Of a stretch of 64,000 nucleotides of DNA, positions 1-64,000 are shown in pieces. The position numbers and the translations under genes are program-made. This DNA comes from Nitrospirota bacterium (lineage in GTDB: Bacteria; Nitrospirota; Thermodesulfovibrionia; Thermodesulfovibrionales; Dissulfurispiraceae), in assembly GCA_963790025.1 (NCBI GenBank), contig CAWBMP010000004.1:1248001-1312000 (forward strand). The letters run 5' to 3'. The notes under the pieces were generated by a model that made no database searches, was not told where the DNA came from, and saw nothing but the letters and a program-made list of their open reading frames with translations. Each line of letters begins with the position of its first letter. Within the stretch, counting starts at the first letter, position 1.

Positions 1-1608
1 CTCGAATATATGCTTCAGTACATCCCTGGGCATACCGGGACCATCATCTTTTATGGTGACGCGTACTGTATCTTTGTCCTTAAGCTCGGTCCCTACGTCA
101 ATCAGCCCTCCGTTTTTAACGGCGTCAACGGCATTGTTGATAATATTCAGAAACACCTGCTGGAGCTGTCCCTTATCGCTCAGCACCAGCGGAATGTTAT
201 CTCCGAGATGCACGTAAAGGCGGACATTTCTATATAGCATCTCCCGCTCGACGAACCCCAGGACCTCCGTTATCGTTTCATTGATATCAGTCTCCATCGG
301 TGTAACGTCCATCCTCCTGGCAAATCCCAGGAGGCGATGGGTGATCGTTCTGCAGCGGTTCAGACTGTCGGAAATCCCTTTTATCTGAGCAATGAAATTC
401 TCCTTGTTGGGAAAGTCCCCTGACATCCCGAGGATATCTTTCATAAGTCCTGCTTTCTCATTGATGATCGCCAGAGGGTTGTTGATCTCATGCGCAACGC
501 CGGCTGCAAGCCTACCGATTGACGCGAGCTTCCCGGCGTGCTCTGTCTCGGCGATCGCTTCCTCCCTCTTTTGCTCCGCCTCCCTGATCCAGTTCACCGC
601 GGTGAAGGATATGCGCAGGTTTACGATGATACCGATCACGATGAGCGCCCCGATAAGATAAATCACCCCGAGCCCGCTTCGGAAAATTCCGAAGAGCTTT
701 GAATATGCCGTCGACTTTATGACGACGCCCAGGAACCATGGGGAGTTCCGTATCGGGGCATACCCCAGGATGAAGCGGCTCTGATCGGCCACTATCATTT
801 CGGTAAGAAAAACCCGCTGTTGGGGTACCGGCATAGGCAGAACGACCTTTTCAAGCACGCGGCCATGGGACCGCGAAGGGGTTTGAAGGGTCCCTTCCCG
901 ATTGATAATGAACGCATCGTCGTCCTGCTTGATATTGATTGTCGACAAATACCTGTGCAGCGTCTCAATATCGATCGTGGCCCTCAGAATCCAGAAAGTA
1001 TCTTTCCCGGGGATCTCTCTCCGTACCGCTATCGCGAAATGAGGGATCTTACGATATCCCATGAAGACTTCGCTGATGTAGACCCCCCTCACCGTAGCCT
1101 CATTAAACCAGTCCTGGCCTGAATAATCTTTCCCCTGGAGCTGGTACGGGCCTGCATACGAGCGCTGGATACCTTTTGCATCGATTACTCCGAGGTCGAC
1201 AAGCTCTCCGAATTCATTCTTGAAATTGACAAACAGGGAATAAAGCACTTTCTTATCGGACACCTGGTCGTAGGTGTAGGTCGCCGAAAGGAACCGAAGG
1301 ACAGCGAGTTTCTCTTCCAGGAGGAACCCTACGGATTGTGAGGTGCTCTCCAGCTGCCACTTAACCTGATTGTTGATGTCTTCTTTCACATTGTTTTTCA
1401 GCCAGAGAAAACTGGCGATTGTGACGATGATGAGCGGGACGCCGGCGAGCATACCGATGAGCAGAAATATCTTGATCTTGAGGCTTTTGTACGTGTCTTT
1501 CGTCAGGAGCGAGGTGGGTTTGTCGCCCATATCGCGAAAGCGAAAGACTTTACAACAACCGACAACCCATTCCTTTATTTTTCCTGCAAACTGACGGGGC
1601 TTCGACAT
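1..1608 (-). CDS. Cache-domain sensor histidine kinase (NtrB-like HisKA/HATPase), 3' end outside window
   Basis: Manual translation from ATG 1608 (RBS GAGAGG) stays open to base 1. Two hydrophobic segments flank a periplasmic region; H-box AAGVAHEINNPL, N-box QQVFLNIINNAVDA, G1 DDGPGM. Absent from the ORF track because no stop lies in the window. Confidence 0.9.
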   Translation of the reverse strand, partial: MSKPRQFAGKIKEWVVGCCKVFRFRDMGDKPTSLLTKDTYKSLKIKIFLLIGMLAGVPLIIVTIASFLWLKNNVKEDINNQVKWQLESTSQSVGFLLEEKLAVLRFLSATYTYDQVSDKKVLYSLFVNFKNEFGELVDLGVIDAKGIQRSYAGPYQLQGKDYSGQDWFNEATVRGVYISEVFMGYRKIPHFAIAVRREIPGKDTFWILRATIDIETLHRYLSTINIKQDDDAFIINREGTLQTPSRSHGRVLEKVVLPMPVPQQRVFLTEMIVADQSRFILGYAPIRNSPWFLGVVIKSTAYSKLFGIFRSGLGVIYLIGALIVIGIIVNLRISFTAVNWIREAEQKREEAIAETEHAGKLASIGRLAAGVAHEINNPLAIINEKAGLMKDILGMSGDFPNKENFIAQIKGISDSLNRCRTITHRLLGFARRMDVTPMETDINETITEVLGFVEREMLYRNVRLYVHLGDNIPLVLSDKGQLQQVFLNIINNAVDAVKNGGLIDVGTELKDKDTVRVTIKDDGPGMPRDVLKHIFE

Positions 1609-1751
1609 AGTCCTCTCTCGTCGGTATCGCCTGAACTACTGCATTCCTCCGCAAAAGCTGATTCGAGGCAAACGGCGTCTACTCGACATTCGACAAACCG
1701 GGATCAACGTTTATGTTGTAACACATTTCGTAGCAAAACGCAATGGCGCAA

Positions 1752-1766
1752 GCTAATCATGCGCCA
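1752..1766 (-). promoter_or_regulatory. Possible sigma54 (-24/-12) promoter facing the kinase gene
   Basis: Minus strand TGGCGC-ATGAT-TAGC gives GG-N10-GC spacing, about 140 bp upstream of the ATG at 1608. Confidence 0.4.
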
Positions 1767-2005
1767 ACATGTTATGAACAGCTTTTTGAGATCATACGTT
1801 ACAATTTTCAATGACACTGTTTCAAGTTTCATCCTGATTGCTTTTTTTACAGGTGTTAAAGTAGTATGTTATAAAAGAATTATATATAATATTCAGTAAA
1901 GAAGAATGATCGGCGGACATCAGAAACGCGAGAGTATCGTTATTTTTAAAATAAGGCGCTTTACAATACAGCAAATAGTGCAAAACTCGTTTCAGGGAGG
2001 TTCGC

Positions 2006-2464
2006 GTGAAGAAACATAAAGACATAAAAGTGCTGCTGGTCGATGATGAAGTTGACTTTGTAAATACCCTTGCCCAGCGGCTGAAAATCAGGGACCTGAA
2101 TGTCAGTTGCGTGTATGACGGGGAACAGGGTCTTTCGAGGGTAAAAAAAGAGGAGCCCGATGTCCTTGTGCTCGACCTGAAGATGCCCGGACTCCAAGGC
2201 ATGGATGTGCTTCGTGAGGTGAGAAAAACAAATCCCAATATGCAGGTCATCATCCTTACCGGTCACGGGACCGAGAAGGACGAAGAGGAAGCCAGGAGGC
2301 TTGGAGGGTTCGATTTCCTCAGTAAACCGGCCGATATCGACCTCCTGATGATCAAGATCAAGGAGGCATACTCCGAAAAGATTGAGAGGGCGATGACCGC
2401 CATCACCTTCGCTGAAGAAGGAATTTTCGACACCGCTCGCAAAATAATGAAAAAAGAAGAATAA
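2006..2464 (+). CDS. Stand-alone response regulator receiver protein
   Basis: LLVDDE, VLDLKMP, ILTGHG and SKP receiver motifs; GTG start with RBS GGGAGG. Confidence 0.92.
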   Translation: MKKHKDIKVLLVDDEVDFVNTLAQRLKIRDLNVSCVYDGEQGLSRVKKEEPDVLVLDLKMPGLQGMDVLREVRKTNPNMQVIILTGHGTEKDEEEARRLGGFDFLSKPADIDLLMIKIKEAYSEKIERAMTAITFAEEGIFDTARKIMKKEE

Positions 2465-2508
2465 ACGACTGGCCCTCTAAAATAGGGGGTTAATGGCTGA
2501 AAAACTGA

Positions 2509-4008
2509 TCAGGGGAACAGCTTTACCTGGTCTTTTCTCAGCTGAGAAAAGTTCTCTTTCGGAAAATGGAAAAGGGGTTTAAAAATCCTGTTCATCAGGG
2601 TGAATAACTGGCGACACTTGTAAGCGTCATGATGGGAGTCTCCCCTTAGTTCAGACGCTTGCCAGCTCTGCTCGTCGGTTATGCGCAATTCAACCACCAG
2701 AGTGTGCTGTTGGCTTTCCTTGCTGAGCCGGTCTCTTTTCAGGTATAAAGGCGTCCCCGGAACAATGACTTTACCCGTGCCCACTGTGCGGTGGATCGGC
2801 AGGGAGAAATTTATTTTGCACTGGAACTTTCTGTGGCCCAAAGAAGAATGCAGGTTCTTTGCAGCATTAACACTCAGGGCCTTAAAGAATTGTTTTGCAT
2901 TGGCAAGCAGCTTATTTTTCCGGGGTATTTCATTGCTGCCTTCGCTTAGGGAAAGACTGACCATCAGTCGACGTACGGCTTCCATCATACTCTCCGGATT
3001 ATCGAACAATGTCTGGGTTATGGATTGGGAGACCGTATTTTCCTGTAATATGACGCCCCTCTTCTGCAAAGCATGAAAAAGCTTGAGCGTATCATCCTTG
3101 CTCCTCAGGATAAAGGTGATGGCAAGGATGTCCCTGATATCATGGACTTCCCCGTCTACATCCTTTCCAAGCTTGGTAAACATACTTTCCGGACTCTTTA
3201 GCCTGGCTTTAATGTCAGAGATATCGACCTTAACGCCGTCACCGCTGTTGAAGACCAAACATCTCTTTGCCGTATCAAACACCACTGATTCTTTTAGTTT
3301 GTGAAAAAAAGTGGAAATCTTGACAAAGGCCCTCTGGGCGGATGCCCCGTCAGGGAGGAAGCCAGGATTTTCCCAGTTGTAATTATACAAGTCGTCAAGA
3401 TTTTGGCCCTTCATTTCCAGAAAGAACCCAAGCTGCGCATAATCGTTGATGTCCTGGCTGTCCTCCTCGATTGACTTGATCAAGTGGCCCATCTTGAGAA
3501 TAGCACAGGCAATCTGTTGCCACCCGGATGGGACTTTGATGTTCCTGCCCTTGTAACCATAAAAAACATCAGGATATTTTCTAGATGAGGCGAGAAGAAA
3601 AAGATGGCGCACATCATCATCGATTATATTTCGGAACTCCGTATTCGTCAAAATCTCTTCTGCCCTTCCGATAGTCGTGAGGCAATGACGATAAAGACCG
3701 GAGTTCCGCGACTTCACACTGAGCAGCCTCTTAAGCTGGTACTTTACAAACGGGAACAGCCATTCTAAAAAATACTTGTTAACACGTTCAACGTACTTGT
3801 GCGCCCTTTCTCTCTCACTTCCCTGTAATTCGTCCTTGCCAAGGGTATCAAACCCCCGGTTGCCCATCATTTTGGTCGCCTGTTTCAGGGCCGTTTCATA
3901 ATCTCTGGCGTGTAATAATAAATATGGGGTCATTTCGGTCCTATCCAGGATAGAACCGAAAATGTCGTGATAAAGTTCCTGCCTTGTTGATATTTGTCTC
4001 ATCGACAT
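2509..4008 (-). CDS. Divergent RelA/SpoT-synthetase-like nucleotidyltransferase (TIGR04552/TIGR04562-like)
   Basis: ARLKSPESMFTKL, DIRDILAITF and VELRITDEQSWQASELRGDSHHDAYKCRQ resemble RSH SYN motifs; HLFLLAS..IACAILKMGH resembles my recollection of the TIGR04552 family. Confidence 0.6.
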   Translation of the reverse strand: MSMRQISTRQELYHDIFGSILDRTEMTPYLLLHARDYETALKQATKMMGNRGFDTLGKDELQGSERERAHKYVERVNKYFLEWLFPFVKYQLKRLLSVKSRNSGLYRHCLTTIGRAEEILTNTEFRNIIDDDVRHLFLLASSRKYPDVFYGYKGRNIKVPSGWQQIACAILKMGHLIKSIEEDSQDINDYAQLGFFLEMKGQNLDDLYNYNWENPGFLPDGASAQRAFVKISTFFHKLKESVVFDTAKRCLVFNSGDGVKVDISDIKARLKSPESMFTKLGKDVDGEVHDIRDILAITFILRSKDDTLKLFHALQKRGVILQENTVSQSITQTLFDNPESMMEAVRRLMVSLSLSEGSNEIPRKNKLLANAKQFFKALSVNAAKNLHSSLGHRKFQCKINFSLPIHRTVGTGKVIVPGTPLYLKRDRLSKESQQHTLVVELRITDEQSWQASELRGDSHHDAYKCRQLFTLMNRIFKPLFHFPKENFSQLRKDQVKLFP

Positions 4009-4024
4009 CCTCGGGGCAAATACT

Positions 4025-4597
4025 TTATTGCAGCTTCTTAAGGAGCCATCCCATATTTTCTCCGAGCGCCTTCATGGTCTGAAGTCCTTCCTCATCTTTC
4101 TCAACCTCACCTATCTCCCTGCCGAACGCCAGATTCCAGTAACTCGACCCGGGGACAACCATCTGGCTGATGAGAAAAAAATGGTTGAGTGTATCGAAGG
4201 CGTGGATGCTTCCGGCCCTGCGGGCCACGACCACTGCCGCACCGGCTTTACGCCTGTACAGATCGCCGTTGGCCCTCGCAACCATTCCCGCCCTGTCAAC
4301 AAGCGCCTTCAACTCGCTCGTGATATCGGCAAAATAAGTAGGAGAGGCCAAAATAATACCATCGGCCCCGACCATCATATCAATGCATTCGTTGATAATA
4401 TCATCTTTGACTGCGCAATGTTTATCCTTGTTGCTCCAGCATTTGTAGCAGGCAATGCACCCATGGACCTTCTTGCCTGCAAGCTGCATCATCTCTGTAT
4501 CGATCCCTTCCTTCTCCAACTCTTTAAACACTTGCCTGACAAGAATTGCGGTATTGCCATCTTTACGGGCGCTCCCGTTGAATGCCACTACTTTCAT
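4025..4597 (-). CDS. Iron-sulfur flavoprotein / NADPH-dependent FMN reductase (flavodoxin fold)
   Basis: NGSARKDGNT, CxxCxxC-x6-C cluster, ASPTYF; ATG 4597 follows RBS AAGGAGG. Confidence 0.9.
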   Translation of the reverse strand: MKVVAFNGSARKDGNTAILVRQVFKELEKEGIDTEMMQLAGKKVHGCIACYKCWSNKDKHCAVKDDIINECIDMMVGADGIILASPTYFADITSELKALVDRAGMVARANGDLYRRKAGAAVVVARRAGSIHAFDTLNHFFLISQMVVPGSSYWNLAFGREIGEVEKDEEGLQTMKALGENMGWLLKKLQ

Positions 4598-4620
4598 GGT
4601 GTCCTCCTTTACAAAAAAAT

Positions 4621-4722
4621 TAACCATAGAGAAACATAGATAAAACAGGGCATAATAAAAAAACCTCTAAAAGCCTTCCCCTATTTCACATGCCGTTATC
4701 TTTTTTCTCTGTGCCTCCGTGT
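4621..4722. repeat. Nonamer-unit (ACACAGAGA-like) inverted repeat remnant
   Basis: AACCATAGAGAAACATAGA ... TCTCTGTGCCTCCGTGTC. Confidence 0.55.
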
Positions 4723-4764
4723 CTGGCCTAAGGTCCGTAATGTTGGTTGTGGTTGCCTATCACC

Positions 4765-5673
4765 TCATGAGGAAAGCAGAAATTCAAGGAGTGCTTTTGC
4801 GGTGTGCAATCTGTTTTCAGCCTGATCAAACACAGCGCTCTTCGGCCCGTCAATGATCTCGTCTGTTATCTCCTGTCCTCTGTGTGCCGGGAGACAGTGC
4901 AGAACAATGGCGTCTTTTTTTGCGCCGCTGAGCAAAGCGCTGTTTATCTGGTAATCGGCAAGATAAGATTTTTTATTTTCCGCCTCTTTTTCCTGCCCCA
5001 TGCTTACCCAAACATCAGTATAAACAACATCTGCATTGGCGACAGCTTCGCGGGGGTCCGTGACGATGGTTATTGTCCCTTCAGATCTGCTTCGCGCCGT
5101 TTGGAGAATCCCGTGGTCAGGTTCGCAGCATTCGGGACAGGCTATTACCAGATCGATACCCATGAGGGCCGCTGCTTCAATAAGCGAGTTGGCGACATTA
5201 TTGCCGTCTCCTATATACGCCATGCGTATACCTTTCAGGGCGCCTTTCTTTTCCGAAATTGTCATAAGATCGGCAAGTGCCTGGCATGGGTGATGAAGGT
5301 CCGAGAGGCCATTGATCACCGGTACCGATGCAAACGATACAAACTCCTCGATTGATAAATGTGTATTTGTCCGGAGAACAACAGCACTGAGATAACGGGA
5401 CAGGACGCGTGCAGTATCGGCAATAGTTTCGCCTCTGCCGAGCTGTATTTCTCTCGGGTTGAGATATAGCGACTGTCCTCCTAACTGGTAAATACCGACT
5501 TCAAACGATACCCTTGTACGGGTCGAAGGTTTCTCAAAAAATAAGCCGACGCTTTTGCCGATTAGCGGGCATTTATGAGCGTCAGCACCGGATTTCAGGC
5601 CCAGCGCCCTTTTCAGCAGGTGTTCGGCATCATTTTTTGTGAGGTCATGTATGGCAAGAAAATCGCGCTTCAT
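4765..5673 (-). CDS. argF: Ornithine carbamoyltransferase
   Basis: STRTR, HPCQ and HCLP motifs; coupled to argD. Confidence 0.97.
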   Translation of the reverse strand: MKRDFLAIHDLTKNDAEHLLKRALGLKSGADAHKCPLIGKSVGLFFEKPSTRTRVSFEVGIYQLGGQSLYLNPREIQLGRGETIADTARVLSRYLSAVVLRTNTHLSIEEFVSFASVPVINGLSDLHHPCQALADLMTISEKKGALKGIRMAYIGDGNNVANSLIEAAALMGIDLVIACPECCEPDHGILQTARSRSEGTITIVTDPREAVANADVVYTDVWVSMGQEKEAENKKSYLADYQINSALLSGAKKDAIVLHCLPAHRGQEITDEIIDGPKSAVFDQAENRLHTAKALLEFLLSS

Positions 5674-6869
5674 AGTGACCTGCCCAACAGCTCCTCCAGC
5701 AACTCAACCAGCATGTCTATCTCTTTCTCCTCCACAATGAGAGGGGGAGTGAAACGCAGAATATTGCCGCCGCCCGTACAGTTGATCAGAATGCCCCTGT
5801 CAAGACACGCCTTGACAATAGGCATTCCGTCACGCGTAAGCTCCATGCCGACAAAAAGCCCCTTGCCCCGTATATCGACAATTTGCTGATGGTATTCCTT
5901 AAGCTGTATCAGCCGCTCCCTGAAATACGCGCCTATTCTATTGCAGTGGTCCAAGACAAATCCGTCCTCGAGAATTGCCTCCAATGTCGCAATCGCAGCC
6001 GCACACGCCAGCGGATTGCCGCCAAAAGTAGAGGCATGAGTGCCGGGCTTGAACACGGCAGCGACTTTATCGGTAGCCAGCAACGCGCCTATAGGCATGC
6101 CGCCACCAAGACCTTTAGCAAGGGCCATTATGTCTGGGGCCATATTATAATGCTCATACGCAAAGAGCCTGCCTGTCCGTCCCATCCCGGTCTGCACTTC
6201 ATCGAGAATCAAAAGGAGCCCGTGCCTGTCGCAAAGTTCCCTCACCTCGCCCAGATAACCATCGGACGGGAAGTTTACCCCTCCTTCCCCCTGTATAGGC
6301 TCGAGCATGACCGCACAGGTTTTTTCCGTTATTGCAGCTTCAAGCGCACGTATGTCATTAAACGGCACATGCTTGAACCCCGGCATCAGCGGCTCAAAAC
6401 CATGCTGGAATTTCTCCTGTCCGGTTGCTGCCAGCGCTGCAAGCGTTCTGCCATGAAAGGATTTCCATGCAGTTATGATTTCGTACCTTTCAGAACCGAA
6501 ATGCTCTCTTGAATATTTTCGCGCAAGTTTTATTGCCGCCTCAACGGCCTCAGTGCCTGAATTGCAGAAAAAAACTTTATCGGCAAAGGAGTTTGTAACG
6601 AGAAGCTTTGCGAGTTTTATTTGGGGCTCGATATGATAAAAATTTGACACATGTATTATTCTCTGCGCCTGCTTCTGAATTGCGACAACAACCTTGGGAT
6701 GGCAATGTCCGAGCACGTTCACGGCGATACCTCCCAGAAAATCGAGGTATTCCTTGCCATCGGCGCCCCAAACCCTCATTCCGCGTCCTTTTCTGAGCAT
6801 AACAGGGAACCGGTTATAGGTATGCATCAGGTAGTGCTCTGAATCTTCAATGATTTTTCGGGGTTCCAT
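5670..6869 (-). CDS. argD: Acetylornithine aminotransferase
   Basis: FCNSGTEA, SFHGRT, DEVQTGMGRTG, AKGLGGG (PLP Lys), HASTFGGNP. Confidence 0.96.
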   Translation of the reverse strand: MEPRKIIEDSEHYLMHTYNRFPVMLRKGRGMRVWGADGKEYLDFLGGIAVNVLGHCHPKVVVAIQKQAQRIIHVSNFYHIEPQIKLAKLLVTNSFADKVFFCNSGTEAVEAAIKLARKYSREHFGSERYEIITAWKSFHGRTLAALAATGQEKFQHGFEPLMPGFKHVPFNDIRALEAAITEKTCAVMLEPIQGEGGVNFPSDGYLGEVRELCDRHGLLLILDEVQTGMGRTGRLFAYEHYNMAPDIMALAKGLGGGMPIGALLATDKVAAVFKPGTHASTFGGNPLACAAAIATLEAILEDGFVLDHCNRIGAYFRERLIQLKEYHQQIVDIRGKGLFVGMELTRDGMPIVKACLDRGILINCTGGGNILRFTPPLIVEEKEIDMLVELLEELLGRSL

Positions 6870-6908
6870 GGGAAATGATAACACAGAGCCAAATAGCAGG
6901 GCAACTTA

Positions 6909-7090
6909 AGGGCTCGCGAAGAAATAACTTATACATTGATGCATCTCAGATTAAGGCCACCTTTGACCGACCCTCAATCACAAAATCCTCAACGTAGCTA
7001 TGCTACGCCTGCGGTTTTGTTCAATCGGCTCAGTCAAATCTGACCCGAATCTTAGCGCCTGAATGCACAAGTTATTTCTTCGCAACCCCT
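6909..7090. mobile_element. ~180-bp nested palindromic MITE/ERIC-like element
   Basis: Perfect 15-bp IR GCGAAGAAATAACTT (6916-6930 / 7069-7083), several inner IRs, central CGTAGC-TAT-GCTACG. Confidence 0.7.
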
Positions 7091-7193
7091 AAGGCTTTTA
7101 AAAGACAGCCGGTTTATATTATTATACATGCTCGGCTTAACTCTTGCTTCAGGATTGTTGATTAAAAGTTATATTTAAAAATTGGAGGATAGT

Positions 7194-8333
7194 ATGCTGA
7201 AACGTTATCTTTTAGCCCCGGGGCCTACACCTGTGCCTCCCGAGGTATTGCTTTCAATGGCGATGCCGATCATTCACCACAGGGCGCCTGATTTTTCGCC
7301 TGTCCTTGACTCTGCAAAAACAGGGTTGCAGTGGCTGTTCCAGACAAAAAACGATGTTCTTATCCTCACGTCGACCGGTACCGGCGGCATGGTGGGCGCG
7401 GTGAATAATTTCTTTAATCCCGGAGACAAAGTATTAGTGGTAAACGGGGGTAAATTCGGAGAACGCTGGACAAAAATAGCCCAATCATACGGCCTGAAAG
7501 TGGAGGAGATACTCGTTGAATGGGGATATTCGGTAAAGCCTCAAACGGTCGAGGCCGCACTGAAGAAAGATCCTCAAATTAAAGGGGTCTTTGTCCAGGC
7601 AACCGAGACTTCCACAGGTGTGTTTCACGATGTTGAAGGACTGGGAAACGTTGTGAGGAAATTTGAAGATACACTGTTCATTGTTGATGCAATCAGTGCG
7701 CTGGTTGCCCATGATATAAAAACTGATGAATGGGGAATCGATATTATGGTCGGCGGCTCGCAAAAAGGGCTTATGCTGCCCCCGGGGTTGGCCTTTGTGA
7801 GTATAAGTGATAAGGCATGGAAAAGAAACGAGTCCTCAAAAATGCCGAGGTTCTATTTCAATTTCAAAAAAGAGCGGGAGAACCTTGCAAAGAACCAGAC
7901 GAACTTCACCTCTGCGGTGACTTTAATTATTGGACTCAATGAAGCGATAAAGATGCTGCGCAAAGAAGGGCTCGAAAATGTATTTGCAAGGCATGCCCGC
8001 CTTGCCCGTGCAACCAGGGAGGCGGTAAAGTCACTGGGCCTTGCCCTCTATTCAAAAGAGTCCCCGAGCAACTCTGTTACGGCAATAGAGGCCCCTGCAG
8101 GAGTTGACGGGCAGGCAATTTACAAAAATTTGAGAGAGAAATACGGAATAACCGGAGCCGGCGGACAGGACAAAGCAAAAGGTAAGATATTCAGGCTGGC
8201 CCATCTCGGGTACGCGGACATCTTCGATGTTATTACAGGTATTGCCGCACTGGAAATGGTACTGAAGGAACTCGGTTATGACATCAAGCTTGGGACAGGC
8301 GTGGCAAAAGCGCAGGAAATATTGATGCAATGA
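7194..8333 (+). CDS. Class V PLP aminotransferase (serine-pyruvate/alanine-glyoxylate family; probable phosphoserine transaminase role)
   Basis: LLAPGPTPVP, ETSTG, VDAIS, GSQKGLMLPPGL; directly upstream of serA. Confidence 0.9.
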   Translation: MLKRYLLAPGPTPVPPEVLLSMAMPIIHHRAPDFSPVLDSAKTGLQWLFQTKNDVLILTSTGTGGMVGAVNNFFNPGDKVLVVNGGKFGERWTKIAQSYGLKVEEILVEWGYSVKPQTVEAALKKDPQIKGVFVQATETSTGVFHDVEGLGNVVRKFEDTLFIVDAISALVAHDIKTDEWGIDIMVGGSQKGLMLPPGLAFVSISDKAWKRNESSKMPRFYFNFKKERENLAKNQTNFTSAVTLIIGLNEAIKMLRKEGLENVFARHARLARATREAVKSLGLALYSKESPSNSVTAIEAPAGVDGQAIYKNLREKYGITGAGGQDKAKGKIFRLAHLGYADIFDVITGIAALEMVLKELGYDIKLGTGVAKAQEILMQ

Positions 8334-8346
8334 GGAGGCCCATTCA

Positions 8347-9924
8347 ATGAAGGTTCTTGTTAGCGACAGCATTTCACCTACCGGTGTCGATATACTTAAA
8401 AAGGCAGGGCTTGAAGTCGATGTAAAAACCGGCTTGAAACCTGATGAGCTGAAGGCCATTATCGGGGAGTACCACGCACTGATAGTCAGGAGTGCAACCA
8501 AAGCGACTGCTGAAATCATAGAGGCAGCCGAAAATCTGAAAGTTATCGGTCGTGCAGGTTCCGGCCTTGACAATGTAGACAAGGTTGCCGCATCCAAAAA
8601 AGGCATTGTGGTGATGAACACCCCTGGAGGCAACACGATTACAACTGCCGAGCACACCATTGCCATGATGTTCGCCGTTGCACGGAGAATCCCGCAGGCA
8701 AAGGCTTCGATGGCTGCCGGGCAATGGGAAAAAAAGAAATTCATGGGTACCGAGCTTTACAATAAAGTCCTCGGCGTCGTGGGGTTGGGCAATATCGGCG
8801 GTGAGGTGGCAAGAAGGGCCCAGGGCCTCGGCATGCAGGTTATCGCCTATGATCCTTTTCTCAATGAAGAGAAGGCCGAGCAGACCGGAATTGAGAAGGT
8901 AGAGATTCCGGAACTGATCAAGCGGGCCGATTTTATCACAATACATACCCCTTTAACTCATGAGACAAAGAACCTTATCAGGGCAGAAACCATCGCAACC
9001 ATGAAAGACGGTGTCTATATCATTAACTGTGCCCGCGGCGGTATTGTGAATGAAAAGGACCTTTATGAGGCACTGGAGAGCGGAAAGGTTGCCGGCGCGG
9101 CCCTGGATGTTTTCGAAAAAGAACCGCCTGTAGATAGCCCGCTGGTGGCACACCCTAATGTTGTATGCACACCCCATCTCGGGGCCTCGACACAGGAGGC
9201 GCAGGAGAATGTGGCATTGGCCGTTGCAGAACAGATAGTGGATTATCTCGTAAACGGCACCATCAGGAACGCAGTCAACTTCCCCTCAATTCCGGCTGAC
9301 CAGGTGGCGGCTTTGCAACCATACATTACACTTGCCGACAAACTGGGCGGTTTTGCCTCGCAGTTGTTCGGGGATGAAATGACCGGCGTTTCTATAGAAT
9401 ACAGGGGAAAAGTGGCGGGGTTAAATATATCTCCCCTGACCCTCGCGGTTATCAAGGGGCTGCTTGACCCGATTTTGCTGGAGACGGTGAATTTTGTCAA
9501 TGCCTCAGTAATTGCCAAAGAGCGGGGAATCGAGGTCAACGAGACCAAGAGCAGTGATGCCGGTGATTACAACAGCTTGATAACAATCAAAATAAAATCG
9601 CGCAGGAAAGAGCTCATAGTGTCAGGGACTTTATTCAGCAGAAAAGACCCGAGGATAGTGCAAATAGACAAGTACACCGTTGAAATTGTTCCCGAGGGGA
9701 ATATGCTGGTTATGTATAACAATGACAAGCCCGGAGTTATAGGCAATATCGGTTCGATGATGGGAAAAAATGATATCAATATTGCCAGGATGCACTTCGG
9801 CAGGGAGAGCGCTGGCGGCAATGCAATATCGGTCGTCAACATTGATTCATCAATATCCGACGAATTGCTGGAAGGGATAAAGAAATTACCCAATATCCTT
9901 GATGTCAAGGTCATAAATCTATAA
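8347..9924 (+). CDS. serA: D-3-phosphoglycerate dehydrogenase (long form with ACT domain)
   Basis: GRAGSGLDNVD, GLGNIG, NCARGG, TPHLGAST, C-terminal DKPGVIG ACT domain. Confidence 0.96.
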   Translation: MKVLVSDSISPTGVDILKKAGLEVDVKTGLKPDELKAIIGEYHALIVRSATKATAEIIEAAENLKVIGRAGSGLDNVDKVAASKKGIVVMNTPGGNTITTAEHTIAMMFAVARRIPQAKASMAAGQWEKKKFMGTELYNKVLGVVGLGNIGGEVARRAQGLGMQVIAYDPFLNEEKAEQTGIEKVEIPELIKRADFITIHTPLTHETKNLIRAETIATMKDGVYIINCARGGIVNEKDLYEALESGKVAGAALDVFEKEPPVDSPLVAHPNVVCTPHLGASTQEAQENVALAVAEQIVDYLVNGTIRNAVNFPSIPADQVAALQPYITLADKLGGFASQLFGDEMTGVSIEYRGKVAGLNISPLTLAVIKGLLDPILLETVNFVNASVIAKERGIEVNETKSSDAGDYNSLITIKIKSRRKELIVSGTLFSRKDPRIVQIDKYTVEIVPEGNMLVMYNNDKPGVIGNIGSMMGKNDINIARMHFGRESAGGNAISVVNIDSSISDELLEGIKKLPNILDVKVINL

Positions 9925-9927
9925 GAA

Positions 9928-10005
9928 GCGTACTTCGTTCGGCGTACTGCGCTAAAGGAAAACCAATTAATATATCCTTCGACGCAGTACGCTGAACGCT
10001 GAACG
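9928..10005. repeat. Heptamer-unit (CGTACTG/CGTTCAG) inverted-repeat hairpin
   Basis: CGTTCGGCGTACTGCG ... CGCAGTACGCTGAACGCTGAACG between serA and purA. Confidence 0.7.
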
Positions 10006-10023
10006 AAAAAAAGAGGTATTACT

Positions 10024-11310
10024 ATGTCAACAGTCGTTGTAGTCGGCTCCCAATGGGGTGATGAGGGAAAAGGGAAAATTGTAGATTTTCTGACTGAAAA
10101 GGCTGATATGGTTGCACGATATCAGGGAGGGAATAACGCGGGTCATACCGTTGTAATAAAAAACGAAAAATACATTCTCCACCTTATCCCATCAGGAATT
10201 CTCCATAAAAGAAAAAAGTGCATCCTTGGCAACGGCATGGTGATCAGCCCTGAAGCTCTTATTTGTGAGATGAACAATCTCAGAGATAAAGGCATAGCCA
10301 TAGACAACAACCTGCTGATATCAAAGAACGCCCATGTTATTATGCCTTACCATAAAGCTCTGGAGCGCGAACACGAGAACGGGAAGGGAAGCAATAAGAT
10401 CGGCACCACCGGCATGGGGATAGGCCCCTGTTATACAGATAAGGCGGCACGGCACGGTGTCCGGATGATGGACCTGTTGGCCCCTAAGATATTCAGGGAA
10501 AAACTGACGTCGAACCTCGTCCTGGTCAATTTCCTACTGGAGCGTTTCTACAATGCCGCGCCTCTTAACGCAGATGAAATATATGATAAATATATGGACT
10601 ATGCCGGAGAGCTTGCAAAGTATATAACAGATACAGACATCATTGTTAATGACGCCATGGAATCAGGCAAAAAGGTGCTTTTCGAAGGAGCACAGGGAAC
10701 ATTACTCGATATAGATCACGGTACTTACCCATTTGTGACCTCATCCAATACCATAGCTGGGGGCGTGTGTGCAGGAGTGGGCGTGGGTCCTACAAAGATC
10801 AAGAAAGTTTTAGGGATCACAAAGGCATATACTACAAGAGTCGGCGAAGGTCCGTTCCCTACCGAGATGAAAGATGAACTTGGCGAGGCGCTAAGGCAAA
10901 AAGGCGGCGAATTCGGGGCCACCACCGGAAGGCCGAGGAGGTGCGGCTGGCTAGATACGCTTATACTAAAACATGCTATCCGCATCAACGGGCTGACAGG
11001 AATAGCCCTGACAAAACTTGACATCCTTGATGGGATGGATACAATAAAAATATGTACCAGCTATAAATATAACGGCATCAGGTATAAAAACTTTCCAAAA
11101 GAAATAGAGGTGCTTGCACAGGCACAGCCTGTTTATGAGGAATTAAAAGGGTGGAAAGATAGCACTGTCGGGATTAAGGAATTCAAGCTGCTGCCCGCCA
11201 ATGCAAAAAAATACATTAAGAGAATAGAAATGCTTCTGGACACAAAAATTCAGATAATTTCCACGGGGCAGAAGAGAGACGAGATCATCGTCCTAAAAGA
11301 ACAATTTTAG
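10024..11310 (+). CDS. purA: Adenylosuccinate synthetase
   Basis: QWGDEGKGK, GGNNAGHT, IGTT, EGAQG, GATTGRPRRCGW. Confidence 0.98.
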   Translation: MSTVVVVGSQWGDEGKGKIVDFLTEKADMVARYQGGNNAGHTVVIKNEKYILHLIPSGILHKRKKCILGNGMVISPEALICEMNNLRDKGIAIDNNLLISKNAHVIMPYHKALEREHENGKGSNKIGTTGMGIGPCYTDKAARHGVRMMDLLAPKIFREKLTSNLVLVNFLLERFYNAAPLNADEIYDKYMDYAGELAKYITDTDIIVNDAMESGKKVLFEGAQGTLLDIDHGTYPFVTSSNTIAGGVCAGVGVGPTKIKKVLGITKAYTTRVGEGPFPTEMKDELGEALRQKGGEFGATTGRPRRCGWLDTLILKHAIRINGLTGIALTKLDILDGMDTIKICTSYKYNGIRYKNFPKEIEVLAQAQPVYEELKGWKDSTVGIKEFKLLPANAKKYIKRIEMLLDTKIQIISTGQKRDEIIVLKEQF

Positions 11311-11435
11311 GGTTTCGTCGTCGAAAGCTCATATGCTTCGGTGCGCTGCATACCTCGTCACTGAGGCGTATCAAAAAGTACGCCTCATTCCTCACGATTT
11401 GCACGCATTGCCTGTAAACTTTTTACGACGAAGCC
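11311..11435 (-). mobile_element. ~125-bp MITE-like palindromic element (same family as 51577-51716)
   Basis: IR GGTTTCGTCGT/ACGACGAAGCC; reverse complement shares TGAGGAATGAGGCGTACTTTTTG and AAGCATATGAGCTT with the 51.6-kb copy. Confidence 0.75.
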
Positions 11436-11452
11436 GAAGTTTGAAGTAGTCT

Positions 11453-12151
11453 ATGACAGGCTTTAATAGTTTGCTTAACTTTATCTTCCCATCGACGTGT
11501 CCGGTGTGCGGCAGTGATTCGGACAGTTACAGGCACAATCCGATCTGCATCTCCTGCTGGAAAAAAATCGAACGGTATTCAGGTCCTGCATGCCTGACAT
11601 GCGGCATCCCGGTAATCTCGGTCCATGCAACACATTGTGAATCGTGCCTGCAAGCGCCCCCGCCCTATTCAAAGATTATCTATTATGGTATTTATGACGG
11701 CACCTTAAGGAAAGCCATTCACCTCCTTAAATTCAGAGGTATAAAAAGACTTGCCCGTCCTATTGCGGCGCTTCTTTCCGAACTGCCTGTTCCCGGGGCC
11801 GACGGTATTGTTCCAGTTCCCCTGCATTCCAAAAAGTTGAAGGAAAGGGAATTCAACCAGACTGCATTAATCAGCAGACACCTGTCCCGCGACCTGGGTG
11901 TCCCCCTGTTGCTGGATGCCTTGAAAAAAGACAAGGAAACTCCGGCGCAGATCAATGTCACAGGAAAGGAACGGCTGAAAAATGTCAGGAACACATTCAG
12001 CGCGGGCAAAGCTGTAAAAGGTCTCGGCCTACTTCTTGTGGACGATGTTATTACCACCGGGGCCACTGTGCGCGAATGTGCAAAGGTGCTGACCAAAGCG
12101 GGTGCGAAGAGCATCACGGTTGTAGCACTTGCACGTTCGATGCCGAAATAG
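11453..12151 (+). CDS. comF: ComF family (zinc ribbon + phosphoribosyltransferase)
   Basis: Four CxxC pairs, VPVPLH..REFNQ, LLVDDVITTGAT. Confidence 0.9.
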   Translation: MTGFNSLLNFIFPSTCPVCGSDSDSYRHNPICISCWKKIERYSGPACLTCGIPVISVHATHCESCLQAPPPYSKIIYYGIYDGTLRKAIHLLKFRGIKRLARPIAALLSELPVPGADGIVPVPLHSKKLKEREFNQTALISRHLSRDLGVPLLLDALKKDKETPAQINVTGKERLKNVRNTFSAGKAVKGLGLLLVDDVITTGATVRECAKVLTKAGAKSITVVALARSMPK

Positions 12152-12159
12152 AGTCTAGT

Positions 12160-12208
12160 ATCGGCAGGGGCAGGCTTTTTATCGGAGCGATAGCCTGCCT
12201 CTGCCGAT
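12160..12208 (+). terminator. GC-rich hairpin after comF (terminator or REP-like)
   Basis: ATCGGCAGGGGCAGGCT / AGCCTGCCTCTGCCGAT; only a weak U-tail. Confidence 0.4.
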
Positions 12209-12285
12209 CCCTTCCTTATTGTCTTATTATGTTAGAATATTATTCAGTGCTCAAAAAAGCATAATTTGTAAAGTGAGGATACAAT

Positions 12286-13194
12286 ATGGGAGTCCTGGAC
12301 TGCATCGGCAATACGCCCCTTATCAAACTTGATGTTCTAAATCCAAATCCTGAAGTTGAACTGTTTGTAAAACTTGAAGGTAATAACCCGGGCGGGTCGA
12401 TAAAAGACCGCACCGCCCTTTATATGGTAGCAGCGGCTGAGAGGGCTGGAGAGTTGACAAGAGATAAAATAATTCTTGAGGCTACCTCCGGCAATACCGG
12501 TATAGGGCTGGCTATGGTTGCAACGGCAAAAAAGTACAGAGTGAAGCTTACTATGCCTGCGTGTGTAAGCGTGGAAAGAAGGAAGGTGCTGGAAGCCTTT
12601 GGAGCGGAACTTATACTGAGCCCGGCTGAAGAGGGGACAGACGGTGCGATACGCCTCGCTCATAAGATAATGTCCGAAAACCCGGATCTATATTTCATGC
12701 CTAACCAGTTTGACAATCCAGCAAACATACTCGCACATTATGAGACAACCGGCAAGGAAATTATCGAACAGACCAAAGGCAGAATTACTCACTTTGTAGC
12801 CGGCATCGGCACCTCAGGTACAATTATGGGGGCAGGTAAGCGGCTTAAGGAGTACAATAGCGCCATAAAGATTATTGGCGTCGAACCGGTGATGGGCCAC
12901 AGAATCCAGGGTCTAAAGAATATGTCAGAGTCCATTGTGCCGAAGATTTTTAACCCGGCGTGCATGGATGAGCGGCATATTATCAATGATGAGGAGGCCT
13001 TTGATACAACACGGATGCTGGCTGTGAAGGAAGGACTTTTTATGGGTATGTCAAGCGGCGCCGCAATGCACATCGCCATTAAAAAGTCCAGCGAACTGGA
13101 GAGTGGAGTAATTGTGGTGATATTCCCAGACAGAGGTGATCGTTATCTGTCAACCGCGCTTTTTACATCGGTATGCGGAAAATGCCCGCCTTAA
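12286..13194 (+). CDS. cysM: Cysteine synthase (CysM/CysK family)
   Basis: KLEGNNPGGSIKDR, ATSGNTG, GTSGT, PDRGDRYLS. Confidence 0.88.
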   Translation: MGVLDCIGNTPLIKLDVLNPNPEVELFVKLEGNNPGGSIKDRTALYMVAAAERAGELTRDKIILEATSGNTGIGLAMVATAKKYRVKLTMPACVSVERRKVLEAFGAELILSPAEEGTDGAIRLAHKIMSENPDLYFMPNQFDNPANILAHYETTGKEIIEQTKGRITHFVAGIGTSGTIMGAGKRLKEYNSAIKIIGVEPVMGHRIQGLKNMSESIVPKIFNPACMDERHIINDEEAFDTTRMLAVKEGLFMGMSSGAAMHIAIKKSSELESGVIVVIFPDRGDRYLSTALFTSVCGKCPP

Positions 13195-13198
13195 AAAA

Positions 13199-13272
13199 CA
13201 GGTGTAGGCATAGGCAAAGGTATCATGCTGGGTTGAATTCTCGTTCTTAACCTTTGCCTGTATCTTTACCTG
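13199..13272. repeat. Hexamer-unit (AGGYNW) inverted-repeat hairpin
   Basis: CAGGTGTAGGCATAGGCAAAGGT ... AACCTTTGCCTGTATCTTTACCTG. Confidence 0.6.
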
Positions 13273-13290
13273 ACTTTAAAGGAGGTTCAG

Positions 13291-13521
13291 ATGGCTGAAA
13301 TAGAGGATGTTGCTGAAAAAATAGCTGCAGCTTTCGAGGACTTATATTTCGTACCAGGGAAGAAGAAACTCTTTAATTCAGTATTTAACCGGTACCTGCC
13401 CATGGCAGATCCGGAGGGGAAAATGGTGGAGCCCTATGATGCTATTGTAGAACTGGGCTACCGTCACAGGGAAGAATATGATAAAATGGTAGCCGAATTT
13501 AAAAAACTCTCCATAATTTAA
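13291..13521 (+). CDS. Hypothetical protein, 76 aa
   Basis: Strong RBS AAAGGAGG, protein-like composition, fills the gap. Confidence 0.75.
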   Translation: MAEIEDVAEKIAAAFEDLYFVPGKKKLFNSVFNRYLPMADPEGKMVEPYDAIVELGYRHREEYDKMVAEFKKLSII

Positions 13522-13552
13522 TCTAAAAAATGCAATGCGGAAACCACAGAGA

Positions 13553-14323
13553 TCACAAGTTTTCTCTGCGCATTCTGTGGTGGACCGCATTATTCGGGTC
13601 AATGAGCAAAACGTAAAGGGCGCCCAATCCCCCATCACACTGCCGCGCCGAGGCAAATGCAATGACATTTTTTCTGTAGCGGTTTGTAAGCCAGGCGATT
13701 AGAGCGCTTTTAAGCACAGGGCCGTCCGGCGAGCGGAGTCCCCTGCCATGGATTATTTTAATGCACCAGAGACCCTTTACCAGGGCCTCTTTAAGTAACC
13801 TTCCTATTGCCGCCTCAGCCTCCTCAACAACAAGCCCGTGCAGGTCCAGACAGTCCTGGACAGAATAAGCCCCGCTGTGCAGCTTTTTAGTAATGCTTGC
13901 CCCCGCCGAGCACTCAAATCGCTTACGAGTTGCGTGTTGAGTGCTCGGTAAGTGGGGGTTGCCGTAACAGGCCGGCAAATAAGCCGGGTTTACCCATTCT
14001 ACATATTCCTCCGTATCAGGCAGATTAATCGGAACACGGCCGTTGACAACTTCTTCGAGGACCCGCACCGCATCATACCGCCGGATACGGCACCCGCACA
14101 TGGGTACAATTTTTTTGGGCTGAACAGGGATCTGCCTGTATTCCTCAATTTCACGCACTTCCTTCATGGCAGCGGCAAAGAGTTCTTCATCGCTAAGGCG
14201 TTCTGGCTTTTCTACTTTAGAAGGATCCACCGCACCGGCAATTCTTTTACGCTCGATTATTTCTTTCAGGTTTTGAAAAGGATGGAATGAAACGGTTTCC
14301 GGTGCGCGTTTTTTGCTGCCCAT
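13553..14323 (-). CDS. Smr/MutS2 domain protein
   Basis: LDLHG, IIHGRGLRS, GGLGALYV; contains an apparent in-frame insertion. Confidence 0.9.
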   Translation of the reverse strand: MGSKKRAPETVSFHPFQNLKEIIERKRIAGAVDPSKVEKPERLSDEELFAAAMKEVREIEEYRQIPVQPKKIVPMCGCRIRRYDAVRVLEEVVNGRVPINLPDTEEYVEWVNPAYLPACYGNPHLPSTQHATRKRFECSAGASITKKLHSGAYSVQDCLDLHGLVVEEAEAAIGRLLKEALVKGLWCIKIIHGRGLRSPDGPVLKSALIAWLTNRYRKNVIAFASARQCDGGLGALYVLLIDPNNAVHHRMRRENL

Positions 14324-14460
14324 TGCCCACCTTCCTTAATTTAGTGCTGAAAAAATCTGTATTACTTTTATTATACCCACATGAGTTTCACATGGTAAAG
14401 AGCAATCTGTGAGCCCACTACCGCCCGCCACTCTGGCCTTTAAAGTGGTACAATTGTTTA

Positions 14461-15606
14461 ATGAACGTGTTGGCGGCAATAGTTGGGGTGTTGCTTATCA
14501 TGGTGATTCTGTGGGAAGGATTCGAGATCATCATTCTCCCGCGTAGGGTGACACGGCGGTTCCGTTTCAGCCGATACTTTTTTCGCTCCTTCTGGCACAC
14601 CTGGAGGGCGATGGTCAGCGCTTTCGTTCCGCAGAAGTTCCAGGAAACCTGGCTGAGTTTCTTCGGCCCGCTTTCTAATCTCGTTATGATTAGTGTCTGG
14701 GTCACCGGGCTAATAACCGGCTTCGCACTGGTCCACTGGGCAGGCGGTTCGTCGGTCGGTGGAGTAGATGGAAGTGCCGGGTTTTTTACGGATATTTACT
14801 TGAGCAGTACTACTTTCTTCACTCTCGGATTGGGAGATGTAACCCCCCGAAGCAACCTGGCTCGTTTTCTCACGGTAATCGAGTCCGGGCTGGGGTTTGG
14901 ATTTCTCGCCCTAGTTATTAGTTACCTGCCGGCCCTCAACCAGTCCTTTGCCCGCCGGGAGGTAAGCATTTCGCTCCTTGACGCCAGGGCCGGCTCGCCG
15001 CCCAGTGCATCAGAGATGATGCTCCGGCACAGCGACGGGCACGGCATGGAGACACTCCGGCAACTGCTCAAGGAGTGGGAGATCTGGTCGGCTGAGTTTC
15101 TCGAAGGCCATATCTCTTACCCGGTCCTCGCCTATTTTCGATCGCAGCACGATAACCAGTCGTGGCTCGGCGCCCTGACAGCAGTCCTCGATACTTGTGC
15201 ACTCGTGATCGTCGGAGTGGAAGGAAGCTGTAAGCGTCAGGCAGAACTGACCTTCGCCATCGCCCGTCATGCTGTGGTCGACCTCGCGCTTGTGTTCAGA
15301 AGACCGCCTAGGAAACCGGCACACGACCGGCTTCCCCCGGACATGCTTGCCAAATTACGTACCATTTTGAAGGATGCCGGACTTAATCTTAACGAGGGAG
15401 AGGCCGCTGACCAAAAACTGACGGAACTGCGACAGATGTATGAACCTTTTGTCAATGGTCTCTCCATCTTCTTTCGTATCAAATTGCCTCCATGGGTTGT
15501 TCCTGAGGGGAAGATGGACAACTGGCAGACAAGCGCGTGGGAACCAGGGGGTGTGAGTTTCCGAAAAGCCGATGGGGAAGGTCGTGCCGGGAGAGAGCAT
15601 TTCTAA
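14461..15606 (+). CDS. Potassium channel family (Ion_trans_2) membrane protein
   Basis: TM helices and pore segment YLSSTTFFTLGLGDVTP; HISYPVLAYFRS motif. Confidence 0.8.
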   Translation: MNVLAAIVGVLLIMVILWEGFEIIILPRRVTRRFRFSRYFFRSFWHTWRAMVSAFVPQKFQETWLSFFGPLSNLVMISVWVTGLITGFALVHWAGGSSVGGVDGSAGFFTDIYLSSTTFFTLGLGDVTPRSNLARFLTVIESGLGFGFLALVISYLPALNQSFARREVSISLLDARAGSPPSASEMMLRHSDGHGMETLRQLLKEWEIWSAEFLEGHISYPVLAYFRSQHDNQSWLGALTAVLDTCALVIVGVEGSCKRQAELTFAIARHAVVDLALVFRRPPRKPAHDRLPPDMLAKLRTILKDAGLNLNEGEAADQKLTELRQMYEPFVNGLSIFFRIKLPPWVVPEGKMDNWQTSAWEPGGVSFRKADGEGRAGREHF

Positions 15607-15619
15607 GGATCTGGGCATA

Positions 15620-16270
15620 ATGATAGTCATTAAAATCTCCTTTATTTTCATAGTGTTTGCTCTCATCCACAGCCTTTGTTTACGAGAATTTGCAAAGGAC
15701 TTTGTTCAAAAGATTCTTGGCGAAGCATTTGTAAAATCCTTTTACCGCATTTCTTATACCTTTTTAAGTGTGATTACTACTGCTGTCGCTTTTGCACTTA
15801 TTTTGTCCCTTCCCGATCAAGCCGTATTCAAATGTCCTCCATTGCTTAGGTGGCTAATGTACCTGGTAAGATTTGCAGGGGTGCTATTCGGAGCGCTTAC
15901 CTTCAGGGTACTTGATTTCCGGGAATTCGCAGGATTCAGGCAGGCATGGCGCTATGTCCTGGGAGAAATCCCTTTGGGTGACAAAGAAGGGCTGACCATT
16001 AACAGGCTTATAACATCCGGCACTTATGGCATTGTAAGACATCCCCTTTATCTGGCCGGCATTGTCCTGTTCACTTTTGCACCTGATATGACCCGCAACT
16101 GGCTGACAGTGGCTGTTCTTGCCGATGCATACTTCATTTATGGAGCTGTTGCTGAAGAAAAGAAACTTATTGAGAGATTCGGAGACGAATATTTGCATTA
16201 CATGCAACGGGTCCCCATGTTTGTCCCCGGGTTAAAAATCAACAAGGAAAAACCTGCCAGGTTTTTGTAG
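15620..16270 (+). CDS. Isoprenylcysteine carboxylmethyltransferase-like membrane protein
   Basis: Multi-TM; GTYGIVRHPLY and EEKKLIERFGDEY..Y..RVP motifs. Confidence 0.8.
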   Translation: MIVIKISFIFIVFALIHSLCLREFAKDFVQKILGEAFVKSFYRISYTFLSVITTAVAFALILSLPDQAVFKCPPLLRWLMYLVRFAGVLFGALTFRVLDFREFAGFRQAWRYVLGEIPLGDKEGLTINRLITSGTYGIVRHPLYLAGIVLFTFAPDMTRNWLTVAVLADAYFIYGAVAEEKKLIERFGDEYLHYMQRVPMFVPGLKINKEKPARFL

Positions 16271-16417
16271 GGGTGGACCCAAATGTCTCAAAATGTCAGA
16301 TAAACACCGATATGTTATTAGGCTATTTCTTACAGAAAAATCAGCCTTAGACTGATTTCATAATAAGTCCGGAACAGTTTAAAATCCAGATACTTCATTT
16401 TTAAGTGGAGGTGTAAA

Positions 16418-16588
16418 ATGAGTTGCCGGTATTTTAAGGAAGATTATGTAGCGTTTTGCAGTGCGTCTGACTTCCCTTATATCCCCAGCATATGTGAAAT
16501 GGAGCAACTTTGCTTTAAGGATTTCAGTGCCTGCCCAATTTGCCATGAAATTGAAGATAATAACGCTCTCGTTATCGGAAAAGTTTGA
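16418..16588 (+). CDS. Small Cys-rich protein, 56 aa (below ORF-track cutoff)
   Basis: RBS GGAGGTG; MSCRYFKEDYVAFCSASDFPYIPSICEMEQLCFKDFSACPICHEIEDNNALVIGKV. Confidence 0.7.
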   Translation: MSCRYFKEDYVAFCSASDFPYIPSICEMEQLCFKDFSACPICHEIEDNNALVIGKV

Positions 16589-16617
16589 CCATAAAAAGTT
16601 AAATTAAGGAGGAACCA

Positions 16618-18144
16618 TTGAAAAAAGATTTCAGTCTTTTTAGAGAGGGCTTCGTCCAGCATGATGCGGACTATGCCGTTGCCGAAATCGACGAAATAGC
16701 TGCGACCGAAAGCGCCGTGCCGGTGGATACTGAAATAATTAAAGAATCCATCGAACAGGAGTATGATCCATTAAAAGCCTATCTGAAAGGTATAAGCCTG
16801 ATCCCACTTCTGACAAAAGAAGGAGAAGTTGCAATAGCCAGGCAAATTGAGACATGCAAATTCAAAATATGCAATGCAATTTTTACTATGCCTTTTTTTC
16901 TTAACAAGCTGGTGGCCCTGGGCCGGCTTGTGAAAAAAGGAGAGGCCCCACTTTCAGAATTTGTGCAGGACAGTGAAGATCTGCCGGAAGAAGAAATCCT
17001 GGCTGAGAAAAAACGGTTCACAAAGATTACCGAATCGATCAACAGTATTTTAAGCAGAAGGAGAAAGCTCGAAAGGGACGTCAGGCTTACCGCTGGAAGT
17101 AAAAGCTCAAAAACTCGGAAAAACCCGCTTACTGTAAAATTATTACAGGACAGCAAAAATCGCATTCTTAACAAGATTCAGGAGCTTAATCTTAAAGACA
17201 ACGTCATAAATGCCTTTTCGGAAGAATTAAAAAAGATGTGTGGTCACCTTGATCGCTATTATGAGGAATTACACAGGATAAAGGAAGCTAAGAGCAGCAC
17301 TTCGGAGTGCAGGCGATGCAGCGCTGAGATAAATAAGCTGGTATCCAGCCTGGGATTGAGTCCACTAGAAATAAAGCATATAGTCAAAGAACTTGAGGCG
17401 GCTGAAATCGAGCTGACCGAATCAAAGGGGAAGCTTGTAGAATCGAACCTCCGGCTGGTGATCAGCATCGCAAAACGCTATATGGGAAAGGGCCTGACCC
17501 TGGGGGACCTGATCCAGGAAGGCAACATCGGCCTCATGCGGGCGGTTGATAAATTCGAGTATCAGCGGGGGTATAAGTTCAGCACTTATGCCACGTGGTG
17601 GATACGGCAGGCGATCAGTCGTGCTATAGCAGACCAATCAAGGATTATTAGGATTCCAGTCCACATGATAGAAAATATCAACAGGGTCAATAAAATCACC
17701 AAGGAGCTTTTACAGGAACTCGGAGTCGAACCCTCACCGGAAGAGGTGGCTAAGGTTGCAAAGATGCCCCTTGATAAGGTCAGGAATATTCTAAAAATAT
17801 CAAAAGAACCTATTTCCATCGAAACGCCGATCGGCGAGGAAGACGACACTATGCTCAAAGACTTCATTGAGGACAAGTCGAATCTTTCCCCGCTGGAACT
17901 CGTAATGCAGGAAGACCTGAAAAAGCATGTTGACAGCTTGCTTAACTCACTCTCTCCCAAAGAGGAACTTGTATTGAGAAAAAGGTTCGGTATCGGCGAG
18001 GAGAACCCCCTCACGCTTGAAGAGGTCGGCCAGGCGTTCGATGTGACAAGGGAGCGTATCAGGCAAATACAAGTCAAGGCGATAAGGAAATTAAAACATC
18101 CCTCAAAGAGCCAGTGGCTGAAACATTTCCTCCTAAGCGCCTGA
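16618..18144 (+). CDS. RpoD/SigA-family sigma70 factor (probable paralogue)
   Basis: Region 1.2 [39 protein letters not shown], region 4 [12 protein letters not shown] start with RBS AAGGAGG. Confidence 0.92.
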
Positions 18145-18152
18145 CCAATAAG

Positions 18153-18224
18153 AAAGCTGAGAGCTAAAAGACGAGAGCTAAGGGCAAAGAAAAAAAGCCT
18201 TAATCTCTCGTCTTTTAGCCTCGT
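18153..18224. repeat. Heptamer-unit hairpin between convergent genes (possible bidirectional terminator)
   Basis: GCTAAAAGACGAGAG ... CTCTCGTCTTTTAGC perfect 15-bp IR within AGCTRAR-like repeats. Confidence 0.65.
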
Positions 18225-19517
18225 CTAACTGAATACGCGGCTGAAAATGAAATCTATGTGCCTTAAATAATATTTTAAATCGAATATTTCTTCTATTTCC
18301 CGGGGAGAAAGATATGCCCCGATGCCACCGTCTTTTTGGAGCAATGTCATAAAACTCACCCCCTTGCTCCAGCTTTCCATTGCATTCTTCTGGACCATCC
18401 CATATGCGTCCTCGCGCGAAACTCCCTTCTCAGTGAGGGCGAGCAAAACACGCTGGGAATTATAGAGCCCATAGCTCTTATCGATATTAGAGAGCATTTT
18501 TTGAGGATATATCTGGAGGTCGCTCAATATTCCGGTCAGCCGGTCGAGCATGTAATCAACAAGAATGGTGCTGTCGGGAATGATGATTCTCTCGACCGAG
18601 GAATGGGATATGTCCCTTTCATGCCAGAGGGCGACATCTTCGATTGCAGCAATAGTATTGGAGCGGACCAGCCGGGCGAGCCCCGACAGGTTTTCAGATC
18701 CCACAGGATTTCTCTTATGGGGCATGGCTGATGAGCCTTTCTGTCCTGTCGTAAAAGGCTCTTCCGCTTCACGAACTTCGGTCTTTTGCAGATGCCGTAT
18801 TTCAACGGCAATTTTCTCCAAGCCCGCAGCAATGAGCGCCATGACAGTCATAAACTCCGCGTGCCTGTCCCGTTGAATAATCTGTGTTGCCACTGGTTCA
18901 GGGGCGAGGCCGAGTTTCTTGCATACCCGCTCTTCCAGTTCAGGGGGAATATTTGAAAAAGTCCCGACTGCACCCGAAATTTTGCCGATGCTTATTATCT
19001 TCTTTGCCTGCTCAATCCTCTTGAGGTTTCTTTTTGCATCTTCGTACCAGAGGGCAAACTTCAGCCCGAATGTCATGGGTTCGGCATGGATGCCATGGCT
19101 CCTGCCCATGCAGGGGGCGTCCTTATAAGCAAATGCCTGCTTTTTCAAAACACTCATCAACTCACTGAGATCATCAATTATGATATCGGCTGCCTGCATC
19201 ATCAGCAGAGAAAGAGCGGTATCGAGCACGTCAGACGATGTGAGTCCTTTGTGAATGAATCTCGATTCCGGCCCAACGTGCTCGGCTACAGAGGTCAGGA
19301 AAGCTATGACATCGTGCTTTACTGTTTTTTCAATTTCATCAATCCGTCCAATATCGAATCCGGCTTTTTCCTTTATGATTTTTACTGCCCCGGCAGGGAT
19401 TTCGCCCATTTCGGCCCATGCCTCGCATACTGCTATTTCGACCTCCAGCCATTTCTGAAACTTGTTGACCGGGTCCCATAATTTCCCCATTTCAGGACGA
19501 GTGTACCGCTCTATCAT
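18225..19517 (-). CDS. purB: Adenylosuccinate lyase
   Basis: MIERY, HDVIAF, GRSHGIHAEP, GSSAMPHKRNP. Confidence 0.97.
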   Translation of the reverse strand: MIERYTRPEMGKLWDPVNKFQKWLEVEIAVCEAWAEMGEIPAGAVKIIKEKAGFDIGRIDEIEKTVKHDVIAFLTSVAEHVGPESRFIHKGLTSSDVLDTALSLLMMQAADIIIDDLSELMSVLKKQAFAYKDAPCMGRSHGIHAEPMTFGLKFALWYEDAKRNLKRIEQAKKIISIGKISGAVGTFSNIPPELEERVCKKLGLAPEPVATQIIQRDRHAEFMTVMALIAAGLEKIAVEIRHLQKTEVREAEEPFTTGQKGSSAMPHKRNPVGSENLSGLARLVRSNTIAAIEDVALWHERDISHSSVERIIIPDSTILVDYMLDRLTGILSDLQIYPQKMLSNIDKSYGLYNSQRVLLALTEKGVSREDAYGMVQKNAMESWSKGVSFMTLLQKDGGIGAYLSPREIEEIFDLKYYLRHIDFIFSRVFS

Positions 19518-19531
19518 TTTGCTCTCCTCTC

Positions 19532-20407
19532 TTAAATATTTAACAATCTTACTATCTTAATCGAGTCTGCAACGACTTTTCCAATGCCGAATGTATTCCC
19601 TTCCGGATTCTTAAGCCTTACAAATGGAGCATCCTTGTCCACTGTCTCTTGACACTCCCGTTTTAATCTGACGGGATTGCCATTGCTCGCCCGCAGGTAT
19701 TCATCCTTATCCAGAAGTATTGCACGCAGATGCTTTAGCGCCGCATCAAGCGTATGCAAGGCCTCCGTCTTATGGGGGAGTTCGTCGATTGTGGCTGCAT
19801 TCTGAAGAATGAAATCCCCAATCCTGGCCCTGGCAAGTTCTGTGACATGCGCACCGGTGCCGAGGGCGTTGCCGATGTCATTGCACAGTGAACGGATATA
19901 CGTTCCTTTTGAACAGGCGACATTCAGCCGGAGATACGGCATATTAAACTCCAATATTTCAATTGAATAGATGGTTATCAGTCTCGGTTTTCTGTCGACC
20001 TCGATGCCCTTTCTGGCAAGTTCATAGAGAGGCTTGCCACCTATTTTGATCGCCGAAAACATTGGCGGCGTTTGCTCGACTTCGCCTCTAAACCGGGGCA
20101 GTATTGTTTCTATGTCATTCCGTGTAACCACTGGGGTCATGGCCCGGTGAGTTATAATGCCTTCGGAGTCATACGTATTTGTGGATTCACCGAGCTTTGC
20201 CGTTACAATGTATTCTTTATCCAGATCAGACAGGTAACCGGCAATTTTGGTGGCTTCGTTCAGGCATATGAGAAGAACCCCGGTCGCCATAGGATCAAGT
20301 GTGCCCGCATGGCCTGCCTTGCGGACTTTGAAGAGTTTCTTTACCGCGGTAACAGCATCATGGGAGGTGCTGTCACGGCGTTTGTTGAATTGAAGTACTA
20401 TATTCAC
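19532..20407 (-). CDS. truB: tRNA pseudouridine(55) synthase
   Basis: GHAGTLDPMATG, QTPPMFSA, CSKGTYIRSL. Confidence 0.95.
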   Translation of the reverse strand: MNIVLQFNKRRDSTSHDAVTAVKKLFKVRKAGHAGTLDPMATGVLLICLNEATKIAGYLSDLDKEYIVTAKLGESTNTYDSEGIITHRAMTPVVTRNDIETILPRFRGEVEQTPPMFSAIKIGGKPLYELARKGIEVDRKPRLITIYSIEILEFNMPYLRLNVACSKGTYIRSLCNDIGNALGTGAHVTELARARIGDFILQNAATIDELPHKTEALHTLDAALKHLRAILLDKDEYLRASNGNPVRLKRECQETVDKDAPFVRLKNPEGNTFGIGKVVADSIKIVRLLNI

Positions 20408-20414
20408 ACTTTTT

Positions 20415-22610
20415 TTATTGGATCGCGGGAAGAGTTCCGAGTCCTTTCAGTGTAAGAAGAAACAATAGGCTGGTCTCCGAAGGATGTATTGTATCAGGCG
20501 GCTTCCTCTGGAATGATGCATCAATACTCCAGCATTGTTTGGTATAAATGGCATGCAGTGCATAGTCACGCAGACCTACATTGCTGTCATAAAACACATT
20601 TGCGGCAGCCGTCAATGTCTTGCTTACAACACTGGTGACGCTGAAACTATACTGTTCCGTACTGACTGCCGGCGGGGCCGCATACGTATAATACCGTCCA
20701 ATGGACGCAGTCGTCCCCGGATAAACTGTTGCCGAAAGGCTGCCGTTGAAGGTCTGCACTATCATAGTATTCAAATCGTCTGTCATGGTCAGGTTTAAGC
20801 TGTAAGGCCCGTGGCTTATAGACCAATCCAGTTCGGTAGGCTGAAGTGGGTGCGCCGGAGCGACAGCGGTTAAATCATATGGCTGTATGAGACGGGTTGA
20901 AATAGAGACGCTTTTTAAGGTGAGCGTGTCCAATACAGCAATTTGCCCCAAAGAGGACTTATTATTATTCCCGGCGATTTTGTTGGCCCAGTCAACGGAA
21001 TCAAAGAGAGGCAATGGATGAGTGGTGAAAGCGGGATTAAAAGAATACGAAATCGAAGGCTCAATACTATTGGTGCCTGATTCATATTGTTTAAAAAACC
21101 TTGTCAATGCCTTTGCCGTATATTGAAGGGTTTCACGATGAGGGTCGGAGCTTACAGTGCTGTTAGCAGTGCCGATAGTAGTAGTGGTCCCGATAGTAGT
21201 ACCCATATTCGAGAGTTTATAGGCGGTTTCATCCAATGAAAGTGATTGAAAGAACTGCACCCAGTCACCGAATGTATATGAGATAGTCGGGTTGATATCG
21301 AGCCGCTGCCCTGTTGCGCTATTGATGTCAAGCGACTGAACACCTGGATTGGTTGATCTTGTAAAATTAGCGATGCTCGAATTCATGGAAAAAAGCAGCG
21401 GTCCGATGCTGGTTGTGTTGACAACATACCCCAGTTCGGGCAGCCGCTGGGCCACATTGGGCTGGGCCGGCAGAGGGGGTGTCTGCAGTTGAGGAGGTTG
21501 CTGCAGGTCTACCCAGTACTGGCCGAGAAGGTAGAGACGGGAGTCCTTAAAGGGGACGGAAATTTCTCCGGAGGATTGGGTATACCGTTCTATCCTTTCG
21601 CTCCGTTGGGTCGAAAATTGATTATAGTAGTCCCACTGGTTGACATAATTGATATCGACATACGTCTTGATGTCACCGAACATCTGGTCATGACTGCCCT
21701 TAAATACCAAATTGGTTTTATGTTCCACACTATCGCTTAGGTGATACACAGACCACTTACCTTTATCGTCAAAATCAAGGTACCGGTATTCAAGCCCTTC
21801 CCCTGTGCCACGTTTGCTGTAATAATCGAGAGAGAGCGTTGCATCCTTGTTCTCGTCGATGGCCCAGAAAAATTTGGGGCTGAATTGGAAGCCCTTTACA
21901 GAGCTGTTGCCAAAAAGAGGAGTCAGCAATCCGGTTTCGCGGTCTTTGCCTACAGGCAACCTGAAATAAGGCGAGTAGAGTAACGGCAAACCGTCAACAC
22001 GATACACCATATTCTTGCCGGCAACTCTGTCGCCAATGAGAATATCGACATTACTGCCTTTAAAACACCAGTCAGGGCTGTCAGCACCGAACACTTTGTT
22101 CTCATAAGGACTCTTGTATCGGCCTTCGACCTCAGCTATGGTTTCGCAGGAGGTAAACGTTGCAGCCGTCGCATAGTAATGGGAGTCATCTATTTTTTCG
22201 ACTTTATCGCTGTTGACCCAGAAATCGATCTTTCCTCCAGCTCCCGCCTTCGCCTTTTGGTCCTTAAGCAGGATGACTGCATTGTACATTTTCCCGGTCC
22301 TCGTGTCGAGACTCAACTCGGCACGCTCCGAGTTTATCAATGTAGTCGGGTCTTCGTAAATAACATGGCCTTCCACCTCGACATAGGCAGCTTTTTCAAA
22401 TAAGACCGCCCTGTCGGCATACACAACGGTTTTGTCCTTTTCAAGTTTGACATTGCCGGTTGCAACATACTTGTCTTCTTCCTTAAAGTGTTCCAAATAG
22501 TCTGCCGTGATTGTTGTCGGAGACGCCGCCTGAAGGGCAGAAAAAAGGGGTAAAAAACAAAAGGTAATAAAAACAAAGCACGTTAAAGTAAACCAGGAGG
22601 CTTTAGACAC
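20415..22610 (-). CDS. lptD: LPS-assembly protein LptD-like
   Basis: Signal peptide, OstA-like N-terminus (ITAD..ATGNV), FTSC..PDW, RETGLLTP, beta-barrel-like C-terminus with QCW. Confidence 0.8.
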   Translation of the reverse strand: MSKASWFTLTCFVFITFCFLPLFSALQAASPTTITADYLEHFKEEDKYVATGNVKLEKDKTVVYADRAVLFEKAAYVEVEGHVIYEDPTTLINSERAELSLDTRTGKMYNAVILLKDQKAKAGAGGKIDFWVNSDKVEKIDDSHYYATAATFTSCETIAEVEGRYKSPYENKVFGADSPDWCFKGSNVDILIGDRVAGKNMVYRVDGLPLLYSPYFRLPVGKDRETGLLTPLFGNSSVKGFQFSPKFFWAIDENKDATLSLDYYSKRGTGEGLEYRYLDFDDKGKWSVYHLSDSVEHKTNLVFKGSHDQMFGDIKTYVDINYVNQWDYYNQFSTQRSERIERYTQSSGEISVPFKDSRLYLLGQYWVDLQQPPQLQTPPLPAQPNVAQRLPELGYVVNTTSIGPLLFSMNSSIANFTRSTNPGVQSLDINSATGQRLDINPTISYTFGDWVQFFQSLSLDETAYKLSNMGTTIGTTTTIGTANSTVSSDPHRETLQYTAKALTRFFKQYESGTNSIEPSISYSFNPAFTTHPLPLFDSVDWANKIAGNNNKSSLGQIAVLDTLTLKSVSISTRLIQPYDLTAVAPAHPLQPTELDWSISHGPYSLNLTMTDDLNTMIVQTFNGSLSATVYPGTTASIGRYYTYAAPPAVSTEQYSFSVTSVVSKTLTAAANVFYDSNVGLRDYALHAIYTKQCWSIDASFQRKPPDTIHPSETSLLFLLTLKGLGTLPAIQ

Positions 22611-23997
22611 GATTATAGTTCTCCCTTAAATCCCCTAATACCGCTTTTTCTCCCAGCGACTCCTTTGCTTCGCCTATCGTGAAAAAAGAGCCGGTAATAA
22701 CTATAAGCGCCGGCTCCGGAAGATTGGACGGCTGGTAAAGCGCGGTCTTTTTTGCCAGTGCAATTGCATCACTTATGGAAGAGGCAACAGTAGACTGAAA
22801 GCCCAGTGATGCAGCGTGCTCAGCAAGCAGACCGGGCGGCGCCGATCTTCCATAAAGGAGCGCAGTAAAAATTACTTTGGATGCAAGAGGCAGAAGGGGA
22901 GCAAGTATACCGGCAATATCTTTGTCCGACATGATTCCCGCGATGAGGATGACCCGATAATTTGTGAACTGTTTTCTTATAAATTCAGCGAGGGCAGACG
23001 CAGCGTTAGGGTTATGGGCCCCGTCAAGTATGATCGGCGGATTGCCATCTACGAGTTCGAGCCTTCCCAGCCACCTGGTGGCTTCAAGACCTTCCCTTAC
23101 TGCTTTCAGCGTACTGCGTTCTGCGTACTGAGTTACAAAATCACACTTTCTACTATTTTTACCGGAGAGCGTCGTACTCAGTATGCTGAACGCTTTAACG
23201 GCAACGCACGCGTTGATGACCTGATGCTCTCCGGCAAGCGGAACATGAAGATCGATAAAAGTTTGACCATCGCTGCAATAGTCTAACCTTGTTCCCGCCA
23301 GGTCCGTTGATTTCAAAGTGCCGCTGAAATCCTTGCCATAGATAAAAAAAGGTGATGACTCCGCATCTGCTTTGTCGCGTAGTATCTGCTCCACTTCCTG
23401 CTCTTGCATTGAACAAACAACCGGAACGCCATTCTTTATAATGCCTGCCTTCTCTGACGCAATTTCGCCGATAGAATTTCCGAGGAACTCTTTATGGTCA
23501 TAACTGATACCGGTGATAACAGAAACTGCAGGCAGTACGGTGTTGGTTGCATCCAGTCTGCCGCCCATCCCGACCTCGATAACAGCCCAGTCAACCTTGT
23601 TTCTGGCGAAATACAGAAAAGCCATAGCTGTTACAAACTCAAAAAATGTAGGTTCCCCTGCCTGAGCAGTAACGGGAGCCGATACTTCTTTTAATTCCCC
23701 TGTGAGCCGTTCCACTTCTGTTTCTGAAATCTGATTATTGTTTATCCTTATCCTCTCGGTAAAGCTGACCATGTGCGGGGAGGTAAAGAGTCCGACGCTG
23801 AAACCCCTGGACATAAGCATGGAGGCGATCATAGCCGATACCGAGCCTTTGCCGTTTGTGCCGGCAACATGCACTGAAAGGAACTCGTGGTGGGGATTGC
23901 TCAGGACGGCAAGGAGTTTTTCAGTCCTTTCGAGACCGAGCTTTATGCTGTGTTTCTGTAGGTCATACAGGTATTTGATAGCGCCGATATAACTCAT
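22603..23997 (-). CDS. folC: Folylpolyglutamate/dihydrofolate synthase
   Basis: HVAGTNGKGS, FTSPH, EVGMGGRLDATN, LDGAHNP, TGSFF. Confidence 0.96.
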   Translation of the reverse strand: MSYIGAIKYLYDLQKHSIKLGLERTEKLLAVLSNPHHEFLSVHVAGTNGKGSVSAMIASMLMSRGFSVGLFTSPHMVSFTERIRINNNQISETEVERLTGELKEVSAPVTAQAGEPTFFEFVTAMAFLYFARNKVDWAVIEVGMGGRLDATNTVLPAVSVITGISYDHKEFLGNSIGEIASEKAGIIKNGVPVVCSMQEQEVEQILRDKADAESSPFFIYGKDFSGTLKSTDLAGTRLDYCSDGQTFIDLHVPLAGEHQVINACVAVKAFSILSTTLSGKNSRKCDFVTQYAERSTLKAVREGLEATRWLGRLELVDGNPPIILDGAHNPNAASALAEFIRKQFTNYRVILIAGIMSDKDIAGILAPLLPLASKVIFTALLYGRSAPPGLLAEHAASLGFQSTVASSISDAIALAKKTALYQPSNLPEPALIVITGSFFTIGEAKESLGEKAVLGDLRENYNRV

Positions 23998-24845
23998 GGT
24001 TCCTGGGGTGCGGAGGACAAATGATCAAGCAAGATGAATATGGTATTTTTCAGTTCTTTTCTCTCGACAACAAGGTCTAGCATGCCATGATCGAGCAGGA
24101 ATTCGGCCCTCTGAAAGTTTTCAGGCAGTTGCTGCTTGATGGTTTGCTCAATCACCCGGGGGCCGGCAAAACCAATGAGGCTTTTGGGCTCGGCGACAAT
24201 GATATCGCCAAGCATGGCGAAGCTTGCAGTAACCCCGCCGAAAGTGGGGTCCGCGAGAATGGAGATATACGGGACCCCGTTCTCCCTTAGCCTTCCGATG
24301 GCAGCAGATACCTTTGCCATTTGCATAAGCGAGAACATGCCCTCCTGCATACGCGCGCCCCCGGAAGACGAAACGGTTATAAGAGGTATTTTCTGTTCCA
24401 TGGAGCGCTCTGCGGCCCGTGCGATTTTTTCACCCACAACAGAGCCCATGCTTCCACCCATAAAAGAAAAATCCATTATGGCCAGCACGACCGGTCTCCC
24501 GTTTATCGTAGCGTTTCCGTATATGGCCGCTTCTTTAAGTCCGCTTTTTTTTATATTTTCCTTGAGTCTGTCTTTGTAAGAGATGGAATCTTTAAATTCA
24601 AGGGGATCGGCAGTAGCGAGATCGCTATCGATCTCGACGAAGCTGCCCTCATCAGCTATGAACCGGATGCGTTCGGAAGCGCTAATCCGGAAGTGGTAGT
24701 TGCATTTTGGACAGACCTGGAGATTCTTCTCAATTTCCTTTTTATAGATAATCTCCTTGCAACTGTCGCATTTTATCCACAACCCCTCGGGGATTTTAAC
24801 TTTTTTTTCTGTTCTAATTTCCTTTTTTTTCTTAAACCAGCTCAA
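23994..24845 (-). CDS. accD: Acetyl-CoA carboxylase carboxyltransferase beta subunit
   Basis: LWIKCDSC..CPKC zinc finger, GGSMGSVVGE, SGGARMQEG, FAGPRVIEQTI. Confidence 0.97.
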   Translation of the reverse strand: MSWFKKKKEIRTEKKVKIPEGLWIKCDSCKEIIYKKEIEKNLQVCPKCNYHFRISASERIRFIADEGSFVEIDSDLATADPLEFKDSISYKDRLKENIKKSGLKEAAIYGNATINGRPVVLAIMDFSFMGGSMGSVVGEKIARAAERSMEQKIPLITVSSSGGARMQEGMFSLMQMAKVSAAIGRLRENGVPYISILADPTFGGVTASFAMLGDIIVAEPKSLIGFAGPRVIEQTIKQQLPENFQRAEFLLDHGMLDLVVERKELKNTIFILLDHLSSAPQEP

Positions 24846-25642
24846 ATCGCTTCCCTTAGTCCCCTGATAAAGATTTCCGCCTGTTCAGGAGTTTCGTTAA
24901 GAACTTTTACCAGCGCACTCCCCACAATAACGCCATCTGCTACCTGTGCTACTACTCGGGCCTGCTCCGGGGTTGCAATACCAAAGCCGACTGCCACCGG
25001 CTTATCCGTGGCCTTTTTAAGCAGGCTTAAACGGTCATTGAACTCCTGGTCAAGTTCGAGTTTAGACCCTGTAATACCGGTCATGGAAACATAATATACA
25101 AAACCGCTGCTGGCCAATGCTATCTTTTTTATACGTGCGGCCGTCGAGGTCGGAGCAGTGAGGAAAATTGTATCAATGCGCCTTCCACCTGATGCGTCCC
25201 TCGACAGTCTCATGAGCACTCCTGCCTCTTCGGGGGGGAGATCGGGAACAATGACCCCGTCGACCCCCGCCTGTATTGCATCCCGGATAAAAGCCTCCTC
25301 TCCATATTTAAATAAGGGGTTGTAGTAAGTCATAAGTATCAGCGGTATTTCAGTGTGGAGCCTGATCTCCCTTACCAGGGAGAGTACTTTCCTGAGTGTA
25401 GTCCCTGATTTCAAGGCCCTTCCCGCAGCTTTTTGTATGGTAGGGCCATCGGCAAGGGGATCTGAAAAAGGCACCCCGAGCTCAATAATGTCAGCTCCGC
25501 AGCGCTCCAAAAGCAAGACGTATTTCAGTGTTGTTTCGGTATCAGGGTCGCCTGCCATCAGGTAGGGGATAAACGCTTTCTTATTCTGCACCCGTACTGC
25601 TCCGAACAAAGTGGATATTTTGGTTTTTTTCATGGGTTTCAC
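24842..25642 (-). CDS. trpA: Tryptophan synthase alpha
   Basis: [35 protein letters not shown]. Confidence 0.97.
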
Positions 25643-26835
25643 TCGCAGAGATTAATTCCTTTTATCTTTGCCACCTGTTGTACATCTTTATCTCCCCTGC
25701 CGGAAAGATTGACAATTATTATACTATCGCTAGGCATTTCCGGGGCCCGCTTCATCACTTCTGCAATGGCATGGGCGGATTCAAGTGCCGGGATTATGCC
25801 TTCGGTCTGAGAGAGCATTTCAAATGCCGACAAGGCTTCATCATCAGTTGCGAAGGTATACTGTATTCTTCCTGATTCCTTGAGGTGTGAGTGCTCGGGA
25901 CCCACAGACGCATAGTCGAGTCCCGCTGAAACAGAGTGGGTGTCGAGAACGTTACCGTCGTCATCCTGAAGCAGGTACGTTTTACATCCCTGTAAGATGC
26001 CGACCGAACCGCCGGCAAACCGCGCCGCATGCTTCCCAGACCCGATTCCCTGCCCTCCCGCCTCAACACCGATCATCCTGATCTCAGTATCCAGAAATTC
26101 ATTAAACAAGCCGATTGCATTACTGCCCCCGCCCACGCAGGCTATTAAACAATCCGGCAACCGGCCCTCTGTTTTAAGTATCTGCCTGGCCGCCTCCTTT
26201 CCTATAACTGACTGAAAGTCTCTCACCAGCATAGGAAAGGGATGCGGACCAAAGGCGGTCCCAAGAACGTAATGGGTGGTACGGACATTGGTGGTCCAAT
26301 CTCTGAGCGCCTCATTAATGGCATCTTTGAGCGTCCTGGAGCCAATATCGACCTCTTTGACCGTGGCGCCGAGAAGCTTCATTCTGAACACATTCAAAGC
26401 CTGCCTCTGTATATCGACCGTTCCCATATAAATATCGCATTCTAATCCTGTGAAGGCGGCGCCTGTAGCGGTTGCCACACCATGCTGCCCGGCACCGGTT
26501 TCAGCTATTAACCTTCTCTTGCCCATTTTTTTTGCAAGGAGGGCCTGTCCCAACGCATTATTGATTTTATGCGCTCCGGTATGGGCCAGATCTTCACGCT
26601 TTAAATATATTTTTGCGCCACGTAGCTTTTCGGTCAGCCGTTTAGCGAAATAGAGGGGGGTCGGTCTTCCTATGTAGGTTGACTGCAGATGCCGCAGTTC
26701 TTTTTGGAACGCAGCGTCCTTCCTGGCTTCATTATAGGCCTCCTCAAGTTCTTCAAGCGCTGGAATAAGTGTTTCCGGGGCAAATCTGCCGCCATAAAGC
26801 CCAAAGTATCCCCGTTTGTCAGGCAGGTTCTTAAT
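25639..26835 (-). CDS. trpB: Tryptophan synthase beta (apparent ATT start)
   Basis: Frame extends 94 codons upstream of the ORF-track start: (I/M)[51 protein letters not shown]; no in-frame ATG/GTG/TTG before the upstream TAA. Confidence 0.93.
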
Positions 26836-26983
26836 TTTATTTCTCCGGTACCCTTTATTGGCCGGATCATGGAAAGCCTCCGGGATTTGGTATTATATCA
26901 CACATTATTATAAGCAATATAACTTTACGTATGCCTCCAACCTTCAACCTATTAACTTACTGCCCGTGATATAATAAACAATA

Positions 26984-27595
26984 ATGCACATTAAAATTTG
27001 CGGCATAACGAACATTGAAGATGCGCTTGCAGCAGTTGATTATGGCGCTGACGCGTTAGGGTTTGTGTTCTACCCGGCAAGCCCCAGGTATGTTTCTCCT
27101 CAAACCGCGCGGGAGATAACGTCTTTTCTGCCCCCGTTTGTTACTACTATCGGCGTCTTTGTGAATGAGGAGGAGTCTAAAATAAAGGAAATTATGAAAT
27201 ACGCGGGCATAAATGTGCTGCAGCTGCACGGTGATGAGCCCCCTGAAATGTGTTCTATATGGCATAAAGTCATAAGGGCGCTAAGGGTGAAGGACCTTAT
27301 CGATCTGAAACCGCTTGCAGCCTGCAGCGTATCGGCATTCCTCCTGGACGCCTATTCGTCCGGACAGTTTGGCGGAACTGGACAGATATTTAATTGGGAC
27401 ATTGCCGTTGAAGCGAAAAGGTACGGACATATTATTCTTTCCGGGGGACTTAATCCGGATAATATCGAAAAAGCAATCAAGTGGGTAAGACCTTATGCTG
27501 TTGATGTCAGCAGCGGAATAGAAGCCGAGAAAGGCAAGAAGAACTTGAAAAAAATGAAGCTGTTTATCGAGCGGGCCAGGGGTGCTCACTGGTAA
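26984..27595 (+). CDS. trpF: Phosphoribosylanthranilate isomerase
   Basis: [39 protein letters not shown]. Confidence 0.96.
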
Positions 27596-27611
27596 GCACC
27601 CAAAGACTTGA

Positions 27612-27977
27612 TTACTTCGATGCCACCCGTATAACAGTCTTTACGTTTCCCCTGGGGTTGAAATCGCCGATCACTTCAATTGACCTCGGCTTCAGAAGAC
27701 GTTTCAGGTCAGTGTAAATCTTGTTTGTCACTTCCTCGTGCGATATATGGATGTCCCTGAACGTATTAAAATAAAGCTTCAGTGATTTCAATTCAATGAT
27801 TTTTTTTGCCGGAATATAATTCAGTTTTATCGTTGCAAAATCTGGATACCCTGACCTAGGGCAGAGGCAGGTAAATTCAGGAAACTCAATCGAAATGTCA
27901 TAATCCCGTTCCGGAGACGGATTGTCCCAAACTTGGAGTTGCGTTTCTTTTATGGCCTTTTCACCATAGCGCATCAT
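27612..27977 (-). CDS. queF: NADPH-dependent preQ0 reductase (type I)
   Basis: [34 protein letters not shown]. Confidence 0.95.
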
Positions 27978-28345
27978 GTAGTCTAACAGGATCCGGCCAG
28001 ATTTTGGCAATATTATTCAGGATTACTGTAGCCGGCAATTTATCCCAGCTTAATGCTTAGTTTCTTCCCAAACACAAGCATAAGTGGTGTTTATATCGGG
28101 AAGAAAGTGGGATATTTTAATCGTATGTCTGAAGTTTCAGCTCTTTCTGGTAATGGAGACTAACACATCGAAGACTTTCTGTAACTGTTTCCCCGGAATA
28201 AAACGCAGCTCGACTGTCGAGTTCACCGGAAGGTCCTGGCTTACAGGTTTTTAATCAAACGAGGTTTCCCTCGGCCCTTTGAATTGAGAATCTGTGAAAT
28301 GTTATGCTGAAAAAGTGCTCGGACAGGTAAATATCATAGGTTTTT

Positions 28346-30835
28346 ATGAGTAAGTTGTCTTCTTTAAGTCTGAAGACTAAAATCACCATGACTGTGCTGC
28401 TGTTGTTTTTGTGCAGCATCTGGCTGCTGACGTTCTTTATTTCAACGCTATTGCAACAGGAAATGACTGCCCAGATAGAAGCACAGCAATTCTCAACAGC
28501 ATCGTATATTGCAGATAGCATCGAGAAACAGGTCAAACTGCGTTTCAGTTTGCTGACTGCTGTTGCATCCTTAATCACCCCGGAACTCATAGCAAACCCT
28601 GTCAAATTAAGAGAGTTTCTTCATGGCAGGACTTCGTTATTGACCGTGTTCCAGCTGGGGCTGACGGTGCTTTCAAAGGAAGGCAAGGTGATTGCAGACT
28701 ACCCCGTGGTACCAGGACGGACAGGCGGATCTTTGTCAGACCGTGAATATTTCAGGGATGTGGTCGCCAGTGGAAAGCCGGCGGTTGGCAAGCCGGCGTT
28801 GGGTCGATTTTCAAGAAAGCCTATTATCGGTTTTGCTGTTCCCGTTCTGGCTCGGTCAGGACAGCTCACGGGCGTACTGGCAGGATATACGCTGTTGTCC
28901 GACCCGACACTTTTGGGGACAATCGAGAGCTCTGCCTATAAGGATTTCCCTGACAGGTTTTTGGTAGGGTCCCGAAAATATCACATGTATATCACTGGAA
29001 GCGATCCAACAAGGATCTTGGAACCAAGACCGGCATACGGCGTTAACCCCTTGTTGGACCGGGTCGAGGCCGGCTTTGAGGGCTCAGGAATAACCGTCAA
29101 TTCAAGGGGAGTTAGAATACTCATATCTGCCAAACATATCCCTACGCCCGGCTGGTTTATTCGAGTCGGGCTGCCGACAGAGATGGCATTTGCACCGATT
29201 AGTTCAATGAAGCAGTGGGCATATTCTATCGCCCTTGGAATGTCACTCATCAGCTCTTTTTTAGTATGGCTCATTATCAAGCAGGCGCTACACCCTCTAT
29301 ACACTGCAAGCAGATTAATTCAGGATATTACTGAGGAACGGTTGCCCTTACAGAATATCCCCGTAACTCGGCATGATGAGATTGGCCAACTGCTTACCAG
29401 TTACAACTTGCACCTTAGTTACCGCAAAAAGGTGGAGGAAGAGATGCGTCTTCATTTTGAGCTAATGAAAAACATGTCGGAAGGCGTTTCCGTTGTTCGT
29501 TTCAGCGATGGCTTGATTGTCTATGCAAATCCGAAGTTTGAAAAAATGTTTGGCTATGAAACAGGCGAAATGATCGGAAAACACGTATCGATAGTCAATG
29601 CACCTACCGACAAGACACCTGATGAGACTGCAAGAGAAATAACAGAAATTATGGAGAGCACCGGCGAATGGCATGGTGAAGTCAATAATATAAAAAAGGA
29701 CGGCACTTTTTTTTGGTGCTATGCAGCTTGTTCCATGTTTGATCATTCCGAATACGGCAGAGTTGTTGTCTCAATGCATACCGATATCACCGAGCGCAAG
29801 AAAGCCCAGGAGAACCTTCATGAACTTGCTCAGCGTCTTCAATTAGCCACCAAATCGGCTAAGCTTGGAGTTTGGGATTGGGACATTACAAAAAATCAGA
29901 TGGTTTGGGATGATCGTATGCTTGAACTCTATGGACACACGCGTGAAACTTTCACAGAGGGAATCCATGCTTGGGAAAGCGGCCTGCATCCCGAAGACCG
30001 CGATAAGACGGTAGAGGAGTATCAGGCCGCCCTGCGAGGCGAAAAAGAATGGGACGCCGAGTTTCGGATATTGAACCCTGATGGGACAGTTAAACACATC
30101 AAGGCTGATGGGTTGGTGATACGGAACTCGGAAGGCGAGACTGTACGCATGCTGGGCATCAATTGTGACATTACTGAACGAAAAAAGGCCGAGGAACAGT
30201 TACGAAATCTTTATCTGAATCTCCAGGCCATGAGAGAGGAAGAACGGGCCAAAATAGCCCGCGAAATACACGATGAACTAGGACAGATTATGACCGCAAT
30301 AAAAATGGATGTGGCGTGGATGAAAAGAACATATTCTGATCACAAAGGGATTTTTGAAAAGACATCAGCATTATTAGGGCTCATCGATGCGACAATAAAA
30401 TCAATCCGGAAGATATGTACGGAACTTAGGCCGGATATATTGGATCATCTGGGGCTTATGGCAGCAATTCAGTGGCAAGCCCAGGAATTCCAAAACAGGA
30501 CAGGAATCCAATGTCAAGTTGACGTACAAGACGGTATAAAGGTGGACAGCGGTCGTTCTACAGCTTTATTCAGGATATTTCAGGAAGCACTTACAAATGT
30601 CCTTCGCCATTCAAATGCTACAAAGGTGATAGCAAGTCTGAAGGACGGAAATGGCAATGTAATACTTGAGGTCAGCGATAACGGAAGAGGAATTACCGAA
30701 GAGGAGATGTTAAAACCTGATCATTTTGGTCTTTTGGGTATTCGTGAACGCGTATATCCGTGGAGAGGAATCGTCAGTATCAGCGGCAGAGCAAATGAAG
30801 GCACTAAAATCGAAGTAATTCTTCCCGTGAAATAA
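28346..30835 (+). CDS. Cache-HAMP-PAS-PAS sensor histidine kinase (HisKA_3/UhpB type)
   Basis: Two TMs, SDREYF Cache motif, DEIGQL HAMP, two DITERK PAS ends, ERAKIAREIHDELGQ, IFQEALTNV, DNGRG. Confidence 0.92.
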   Translation: MSKLSSLSLKTKITMTVLLLFLCSIWLLTFFISTLLQQEMTAQIEAQQFSTASYIADSIEKQVKLRFSLLTAVASLITPELIANPVKLREFLHGRTSLLTVFQLGLTVLSKEGKVIADYPVVPGRTGGSLSDREYFRDVVASGKPAVGKPALGRFSRKPIIGFAVPVLARSGQLTGVLAGYTLLSDPTLLGTIESSAYKDFPDRFLVGSRKYHMYITGSDPTRILEPRPAYGVNPLLDRVEAGFEGSGITVNSRGVRILISAKHIPTPGWFIRVGLPTEMAFAPISSMKQWAYSIALGMSLISSFLVWLIIKQALHPLYTASRLIQDITEERLPLQNIPVTRHDEIGQLLTSYNLHLSYRKKVEEEMRLHFELMKNMSEGVSVVRFSDGLIVYANPKFEKMFGYETGEMIGKHVSIVNAPTDKTPDETAREITEIMESTGEWHGEVNNIKKDGTFFWCYAACSMFDHSEYGRVVVSMHTDITERKKAQENLHELAQRLQLATKSAKLGVWDWDITKNQMVWDDRMLELYGHTRETFTEGIHAWESGLHPEDRDKTVEEYQAALRGEKEWDAEFRILNPDGTVKHIKADGLVIRNSEGETVRMLGINCDITERKKAEEQLRNLYLNLQAMREEERAKIAREIHDELGQIMTAIKMDVAWMKRTYSDHKGIFEKTSALLGLIDATIKSIRKICTELRPDILDHLGLMAAIQWQAQEFQNRTGIQCQVDVQDGIKVDSGRSTALFRIFQEALTNVLRHSNATKVIASLKDGNGNVILEVSDNGRGITEEEMLKPDHFGLLGIRERVYPWRGIVSISGRANEGTKIEVILPVK

Positions 30836-31009
30836 GGCGAGTATATAACAGTAAAACACCTTTGACCTCAATTCCGATATATATTCCTGAAATGATTGAC
30901 GTCTTCCAGCTAATTTCTTTAAGATCATGCTCCAAGATGGGACTTTGTATTTGTCCGCTGTCCGGAAAAAGATTAATGTGGCAGCATTCTCTCTGAACAT
31001 GAAAACAAA

Positions 31010-32035
31010 TTATTTTTCTAAGGGACACTTTTCCGTTTCAAGCAGGACTCTTCTGTCGAAATCGAGCCGGCTGGTATGGGACAAAAAATTGTCCTTGAAA
31101 AGTTCCTCTATGCATACAGGGTTTTTGCATTGCCTTACAAAGCAGAATATACCGTTCAGCTGCGGGTGCCGCACAGGAAGGACTGTGCTGGACCTGTCTA
31201 AAATGCTTTCAGGAGCAGTAGGGCCAAAAATGCCAATGGCCCTGATTCCAAGAGCATCGGCAAGATGCAGTGGGCCTGCGTCGACACCTATGAACAGGTC
31301 GGAGGCCTCTAGGAGCTTGAGAAACTCCTCTGATTTTTTCAGGCTTTTACCGAAAAAGAACAGGTCTGTTTTCCACCCGAGGTTTCTCGACTCTTCCTTT
31401 TTCAACGCAATTGTTATGTTTGCCTTTGGGAAACGAAGCGTGATTTGGCTGATGAGGGCTTCCACCTCGCCGGCTCCCAGACTTTTAGTAATATCGGTTG
31501 AGAAAGGAGAGATGAGTATAGAACTGATATCCGATAGTTCAGGCACTCTGGCAGTAGTCGCCGGGGTTTCCATTAAAAGATAGTCCCTGATCAACTTATA
31601 GAGATTGTACCCTCTGGAAACATTGGAAAATGTCCCGAACGTTGAAAACTTGGAGGCAAAAGTTATAAAGAATTTTGAATCATCTCCGTGGCTCCAGGGA
31701 TTCAGACCCAAATCGATCTTCCTCCTGCCCAGAGTCCGCATGATCATCAAGAACTTGATAAGGTTCTTTCTCTTGTTCACTGAGTACAGTTCCAGCTTCC
31801 CGTTGATGATTTTTACTGCATATGGGACCATCTGCGGCGAGGTCACCAGAATAAAGTTCTTTCCGGGATAAAGAGACATGAACTCGTCTATGGCCTTAAA
31901 TGCCATAATGCTGTCTCCATAACGGGCGAAAACCGAGAAAAGTATAGTTGATGCATGCAAAATGTCTACGTGTGTCAGTTCAGCATTTCGGGTGATATGG
32001 CGCCTCAATCTGCGTTTTATTACCAGCTTCCACAT
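31010..32035 (-). CDS. Glycosyltransferase family 9 (heptosyltransferase-like)
   Basis: RYGD near N-terminus; FIGVDAGPLHLA..IFGPT. Confidence 0.85.
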   Translation of the reverse strand: MWKLVIKRRLRRHITRNAELTHVDILHASTILFSVFARYGDSIMAFKAIDEFMSLYPGKNFILVTSPQMVPYAVKIINGKLELYSVNKRKNLIKFLMIMRTLGRRKIDLGLNPWSHGDDSKFFITFASKFSTFGTFSNVSRGYNLYKLIRDYLLMETPATTARVPELSDISSILISPFSTDITKSLGAGEVEALISQITLRFPKANITIALKKEESRNLGWKTDLFFFGKSLKKSEEFLKLLEASDLFIGVDAGPLHLADALGIRAIGIFGPTAPESILDRSSTVLPVRHPQLNGIFCFVRQCKNPVCIEELFKDNFLSHTSRLDFDRRVLLETEKCPLEK

Positions 32036-32048
32036 AGGCTCTCCATTT

Positions 32049-32615
32049 TCAGCGCGTGCTTATTATCCGTGCCGGGACACCTGCCAGAACAGAATACGGC
32101 CCACATGATTTGGTAACTACACTCCCGGCGCCTACTACAGAACCTTTTCCTATAATGACCCCCGCTAGAATTACCGCGCTGGCGCCTATCCAGACATCGT
32201 CTTCGATTGTGACTTTCCCGTATATCCATTCCTGTTTTTTGATTAACTGTTCTCTGTCCTTAAAGGAGTGCTGGTAAGAAATAATGTGTACATTCGGTCC
32301 AATCAAGACATTTTCACCTATCTCGACCTCGCCAGTGCCGGTAATAACACTAAAATTATTAATTTCGGTGCCTCCGCCTATCTTTACCCCGCCACGCGAA
32401 CCGTTTATGTATGCATAACGGTTTAATGTGACGTTGTCGCCAATGATCACCATACCGGTGGAACTGGCGTCAATTGAACTATTCGACAGCACTTTCACGC
32501 CTCTTCCCATTCTTATGTTGACAGGTTTCTTAATGTAACAGCTGAGTGAAACCTTGCTGTTGCTTTTTAATTTGCTTTTAATAACAAATAATATTTTATC
32601 GAGCAGTCTGAACAT
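32049..32615 (-). CDS. Hexapeptide-repeat O-acetyltransferase
   Basis: IEDDVWIGA, IGKGSVVGAGSVVTK, GVPAR. Confidence 0.9.
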   Translation of the reverse strand: MFRLLDKILFVIKSKLKSNSKVSLSCYIKKPVNIRMGRGVKVLSNSSIDASSTGMVIIGDNVTLNRYAYINGSRGGVKIGGGTEINNFSVITGTGEVEIGENVLIGPNVHIISYQHSFKDREQLIKKQEWIYGKVTIEDDVWIGASAVILAGVIIGKGSVVGAGSVVTKSCGPYSVLAGVPARIISTR

Positions 32616-33973
32616 TATATTGCGCGTTCTTTATTTTCTGCCGGAGAGGCTTCATATGCTTCTTTCTCTTTGAGCATCAAGACATAAAGAAGGCCGGCAA
32701 AAAACATAAACATTTCCAGCATATGATCTCTTATTATGCTGTCAACTACACTCCTCAGGGTAAAGTCGGCAGTAATAAAGCAAAGCAGGAGAGCATAATA
32801 GCTTTTATTGTTCCGGAATTTTCTTATAGAGATAAACATCAGATTCATTATAAACAACGTCCACAACAGAAGGCCTGGAAAGCCCGTCCCGATTGCAAAA
32901 TCCACAATTCCGCTATGGCTATGCGTAACGCGGGTCGCGTCGTCACCGTATTTTTCCTTTAATGCATGTCCAAAGGCACTGCGTCCGAACCCTACTCCCA
33001 GCGGATTTTCCCGAACCAGTATAACTCCCTCTTTGAACCAGGCAATTCGTTCATAGTTCGAACCGTGGACGGCCTCACCGCTTTTCAGTTTGGGATAAGG
33101 ATATTTGTCATGATTGAGCCAACCCTTGTTATTTCGGGTATCGAGTGCAAGGGGCAGGGTTTCAAGGAAGGTCTTCCACCGCTGATCGGACTCGAAACTT
33201 ACATAGCTAAAGAAAAGCAGCAGCACAACAACAAAAGACAACAGGGCAGATTTTTTAATGCCGGAACAGCTTTTTGAAAAATATAATATTGTAAAAGCAA
33301 ACAGGAGGAGGACGGCTATAACAGTGCCGTTCCTTACCGCTTCGAGATAAATGCTGAAAAGCGTGAGCAGTAAAGACAAAAAAAGGATGCTGTTACTGAC
33401 TTTGAGGTGTTCTTTCCCATGCCGGGCCCTGAAATAGATTTCGACGCAAAGTATCGTAAGCAGGAAATGTGAAAGATAGCTGCTCTTATCCATTCCAGGA
33501 GTCAGCCCCGCCACCCTCGAAGGTAAGACAGCGATCTTCGCATAGGTATAAATTGAGTACAGATCGACATACAGGATATGGAACAAAAGTATGAAAAAGA
33601 GCAGCGTCATAATATTCCGGCCCTTAAAAAATGTTTCTTCTTTCTTGGCCCCTGTTGCCCCTGTTGAAATTCCGGCAAGGGCAGCAGTAATAAAAACCAC
33701 GAGCGATACGAGCCACTGGCCCTCTATTTCCTTGAGAGACCATGCAGTTTCTTTTGAAATAAAGATCGCCTCTATAATGATCCATGCGGTAAGGATAGCA
33801 AGTATAACGAAAGGGGCAGTAAATTCCTTTGTCTTGAGGGAAAAAGGAGTCCTGTAGGCCGTGTGTCCGAATATAAAAAACAGTAAAAAAATGGAGATGT
33901 CTCTGACGGAAATCGCGCCAATCGGCCAGATAAAGAACAAAAGTCCCATAATCAGGAACCCGCAGACTTTCAT
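32615..33973 (-). CDS. waaL: O-antigen ligase family membrane protein
   Basis: About 12 TMs, RNG, SNYER..W, PLGVGFG, HSHSG. Confidence 0.8.
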   Translation of the reverse strand: MKVCGFLIMGLLFFIWPIGAISVRDISIFLLFFIFGHTAYRTPFSLKTKEFTAPFVILAILTAWIIIEAIFISKETAWSLKEIEGQWLVSLVVFITAALAGISTGATGAKKEETFFKGRNIMTLLFFILLFHILYVDLYSIYTYAKIAVLPSRVAGLTPGMDKSSYLSHFLLTILCVEIYFRARHGKEHLKVSNSILFLSLLLTLFSIYLEAVRNGTVIAVLLLFAFTILYFSKSCSGIKKSALLSFVVVLLLFFSYVSFESDQRWKTFLETLPLALDTRNNKGWLNHDKYPYPKLKSGEAVHGSNYERIAWFKEGVILVRENPLGVGFGRSAFGHALKEKYGDDATRVTHSHSGIVDFAIGTGFPGLLLWTLFIMNLMFISIRKFRNNKSYYALLLCFITADFTLRSVVDSIIRDHMLEMFMFFAGLLYVLMLKEKEAYEASPAENKERAI

Positions 33974-35742
33974 TACACTTCCGCACTCATGAACTGCATG
34001 CTGTAAAGCTCCTGGTAAAGCCCGCCCTGTGCCAGCAGTTCTTCGTGAGTGCCTTCCTGTATGATCGTGCCGCCGCTTAAGACAGCAATCCTGGTCGCCT
34101 TCTGTACTGTCGAGAGCCGGTGAGCAATAACGATCGTTGTCCTGCCGGACATCAACTTTTCGAGGGCCTTTTGAACCTGATGTTCTGATTCGGTGTCAAG
34201 AGACGAGGTGGCCTCATCTAGTATCAGGATTGCGGGATTTCTTATTATCGCCCGGGCAATGGTAATCCTCTGTTTCTGTCCTCCCGATAACCTCACTCCC
34301 CGCTCACCGATCATCGTCTCGTAGGTATCAGGCAATTCCATAATAAATTCGTGGGCAAAGGCCGCCTTCGCGGCCTCAACCACTTCTTCTTCTGTCGCAT
34401 CCGGCCGGCCGAAGAGTATATTTGCCTTTACCGTATCGTCGAACAGGACAATGTCCTGCGTCACTGAGCCGATGTGCTTCCTGAGTGATTGGAGGGATAG
34501 GGTCCGTATATCCTTGCCATCGATATAAATGGTCCCGCCTGTCGGGTACCAGAACCCGGCAACAAGGTCGACGAGGGTGCTCTTTCCGGCGCCGCTGTAT
34601 CCCACGAGGGCGACAATCTCGCCGCGCCTGACCGACAGATTGACACCGTGCAGCGCATCGTATCCGGAGACAGGATATCTGAAGGAGACATTATCGAAAA
34701 CAACGTCTCCCTTTACCGTTATATCATCACCGCCCTGCTTTTCAGGCTCTACCGAAATGATCTCCCTGACCCTCTCAATTGCAGTGCGGCCCTGCTGAAA
34801 ATTATTATGAACGCGGCTCAGGCGCTTCAGAGGCGTAAACATCAGCCCTACGGCGGCAAGAAACGAAACGAAGTCGCCCGGAGTAATTTTATCCGAAAGG
34901 ACCAGGTTGAAACCGTAAAACATAATAACAGCAATCCCGACCCCGCCTAACGACTCGGCAATGATGTAAGATGCCTCACTAATTCGTGTCTCCCTCATAC
35001 AGTTTCGATAAAAATCACCGAGTGCATGCTCGTTCATGGCCTTCAACTCCCGCTCCATGGTGAAGGCCTTGATTATTTTTATGCCTTGAAGGGTTTCGCT
35101 AAGAATAGTCGTCATTCTGGCGTAGATCAAGCGCGTCGTCATGCTCGCTTTTCGCATCCTCGAACCGAGTGCACCTATGCTGTAAACGATCAGCGGGACC
35201 ACGACAAAAGAGAGGAGGGCGAGGTCCCATTTCCGTGAAATTGCTACGCCTGCAAGTACCACAACGGTGCAGATCTCGACAATGAAGTCTTTTATAGTAC
35301 TCATAGCACCCTGGAGCAGGCCTATATCATTGAGAAGCTTGGAAACTATAACGCCGCTCGAGGTCCGGGTATGATAGCCGATGGACAAGGAAAGCAGCTT
35401 GTCATAAACTTCCTTCCTGAGGGTCCGCACGATCTTTGCGCCGATCGATGACATGAGATAGTTGTTGCAGAAAGTGACTACGCCTCTAACCGAGAAAAGG
35501 ACTATAACACCGATGGGCAGAATTAAAAGGTATTCAGCCTTTTTCATGATCAAAATGTCATCGACCGCGGATTTTGTGCTCCACGCAATTGCGCCGTTTA
35601 TGCCCGAAACGATGAGGCTGCATATTACTGCCGCAGCCAGCCTTGCGATATGAGGTCTGGACAATAGCCATAAAATGACGATATCGTCCTTCCCGCTGCC
35701 GGAGGGGTGGCTCCCGAAAATCTTCTCGATAGACATAGGCAT
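33973..35742 (-). CDS. msbA: MsbA-like ABC exporter
   Basis: Six-TM domain plus GYSGAGKST, LSGGQKQR, ILDEATS; located in the LPS cluster. Confidence 0.75.
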   Translation of the reverse strand: MPMSIEKIFGSHPSGSGKDDIVILWLLSRPHIARLAAAVICSLIVSGINGAIAWSTKSAVDDILIMKKAEYLLILPIGVIVLFSVRGVVTFCNNYLMSSIGAKIVRTLRKEVYDKLLSLSIGYHTRTSSGVIVSKLLNDIGLLQGAMSTIKDFIVEICTVVVLAGVAISRKWDLALLSFVVVPLIVYSIGALGSRMRKASMTTRLIYARMTTILSETLQGIKIIKAFTMERELKAMNEHALGDFYRNCMRETRISEASYIIAESLGGVGIAVIMFYGFNLVLSDKITPGDFVSFLAAVGLMFTPLKRLSRVHNNFQQGRTAIERVREIISVEPEKQGGDDITVKGDVVFDNVSFRYPVSGYDALHGVNLSVRRGEIVALVGYSGAGKSTLVDLVAGFWYPTGGTIYIDGKDIRTLSLQSLRKHIGSVTQDIVLFDDTVKANILFGRPDATEEEVVEAAKAAFAHEFIMELPDTYETMIGERGVRLSGGQKQRITIARAIIRNPAILILDEATSSLDTESEHQVQKALEKLMSGRTTIVIAHRLSTVQKATRIAVLSGGTIIQEGTHEELLAQGGLYQELYSMQFMSAEV

Positions 35743-35820
35743 AGATTAATTCAAATTCCTTTCATTAAGCGCAAAAGACAGTAATTATTATATACCACGT
35801 TGGACAGTCCGTGCCGCTTT

Positions 35821-36975
35821 TCAACTGCAAAGCCTGAAATAAAGCCTTTCCATCTTTGCCGCTGAAATCTTCCATTCGAAGTTGTCTACTATGAATTGGC
35901 GTGCATTACTCTTTATTGATTCATAACGTGAGCTGTGGTCTAATATGTCTCCTATCAATTGTATGCCGTCATCGGCACTTTCAGGTTTGTCAAGAAGAAA
36001 TCCTGTTGTGCCATGGGCGATCGACTCTTTAATCCCGCCGACATTTGAAGAAACCGTAATGCAGCCGCTTGCCATGGATTCCAGCATGACCATACCCTGC
36101 GGCTCTGAAAGAGAAGGCAACAGAGAGATATCGGTAATCTTGAAAATATTGGAGAGTTTCCGATGCGGCAAAGGAGGGACCTCCCTATATCGCTGCCCGA
36201 ACCGTGATGCCAACCCTGCCCTTAATTCCTTCCGGAAGACGTAACTCTTATCTCGTACCGCGTCTTCCGGTTCAGGTCCGGCAACGAGCACATAAAGATT
36301 CTCATATCTCGGCAGTAAAATGTTTGCAGTCTGCAAAAAAGTGTGGAAGCCTTTGACCTCCTGCAATCTTCCGACAAAGGATAAAACAACGCTGCCTGCA
36401 GGAATGCCCAATGTCTCTTTCAAGAGGTCTTTCTCACGTGTAGTCGCAGGCGCAAACAACGCACTGTCCACGCCGTTGCGGATGACCGCTATTTTGTCGG
36501 CCGGATAGTTTCTTTCGATCAATCTCTCTTTGACGTAGTCTGAAACGGCCGTGTAACAGTCTGCCACACCTCTTTTCGGATTAAAAGTTCTGTTAGTTAC
36601 GTGGGAGTGGACAACTATGGGCATTTTCAGACGCACGCTGCGCAGGAAATCATTAACGGGAAACTCCAATTGATGTGCATGGAGAATATCAGGAAAAATC
36701 CGTGCTGCTATCTTCGCAGTCCGCACATGCAAGGGATATGGGTCCAGCCTGGAGATTTTCCGGAAAAGCCTCCTGTACAGCCTCCCTTCCTTTATCCTGT
36801 ATATAGCGCCGGTTTCAGGGTTGATCTCGAATGTCTCTTTGTAGTCTTCCCCGTTGCATATGATGGTTGCGGAGGTAAAGTGCAAATGCTTCGCCAGATT
36901 AAATGCTACTATCGCTGGAGAAGCGCCCCGCCGGTCAGGGACTGCGAAGTGAGGGACATAAATTATTACGTGCAC
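35821..36975 (-). CDS. Glycosyltransferase family 4
   Basis: NGVD, VGRL..KG, EPQGMVMLESMASG. Confidence 0.88.
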   Translation of the reverse strand: MHVIIYVPHFAVPDRRGASPAIVAFNLAKHLHFTSATIICNGEDYKETFEINPETGAIYRIKEGRLYRRLFRKISRLDPYPLHVRTAKIAARIFPDILHAHQLEFPVNDFLRSVRLKMPIVVHSHVTNRTFNPKRGVADCYTAVSDYVKERLIERNYPADKIAVIRNGVDSALFAPATTREKDLLKETLGIPAGSVVLSFVGRLQEVKGFHTFLQTANILLPRYENLYVLVAGPEPEDAVRDKSYVFRKELRAGLASRFGQRYREVPPLPHRKLSNIFKITDISLLPSLSEPQGMVMLESMASGCITVSSNVGGIKESIAHGTTGFLLDKPESADDGIQLIGDILDHSSRYESIKSNARQFIVDNFEWKISAAKMERLYFRLCS

Positions 36976-37026
36976 AGCCTGTTGTCAACTCCTTTTGCCC
37001 CGCCCCATTCTGTAACAGAGGCGAAA

Positions 37027-38475
37027 CTATTTATCATATATTGAAGCAGGATATTCGCGAAAAAGCGAATAAGCAGCCCTCCTTATGATATTTTGGACAG
37101 GGGAATAAGACAGCAATCTCCTGGCAAAGCGGGATTTTACAATTAATTTTCTCATAATACTGAGGACTATATAGTGGACGCCTCCCCAACGATAGCAAGG
37201 CAATATTATATTCCCAAAGGAATCAGTTATTGAGCCTTTCTTAAACCTGGAGGGGATATTCTCCCAGGAGAAATCTTTATATTTTTGCCGGAACCAACGC
37301 TCCCAGTGGGTGCCGGGGAAAATGAACGTCTTAAGGCTGATTTGTATTTCCGGAGAGATATTTTTTGTGCGGGCCAGAAAAAGCAAAGAGTCTACAGCCC
37401 ACCCGAATTTTTCCTCCGGCATCCCGGCTATCATTGTTCCCCGGCTCTGAATCCCAAACTCCGGGGGCAAGGTCAGGGCCGCGTAATTGTTCCGGACCGT
37501 GGAATTTTTCCTGATTACCTTGAGCATCTCATCATTGCCCGATTCTATCCCGAAAGACAGGGTTGTGCACCCCGATTCCCGTAATATCGCAAGGTAATCC
37601 TTATCGATAATATTTGTTCTGGACCAGCAACCCCAGTTAATTTTTACCTTTCTTCCTATTATTTCCTCGCAGACGGAAATGGCGTGTTTTCTGTTTGCCG
37701 TAAAAGTATCATCGAAAAAAACAATGTTTTCAATAAATGGAAACTGCCGTATGATATCCTCGATTTCATCGACAATATTTCTTGCAGAACGAAATCTGAC
37801 CTTTCTCCAATATCGGGTAGTAGAACAAAACTTGCACGTATTTCCGCAGCCCCTGCTGGTTATCATAGTGGCCGTGTTTCCGGAAATTGTCCCGAATCCT
37901 ATGTCATAGTCTTTCATTGGGAACAAGTCACGGGCAGGGAATGATATAAGATCAAGGTCTTCAATCGCGTCGCGCAGCTTATTGACGATCACTCTGCCGG
38001 TTTTTTCCCGAAAGGCTATTCCCTTTACAGCGTCAGGGTCTCTTTCGCATGAAACGGCGTCCAAATAATCAACAACGGTTGTCTCTCCCTCACCGAGCAC
38101 AAGAACATCAACCGACGGATTTGTGCTCAAGTAACTTTCGGGAAGGAAGAAAGGGTGGGGGCCGCCTACCACTATCCTTGCATCTGGAAACCGCTTTTTC
38201 AGCTCTTCCGCCCAAAAAGCGAGGTTGATTCTATTGGTAGTAGTGCATGTCATTCCTATAATGCCGGGATTATAATCCGATAGTTCATTTATTAAGGACT
38301 GGTCGGCCTTCAGATAGTATTTCGACAGGCAATTCTTGCTTACGCTAAGATCGAATGCCTTCACCTCATTTCCTGCGTTTCGGATCGCCGACCCGATATA
38401 TGCCAGTCCGAGCGGTACTGTATATCCCTTTCCGGATATCCCGCTGTCAGGAATATTTATCAGTGCTGTTTTCAA
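37027..38475 (-). CDS. B12-binding domain radical SAM protein
   Basis: PLGLAYI, VVGGPHP, GEGE, SRGCGNTCKFC (CxxxCxxC), FFDDTF, GIESG. Confidence 0.92.
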   Translation of the reverse strand: MKTALINIPDSGISGKGYTVPLGLAYIGSAIRNAGNEVKAFDLSVSKNCLSKYYLKADQSLINELSDYNPGIIGMTCTTTNRINLAFWAEELKKRFPDARIVVGGPHPFFLPESYLSTNPSVDVLVLGEGETTVVDYLDAVSCERDPDAVKGIAFREKTGRVIVNKLRDAIEDLDLISFPARDLFPMKDYDIGFGTISGNTATMITSRGCGNTCKFCSTTRYWRKVRFRSARNIVDEIEDIIRQFPFIENIVFFDDTFTANRKHAISVCEEIIGRKVKINWGCWSRTNIIDKDYLAILRESGCTTLSFGIESGNDEMLKVIRKNSTVRNNYAALTLPPEFGIQSRGTMIAGMPEEKFGWAVDSLLFLARTKNISPEIQISLKTFIFPGTHWERWFRQKYKDFSWENIPSRFKKGSITDSFGNIILPCYRWGGVHYIVLSIMRKLIVKSRFARRLLSYSPVQNIIRRAAYSLFREYPASIYDK

Positions 38476-38503
38476 GATAAGTACCTTTTTCCAATAAAGA
38501 CAA

Positions 38504-39613
38504 TCAACTGCCTGATCGAGACATATTTCGATTTTGGGAATTGCCCTTCAGGATTAACTCATATTGCTCGATCAGGGCACGGGCTATATCGGCATATGAG
38601 TAGGTCGAGGTTATATGATTATAGCCATCTTCGGCAATTTTGTTTCGCTCAGCATCATTTCTTAAATAGTAAGAAAGTTTTTCTTCAAAATCATCGGGTC
38701 CGTTATAAACAATAACATGTTTCCCTGGGACTACTATCGTATCAATGTCCACAGAGTCATCCGTAAGAAGAGCTGCTTTGCAGGCAGGGACCTCTAAAAT
38801 CCTCATATTTACGCCGCTCCGCTTTTCAAACCCCCACTGCGTGATATTAAGCACTATTCTGCTTTCGTTATAGAGTTTTATAAGTTCCGCTCCTCTTAGC
38901 TGCTCGCCCTTTACAACCCGGCGCACGGCGCCGTTAGAGAGATTTTTCTTCATCCATTTAGGCCCGAAAACGGCCGCGTTGCCGGAAACCTTCACAGCCC
39001 TTTCGACAAACGCCTGGCGTGATGGAGTCCATTTTCCCACAAAACTCCAATCGTAGCGCTTGGCGCAGTCCAGCGGATAATAGAATTCGGTATCGACGGA
39101 ATGGCGCATTAAGCTTATATTGTTAAAACCCCTTTTTCTACCCTCTTCCACGCAGGATGGACTGAGAAAGAAATAGTGATCAAAGCGGCCGGCCTCTCTG
39201 AAGGGTTCTTCCATGCGCTCTTCTCCCTCCAGCCACCAGCCGAAGGCGACAGATTTTTTTCTGATCTCTTTCAAAACATCCTCTGTAAAACGCGGCACCC
39301 CAGCCATAAAAAAAAGATCAGGGGATATCTCGTTTACTTTCTCCATTAATTTGGAGCTGCGGTAATTAATGGCCGAAAGAGGGTGGTTGTCAAAAAAAGT
39401 CCGGCTCTTTGGCAGAACGCGCAAATTGTGGGCCTGTTTATTAATAAAATGTATCACATGACGATCGAACCAGTTATTAGTGTTCGAATTAAACCAATAA
39501 ACCTCCACACCTGAATTCTGAAATGCCCTTTTCAGGGAGTCTATAAAATGAAGGTTAAGGCTAAAATTATACCCGCAAGCCACTAAAATTCTTTTAAGCG
39601 CAACATCACTCAT
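38504..39613 (-). CDS. CgeB/DUF3880-like glycosyltransferase
   Basis: SFVG..R, LYNESRIVLN, NMRILE, IAEDGY. Confidence 0.8.
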   Translation of the reverse strand: MSDVALKRILVACGYNFSLNLHFIDSLKRAFQNSGVEVYWFNSNTNNWFDRHVIHFINKQAHNLRVLPKSRTFFDNHPLSAINYRSSKLMEKVNEISPDLFFMAGVPRFTEDVLKEIRKKSVAFGWWLEGEERMEEPFREAGRFDHYFFLSPSCVEEGRKRGFNNISLMRHSVDTEFYYPLDCAKRYDWSFVGKWTPSRQAFVERAVKVSGNAAVFGPKWMKKNLSNGAVRRVVKGEQLRGAELIKLYNESRIVLNITQWGFEKRSGVNMRILEVPACKAALLTDDSVDIDTIVVPGKHVIVYNGPDDFEEKLSYYLRNDAERNKIAEDGYNHITSTYSYADIARALIEQYELILKGNSQNRNMSRSGS

Positions 39614-39645
39614 ATTATTATTTTGACTTCAATCCCCCATACCTG

Positions 39646-40752
39646 TCAAACGGACTCATTTCTTAAAAAGGAATACAGTTCTTCACCCAAAACTTTATAG
39701 TCCCTTTTTTCTTTTATGATACCCCTGCCTTTATTTCCCATTTCAATGAGCCTTTCCTTCGGCGTTTTCAGGATTGTGCGCACCGCTGTCTGAATATCTT
39801 CCCTTGTAAAGTTACAAAAAAAAGCGCTTTCTTTATCGAAAAGCGATATATATTCGGGCAAATAATTGATCAAAGCCGGAAGACCGACGCTGTAATATTC
39901 CAGCGTCTTTGTCGGAGAGGAAACCCGGTAAAGGCTGTTTTCAGGAATAAGGCCGATGCCAATATCATACTGCTGCATCTTTTTCAGGAGTTCTCCTCGT
40001 GGAACAGCAGGGTGGATTGTAATTTTCGGGTCCCCGCAATTTCGAATGCGTTTTGTCACTGCATTATCGCTCCGCGTAAATATATCTAATGCAAAATCCT
40101 CCTCCATTCCGGCAAAGGCACCTACTATCAGTTCCGTTTCGCGCAGATGGTCTACTGTTCCTGTATAGATAAATTTCCTGACCTTGTTGACTTCAAATGT
40201 ATAAGAAGGCGCGGCATCAAAAGAGACACCCATCGGGAGGGACAGATGTTTGATGTCCAGGTCAGAATAAAATTGGTCCTTAAATTCTTGTGACATGGTG
40301 ATAAGGAAATCGCATTTGCCCATGAGTTTCTTTTCAAAATAGGTCCTGAGTTTATATTCTATGGCCTTCCTGACTACTGCGCGCCCTTCTTTTTGTGCTT
40401 CAAACAGCCTTCTGTACGAGTGAGGAAAGGAGTGCCAGAAACCGACACGATAATTAAAGTTTCTTTTGTTCCTGAGCACATCTTTCAGCACGGGAAAAAG
40501 GTTTCTGACAATCACAGTGTCTGTTTGGTCCAACGCGATCAAACCGTTTAGCACTTTGGTCGGAGCATTCCTCTTATAGCGATAAGGGATATATATTTTG
40601 TTACCTTCGCGCCTGCAGGAAGCCGTCCGTGTAAAAAAAACTATGGAAACCTCGCACAACTCCTGAAGGCGCTTTCCAAAGATACCTTCAATGGAAGAGT
40701 GGTCGGAACCCTCAAATTGATCTGTTATGCATAAAATCTTCATAACACTCAT
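39646..40752 (-). CDS. GT-B glycosyltransferase
   Basis: IYTGT..R, SSPTKTLEYYSVGLP. Confidence 0.8.
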   Translation of the reverse strand: MSVMKILCITDQFEGSDHSSIEGIFGKRLQELCEVSIVFFTRTASCRREGNKIYIPYRYKRNAPTKVLNGLIALDQTDTVIVRNLFPVLKDVLRNKRNFNYRVGFWHSFPHSYRRLFEAQKEGRAVVRKAIEYKLRTYFEKKLMGKCDFLITMSQEFKDQFYSDLDIKHLSLPMGVSFDAAPSYTFEVNKVRKFIYTGTVDHLRETELIVGAFAGMEEDFALDIFTRSDNAVTKRIRNCGDPKITIHPAVPRGELLKKMQQYDIGIGLIPENSLYRVSSPTKTLEYYSVGLPALINYLPEYISLFDKESAFFCNFTREDIQTAVRTILKTPKERLIEMGNKGRGIIKEKRDYKVLGEELYSFLRNESV

Positions 40753-41815
40753 AGACCTCTTCGACCGATATCAGCCTCATGACCCTGTCGTCTCTCTTTT
40801 TTTTGGGTAAAGCCCCAATGTATTCCCCGCTCTTTTGAATAACAGTATGCAAATGCAAATCCTGATAAGGACCGGTAACTGCAAGATTAGTTGCCGAAAA
40901 AAGAGAAAGCGTCGGGGTCCGCAGGGCGACTGCAAGATGCATGGTCCCGGTATCTCCTGTAATAAGCAACCTTAATCGCTTTATCAAGTACGGCAACTCA
41001 CTTACAGTGAACAGCCCGCAACTGTTGATAATTCGTCCACTGCCGCATGCCTCAACAATCCGTTCTCCCAAAGAACGCTCCCGTGAAATGCCTGTAATAA
41101 CAATTTTGGAAGACTGGTTTGTTTCCAGGATTTTTCGGGCCAACTTTATGAAATTATCGATGGGCCACATTTTATAGACATTTGCAGCTCCGACCTGAAA
41201 TCCGATATAATCACCTCCAGCCGGAAGGAATTTATCCATTTTTTTCTCATTTTCGGCGTCTCTAATTGAAGGAATTTCCAAAGTAGTCTCGATGGCCTGC
41301 CCACCGATGACCCTTACAATATCCAGTCTGTCTTCAATGGTGTGCTGTTTTTTTTGTTCAAAAACCATCGACAGATACTCCCCGTGAGGATTTTTTGTTG
41401 GGTGCTTTAAGATGAAATTGGCCCCGCTCAGGACCGAGAAAGCGATATCCTGGGGACCATTGCCGTGAAATATAAGAACAGCCTCGGGTCTTTTATTTCT
41501 TATCGCCCGAAGAGTATCAAGGAATTTCTTATAACCGCCGTAATATAGAATGATGTCATCGACGTAAGGGTAGCCCCGAAACATGGGAGCAATATTTTTG
41601 TGAAGGAATAAAGTAATATTTGCTTGCGGAAATGATTTCCGGAGGCTTTTAATGGCAGGCGTTGAAAGGATAGTGTCTCCCAATGCAGTAGATGAGATTA
41701 CCAGGAAACGCTTTGGCGCGTTATTTATCTCGCCAATCTTCTTCAACTGGGTTGGATGTTTATCAACATATCGTTTTAGATAAATATCCAGTAATCTATG
41801 GAAATATCTGTCCAT
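40712..41815 (-). CDS. Glycosyltransferase family 9
   Basis: TALGDTILSTP, KMWP, TGDTGTMHLA. Confidence 0.88.
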   Translation of the reverse strand: MDRYFHRLLDIYLKRYVDKHPTQLKKIGEINNAPKRFLVISSTALGDTILSTPAIKSLRKSFPQANITLFLHKNIAPMFRGYPYVDDIILYYGGYKKFLDTLRAIRNKRPEAVLIFHGNGPQDIAFSVLSGANFILKHPTKNPHGEYLSMVFEQKKQHTIEDRLDIVRVIGGQAIETTLEIPSIRDAENEKKMDKFLPAGGDYIGFQVGAANVYKMWPIDNFIKLARKILETNQSSKIVITGISRERSLGERIVEACGSGRIINSCGLFTVSELPYLIKRLRLLITGDTGTMHLAVALRTPTLSLFSATNLAVTGPYQDLHLHTVIQKSGEYIGALPKKKRDDRVMRLISVEEVYECYEDFMHNRSI

Positions 41816-41826
41816 CGGAATAGCTG

Positions 41827-42810
41827 TCAGAACTGCCCTTTCGATTCGCTGATATGCTTCTCCACGACTCTCTTCAGAGAGGAGAAATATTCATCCCGGT
41901 GAAGGTAGCCCTTAAAATGTGCTATATATGTGTCCCCCTCCCCGGTCTCAAAAGTAAGATCATCGTGCATGTAGAAATTGTTATAGGGTTCGCAAGGTAA
42001 AAGTTTGATGCTGATGGGGCCGGGACCACTTCCTATTCTGATGTCCCTTTCATACTCTTCAATTGCATGCTCATCCGCATCAAGCACTAACTGCGCCAGG
42101 GCAGTCTGGTCCATAGCAAAATCCCTGGTATTTAATATTTCTTCCACCCATAAATTAACAAATTTTCTGGAGCGCTCATTATTTTTGAAATATATAACTC
42201 CGGCATTTATCACTTTGAACGGGACCGGTCTGTCGGAGTGGATTCCCGGAACGTAGTCAATCACGATATCGTTTAATCGTCGCATCGTAAGTGCAACATC
42301 GAAGTCTTTCTCGAAAACTGCAGCGACACTGCGCCAGACTATGGCGTCCGCGTCTATAAAAACAACATTATTGCCGGTCCTCTCAAGACAGTCCCGGCAA
42401 ATAACGGTCCGCTGTGAGCATAGATTCATAAAATATTTTTTCTTCCGCACCTGTTTATCTTTGTCCAGCTCTCCCCAGGCTTCTTTTCTTATGCCCAACA
42501 ATTTGGAGCGCATCACCCGTGAGAGATGTTTGAGACGATCGGAAATGGTGTAGTTATGATTAAAATCCGAAAAACCCAAAGAATCCACCCATGTGTTCTT
42601 CAGCCACTTCGATCGGGGCCAATGAATCCAATCGCTGTTTTCATATAGCTTTGACATCCCCTGAAGTTCAGCAGATGGTTCAGGAGTCAGATCATATAAA
42701 AACACCTTAGCCCTGGGATGAAAATGTGCAAGGGTTGAAAGTCCCAGCGACAGGAATTTGGCATAAGCCTGGTCCAATACGATGAGAAAATCAGGTCCAT
42801 TTTGTGTCAT
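41827..42810 (-). CDS. Nucleotide-diphospho-sugar transferase (GT-A)
   Basis: FIDADA (DxD), INAGVIYF, DQTAL, LPC..YN, HFKG. Confidence 0.75.
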   Translation of the reverse strand: MTQNGPDFLIVLDQAYAKFLSLGLSTLAHFHPRAKVFLYDLTPEPSAELQGMSKLYENSDWIHWPRSKWLKNTWVDSLGFSDFNHNYTISDRLKHLSRVMRSKLLGIRKEAWGELDKDKQVRKKKYFMNLCSQRTVICRDCLERTGNNVVFIDADAIVWRSVAAVFEKDFDVALTMRRLNDIVIDYVPGIHSDRPVPFKVINAGVIYFKNNERSRKFVNLWVEEILNTRDFAMDQTALAQLVLDADEHAIEEYERDIRIGSGPGPISIKLLPCEPYNNFYMHDDLTFETGEGDTYIAHFKGYLHRDEYFSSLKRVVEKHISESKGQF

Positions 42811-43589
42811 TTTTTCTTTATTTTAAGGTAACACGCTGATAGGAATGAATTGGTATATATTAACATTCTTTTTTTAAACCATGCTGTGCTATTCTTGACC
42901 ACTATTCGTTTTATAGCAAAAGGATCGGAGCCTGTTTTCACAACGCCCGGATTGGTGGTAAAGATACCTTTATAACCGGCGCTTTTGGCCGCTTTTAATG
43001 CGGCATCATTATAATCCCCGTAGGGCCAACAGAGATAGGGACATGGCCTTCCCAGGCGACTTTCGAGGGTTTGCTTCGGCTCATCCAGCTCATGGAAGAG
43101 TTCATGCCTGTTAAGGACGGTGCAGCGTGGGTGGCTCTTGGTGTGTGCATAGAACTCGACAATCCCGCTGTCCTGCATCTCTTTTATGTGTTCCCAGCCG
43201 AGCATTACTTCACCTGCGTGTCCGTTTTTTATCAGTGCCTTTGACTCCTTGTGTGTGGGTACTGCAGGCGGCAGCGGCTCCTCGGTGGCGATATTGCCGA
43301 CCCAGGCGGTAACGATAAAAATGCACGCGTTGATATTGTAGCGTTTCAATACCGGAAAGGCATAAATATAATTATCGAGCCAGCCGTCATCGAAGGTGAC
43401 GACGACCGATTTCTCTTTTACGGCTATATTTCCTGAAATATATGAAGTCAGTTCATCGAGGGTCAGGGTCCTATAGCCAGCTTTGTGGAGATAGAGCATT
43501 TGCCCACCAAAAACCTCAGGCGTAATTGTGACCATGTCACCCTTATGTGGGTTTACGTGGTGATACATCAACACGGGAACCGGCCTCAC
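42807..43589 (-). CDS. Polysaccharide deacetylase
   Basis: PVLMYHHV, TFDDGW, HTKSH, WPYG; GTG start overlaps the upstream TGA. Confidence 0.9.
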   Translation of the reverse strand: MRPVPVLMYHHVNPHKGDMVTITPEVFGGQMLYLHKAGYRTLTLDELTSYISGNIAVKEKSVVVTFDDGWLDNYIYAFPVLKRYNINACIFIVTAWVGNIATEEPLPPAVPTHKESKALIKNGHAGEVMLGWEHIKEMQDSGIVEFYAHTKSHPRCTVLNRHELFHELDEPKQTLESRLGRPCPYLCWPYGDYNDAALKAAKSAGYKGIFTTNPGVVKTGSDPFAIKRIVVKNSTAWFKKRMLIYTNSFLSACYLKIKKK

Positions 43590-44716
43590 CTGGGATCCCA
43601 AAAACGAAGTTTTTTCGGGGCAGAGCGGCCTCTCCCGTTCAACAGAGACACGTAGAGCGCATACATGCTGTCGCACATCTTTTCAGTGCTGAACTGCTGT
43701 TCAACCATCTTCCTTCCTTCCCTTCCCATGGCTGCCATTCCCTCTTTATCGCTCAACATTTTCAGCATTGCGTCTGCAAGGGCTTTGGCATTGCCGGGGT
43801 CAACGAGATAGCCGTTTATCCCGTGTTTAATGACCTCCCCGACGCCGCCGACATCAGTCCCGATAACCGGCTTCCGCATTGCCATTGCTTCGACAAAAAC
43901 CCCTCCATGCGCCTCCTGAAGAGTCGGAAGCACGAAAATATCAAATGAGTTGACAATAACCGGAATGTCCTGCCGCAAGCCGAGCATGAATACCTTGCCG
44001 GACAAACCGGCCCTCTCTATTGCATTGGAGATATTCCTGGTTTGCGGCCCGTCACCGGCAAACACAAAGACGGCATCCGGTATTTTTTCGAGCACCCTGG
44101 GTATTGCCTCGAGCAGGATTTTGTGCCCCTTCTTATTCCGCAAAATCGCTACAGTGCCGATAAGAGGCGCCTCCGGCCCGAGCCCAAGCTCCTGCCTGAG
44201 AGTCGCAGGAGTATTGTCAGGGTCAAATCTGCTCAAATCTATGCCTGTGTGAATGGTGACTATTCTTTCATTGCCGACGCCTGCGCTTATCAAATAGCGC
44301 TTAACATAATCACTGGTGGTAACTACCTTGTGAGACAATAATGAATAAGTGAATCGGGACGTTATAGGCAGCGCAATGTGGCGTGTCCTGACAATTACAG
44401 GCTTCCTTCCAGACATCCTTCCGGCTATGCCCGCAAGAAAGCTGTCTCTGCCGCTGTGGGAATTGATCACATCGATCCGCTCGCTGCTGATCACTTTCAT
44501 TATGAAGGCTATCGCAGGGAGGTCATAATGTTTTTTCATTCTGCAGATCCTGACCTCTATCCCTTCCGCTGCCGCCATCTTTCCCAGTGTACTGCCGGGT
44601 TGACAGAGTATAAACACCCTTGCGCCGATCTTTTTCAGACCGATGGACTCTTTAAGCGTCCTGTTTTCCTGACCCCCCCAGCCTTTCGACGATTCCGTAT
44701 GGAGTACAGAGATCAT
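43586..44716 (-). CDS. Glycosyltransferase family 4
   Basis: WGGQE, TGID, KKGH, EAHG..EAMAM. Confidence 0.9.
   Translation of the reverse strand: MISVLHTESSKGWGGQENRTLKESIGLKKIGARVFILCQPGSTLGKMAAAEGIEVRICRMKKHYDLPAIAFIMKVISSERIDVINSHSGRDSFLAGIAGRMSGRKPVIVRTRHIALPITSRFTYSLLSHKVVTTSDYVKRYLISAGVGNERIVTIHTGIDLSRFDPDNTPATLRQELGLGPEAPLIGTVAILRNKKGHKILLEAIPRVLEKIPDAVFVFAGDGPQTRNISNAIERAGLSGKVFMLGLRQDIPVIVNSFDIFVLPTLQEAHGGVFVEAMAMRKPVIGTDVGGVGEVIKHGINGYLVDPGNAKALADAMLKMLSDKEGMAAMGREGRKMVEQQFSTEKMCDSMYALYVSLLNGRGRSAPKKLRFWDPR
43592..43621. repeat. ~30-bp CCCAAAAA..TTTTTGGGG hairpin, copy 1
   Basis: GGGATCCCAAAAACGAAGTTTTTTCGGGGC, similar to copies at 48959 and 51652. Confidence 0.55.
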
Positions 44717-45438
44717 TTTTCCGCTACTATCTTAAGATGTGCCCTATTGTAGAAACATGACGAAAATCTTAAGTTAAATCCGGTTTTTTTCAATAGTAAC
44801 TTGAATGTTTCAGGCGAAAAATACCATAAGTGACCCGGAGGTCCGAAATATTTCCATTTTGCACCAGCCAGCCTTGCTTTTATATGAGATACACAAGGGA
44901 CCACTATAACAGTTACTCCACCGGGTTTTAAAATCCGTTTTATTTCCTTCATAGTGCTGATAGGGTCATGTAAATGTTCCAAAACATGCAAAGCAACAAC
45001 TACATCGAAACTTGCATCTTCAAATCTATGGTCCTCAAGAGTTCCCTGTGAAACATTTAATCCTGATGCTTTTGCATAATCCAGATGTCTGGAAGATAAA
45101 TCTATACCCATGGCATCCCACTTTTTGCTTCTTAAAGCCGCCAACATCAAATCGCCCTGTGAGCAGCCAATTTCCAGCAAACGGCCGGGCTTTGAAAATT
45201 TTTCGATCCATTTGAGCAACAACCTGTATCGCAAACGCCTTCCCATCCCGCCTGCGGGAACAAAGGGTTCACCTTCATTTACATAAGCGTTTTTCTTTGA
45301 ATATTTAGTAATTATTTCATCAAGAGGCGGCAGAGGGACAGTATATACAAAGCCGCATTCATTACATTTAACAATACTATAGATGCCTTTTTGACATACA
45401 AATTCATATCCATCAGAATTGCATAAAATACATTTCAT
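44713..45438 (-). CDS. Class I SAM-dependent methyltransferase with N-terminal Zn ribbon
   Basis: CxxC..CxxC, LLEIGCSQG, HVLEH, LKPGG, HLWYFS. Confidence 0.88.
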   Translation of the reverse strand: MKCILCNSDGYEFVCQKGIYSIVKCNECGFVYTVPLPPLDEIITKYSKKNAYVNEGEPFVPAGGMGRRLRYRLLLKWIEKFSKPGRLLEIGCSQGDLMLAALRSKKWDAMGIDLSSRHLDYAKASGLNVSQGTLEDHRFEDASFDVVVALHVLEHLHDPISTMKEIKRILKPGGVTVIVVPCVSHIKARLAGAKWKYFGPPGHLWYFSPETFKLLLKKTGFNLRFSSCFYNRAHLKIVAEK

Positions 45439-45566
45439 GTTTTGTCCTATTGAAAAAAATTAACCACAGAGAACACAGAGAAAACCTTTTGTACCATCGA
45501 GTTGTCGAAAATTTGATTCCACTCTCCCCTGCGCCCTCTCTAACTATTAGTCTTTTTTCCTTTCTT

Positions 45567-46724
45567 TTATAAATTATTCTTTTTTTCTCTGTGTTCTCTG
45601 TCGTGAATCACCTTTCTAATGACATCTAAAACTTCTTCGGGTTTTATATCATCAAGACATTTACTTATTTTACTTCCATTGCACCCGTCATTGCCACAGG
45701 GAATGCAGTCCCAGGTCCTTTGAATTACCGTATGGATGCCAAACGTCTGAACGCCGCTTCTTTTTTGATAAGCCTTGCTTTCATTTGATTCAATGCTTTT
45801 CGAGTTCTCCCACGGGCCCCAATGAAAAGCGCCGCTCGGGCCGAACAGTGCAACAACAGGCGTGTTGACGGCAGCGGCAATATGCATGGGTGCAGTGTCA
45901 ACACCAAAGAACAGACCGCATATCCTTGAAATCGAGCCCAGCTGTTTTATTGTAGTCCTGGCACTTAAATCTATGACCCTCGGAGAATAACCAACGAGTG
46001 ACAGGATTTTCTTTGTTTTTTCAACCTCTCTTCTGTCGGCAGATGATGTAACGATTACAGCAAAGCCGTTACCAATCAGCCATCTTATAATTTCCGCCAT
46101 ATATTCATCTTTCCAGCACTTGAAAAGCCAGCGTGAAGTTGGATGAATATGCACAATATCAGCAGTTTCAGCTATATCGTGTTCCTTAAGAATTTTTTTT
46201 ATAAATGCCTTATCTTCATTCGAATCATAAAAATCCACCGAGAAATCGTTTGTAACTATTCCAACTTGCTGCACGACGGCAAGGTTCTGCAAGACCATAT
46301 GTTTACCGGCATCGGGCAACGACAGATATGTGTAACAAAACCTCTTGCCAATAAAGCCTTTTTTAAATTTCCACCCTAACCTGTATCTGGCCCCTGTGAT
46401 ACAGGAGATAATGGCCGCCCTATCCCCGCCTGTGAGGTCAACAGTCAAATCAAAGCCCTTTTTCCGCAGTATTTTCAAAAAGGAATATTCCTTGATATAT
46501 TTCCGTATTACAGGCATTTCCTTTGTTTTCCTGTCAAAAACTATAATGTCATCAATAAGAGGGTTCCCGGTCAACACCTCTTCCGTACCTGAATTAACAA
46601 GGGCCGAAATGCCGGCGTTTGGAAACTTCCCACGTAATGCCCTAAAAACAGGAACTGTAAGAAGGACATCTCCGATGTTGCGGAGCTTTATGACGAGAAT
46701 TTTATTTATGTTATGAAATTCCAT
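45567..46724 (-). CDS. rfaQ: LPS heptosyltransferase III-like (GT9)
   Basis: KLRNIGDVLL, HPTSRWLFKCW, GVDTAPMHIA, LFGPS..WGPW. Confidence 0.75.
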   Translation of the reverse strand: MEFHNINKILVIKLRNIGDVLLTVPVFRALRGKFPNAGISALVNSGTEEVLTGNPLIDDIIVFDRKTKEMPVIRKYIKEYSFLKILRKKGFDLTVDLTGGDRAAIISCITGARYRLGWKFKKGFIGKRFCYTYLSLPDAGKHMVLQNLAVVQQVGIVTNDFSVDFYDSNEDKAFIKKILKEHDIAETADIVHIHPTSRWLFKCWKDEYMAEIIRWLIGNGFAVIVTSSADRREVEKTKKILSLVGYSPRVIDLSARTTIKQLGSISRICGLFFGVDTAPMHIAAAVNTPVVALFGPSGAFHWGPWENSKSIESNESKAYQKRSGVQTFGIHTVIQRTWDCIPCGNDGCNGSKISKCLDDIKPEEVLDVIRKVIHDREHREKKNNL

Positions 46725-47859
46725 GGCGCTTGTCAGGATGATTTTTTAGACTGATGACGCGGTCAATCGTCTCGGCAAAGGCTTGTGCAGTACTTTCAAT
46801 GGAAAATTCCCCGGCTTTTCTCCTTGCGGCCTCACTCATAAGATGTGCGCCGTTCAGCGCATCAGTGATACGTGCCGACAGTTCCCGCGCATCGAGCATA
46901 TCGTTCAATATAAAACCCTCCTTCCCATTCTCTATAAGCTCTCCTGCCCCGTTGTTCCTGGTTGTGATGACCGGGATACCGGAAGCCATCGCCTCGAGGG
47001 TGGCATTACTGAAAGGATCATAAATCGTAGGGAGGACAAAAAGGTCTGCTGCGGCATAATATTTTTCAATATCTCTTTGCGGCCCAATAAAATAAACTCT
47101 GTCCGCAATGCCCAGTCGCGAAGCCAGTGCTTTAAATTGATGGGCAGGACCCTTGCCGATAACTACTGCATGTACCTCCCCGCTTTTCAGGCGCGGGACA
47201 GCTTCCAGCAGCACCTGCAGCCCTTTTCTCCTGAAGCCGGAGCCGACGAACAGCAGGAGCTTGGCATCGCGCCTAAGTCCAAGATTATCCTTGATTTGGT
47301 TGCGCCATTTATCTTTATTGTCCGGCGTAAACCGGGCCAGATCAACCCCGTTGTAAAGCAAATGGATTTTTTCTTCGGGTACGGCGTAATGTTTTATGAT
47401 GTTTGCTTTTACCATATTGGAATTGGCAATTATACAGGGAGTATCTGAGAACAACCTTTTTTCTATGTTGAGAAGCGATAAGTGAAGGGGGTTTATTTTA
47501 AAGGATATCCCCTTGTAAAAAGGTTCCGTCTCCGATCGTATTGCAAGCATTTCCGCATGGCAGCCTTCTCCAGCCCTGTAGATATCCTGGCATACGGTCC
47601 TCTCAAAACTTATAGTGCACTGGGGTGTATTTTTTTTGATCGCCTTGCAGACATTTCTGTTAAATGTAGTTACTGAGAGGAAAGAGTTTATCCGCGAACT
47701 GGGTATATAGCTGAAGCGGACCCCGTCTGCGGCTTCCCAGTGTGTCGAGAGAATGGTGATCTCGTAATTGCGCTTTAACTGATTGACCAGCGTTTTCATA
47801 TAGTTTTCCGCCCCGCCGTGAAGGGAAAAGCGTTTCTTTATAAAAAAAAGTTTTTTCAT
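46711..47859 (-). CDS. RfaG/WaaG-like glycosyltransferase family 4
   Basis: GGAE, DIYRAGEGCH, VGSGFRRKG, YDPFSNATLEAMASG. Confidence 0.85.
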   Translation of the reverse strand: MKKLFFIKKRFSLHGGAENYMKTLVNQLKRNYEITILSTHWEAADGVRFSYIPSSRINSFLSVTTFNRNVCKAIKKNTPQCTISFERTVCQDIYRAGEGCHAEMLAIRSETEPFYKGISFKINPLHLSLLNIEKRLFSDTPCIIANSNMVKANIIKHYAVPEEKIHLLYNGVDLARFTPDNKDKWRNQIKDNLGLRRDAKLLLFVGSGFRRKGLQVLLEAVPRLKSGEVHAVVIGKGPAHQFKALASRLGIADRVYFIGPQRDIEKYYAAADLFVLPTIYDPFSNATLEAMASGIPVITTRNNGAGELIENGKEGFILNDMLDARELSARITDALNGAHLMSEAARRKAGEFSIESTAQAFAETIDRVISLKNHPDKRHGIS

Positions 47860-48881
47860 GCGTACGGAAAGGCATTAATACAGTCATTGACTGCCTTAAA
47901 TACATCGTCAACAGGAATTTCGTTCACCTCATTTTCCGCAGTAAGAACAATATTCTCAGTTTTCCACGGATACCAACTTAATGACTTCTTCTTCGTCATA
48001 AGGGCAACCGTAACTTTATGCAGTGCAGCGGCCATGTGGAGTGATCCTGTATCGAGGGTAATCACTATGTCGGAAAGGGCCAAGGCAGCAATTAATGACT
48101 TCAATGACGGAGTCGGATAAGCCATAATACGACCTTCAAAATGCCTGATTATACGTTCCGCTGACTCATTATCTCCTGGAAAGGTAGGATTGTTTTCAGA
48201 ACCGGGGGCCCATAAAAGCAAAACATGTGCCGTATCCTGAAGGAGTATTTTATCAATGAGTGTTATATAGTTGGCCGTTGACCATTTGTTCGCCTTGATT
48301 CTCGCACTGATCGCTACTGCCAAAAGAGGCTTATCAGTACCTATTCCCGCAGTTTTTTTATAAATCCCGACCCTTTTGAACTCCCCTTCATCGGGGACCA
48401 GGACCAAGTTTCCAGGCTGGCCGGAGATACCTAAAGCGCTGAGAAGGTTAAACACTTTTCCGACTTCATGTTCATTGCCGGCTAAAGGTACCACCACTTT
48501 ATTGTAAAAAAAATTCAGCGCGTCTTTTTTGCCGTAACCTATCCTCAGTTTTGCCCCGGTAAAAAAAGTATATTTTGCCGAAGTAGGGGAATAATATGAA
48601 CCGCAGGCTATCGCCATATCATATCTTTCCTTTCTTAGGCTCCGGAGCACTTTGAGATTATCCAGCCAGACAGACAATTTGGTTTTATGCGGCGCGTGTT
48701 TGGCTTTCTCGTATATATATATTTTATCTATGTCCGGATTACCCGCAACCACTTCGGCATTATAAGAATTTACCAATATGCCGATTTTAGCGTCAGGATA
48801 TCTTTCTCTTACAGAATGGATTGCGGGCGTCGTGCAGATCAGGTCACCAATGTTATCACGGCGGATAAAGAGTATTTTTAT
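47856..48881 (-). CDS. Glycosyltransferase family 9 (apparent ATA start)
   Basis: Frame extends 35 codons upstream of the ORF-track start to (I/M)KILFIRRDNIGDLICTTP; DTGSLHMA. Confidence 0.85.
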   Translation of the reverse strand: MKILFIRRDNIGDLICTTPAIHSVRERYPDAKIGILVNSYNAEVVAGNPDIDKIYIYEKAKHAPHKTKLSVWLDNLKVLRSLRKERYDMAIACGSYYSPTSAKYTFFTGAKLRIGYGKKDALNFFYNKVVVPLAGNEHEVGKVFNLLSALGISGQPGNLVLVPDEGEFKRVGIYKKTAGIGTDKPLLAVAISARIKANKWSTANYITLIDKILLQDTAHVLLLWAPGSENNPTFPGDNESAERIIRHFEGRIMAYPTPSLKSLIAALALSDIVITLDTGSLHMAAALHKVTVALMTKKKSLSWYPWKTENIVLTAENEVNEIPVDDVFKAVNDCINAFPYA

Positions 48882-48958
48882 TGCACACCTCTGAATGATT
48901 TTATTTTTTACCCTTTTTTATTATATCATTAAGCTTATTGCAATCTCCCCTACTGGTA

Positions 48959-48990
48959 CCCCAAAAAGTCTTCGACTTTTCAGGGACCCC
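48959..48990. repeat. ~30-bp hairpin, copy 2
   Basis: CCCCAAAAAGTCTTCGACTTTTCAGGGACCCC. Confidence 0.65.
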
Positions 48991-49030
48991 GCTTAAAAGA
49001 GGGGAACCCAAGGGAAAATATGGAGAGTAA

Positions 49031-50341
49031 ATGATAACGGAATATATCTCCGGCAGAAAAAAAATAGCGGTTGTGGGCATGGGATATGTCGGCCTGCCCT
49101 TGTGTGCGGGGTTGGGCAGGGCGTTTAAGGGTGTAATAGGTTTCGACATCAGCGAATCCCGGATAAAGGAGTTGACGTCGGGATTTGACAGGACCGAGGA
49201 AATATCTGCTGAAGACATACTTGCTGCATCTATCGAATTCACGGCACAGCCCTCCAAGTTAAGAGAAGCCTCCGTTATTATTGTTGCAGTGCCCACCCCA
49301 ATAAATCCCCACAAGATGCCTGATCTAAGGCCTCTTGAATCGGCTTCCGGGACAGTTGGGAAGAATCTTACTAAAGGTTCGGTTGTTGTTTATGAATCAA
49401 CAGTTTACCCGGGGGTAACCGAGGAGATATGCGGCCCCATACTGGAGCTGCATTCGGGACTGAAGGCCGGTAGCGGCTTTAAACTAGGGTATTCCCCTGA
49501 GAGGATAAACCCGGGCGACAGGCAGCACAACCTGCAGACCATAGTAAAAGTGGTTGCCGGGCAGGACAGCGAGACCACAGATCTGCTTGCCGGCATATAT
49601 GGAAGTGTTGTAAAAGCCGGGGTTCACCGCGCCCCTGACATACGCACTGCCGAAGCTGCCAAAGTTATAGAGAACATCCAGCGTGACCTCAACATAGCGT
49701 TGATCAATGAACTGTCGGTCATTTTTCATCTCATCGGGATCGATACCGGGAAAGTGCTTGAGGCCGCAGCAACAAAGTGGAACTTCCTGCCTTTTCAGCC
49801 GGGTCTGGTGGGGGGGCACTGTATTGGCGTAGACCCTTACTATCTCACTTTCAAGGCCCAGGAGGTCGGCTATCACCCGGAGGTGATACTGGCGGGAAGA
49901 AGAATTAACGATTACATGGGGAGATATATTGCGGAGCAGACCATAAAAGAGCTTATAAAGACGGGCATCGCGGTAAAAGGAAGCAGGATATTAATTATGG
50001 GCTTCACCTTTAAGGAAAACGTGAAGGATGTGCGCAATACAAGGGTGATTGACATCTATAACGAACTTCTGGAGTACGGAGTGAGACCTTTCATTATCGA
50101 TCCGGAGGCCGAAAAAAACGAGGTGAAGGCTGAGTACGGTATTGACCTTATTGAGAAGCCGCAAGATTATTCCCCCTATGAAGGCATTATTGCTGCGGTC
50201 CAGCATGAAAAGTTCACCAAATTCTCTATGGAATACCTCAGGTCGCTTTGTAATACCAGCCCTGTTCTAATTGACGTAAAAGGAGTTTTCGATAAGCATA
50301 CAGCCGCAGCTGCCGGTTTCAGCGGATACTGGAGGCTATGA
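49031..50341 (+). CDS. UDP-N-acetylhexosamine dehydrogenase (WbpO/TviB family)
   Basis: GMGYVG, VPTP, YESTVYPG, YSPERINPGD, GGHCIGVDPYY. Confidence 0.92.
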   Translation: MITEYISGRKKIAVVGMGYVGLPLCAGLGRAFKGVIGFDISESRIKELTSGFDRTEEISAEDILAASIEFTAQPSKLREASVIIVAVPTPINPHKMPDLRPLESASGTVGKNLTKGSVVVYESTVYPGVTEEICGPILELHSGLKAGSGFKLGYSPERINPGDRQHNLQTIVKVVAGQDSETTDLLAGIYGSVVKAGVHRAPDIRTAEAAKVIENIQRDLNIALINELSVIFHLIGIDTGKVLEAAATKWNFLPFQPGLVGGHCIGVDPYYLTFKAQEVGYHPEVILAGRRINDYMGRYIAEQTIKELIKTGIAVKGSRILIMGFTFKENVKDVRNTRVIDIYNELLEYGVRPFIIDPEAEKNEVKAEYGIDLIEKPQDYSPYEGIIAAVQHEKFTKFSMEYLRSLCNTSPVLIDVKGVFDKHTAAAAGFSGYWRL

Positions 50342-50355
50342 AGGCAAAAAACATG

Positions 50356-50507
50356 AACCACAGAGCACACAGAGATTTTTCTCTTAGCACTGAAAGAACT
50401 AAACTACGGAGAACACAGAGATATTTCTGCGGTAGGCATATTTCTCCGTGTACTGTATTTTTAGGTTTTGTTTTTCTTGAAATATTAATTTTCTCTGTGT
50501 CCTCTGT
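50356..50507. repeat. Nonamer-unit inverted-repeat element
   Basis: AACCACAGAGCACACAGAGA..ACGGAGAACACAGAGA / TCTCCGTGT..TCTCTGTGTCCTCTGT. Confidence 0.7.
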
Positions 50508-50521
50508 ATTTGACGCGGCCT

Positions 50522-51508
50522 TTAGCCGCCTATTCTTGACATAGGCTTCAGGTGGGCAAAACTTTTTTCGTGATTTATGGCGTGCCCCTTCGGTTTGATC
50601 TCGACAGAAAGCCGGAGAAGCCTTTCGATTTCTTCATCAGAAGCACCTGATCTCATGACCGATCTCAGATCGATTTCCGTCTCGGAAAACAGGCAGGGCC
50701 TGAGCTTTCCCTCGGACGTTAACCTGAGACGGTTGCAGGAATTGCAGAAATGGTGGGTTATAGGGCTTATGAAACCTATTACACCAGGTGCGTTCTCGAA
50801 GCGGTAATACCTGGCAGGACCCGATCTCCTCAGCTTCACAGGATTGAGCGGCGCTACAGCTGAGACCCGTCTCTTGATTTCCTCAGTCGAAATATATTTG
50901 TCCTGGCCCCATAGCTCGCTCCCACCCATAGGCATAAATTCTATAAAGCGCACATGAAAGGGCGTTTTAATGGTTAATTGTGCGAAGGCCTCTATCTCAT
51001 CATCGTTACACCCTCTCACTGGCACCATATTCAGTTTTATGGGTGATAATCCAGCCTGTTGGGCCTCGTATATGCCTTCAAAAACATCATCAATGTTTCC
51101 ACCCCTGGTTATTTCCCTGTATTTATCGGCCTTGAGGGAATCGAGGCTTACATTGATCCTGTTCAGCCCCGCAACAGCAAGCTCGCCGATATGTTTCCGG
51201 AGCAGTACGCCGTTAGTGGTAAGGCTTATATCTTCAATGCCTTTTATAGCATGTATAGAAGCGATCAGGAAAGAAAGATTTTTCCTGATGAGCGGTTCCC
51301 CACCGGTAATGCGAATTTTATTGACCCCGAGTTTTGCAGCGATGTTAACGATCCGTAAAATTTCTTCATATCGAAGAATATCTTTATGTGCCAACGGCTT
51401 TATTCCCTCCGAAGGCATACAATATGTGCAGCGCAAATTGCAGCGGTCAATTACGGATATGCGCATGTAATCGATAACGCGACTGTACTTGTCCTGAATA
51501 CCTTCCAT
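50522..51508 (-). CDS. moaA: GTP 3',8-cyclase
   Basis: RISVIDRCNLRCTYCMP, TGGEP, FCNSCNRLR, C-terminal MSRIGG. Confidence 0.97.
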   Translation of the reverse strand: MEGIQDKYSRVIDYMRISVIDRCNLRCTYCMPSEGIKPLAHKDILRYEEILRIVNIAAKLGVNKIRITGGEPLIRKNLSFLIASIHAIKGIEDISLTTNGVLLRKHIGELAVAGLNRINVSLDSLKADKYREITRGGNIDDVFEGIYEAQQAGLSPIKLNMVPVRGCNDDEIEAFAQLTIKTPFHVRFIEFMPMGGSELWGQDKYISTEEIKRRVSAVAPLNPVKLRRSGPARYYRFENAPGVIGFISPITHHFCNSCNRLRLTSEGKLRPCLFSETEIDLRSVMRSGASDEEIERLLRLSVEIKPKGHAINHEKSFAHLKPMSRIGG

Positions 51509-51576
51509 ATTACTATATTATAGTGAGGATACTGCGATTAAGAAAGAAAAAACGCAGCCGTAAAAAAGTTAACACC

Positions 51577-51716
51577 GACGGTTTCGTAAAAAGTTCAAAG
51601 GCAAGGCGCGCAAATACTGAGGAATGAGGCGTACTTTTTGGTACGCCGAATGGGTCCCAAAAAGTCCGAGACTTTTTGGGGCAGGACTAAGCATATGAGC
51701 TTGTTACGAAGCCGTC
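51577..51716 (+). mobile_element. ~140-bp MITE-like element with nested 30-bp hairpin (51652-51682)
   Basis: Terminal IR GACGGTTTCGTAA/TTACGAAGCCGTC; homologous to 11311-11435; overlaps the cpoB stop codon. Confidence 0.75.
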
Positions 51717-52662
51717 ATTTCTTCTTTTTCTTTTTGCTGGCAAACACTTCGGCAATCTTCTTCAGGGCGGCGTCGGCCTCTGCTGATTGAGGATACTTTT
51801 CAATGAGCCGTTCCAATATCACCTTGCCGGTCTTTTTATCGCCGCTCTCGATAAAGGCATATCCCTGCTTAAGCATGGCTGCTCTTACCTTATCGTGAGA
51901 TGGATATTTTTTCAGGAAATTTTCATAGGTGAGAATAGCATCCTCGTATTTCTTTTGATCGTAATAGGTCTCACCTATCCAGAACCAGGCGTATGGAGTC
52001 AGGGTGTGCTTGGGAAAATCATTCGTGATCTTTTCAAATTTTTGCCTTGCCTCGGCATAGTGCTTCCCCTTGACATCTATTTGCGCGTCATCGTAAAGCT
52101 TCTGGGGAACAGTATAATCGGTTGAAGCAGGGGTCTTCTGCTCTGCGAGAGGAGTTCCACCAGCAGGCGACGTGACCTCAGGGGCGGATGCAGCGGTCGG
52201 CATCTGCTGACTGCCGTTTGTCTTAAGTGCCTTTACCTCGTTTTCGAGGCTGGCGATCCGGGCCTGCTGCAGATCTTTTTCAGCAAGCAGGTCTTTTATG
52301 GTCTTGTCAACGTTGTACTTATTCTCGTCAAAGCGGCCTTCAAGCACCTGAATAGCTTTTGACAAGTCGCTTACCTGTGAGAGCAGTGACGACTGGCTCT
52401 CCTTCAAGGCGCCGACTCCCTGCTCTTTTATTAAGGTAACATCGTGTGACATGCCATCTACCGAGGCTTTCAACTGGTCGATTTGAACCCTTTGAACGTC
52501 GATATTTTTTTGGAGGGATTCAATGTCACTGGTGCTTGCACAACCCGATAGCATTGGGATACAAAGTGATAATAAACCACAAAGAACACAGAGTTTTGTA
52601 AAAATGAGTTCGCAGAACTTTTTATTGGTTTTAAAAAAATTTACTCCTTCCGGTGCTATCAT
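51715..52662 (-). CDS. cpoB: Tol-Pal system protein CpoB/YbgF
   Basis: Lipobox LSGC, coiled coil, TPR (AWFWIGETYY, AMLKQG); downstream of pal. Confidence 0.85.
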   Translation of the reverse strand: MIAPEGVNFFKTNKKFCELIFTKLCVLCGLLSLCIPMLSGCASTSDIESLQKNIDVQRVQIDQLKASVDGMSHDVTLIKEQGVGALKESQSSLLSQVSDLSKAIQVLEGRFDENKYNVDKTIKDLLAEKDLQQARIASLENEVKALKTNGSQQMPTAASAPEVTSPAGGTPLAEQKTPASTDYTVPQKLYDDAQIDVKGKHYAEARQKFEKITNDFPKHTLTPYAWFWIGETYYDQKKYEDAILTYENFLKKYPSHDKVRAAMLKQGYAFIESGDKKTGKVILERLIEKYPQSAEADAALKKIAEVFASKKKKKK

Positions 52663-52686
52663 CCCTCTCCTTTGTGAACTGGCTTA

Positions 52687-52794
52687 TAAGCCGGGCCTCC
52701 AGGCCCGGCTTAAGGCCCGGCCTGGAGGCCCATACTTCTGGCTACTATTGGTGGCTACTGTGGCCTAAGGCCCCTACTGTTGGTGGCTGTGGTT
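52687..52794. repeat. Compound GC-rich palindrome plus motif shared with 4724-4754
   Basis: TAAGCCGGGCCT-CC-AGGCCCGGCTTA; alternative IR GGGCCTCCAGGCC/GGCCTGGAGGCCC; TGGCCTAAGG..TGTTGGT..TGTGGTT. Confidence 0.6.
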
Positions 52795-52802
52795 AAACTG
52801 CA

Positions 52803-53342
52803 TTATTTGGCTTCAGTCAAGACAAAATGGTCCCTTCTGTTTTTTGCCCAGCACTCCTCGGTGCTATCCGTGCAAAGCGGCTTCTCTTTTCCATAACTTA
52901 TTGTCTTTGTCCTCTCGGATGGGATACCGAGTGAAACAAGGAAAGACTTTGCCGAGTTTGCTCTCCTTTCACCAAGTGCGAGGTTATATTCACTGGTGCC
53001 TCTTTCATCGCAGTTCCCTTCGATTACGACATGTGTTTTAGCGTTTGTCGAGAGCATCTGTGCCAGGTTCTTCAGTATTGGCTTGGCCTCATCTTTGATA
53101 TCTGATTTATCGAAATCGAAATGAATGTCTTCGACCGTTGTCGTCAGTTCTCTTTCAGCCTGTCTTTCTACAGCCTGTTGGGCCGGTGCGGCAGGCGCCT
53201 CCATGGTCTGCGGGGCCTCGGCTTTTGGAGCAGGAGCAACCTCTTTCGGTTGTTCCGGGGCCTGGGTAACCTGCTTTTGAGCACAGCCTATAAGGGCTAT
53301 CATGCCGAGAATGAATAAAACTGCAACAAATAAACGTTTCAT
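52803..53342 (-). CDS. pal: Peptidoglycan-associated lipoprotein
   Basis: Lipobox LIGC, IHFDFDKS, EGNCDERGTSEYNLALGERRA, SYGKEKP, KNRR. Confidence 0.96.
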   Translation of the reverse strand: MKRLFVAVLFILGMIALIGCAQKQVTQAPEQPKEVAPAPKAEAPQTMEAPAAPAQQAVERQAERELTTTVEDIHFDFDKSDIKDEAKPILKNLAQMLSTNAKTHVVIEGNCDERGTSEYNLALGERRANSAKSFLVSLGIPSERTKTISYGKEKPLCTDSTEECWAKNRRDHFVLTEAK

Positions 53343-53427
53343 TATGTTCCTCCTTGAGTTAAAGATTGTTATAATTTAACAGATATCATGTATCTATGCA
53401 ATATTTGCCAAATCAGCAAAAATCAAA

Positions 53428-53874
53428 TCAGCATAACGAATAACGCGATAAAGGGGGCGAGATGTCTGAATAAAGGGTAAGAGGCTTTTCATGCAGCAAG
53501 GTCCTGCTGTCGCCTTCCGGCAAAGCACAGGCTTCACCCTCAGGCATAGTTATACCATGAGCAACAGGCATATGTTCCCGTTCCGGGGTTTTTCTGATTA
53601 TATTGTCTGTGGGCAGGACAGCCCTTTTTTTCAAAAAAATGATCCTGACAGCGGACTGGGAACTCCCGCTGCATGGGTGGTGAGTAATTGTTGAGCCGAT
53701 CAGTTCCAGAAGAAACAGACGGGGCATTATTATATCAACTCCGGCTGGCTCCTCAAATGCTCTGTTCAGCTGCTCACCCATGAGGGTATACGAAAGAGTT
53801 GAGACAGTAAAGAGTAAAAAGTATGACAGAAAAACAGAATGAAACAGACGGCATTTCCCCGCATCCGCACACAT
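53428..53874 (-). CDS. Hypothetical protein with N-terminal hydrophobic segment
   Basis: 148-aa ORF filling the gap upstream of pal, same strand; no recognised domain. Confidence 0.4.
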   Translation of the reverse strand: MCADAGKCRLFHSVFLSYFLLFTVSTLSYTLMGEQLNRAFEEPAGVDIIMPRLFLLELIGSTITHHPCSGSSQSAVRIIFLKKRAVLPTDNIIRKTPEREHMPVAHGITMPEGEACALPEGDSRTLLHEKPLTLYSDISPPLSRYSLC

Positions 53875-54198
53875 GGGGAAATATTAACAAAAACCTATAG
53901 CCGGTAGCAAGCTGTAACTAAAAAGCGGCTAAGGGTCCCCCGCCTATAAAACTTTATTATATGGCCTTAAAAAACTTAAACTATCAAGAAATGCGTCTTG
54001 TATTGTAGTATGGCCGATATATTGGTTAATTTGTTATAATAAAGTTTTCGCGAATGGGTAGCTATGGCCATGCAAATAACTTTGGTTTAATAACAGTAAC
54101 TGTGCTGCATGCACTTTGATGAAAGACCACCTCTGCGATGGGTGGTGCATATTGCGTGCAAGAGTGAATCCAATTAAGTTATAAGGAGGATGTTTAGG

Positions 54199-55059
54199 AT
54201 GAAGGGCAATGTCCTTGTGGTTGATGATGAACAAATTGTACTCAAGAGCTGTGAGAGGGTACTTGTCCCCGAAGGTTTTGGGGTTAATATCGCTTTTTCG
54301 GCAGAAGAAGCCATCGGCTTGCTGGATAAAAACACATATGACCTTATTATTACCGATCTGAAGATGCCCGGGATGAACGGCCTGGAATTTATGGCAACAG
54401 TACGGGCCAAGGACCCGAATATTAATTTCGTAGTTATAACAGGCTACCCTTCACAGGAGAGCATAAAAGAGTCTTTGAATTTAAGAATAATCGATTACCT
54501 GCCTAAACCGTTTTCGCCGGCATTGCTTCTTGAGGTCGCCAACAAGGGAGTGGTATTCAAGCAAAAAGGCGCTGCCCCTGAAAGCAAGGATGATGTTTAC
54601 AATGCTGAAGCCGCCGGAAAGCTGGACGCAATAATACGCAACTATAAGAATAAACCCGGCAGCCTGATCCCGGTGCTCCAGGAAGCGCAGGAACTTATCG
54701 GCTTCCTCCCCCCTGTTGTGCAGCGGCACGTTGCGCGGGGCCTCGGAGTACCTGTAAGTGAAGTGCATGGCGTAGTTTCATTTTATTCTTTCTTTACAAT
54801 GAAGCCCAAGGGCAAGCACAATGTTAGAGTTTGTCTTGGCACAGCCTGCTATGTAAAAGGAGCTGAAGAAATTGTCAAGAAGTTCTCTGACGGTCTCCAC
54901 ATAGAAGTTGGCGGCATCACGGAAGACAAGAAATTCTCTCTTGAGACGGTGAGGTGCCTCGGCGCTTGTGGTCTTGCACCTGTCGTGGTAGTGGACAAGA
55001 ATGACACATACGGACATGTCAACCCTGTCAAGGTGCTGGATTTACTGAAAGACTATTAA
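54199..55059 (+). CDS. Receiver domain fused to NuoE/HydC-like [2Fe-2S] subunit
   Basis: LVVDDE, ITDLKMP, ITGY, PKPF; then LIPVLQEAQ, VVSFYSFF, VCLGTAC, RCLGAC. Confidence 0.9.
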   Translation: MKGNVLVVDDEQIVLKSCERVLVPEGFGVNIAFSAEEAIGLLDKNTYDLIITDLKMPGMNGLEFMATVRAKDPNINFVVITGYPSQESIKESLNLRIIDYLPKPFSPALLLEVANKGVVFKQKGAAPESKDDVYNAEAAGKLDAIIRNYKNKPGSLIPVLQEAQELIGFLPPVVQRHVARGLGVPVSEVHGVVSFYSFFTMKPKGKHNVRVCLGTACYVKGAEEIVKKFSDGLHIEVGGITEDKKFSLETVRCLGACGLAPVVVVDKNDTYGHVNPVKVLDLLKDY

Positions 55060-55066
55060 AAAACGA

Positions 55067-55122
55067 TAGAGGGTAGAGGACAGAGGTTTGAGGCCTCAAA
55101 CCTCCAATTTCTTTCCTCCAAC
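55067..55122. repeat. Heptamer-unit (xxxGAGG) hairpin
   Basis: TAGAGGGTAGAGGACAGAGGTTTGAGG-CCTCAAACCTCCAA..CCTCCAAC. Confidence 0.6.
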
Positions 55123-55143
55123 ATGAATTTTTAAGGAGGCTAT

Positions 55144-55527
55144 ATGTCCAGAATAACGGTTGATGATTTAAAGCGGATAAAGGAAGAGCATAAAGCTGCA
55201 TTTACCCTCCGGGAAGGTGGCAGCAGGGCAAGAATAACCGTTCATATGGGCACTTGCGGGATCGCCGCAGGTGCGCGGAAGGTGATGGAGGCGCTTCTTG
55301 ATGAGATCAGCAAGAGCAATGTCAATGACGTCGCGGTTACCACATCGGGATGTGCCGGATTCTGCAGCAGGGAGCCTATGGCAACGGTTGAGCTTCTCAA
55401 CGAGGCGCCGGTGAAATATGGTTTCCTCAATGAAGAAAAAATACGAAAAATATTTCAGGAGCATGTATTAAAAGGGCAACCGGTCGAAGAATATGCCCTT
55501 GTGTTGGGCAGTGAGACTGCATATTAA
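55144..55527 (+). CDS. Thioredoxin-like [2Fe-2S] ferredoxin (HndB/HydD-like)
   Basis: VHMGTCGIAAGA, SGCAGFCSREP, EHVLKG. Confidence 0.88.
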   Translation: MSRITVDDLKRIKEEHKAAFTLREGGSRARITVHMGTCGIAAGARKVMEALLDEISKSNVNDVAVTTSGCAGFCSREPMATVELLNEAPVKYGFLNEEKIRKIFQEHVLKGQPVEEYALVLGSETAY

Positions 55528-55530
55528 AAA

Positions 55531-55610
55531 CAGGCGATAGGCAATAGGCAATTGGCTATAGGCGATAGGTGCTTTTTTCCTATAGCCTATAGCCCATAAC
55601 CTATAGCCTG
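55531..55610. repeat. Heptamer (GGCNATA)n inverted-repeat hairpin
   Basis: AGGCGATAGGCAATAGGCAATTGGCTATAGGCGATAGG / CCTATAGCCTATAGCCCATAACCTATAGCCT. Confidence 0.8.
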
Positions 55611-55624
55611 ATTTTATAGGAGGA

Positions 55625-57508
55625 ATGATGGAAACGTATCGTGCAAGTGTCATGCTATGTGGAGGCACCGGCTGTATAGCCGGCGGCAGTTTAAAGCTGA
55701 AGAAAGCACTTGATGAAGAGATAAAGCGCAGGGAGCTTGATAATGAAATAAATGTTGTCCTGACCGGCTGCAACGGCTTCTGCGCAGAGGGGCCGGTGAT
55801 GACAGTGTATCCCGATGATATTTTCTATGAAAAGGTCACGGTAGCCGATGTGCCTTTGCTCATCGAAGAACACTTTATCAAAGGCAGGCCTGTGGAGCGG
55901 CTCATGTATAAGGAGCCCATAAAGAAACAAACCATACCGCTCATGAAGGAGATTCCCTTCTTCAGCCTTCAGGTACTCAGGGCCTTGCGGAACAAGGGGT
56001 TGATCGATGCGGAAAAGATAGATGAGTATATTGCGCGCGACGGATACCAGGCTGCGGCAAAGGCGCTGACCGAAATGACTCCCGAGCAGGTAATAGACGA
56101 AGTCAAGAAGTCGGGTGTTCGCGGCAGAGGCGGAGCCGGCTTCCCCACCGGCCTGAAATGGGAGTTTTGCGCCAAGGTCAAGAACGACCAGAAGTATATT
56201 CTGTGCAACGGCGATGAGGGCGACCCGGGTGCGTTTATGGACAGGAGCGTGATGGAGGCCGACCCTCACGTTGTCCTCGAAGGAATGATCATAGGCGCAA
56301 AGGCAATTGGAGCTAACAAAGGATACATATACGTCAGGGCCGAATACCCGCTGGCAGTGCACAGACTGCAGATTGCCATAGATCAGGCAAAGGAATACGG
56401 CCTTCTCGGCGACAATATTCTGGGTACCGGGTTTAATCTTGATATCGAGATTTATCAGGGTGCAGGCGCATTCGTATGCGGTGAAGAGACAGCGCTCATG
56501 CGTTCCCTGGAGGGCAAGCGCGGCATGCCGAGGCCCAGACCTCCGTTCCCGGCCGTTAAAGGATTGTGGGACAAGCCTACGGTGCTCAACAATGTGGAGA
56601 CTTATGCAAACATTCCTCCTATAATTCTGAACGGCGCAGAGTGGTACAGGACCCTCGGCACCGAGAAGTCGGCAGGCACGAAGGTGTTTGCGCTGAGCGG
56701 CGCGATAAGCAATATAGGATTGATCGAGGTGCCGATGGGTATACCTCTCAGGAAAATAATTTTTGACATTGGAGGGGGCATCCCCAAGGGGAGACAATTC
56801 AAGGCGGTACAGCTTGGAGGGCCCTCGGGCGGTTGTATCCCGGAGCATCTTCTCGATACCCCGGTCACCTATGAGGACATCGTGAAGACAGGGGCCATTA
56901 TCGGGTCCGGCGGCATGGTGGTTATGAATGACCTGAACTGCATGGTCAGCGTTGCAAAGTTCTTTCTCGAGTTCACCGCTGAAGAATCGTGCGGCAAGTG
57001 CACGCCCTGCAGGGTCGGTACTACAGTCATGCTGGATATGCTGGATAAAATCACCAAAGGGAAAGGAAAAGAAGGTGACATAGAGCTGCTGCAGGACATG
57101 TCCCTTGATATTATTGCGTCATCGCTCTGCGGCCTCGGACAGACGGCGCCGAACCCCGTATTGACGACAATAAAATATTTCAGGGATGAATACGAGTCCC
57201 ACATTAAAGATAAGTGGTGCAAGACAGGCGTATGCAAGGAACTCTGCACATTCTATATTGAAGAAGAGAAATGCAAAGGCTGCGGTGTCTGCAAACGTGT
57301 GTGCCCCCAGAAGGCGATCGCCGGTGAGAAGAAGGTGCCGCACCGCATCGACCAGTCACTGTGCATACAGTGCCGTTCGTGCTATGAAGTCTGCAAGTTC
57401 GGCTGCGTGCAAATAGGCCCTCTGAGCATGCGTAACGAACTTCTTGAACAGTGGGTCGGGGCAGCCGGAGCTGCCAAGACAGTGACACTGTCGGGAAAGG
57501 AGGAATAA
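55625..57508 (+). CDS. NuoF/HydB/HndC-like FMN-NAD(P)H binding subunit
   Basis: N-terminal CGGTGC..GCNGFC, RGRGGAGFPTG, NGDEGDPGAFMDR, CGEET, ESCGKCTPCR, C-terminal 2x[4Fe-4S]. Confidence 0.93.
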   Translation: MMETYRASVMLCGGTGCIAGGSLKLKKALDEEIKRRELDNEINVVLTGCNGFCAEGPVMTVYPDDIFYEKVTVADVPLLIEEHFIKGRPVERLMYKEPIKKQTIPLMKEIPFFSLQVLRALRNKGLIDAEKIDEYIARDGYQAAAKALTEMTPEQVIDEVKKSGVRGRGGAGFPTGLKWEFCAKVKNDQKYILCNGDEGDPGAFMDRSVMEADPHVVLEGMIIGAKAIGANKGYIYVRAEYPLAVHRLQIAIDQAKEYGLLGDNILGTGFNLDIEIYQGAGAFVCGEETALMRSLEGKRGMPRPRPPFPAVKGLWDKPTVLNNVETYANIPPIILNGAEWYRTLGTEKSAGTKVFALSGAISNIGLIEVPMGIPLRKIIFDIGGGIPKGRQFKAVQLGGPSGGCIPEHLLDTPVTYEDIVKTGAIIGSGGMVVMNDLNCMVSVAKFFLEFTAEESCGKCTPCRVGTTVMLDMLDKITKGKGKEGDIELLQDMSLDIIASSLCGLGQTAPNPVLTTIKYFRDEYESHIKDKWCKTGVCKELCTFYIEEEKCKGCGVCKRVCPQKAIAGEKKVPHRIDQSLCIQCRSCYEVCKFGCVQIGPLSMRNELLEQWVGAAGAAKTVTLSGKEE

Positions 57509-57514
57509 AACATT

Positions 57515-59968
57515 ATGATTGAGCTTACTATAGACGGGAAAAAAGTCACAACGGCTCCCGGGACAACTATTCTTCAGGCCGCCATCAATAACGGCCTGTA
57601 TATACCCAACCTTTGCTATGATAAGCGGCTGAGACCATACGGCGGCTGCAGGCTATGTGTTGTGGAAGTACAGGGACAGGCAAGGCTCTTTGCTGCCTGC
57701 TCTTCCCCTGCAGAACAAGGCATGGTTGTCATGACCGAAACGCCAAAGCTTACAAAGGCACGGAAGCTGGTGCTCGAACTGCTTTTGGTCCACCACCCCC
57801 TTGATTGTCCGATTTGTGACAAGGCAGGAGAGTGCGAGTTGCAGGACCTGGCATTCAAGTACGGGCCGTCGCAGAGCAGGTTTTCAGGGGAAAAGAAGCA
57901 TGCAACTGAGAGGCTTGATGCCCCTATAGTGGAAAGGAACCCCAATCGCTGTATACTCTGCGGCAAGTGTGTCAGGGTGTGCTATGAGCACCAGGGGGTC
58001 GGGGCCATCAATATATTGGGCAGGGGGTTTAAATCGAAAATAAGCCCTGCTTTCGAAGAGACACTTGACTGTGAATTCTGCGGGCAGTGCATCGATGCAT
58101 GCCCGGTTGGAGCGCTGGGCACCAAGCCTTACCGTCACCGCTCAAGGGTTTGGTATATGGATGAGCATCAGATTGTCTGCCCGTATTGCGGCTGTGGATG
58201 CACTACGAATCTGAGTCTGCGAGAGGGCAGGATAATGCGGGCCCGGGGCGAGCAGGGAATCGGGATAAACGACGGTAACCTCTGCAGCAGGGGGAGGTTC
58301 GGGTTCGACTATATATATTCGGAAAACCGTCTGAAGACGCCTATGATAAGAAAGGATGGGACATTAACGGAAGTTTCATGGGAAGAGGCACTGGAGTATG
58401 TCGCAGACAGATTGCAAGCGATTAAGACAGAGCACGGCGCGTCTGCCATCGGCGCTATCGGCTCCCAGCGATGCACGATGGAAGACAACTACATGCTTCA
58501 GAAATTCATGAGGGATGTAATCGGCACCGATAATATTGACTCTGCAGCGCGGTTCGGCTATGCAAAAGCGCAAAAGGTCATTGAAACAGCGTTTGGCCTT
58601 AACAACCTGCCGATTGACTGGGAATCCCCTCTCCATGCCGATTTTATCCTTGTGGTGGATTCCGATATCACCTCCACGCTTCCTGTATGGGGATTGAACT
58701 TTATACAGGCAAAAAATGAAGGGGCCACCCTGGTGGTTGCTGATTCCAAAGAGACAAAGCTTGCGAGAAACAGCACCAAGTGGTTGAGAATAAAACCCGG
58801 GGCCGGCGTCGCTCTTCTGAACGGCATCATGAAAGTGATAACCGATGAAGGGCTCTATAATAAAGAGAATGCAGCGAAGGTGCCCCAGTTCGACGCCTTA
58901 ATGGCGGGTCTTAAAGAATTGCCCCTCTCCGCAGTGTCGGAAATCACCGGGCTGCCGGAAGATGCAATTGGAAAACTTGCCAGATCATACGCTGCCTCCG
59001 GCAAGAGAGTTATTGCCATGACTTCGGCATCCTCGGAAAATACAAAGAGCGTAAATGCGCTCCTTGCCGCAGCGAACCTTGTGCTGCTTATGGGGGACGC
59101 CCCTGAAACACTCCAAATCCCGGCTGAGTTCTCCAACACACTCGGCATGTGGATGGTAGGTGTCAGGCCGCTTGCCGACGGCAAAAATGTCTATGACATG
59201 CTGTATACCCCCGGCACCATAAAAGCACTTTATATCATGGGAGAAAACCCTCTCGTCTCATTCCAGGATTTAAACGTAGTGGAGGAGACGATAAAAAACC
59301 TTGAATTTGTCGTGGTGCAGGACATCTTTATCAGCGATACCGCAAAACTGGCCGATGTGGTGCTGCCTGCCTGCAGCTGGGCTGAAAAAGAAGGGACCTT
59401 TATGAATGCCATGGGAGGCATACAGAAAATCCCTAAACTCATAGTGGAAGCCGGTGAGTCCGTTCCTGACTGGCAAATCTTCAGGAACCTTGCGCGGCAG
59501 ATGAACAAGGACCTCGGCATCAAGGACCTTACCGATATACGGGCCTCCGTTTCCGATATTGCAGTATCCGGCCCGAAGGATGAATTCCGCCCCTCATTCA
59601 ACCCGGTCTCTTTTGAATTAATAGAGACTGTGAGTGATGAGTATCCGGTATATCTCGTCACCTGGAACGTCCTTCAGCATTCCGGCGCGCTATCGGTCCT
59701 TTCCAAAAACCTTGACTCGGTCGTGGCAGATGCATTTCTCCAGGTAAATACCAAAGATGCGGAGAAATACCATATCAGCGATGATACCTTTGTAAAGGTC
59801 ACCTCGAAAAGAGGAGAGGTGTTTTTGAAGGCGGTGCTTTCCAATGAGGTGCCGGAGGGTACTGTCTTTGCTCCTGTTCACTTCGCCCACGCCAAGGTCA
59901 ATACCCTGACATACCCGGCGATAAACGGGGGCTTGCCGCTGGTTACGGTCAAGATTGAAGCGGCCTGA
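57515..59968 (+). CDS. FdhA/NuoG/SfrA-like molybdopterin-fold FeS subunit lacking the Cys/Sec ligand
   Basis: GGCRLC, HPLDCPICDKAGEC, two CxxCxxC..CP motifs, CPYCGCGC..C; IDSAARFGY at the ligand position. Confidence 0.85.
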   Translation: MIELTIDGKKVTTAPGTTILQAAINNGLYIPNLCYDKRLRPYGGCRLCVVEVQGQARLFAACSSPAEQGMVVMTETPKLTKARKLVLELLLVHHPLDCPICDKAGECELQDLAFKYGPSQSRFSGEKKHATERLDAPIVERNPNRCILCGKCVRVCYEHQGVGAINILGRGFKSKISPAFEETLDCEFCGQCIDACPVGALGTKPYRHRSRVWYMDEHQIVCPYCGCGCTTNLSLREGRIMRARGEQGIGINDGNLCSRGRFGFDYIYSENRLKTPMIRKDGTLTEVSWEEALEYVADRLQAIKTEHGASAIGAIGSQRCTMEDNYMLQKFMRDVIGTDNIDSAARFGYAKAQKVIETAFGLNNLPIDWESPLHADFILVVDSDITSTLPVWGLNFIQAKNEGATLVVADSKETKLARNSTKWLRIKPGAGVALLNGIMKVITDEGLYNKENAAKVPQFDALMAGLKELPLSAVSEITGLPEDAIGKLARSYAASGKRVIAMTSASSENTKSVNALLAAANLVLLMGDAPETLQIPAEFSNTLGMWMVGVRPLADGKNVYDMLYTPGTIKALYIMGENPLVSFQDLNVVEETIKNLEFVVVQDIFISDTAKLADVVLPACSWAEKEGTFMNAMGGIQKIPKLIVEAGESVPDWQIFRNLARQMNKDLGIKDLTDIRASVSDIAVSGPKDEFRPSFNPVSFELIETVSDEYPVYLVTWNVLQHSGALSVLSKNLDSVVADAFLQVNTKDAEKYHISDDTFVKVTSKRGEVFLKAVLSNEVPEGTVFAPVHFAHAKVNTLTYPAINGGLPLVTVKIEAA

Positions 59969-59977
59969 AATTAAAAG

Positions 59978-60051
59978 CAGGTATAGGGAAAGGTTAAGGT
60001 TAAGTAAATGAAAAAACTTTCCCCCTTAACCTTTGCCTTGACCTTTACCTG
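59978..60051. repeat. Hexamer-unit (AAGGTT) hairpin
   Basis: CAGGTATAGGGAAAGGTTAAGGTTAAG / CTTAACCTTTGCCTTGACCTTTACCTG. Confidence 0.7.
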
Positions 60052-60064
60052 TCTTATTGAGCCT

Positions 60065-60823
60065 ATGAAGGGATCCATAAAACGAAAAATATATAAGAAC
60101 AGTGGAAATTCTTTTGAGGAATTTGATGATTCCATTGCTACTGAAAAAAGACTAATAGTTTCAGTCAACGGCAAAGAGGTGCTCAGTTTTTACTGCACTC
60201 CCATTATGGTAAGGGAGCTGGTTGTCGGCATGTTTATGACCGAGGACATCATTAAGGGCGGGTGGTGCGCCGAGCGGATGGAGATACACTACGGCAAAGA
60301 GGTGCTTGTCGATATCCCTGCCGAGGGAGAGGCTTCAACAGACGGGGCTGTGATAACTTCAGGCTGCATCGGCGGCATTACTTTTCCAAAACGCCTGAAA
60401 CTGCAGAAAATCCATGATTCTTTCAATATACGCGCTGAAAGAATAAAAGCCCTGTTCAGGAAATTTCAGAACGCTTCGGAGCTTTACAAGCTAACCGGCT
60501 GTGTCCACAGTGCAGCCCTCAGCAATGGGAGCGAAATATTCTGCCTTGCCGAAGACATAGGAAGACATAATGCCGTAGATAAAGTTATCGGGTACGCAAT
60601 CCTGGAGCAAATTCCCTTCAAAGACACAATTATGCTTGCCAGCGGAAGGCTCTCCTCTGAGATTGTGTCCAAGTGCGCACGGTGGGGCATCCCTATTGTT
60701 GCGAGCCGGACCTCACCCACAAGCCTCGCCGTCGACATCGCGGAGGAAAGTGGCGTAACAGTCGTAGGTTTTGTCAGGGCCGACCGGTTGAATGTTTACA
60801 CCAATCCTCAAAGGATAAAATAG
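60065..60823 (+). CDS. fdhD: Formate dehydrogenase accessory sulfurtransferase
   Basis: TSGCIGG, TGCVHSAA, EDIGRHNAVDK, SGRLSSE, GFVR; start placed at ATG 60065, after the repeat. Confidence 0.92.
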   Translation: MKGSIKRKIYKNSGNSFEEFDDSIATEKRLIVSVNGKEVLSFYCTPIMVRELVVGMFMTEDIIKGGWCAERMEIHYGKEVLVDIPAEGEASTDGAVITSGCIGGITFPKRLKLQKIHDSFNIRAERIKALFRKFQNASELYKLTGCVHSAALSNGSEIFCLAEDIGRHNAVDKVIGYAILEQIPFKDTIMLASGRLSSEIVSKCARWGIPIVASRTSPTSLAVDIAEESGVTVVGFVRADRLNVYTNPQRIK

Positions 60824-61126
60824 AAAAAAAGAGCATGGCATTTGCTCGTCCAAAGTCTGATAAAACACCTGCATTTGTTACGCATTTACCTGGATAACCT
60901 GCTCGATTCTTGCGAACAACCTCATGCAGTTTTCCGATAAGAACAGTGAAAATTGCGATGAGGGTTGTATCCCAAAACTTGCTGTTCTTAAGAAATCTGC
61001 CCTCTTTAAGGTTGCACCAAGAAGTTGTTACTCGCACCCGCTCCTCTCAGGCTCCACGTTACTTCTTAAAGTAGAGAGTTTCAGTATCGCTATACTGCTA
61101 TGCATGGGAACGGGGTCAGTGAGAAC

Positions 61127-62059
61127 GGGGTCAGGTCTATAATGTTTACCTTTTTGCATGACCTCGAACAACCCGGCTTATATATGTAAAATGCAAATTG
61201 AGATGATTTGCGATTGCCCGCTGAGTATATCCAAATTCGTAGACAGCAGTAATTATTTTGCTGTCCCTCTGACTTTTATCCATTAATATGTTTTTGCTGA
61301 ATATGCTATCCAACCCGGGTCTGTTGACATACCGTTGCGTTTTGGATATTTCGGCAATATTCTTATGTTTATTGAGATGATGATTCAGGCTATCAACGAA
61401 TTCTTCTTTTCCGAGGACTACCTGGCCCTTAACAGCATTCCAAATACTTTCTTGTTCGATGCCTGATTTCACAAACTCACTGTATTTTCTTTCTGCCTCA
61501 CTCCTTTCCTCGCTGAATTGCCCTAGTATCCAGTCAGTGGTAAGACACGGATGAGGCGTTTTCTTTCCTGCGGTTTCCCCGCAGCTGGACCATTTCCAAT
61601 CTTCAGGCTGTTCAACTATGTGCGCACGTACCGGATTCAGCACAACATATCGGCACACTTCAAGAAGATGACTGTCTTTCTGGATCACAATAGCCTTATA
61701 TCTACCTTGCAACAGATGACCTGATCGGTTGCGCTTTTTGTTGTAAGCCTGGCTGTAGACACTGTTTAATTGCCTCATCCCTATGGACAGATTTCCATCC
61801 GGCGTTTCAATCATCAAATGATAATGGTTATCCATCAGACAGTAGGCATGGCATAGCCAATTGTACCGTCTATTGATATCGACAAGAATCCCAAGGAATG
61901 TTTCACGGTCAGCGTCATCCCTGAAAATTGACTTCTTCTCGTTTCCACGAGAAGTAACATGATATACAGCGCCAGGATATTGTATGCGCAACGGTCGAGC
62001 CATAACAGCCAATTTATCAGATTCATCATGAACATGTAAAACATTATAGACCTGACCCC
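61127..62059 (-). mobile_element. TIR-flanked Y1 tyrosine transposase element (TIRYT/RAYT-like)
   Basis: Perfect 21-bp IR GGGGTCAGGTCTATAATGTTT at 61127-61147 and 62039-62059. Confidence 0.85.
61146..62003 (-). CDS. Y1 HUH transposase (RAYT-like) with C-terminal HTH
   Basis: MARPLR..YHVTSRGN, YCLMDNHYHL (HUH), HLLQGRYK, RYVVLNPVRA, WSS; C-terminal TQRAIANHLNLHFTYISR. Confidence 0.9.
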   Translation of the reverse strand: MARPLRIQYPGAVYHVTSRGNEKKSIFRDDADRETFLGILVDINRRYNWLCHAYCLMDNHYHLMIETPDGNLSIGMRQLNSVYSQAYNKKRNRSGHLLQGRYKAIVIQKDSHLLEVCRYVVLNPVRAHIVEQPEDWKWSSCGETAGKKTPHPCLTTDWILGQFSEERSEAERKYSEFVKSGIEQESIWNAVKGQVVLGKEEFVDSLNHHLNKHKNIAEISKTQRYVNRPGLDSIFSKNILMDKSQRDSKIITAVYEFGYTQRAIANHLNLHFTYISRVVRGHAKR

Positions 62060-62181
62060 ATTTCCACATTTCCACATACCAATATTCTTGCCTTTTCTTT
62101 CAATTTATTGGTATGTGTCCCTATTTTTTTAGGGCTAACGAGTTTTTAATAAAACTTACCCACGACAAACAAACTGCAAAA

Positions 62182-63165
62182 CTAGGCAAATAGTAGTACG
62201 AATTGTTCAAACAGCTCCCTATGAAAGTGATTGATCATTTCCTCTCTCATGACCGTTAGTGCCTCAAAAGGAGTGAGTTTCGGTTTGTAGGATCGCTCAG
62301 CAGTCAATGCGTCATACACATCCGCAATACAGCAGAGTCTGCCATATACATGGATTTGATCGCCTTTGAGTCTGCGGGGGTACCCATTGCCGTCCTCCCT
62401 CTCGTGGTGCTGCATCTCGATAATCTTACACTCCTCCGTTAATTGGCCTGCCTCGGAAAGGATCTTGTAGCCCTGATACGGATGTGTTCTCATTTTCTGT
62501 ATCTCTTCTTTTGTAAGTCTTCCTGGCTTGTTGATTATCCCTGGATCAACACGGACTTTGCCGATATCGTGCAGGAAAAAGCCCGCTCCCAGTTCATGCA
62601 TATCATGAGCATCGGAATCTTTAAACAGTACCTTTGAAAGCATAATCGATAAAACTCCGACGTTTACCGAATGGGTGTACGTATAAAAATCATGAGATGT
62701 GATCCTCAATAAATAGTTCGCCGTAGCATCGTCCGAAATGAGAAGGTCCACGATTTCAGCAATTTCCTCTTTTGCTATTCGAATGTTTTCGGCCTTGGGG
62801 TCCGACAGCAGCTTGCCCATAAGTTCAACGGTCGACTTATATACCACTCTTGCTTTTTTCTCCGGAGCAAGTGTCCTGCTGTGAATGGCGTCTCTTAATT
62901 CATCCGAAACCAGTTTCTCAGTCTCCCACTTTTGAGGAGGCGCCAAATCCTCGTCTCCATGGCTCATTGATCCAAAATCTTCAAACGGCATTCCCTTGGA
63001 GCTATTTATATTCACCTCATCAAACCCGCCATCGATGATTTTTGCTATTTCAGAATGGTGTTTAATTGTAAATTCGTTTTTCAGGAAGGGATGATCAAGC
63101 CACGAAACAGGCAAGACGACGTGCATACCGACCTTCAACTCTTTTACCTTTATCCTCTGGATCAT
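62182..63165 (-). CDS. HD-GYP phosphodiesterase with DUF3391-like N-terminus
   Basis: LKVGMHV..W..HPF; HSVNV, LHDIGK, HHEREDGNGYP, ADVYDALT..RSYK. Confidence 0.9.
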   Translation of the reverse strand: MIQRIKVKELKVGMHVVLPVSWLDHPFLKNEFTIKHHSEIAKIIDGGFDEVNINSSKGMPFEDFGSMSHGDEDLAPPQKWETEKLVSDELRDAIHSRTLAPEKKARVVYKSTVELMGKLLSDPKAENIRIAKEEIAEIVDLLISDDATANYLLRITSHDFYTYTHSVNVGVLSIMLSKVLFKDSDAHDMHELGAGFFLHDIGKVRVDPGIINKPGRLTKEEIQKMRTHPYQGYKILSEAGQLTEECKIIEMQHHEREDGNGYPRRLKGDQIHVYGRLCCIADVYDALTAERSYKPKLTPFEALTVMREEMINHFHRELFEQFVLLFA

Positions 63166-63264
63166 ACAGCTATTTTAAACTATACCAGCATAAATTAAAA
63201 AAAGTTCTGATTTGTCCCGATTCGTTTTTGTCTGAGAGAAAAAGTAGGGTCTACCATAGGATTT

Positions 63265-63460
63265 ATGCAGATGACTATGGCAGCTTTATTCATGTAAGAT
63301 ATGCTTAACGGGGGTGTGGCTTGTGGGGTCAGTGGCCTGTTCATTCAGGCTCACTTGAGTCTGAAATGCCGCCTCCGTCATCTGCATCATCCTCAAAAGG
63401 GTCGACCGGGATGGTGCCAAATGTGGCTCTGTAAGTAGACGAGACCTGAGGATGATAATC
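63265..63460 (+). ncRNA. Putative IS110 bridge RNA
   Basis: Two stem-internal loop-hairpin units; perfect stems ATCATCCTCA/TGAGGATGAT and ATGCAGATGAC/GTCATCTGCAT. Confidence 0.6.
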
Positions 63461-63480
63461 TTGTCTGCAAAGGAGACTAC

Positions 63481-64000
63481 ATGAAAAAAGATGATCCCCT
63501 CGAACTGCGTGTAAGCGTCGATATTGGCTGCCGCAGTCACAACGTTGCAATCGGCCTATCCAGCGGTGAAGTCCTCGATGAATTCTCAATCGTGCATGAA
63601 CCTGAAGGGTTCCGGCAATTCTTCTGTCGCATCGAGAAGCAGGAGCAAAGGTTTAGTTGTCCCGTTGCCGTAGCAATGGAGGGCTTCAACGGCTACGCAC
63701 GTCCGCTGGACACGCTCGTTCGGGCCCGCAATTATCGCCTCTTCAATATCAACAATCTCAAGCTTGCTCGATTCAAGGAGATATTCCCCGGTGCCGCGAA
63801 GACCGATGCAATCGACGCAAGGAAAGGACTGGAGCTTTTTCAGCTTCGAGATCATCTGCCGATAGCCAAGGATGTGCTGCAGGAGGTACGCAAAACGCCG
63901 CGGGACAACGACATTCTAAAGCGGCTATCACGGCGCCGACGTCGTTTGGTCGATGAGCGAGTACGGGTAGTAAACAACCTACAGGCCGATCTTCACGCTG
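63481..64000 (+). CDS. IS110-family DEDD recombinase/transposase (partial)
   Basis: RBS AAGGAG; MKKDDPLELRVSVDIG.., VAMEG, AKTDAIDA, RLSRRRRRLVDERVRVVNNL; open to the window end. Confidence 0.92.
   Translation, partial: MKKDDPLELRVSVDIGCRSHNVAIGLSSGEVLDEFSIVHEPEGFRQFFCRIEKQEQRFSCPVAVAMEGFNGYARPLDTLVRARNYRLFNINNLKLARFKEIFPGAAKTDAIDARKGLELFQLRDHLPIAKDVLQEVRKTPRDNDILKRLSRRRRRLVDERVRVVNNLQADLHA

Follow-up and report, generated by a model that had tools for sequence, protein, structure and literature searches.

The window analyzed here is a 64,000-nt stretch of a contig from a Nitrospirota bacterium, and the features of interest lie on its plus strand near the right-hand edge. An open reading frame at 63481-63999 (+) encodes the N-terminal 173 amino acids of an IS110-family DEDD transposase and is open at the window end. 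It matches the Pfam family PF01548 (DEDD_Tnp_IS110) with an E-value of 8.4e-21 and the NCBIfam entry NF033542, 'IS110 family RNA-guided transposase', with 64 bits, a fragment score below the full-length cut-off of 140 bits; the full-length homolog P0001, which is 91% identical to the fragment in the window, exceeds that cut-off with 166 bits. Among the 120 matches listed, the homologs are 75-91% identical over the window fragment, 119 of the 120 also carry the C-terminal Tnp domain PF02371, and the full-length proteins are about 399 aa long. Residues D14, E67, D109 and D112 are invariant in an alignment of 12 sequences (the window fragment and 11 full-length homologs of about 399 aa), and all four DEDD residues are present in the visible, open reading frame of the window. 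A Shine-Dalgarno-like AAGGAG (63470-63475, +) stands 5 nt before the ATG, and its GGAG is conserved in the leader alignment described below. The leader itself, the segment upstream of this N-terminal part of the gene, spans 63252-63480, so that the left end of the element measures 229 nt in the window.

The element occupies the upstream region of a gene for an HD-GYP-type protein (domains HD_5, DUF3391 and HD; 62182-63165, -), whose start lies 85 nt away from the insertion point and which is directed away from it. Two genes from the IS110 element, at 61146-62075 (-), there is a 309-aa open reading frame with an IS200-like Y1 transposase domain (PF01797, E 7e-12), which may be a RAYT-like or IS200-like gene. 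Searches of the window with blastn, tblastn and a covariance model returned no second copy of the element. No match was obtained in the DNA search of a plasmid collection with the element or in the E. coli genomes searched by DNA, and the protein search of the plasmid collection reached at most 27.3% identity among the 15 matches listed, with all 1,114 records below 60%. Members of this subfamily are found in metagenome-assembled genomes of many phyla, including Nitrospirota, Thermodesulfobacteriota, Acidobacteriota and Proteobacteria.

Scanning genome_contigs with the full-length homolog P0001 as the query gave 80 loci with transposases 57-91% identical to P0001, and the leader is common to these 80 related loci. 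The loci closest to the window are L001, also from a Nitrospirota genome, with a leader 96% identical to that of the window, and L002 and L003, with leaders about 91% identical. The last two lie on one contig and share about 220 nt of left flank, so they do not count as independent insertions; the left flank of L001 (L001:3620-3753) holds a fragment of a related transposase gene in inverted orientation, 76-80% identical to parts of L002-L004. Both ends of the element are fixed in the relatives: the left-end motif G-TC-TACCAT is found in 76 of the 80 loci and the right-end motif GGGATGT-TC-A in 72, most of the misses being loci cut by contig ends, and copies within the same genome diverge exactly at these positions. 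The ungapped mapping of boundaries failed for some of the groups with indels (CBCXVS, 'delta', the right side of CAVSWL, and CBDFLV), and the ends were set there by motif. In 14 loci the leader alignment starts exactly at window position 63247, that is, 3 nt to the left of the core dinucleotide, because the GGG of the target is itself conserved. From core to core the relatives measure 1,438-1,810 bp, with 1,462 bp and a right end of about 32 nt in L001, the closest relative with both ends; by that length the element in the window would reach roughly 700 bp past position 64000.

The leader folds better than expected. For 63244-63480 the folding z-score is -3.71 and for 63265-63458 (+) it is -4.53, and in each case none of 200 shuffled sequences folded as well. 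The minus strand, with z = -5.24, folds well too; G-U variants, of which the leader alignment has many, favor the plus strand over it. We evaluated a hand-drawn structure of 40 pairs on an alignment of 42 distinct leaders, 217-253 nt long, and found that 92.8% of the paired cells can pair, against 37-45% when the partners are slid by 1-3 columns, that 21 of the 40 pairs have changed on both sides, and that none of 500 shuffles reached any of the five measures. The pairing conservation supports two modules, each made of a stem, an internal loop and a hairpin, which is a trait of bridge RNAs, and both modules also appear in the minimum free energy (MFE) fold of 63265-63458, the segment that begins at the inferred RNA start. 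A covariance model, which had been proposed as a check on the sequence-only reading of this DNA, was built from the 42 leaders. It gives one strong hit in the window, at 63249-63483 (+), with 226 bits (the next-best hits have E-values of 0.32 and 7.5), and it places the RNA directly upstream of the transposase gene and on the same strand in 79 of the 80 loci, including 37 loci that were outside the model. The sole locus where it does not, L058, has no DNA upstream of the gene. A scan of 62900-64000 against Rfam at E-values up to 10 returned no family, so the assignment of the leader to the bridge RNAs rests on the analysis made here.

The first module, the target-binding loop (63310-63376, +), has basal stems at 63310-63315/63371-63376 and 63318-63320/63368-63370 and a distal hairpin at 63332-63339/63346-63354; its basal helix is 99.7% paired and its hairpin helix 94.5%, with 4 and 7 pairs, respectively, changed on both sides. 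The second, the donor-binding loop (63388-63454, +), is recognized by its pairing conservation and in the MFE fold. It has a basal stem at 63388-63394/63448-63454, a second stem at 63400-63403/63443-63446 and a distal hairpin at 63416-63419/63424-63427, and the three helices are 100%, 95.2% and 99.2% paired. The earlier claim that two loop-hairpin units lie upstream of a DEDD recombinase thus agrees with the conserved pairing and with the PF01548 match. The same reading had pointed to an extra 11-bp stem and to a variant architecture, and this helix, which we call H1, was recovered as well: its 5' strand ATGCAGATGAC (63265-63275, +) is a perfect 11-bp complement of its 3' strand GTCATCTGCAT (63377-63387, +), which lies between the two modules; both strands pair in the MFE fold, 79% of the H1 cells are paired across the 42 leaders, and 6 of its 11 pairs have changed on both sides. 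H1 creates a three-way junction from which the 5' hairpin and the target module branch. The 5' hairpin region (63276-63308, +) is variable, with poor sequence conservation and a local hairpin in the MFE fold, and it is the counterpart of the 5' stem-loop of IS621.

Two helices drawn by RNAalifold were not retained. The first, between columns 1-6 and 218-223, was read as RNA-DNA guide pairing and not as an RNA helix because the inferred RNA start is downstream of column 6; the second, which pairs AUCAUCC with the left donor guide sequence GGGAUGG, was replaced by the 100% paired basal stem to the GGAUG farther downstream. The 5' strand of the donor basal stem (63388-63394, CAUCCUC, preceded by AU) is able to pair with either GAGGAUG (63448-63454) or the guide sequence GGGAUGG (63407-63414), and the pairing of AUCAUCC with GGGAUGG may represent a second conformation, in which the donor guide would be masked. 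Some leaders (L028, L040, L044, L046, L047, L051, L053, L060, L061, L066 and L076-L080) are 280-450 nt long, compared with about 235 nt elsewhere. Their additional sequence follows the left end and precedes the target-binding module, 5' of the conserved target-loop anchor, and contains long inverted repeats in several of them (for example L028 and L061); the sequence of the downstream modules is kept.

With only 173 codons in view, the copy in the window might be a dead remnant, a left end with a 5' gene fragment that lacks a functional right part, in which case the RNA features would be fossil. Such decay does occur among the relatives, where L003, L021, L032, L052-L054, L058, L064 and L076 are truncated or frameshifted and where a stray partial left end (L015:7434-7599; 21 bits, E 0.0024) lies about 2.2 kb downstream of the L015 element. 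The reading frame in the window, however, stays open with its four DEDD residues, and the leader is both nearly identical to that of the full-length L001 and scored across the full covariance model, so that we regard a remnant as unlikely, though it is the alternative that keeps the most weight.

The position of the core dinucleotide is not given by the junctions alone, since both GT and TC are present at both of them. It was read from unoccupied sites of relatives whose transposases are 58-63% identical to P0001, all in one genome, a Methylococcales metagenome-assembled genome from which 12 copies were fetched; these are not sites of the window's own element. Seven of these copies are inserted in one repeat and read aaaggtg-TC-TACCAT...GGGATGT-TC-agtcattg(cat), and six unoccupied copies of the repeat in the same genome have only one TC, reading ..gtg/atgTCagtcattg. 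The empty repeat has one TC and a GT core needs one T more, so the core is TC (63250-63251, +), duplicated at both junctions within the conserved G-TC-TACCAT, and it lies one base to the right of the GT at 63249-63250 that had been called from the window. Two further loci agree with the TC core: L078 has a second, empty target 25 nt downstream (gggtactgTCaagtt), and L059 retains an uninterrupted arm of a 23-bp palindrome (caatggggTCagactcgattgaa). The relatives have TC at both junctions and a single TC in the empty sites, and they lack terminal inverted repeats.

A model with the same element and RNA and the GT register would have the target as N-GT-TCAG, the circle junction as ...GGGAT-GT-CTACC and the empty allele of the window as GTAGG-GT-TCAG. 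It accounts for several matches, as GT also stands at both junctions (G-GT-CTACC at the left, GGGAT-GT-TCAG at the right), the right donor guide with its next base, GUAGAC, is complementary to the whole of GTCTAC, and the left donor guide agrees with CGGGATG as far as the G of that GT. The unoccupied sites read ...gtgTCagtcattg, where a GT core would demand ...gtGTTCAGtcattg, one T more; the second target of L078 (tactgTCaagtt) and the palindrome arm of L059 (ggggTCagact) speak for TC, and a TC core lets both target guides pair with the entire core, whereas GT leaves the right target guide with a mismatch at its first base. On the empty sites we rejected the GT register, which we consider very improbable. 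The short motifs on which it was built are all where they were said to be, namely GTAGGGT at 63244-63250, GTCTAC at 63249-63254, TAGGAT at 63257-63262, GTGGGGT at 63323-63329, GGGATGGT at 63408-63415 and GTAGAC at 63435-63440; the off-by-one call follows from the bases at the handshake positions discussed below, which extend the complementarity in the integrated state to GTAGAC/GTCTAC and to TTCAG. The element had likewise been expected to finish with GGGATG-GT followed by a flank resembling TTCAG, and both strings are indeed present in the relatives, where they abut directly; the GT between them is absent, so that detail fails. The right end in the relatives reads ...CGGGATGT-TC-AG, and that of the window is predicted to be ...CTTGAAAATTCCAGCGGGATGT-TC, followed by a flank of AGACT or a close variant. 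The TC core model predicts ...AAAAGTAGGG-TC-AG..., with one TC, as the uninterrupted allele of the window and ...GGGATGT-TC-TACCAT as the circle junction.

The strands of the first loop correspond to the DNA flanking the insertions. The left target guide GUGGGGUC (63323-63330, +) has the same sense as the left target half plus the core and matches GTAGGGTC (63244-63251) at 7 of 8 positions; within the left target half itself, the host DNA GTAGGG (63244-63249, +), 5 of 6 positions agree, so that the window has one mismatch to its own guide. The right target guide AGUCU-GA (63358-63364, +) is the reverse complement of TC-AGACT. The window shares this guide with L001, whose right flank is TC-AGACT, and the guide predicts that right flank for the window as well. 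Taken from the window only, these matches are too short to serve as proof, and it is the comparison with the relatives that shows they are not due to chance. A permutation test of guides against flanks covered 67 distinct insertions, among which 38 distinct guide pairs occur. On the left the mean number of matches was 5.22 of 8 (4.35 after shuffling), and on the right it was 4.03 of 7 (2.90 after shuffling), with none of 10,000 shuffles reaching the observed values. The signal is located at positions -6 to -1 of the left target and +1 to +5 of the right target, so the strands of the first loop covary with the left and right target flanks in the published polarity. Individual loci illustrate this tracking: the left target guide equals the locus's own flank in L036 (AGCGGTC), in L076 (GTACTGTC) and in L077 and L079 (CTCTGTC), it follows the flank in L056/L057 (TTTGGGTC), and guide and flank are the same in L048-L050 (TCAGAGTAA) and in L027 and L029 (TCAAGTCT). 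The repeat of the Methylococcales genome has one left-target mismatch to the guide, and L003 carries a right target guide of the window type, yet its right flank is matched at 2 of 5 positions only.

The idea that the leader is a structured 5' untranslated region controlling translation or stability of the transposase, with the junction matches being due to chance or to RNA-RNA pairing in read-through transcripts (GTCTAC with GTAGAC), draws on the Shine-Dalgarno site and ATG directly after the structure and on the intramolecular helix that RNAalifold draws between columns 1-6 and 218-223, but it is barely credible, since a helix in cis cannot explain why the left target guide covaries with host DNA outside the element or the right target guide with DNA past its far end, about 1.4 kb away, since the probable start near 63265 excludes GTCTAC from the RNA, and since the architecture and pairing polarity fit the published bridge-RNA rules. 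From 63250 to the window end, the DNA very probably belongs to an IS110-group insertion sequence, as its left part, and encodes a bridge RNA that most likely works as published for IS621; the earlier reading had likewise proposed an IS110 left end whose target and donor loops match the insertion junction. Of this explanation, the analysis demonstrates the assignment to the family, the conservation of the fold, the position of the boundaries and of the TC core in the relatives, and the covariation of the target guides with the flanks and of the right donor guide with the left end.

Sites resembling the target are not enriched in the window: the 13-nt pattern with up to 3 mismatches occurs 10 times, compared with 11.07 expected. 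Several of the insertions (L059, L069 and other Methylococcales loci) lie in palindromic, REP-like repeats; the palindrome at L059 has 23-bp arms, and the repeat agtcattgcat...atgcaatgact is occupied seven times in one genome. The right flank of the window, if it reads AGAC as predicted, would form a 6-bp inverted repeat with GTCTGA at 63231-63236.

The second loop relates to the ends of the element in two different ways. The right donor guide GUA-GA (63435-63439, +), complementary to TC-TAC at 63250-63254, has covaried with the left end: the guide has A instead of G in the 7 loci that read TAT rather than TAC at the left end, and in no others, which gives 35 CG pairs, 7 UA pairs and no broken pair, that is, 7 of 7 compensatory changes. 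The left donor guide CGGGAUG (63407-63413, +) is assigned by its 7-nt identity to CGGGATG in the right ends of the relatives, which ends 1 nt before the core. Both the guide and the right end are nearly invariant and offer no covariation to evaluate, and the assignment is by identity and position only; as aligned, the guide has two mismatches, at the last left-donor base and at the second core base (CGGGAUGGUG vs CGGGATGTTC). The rules used for guide pairing, with the core included in each pairing, are those of Durrant et al. (PMC11208160), as given in the available part of that text.

One base in each loop may act as a handshake guide. The available text of Hiraizumi et al. (PMC11208158) describes the handshake guides of IS621 as the bases just 3' of the right target guide and of the right donor guide; once strands have been exchanged, they pair with one or more terminal bases of the non-cognate left half, and they are permitted no pairing with the cognate DNA. 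The corresponding bases here would be A 63365 (+) in the target loop, which from the sequence would pair with the last left-donor T and not with the last left-target G, and C 63440 (+) in the donor loop, which would pair with G 63249, the last base of the left target half, and not with the last left-donor T. The latter base is invariant in the 42 leaders.

The first bases of the element, which form the right donor, also contain a likely -10 hexamer. TACCAT (63252-63257, +) is proposed as the -10 of a circle-junction promoter on conservation and spacing, and among 49 distinct sets of ends this hexamer is TACCAT in 40, TATCAT in 7 and another sequence in 2. A -35 hexamer had been anticipated in the right end, and the relatives provide one, a hexamer containing TTG (most often TTGAAA) that stands 15 nt before the core and keeps its TTG in 44 of 49 distinct right ends. 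At the joined ends the spacing from TTGAAA to TACCAT is 17 nt (15 right-end bases plus TC), compared with 22 nt to TAGGAT, the hexamer at first suggested as the -10, which makes TACCAT the likelier of the two. The circle junction would create the promoter TTGAAA-17 nt-TACCAT, although these bases also serve donor recognition, which confounds the evidence from their conservation. No complete sigma-70-like promoter for the integrated state was found in 63100-63600. The RNA probably starts near 63265, the first base of H1 and about 7 nt after the -10, and the bridge RNA encoded in the 229-nt left end is likely to be a plus-strand RNA of about 190 nt.

The proposed mechanism draws on several parts that we infer, namely transcription, the promoter, the left donor guide assignment, the handshake roles, and the activity and right end of the copy in the window. 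Excision would join the right end to the left end over the TC core, and this joining would set the right-end -35 TTGAAA at 17 nt from the left-end -10 TACCAT, allowing an RNA to start near 63265. The RNA would then fold as a target-binding module and a donor-binding module. In the donor module the guides CGGGAUG and GUAGA would hold the joined ends ...CGGGATGT-TC-TAC..., and the DEDD/Ser recombinase would swap strands at TC, where the handshake bases A 63365 and C 63440, one per loop, would pair only with the incoming non-cognate strand. The route of excision and insertion in such elements, whether cut-out or copy-out and by single or double strands, is debated in the available portions of three reports (bioRxiv 10.64898/2026.08.31.748434, bioRxiv 10.1101/2025.10.25.684509 and PMC13626964).

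Since 2024 bridge RNAs have been known as the means by which IS110 elements choose their sites, and the NCBI protein family already carries the name 'RNA-guided transposase'. The element in the window is an ordinary, expected member of the bridge-RNA class described in that year.

Among the closest known systems is IS621 of E. coli (Durrant et al. 2024, PMC11208160; Hiraizumi et al. 2024, PMC11208158; PDB 8wt6), and as far as the accessible parts of these reports describe it, IS621 also encodes its RNA in a long left end and has a short right end, two pseudo-symmetric modules of stem, internal loop and hairpin, left guides for target and donor of the same sense and right guides that are antisense, flanking a 2-nt core, a first loop that varies and a second that is conserved, in each loop a single handshake base for the non-cognate strand, and a -35 in the right end with a -10 in the left end. 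The core is CT there and TC here, where the target has 6+2+5 nt, and the left donor guide in the window, as aligned, leaves part of the core unpaired, unlike that of IS621. In IS621 the parts of the RNA follow one another, nt 1-33 forming a free 5' stem-loop and nt 34-98 the target-binding loop, which a linker separates from the donor-binding loop of nt 110-177 (PMC11208158), whereas the 5' end of the RNA in the window pairs with the linker between the modules through H1; this is the one architectural difference documented against those parts of the reports. The available text of Durrant et al. (PMC11208160) already reports that bridge-RNA structures are diverse across the family, and the H1 layout, in agreement with the variant architecture suggested from the window, was therefore placed within the known class.

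By sequence comparison, the protein in the window is only distantly related to that of IS621. A single-sequence search of PDB chains with the transposase found nothing, and a profile of 12 sequences matched the C-terminal domains only, those of IS621 with an E-value of 1.4e-5 and, second-best, those of ISCro4 (PDB 9t56) with 3.2e-5. ISCro4 and CazIS110-1 (bioRxiv 10.1101/2025.10.25.684509), IS110-group systems that have likewise been examined by structural or biochemical work, belong to the same family and, as described in the accessible parts of these sources, have the same two-loop RNA logic, without a close sequence relation to the element studied here. The IS1111 group shares the DEDD recombinase superfamily and RNA-guided target choice, as stated in the available text of PMC11208160; its seekRNA or bridge RNA lies in a long right end, with subterminal inverted repeats of 7-17 bp, whereas the element in the window has its RNA in the left end and a right end that measures about 32 nt in the relatives.

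Some left flanks of the relatives contain tandem copies of the 8-mer made of the left target and TC. This is the case in 6 of 73 distinct left flanks (L014, L023, L025, L031, L049 and L053), where one or two extra copies are spaced by 13-19 nt within 13-33 nt upstream and end exactly at the core; L053 has acacagatAGGGGTC three times in its left flank. Among 66 right flanks, only that of L078 has an extra copy of the core and right target, and there the duplication covers the complete target. In the 850 nt farther upstream, all loci taken together, the same 7-mers are found 5 times. In the window's own flank the tandem left-target repeat is absent. For CazIS110-1, the available text (bioRxiv 10.1101/2025.10.25.684509) reports an abundant RNA with only the target-binding loop, and H1 would neatly bound a module of this kind. 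It is conceivable, if rather doubtful, that the 5' hairpin and target loop bounded by H1 form a self-contained domain that acts or is released as a target-loop-only RNA, and that strand transfers at the left junction only would then explain the tandem copies of left target plus TC. If this were true, the tandem repeats in the left flanks would be the scars of a partial reaction that is undescribed in genomes.

The practical worth of the analysis lies in the exact ends, the TC core, the 6+2+5 target code, the handshake bases and the conserved closing helix that it provides for a subfamily far from IS621. Those who mine genomes for new tools gain a well-aligned natural series of guide and target pairs, and the subfamily offers a test case for whether a helix that encloses the target module matters.
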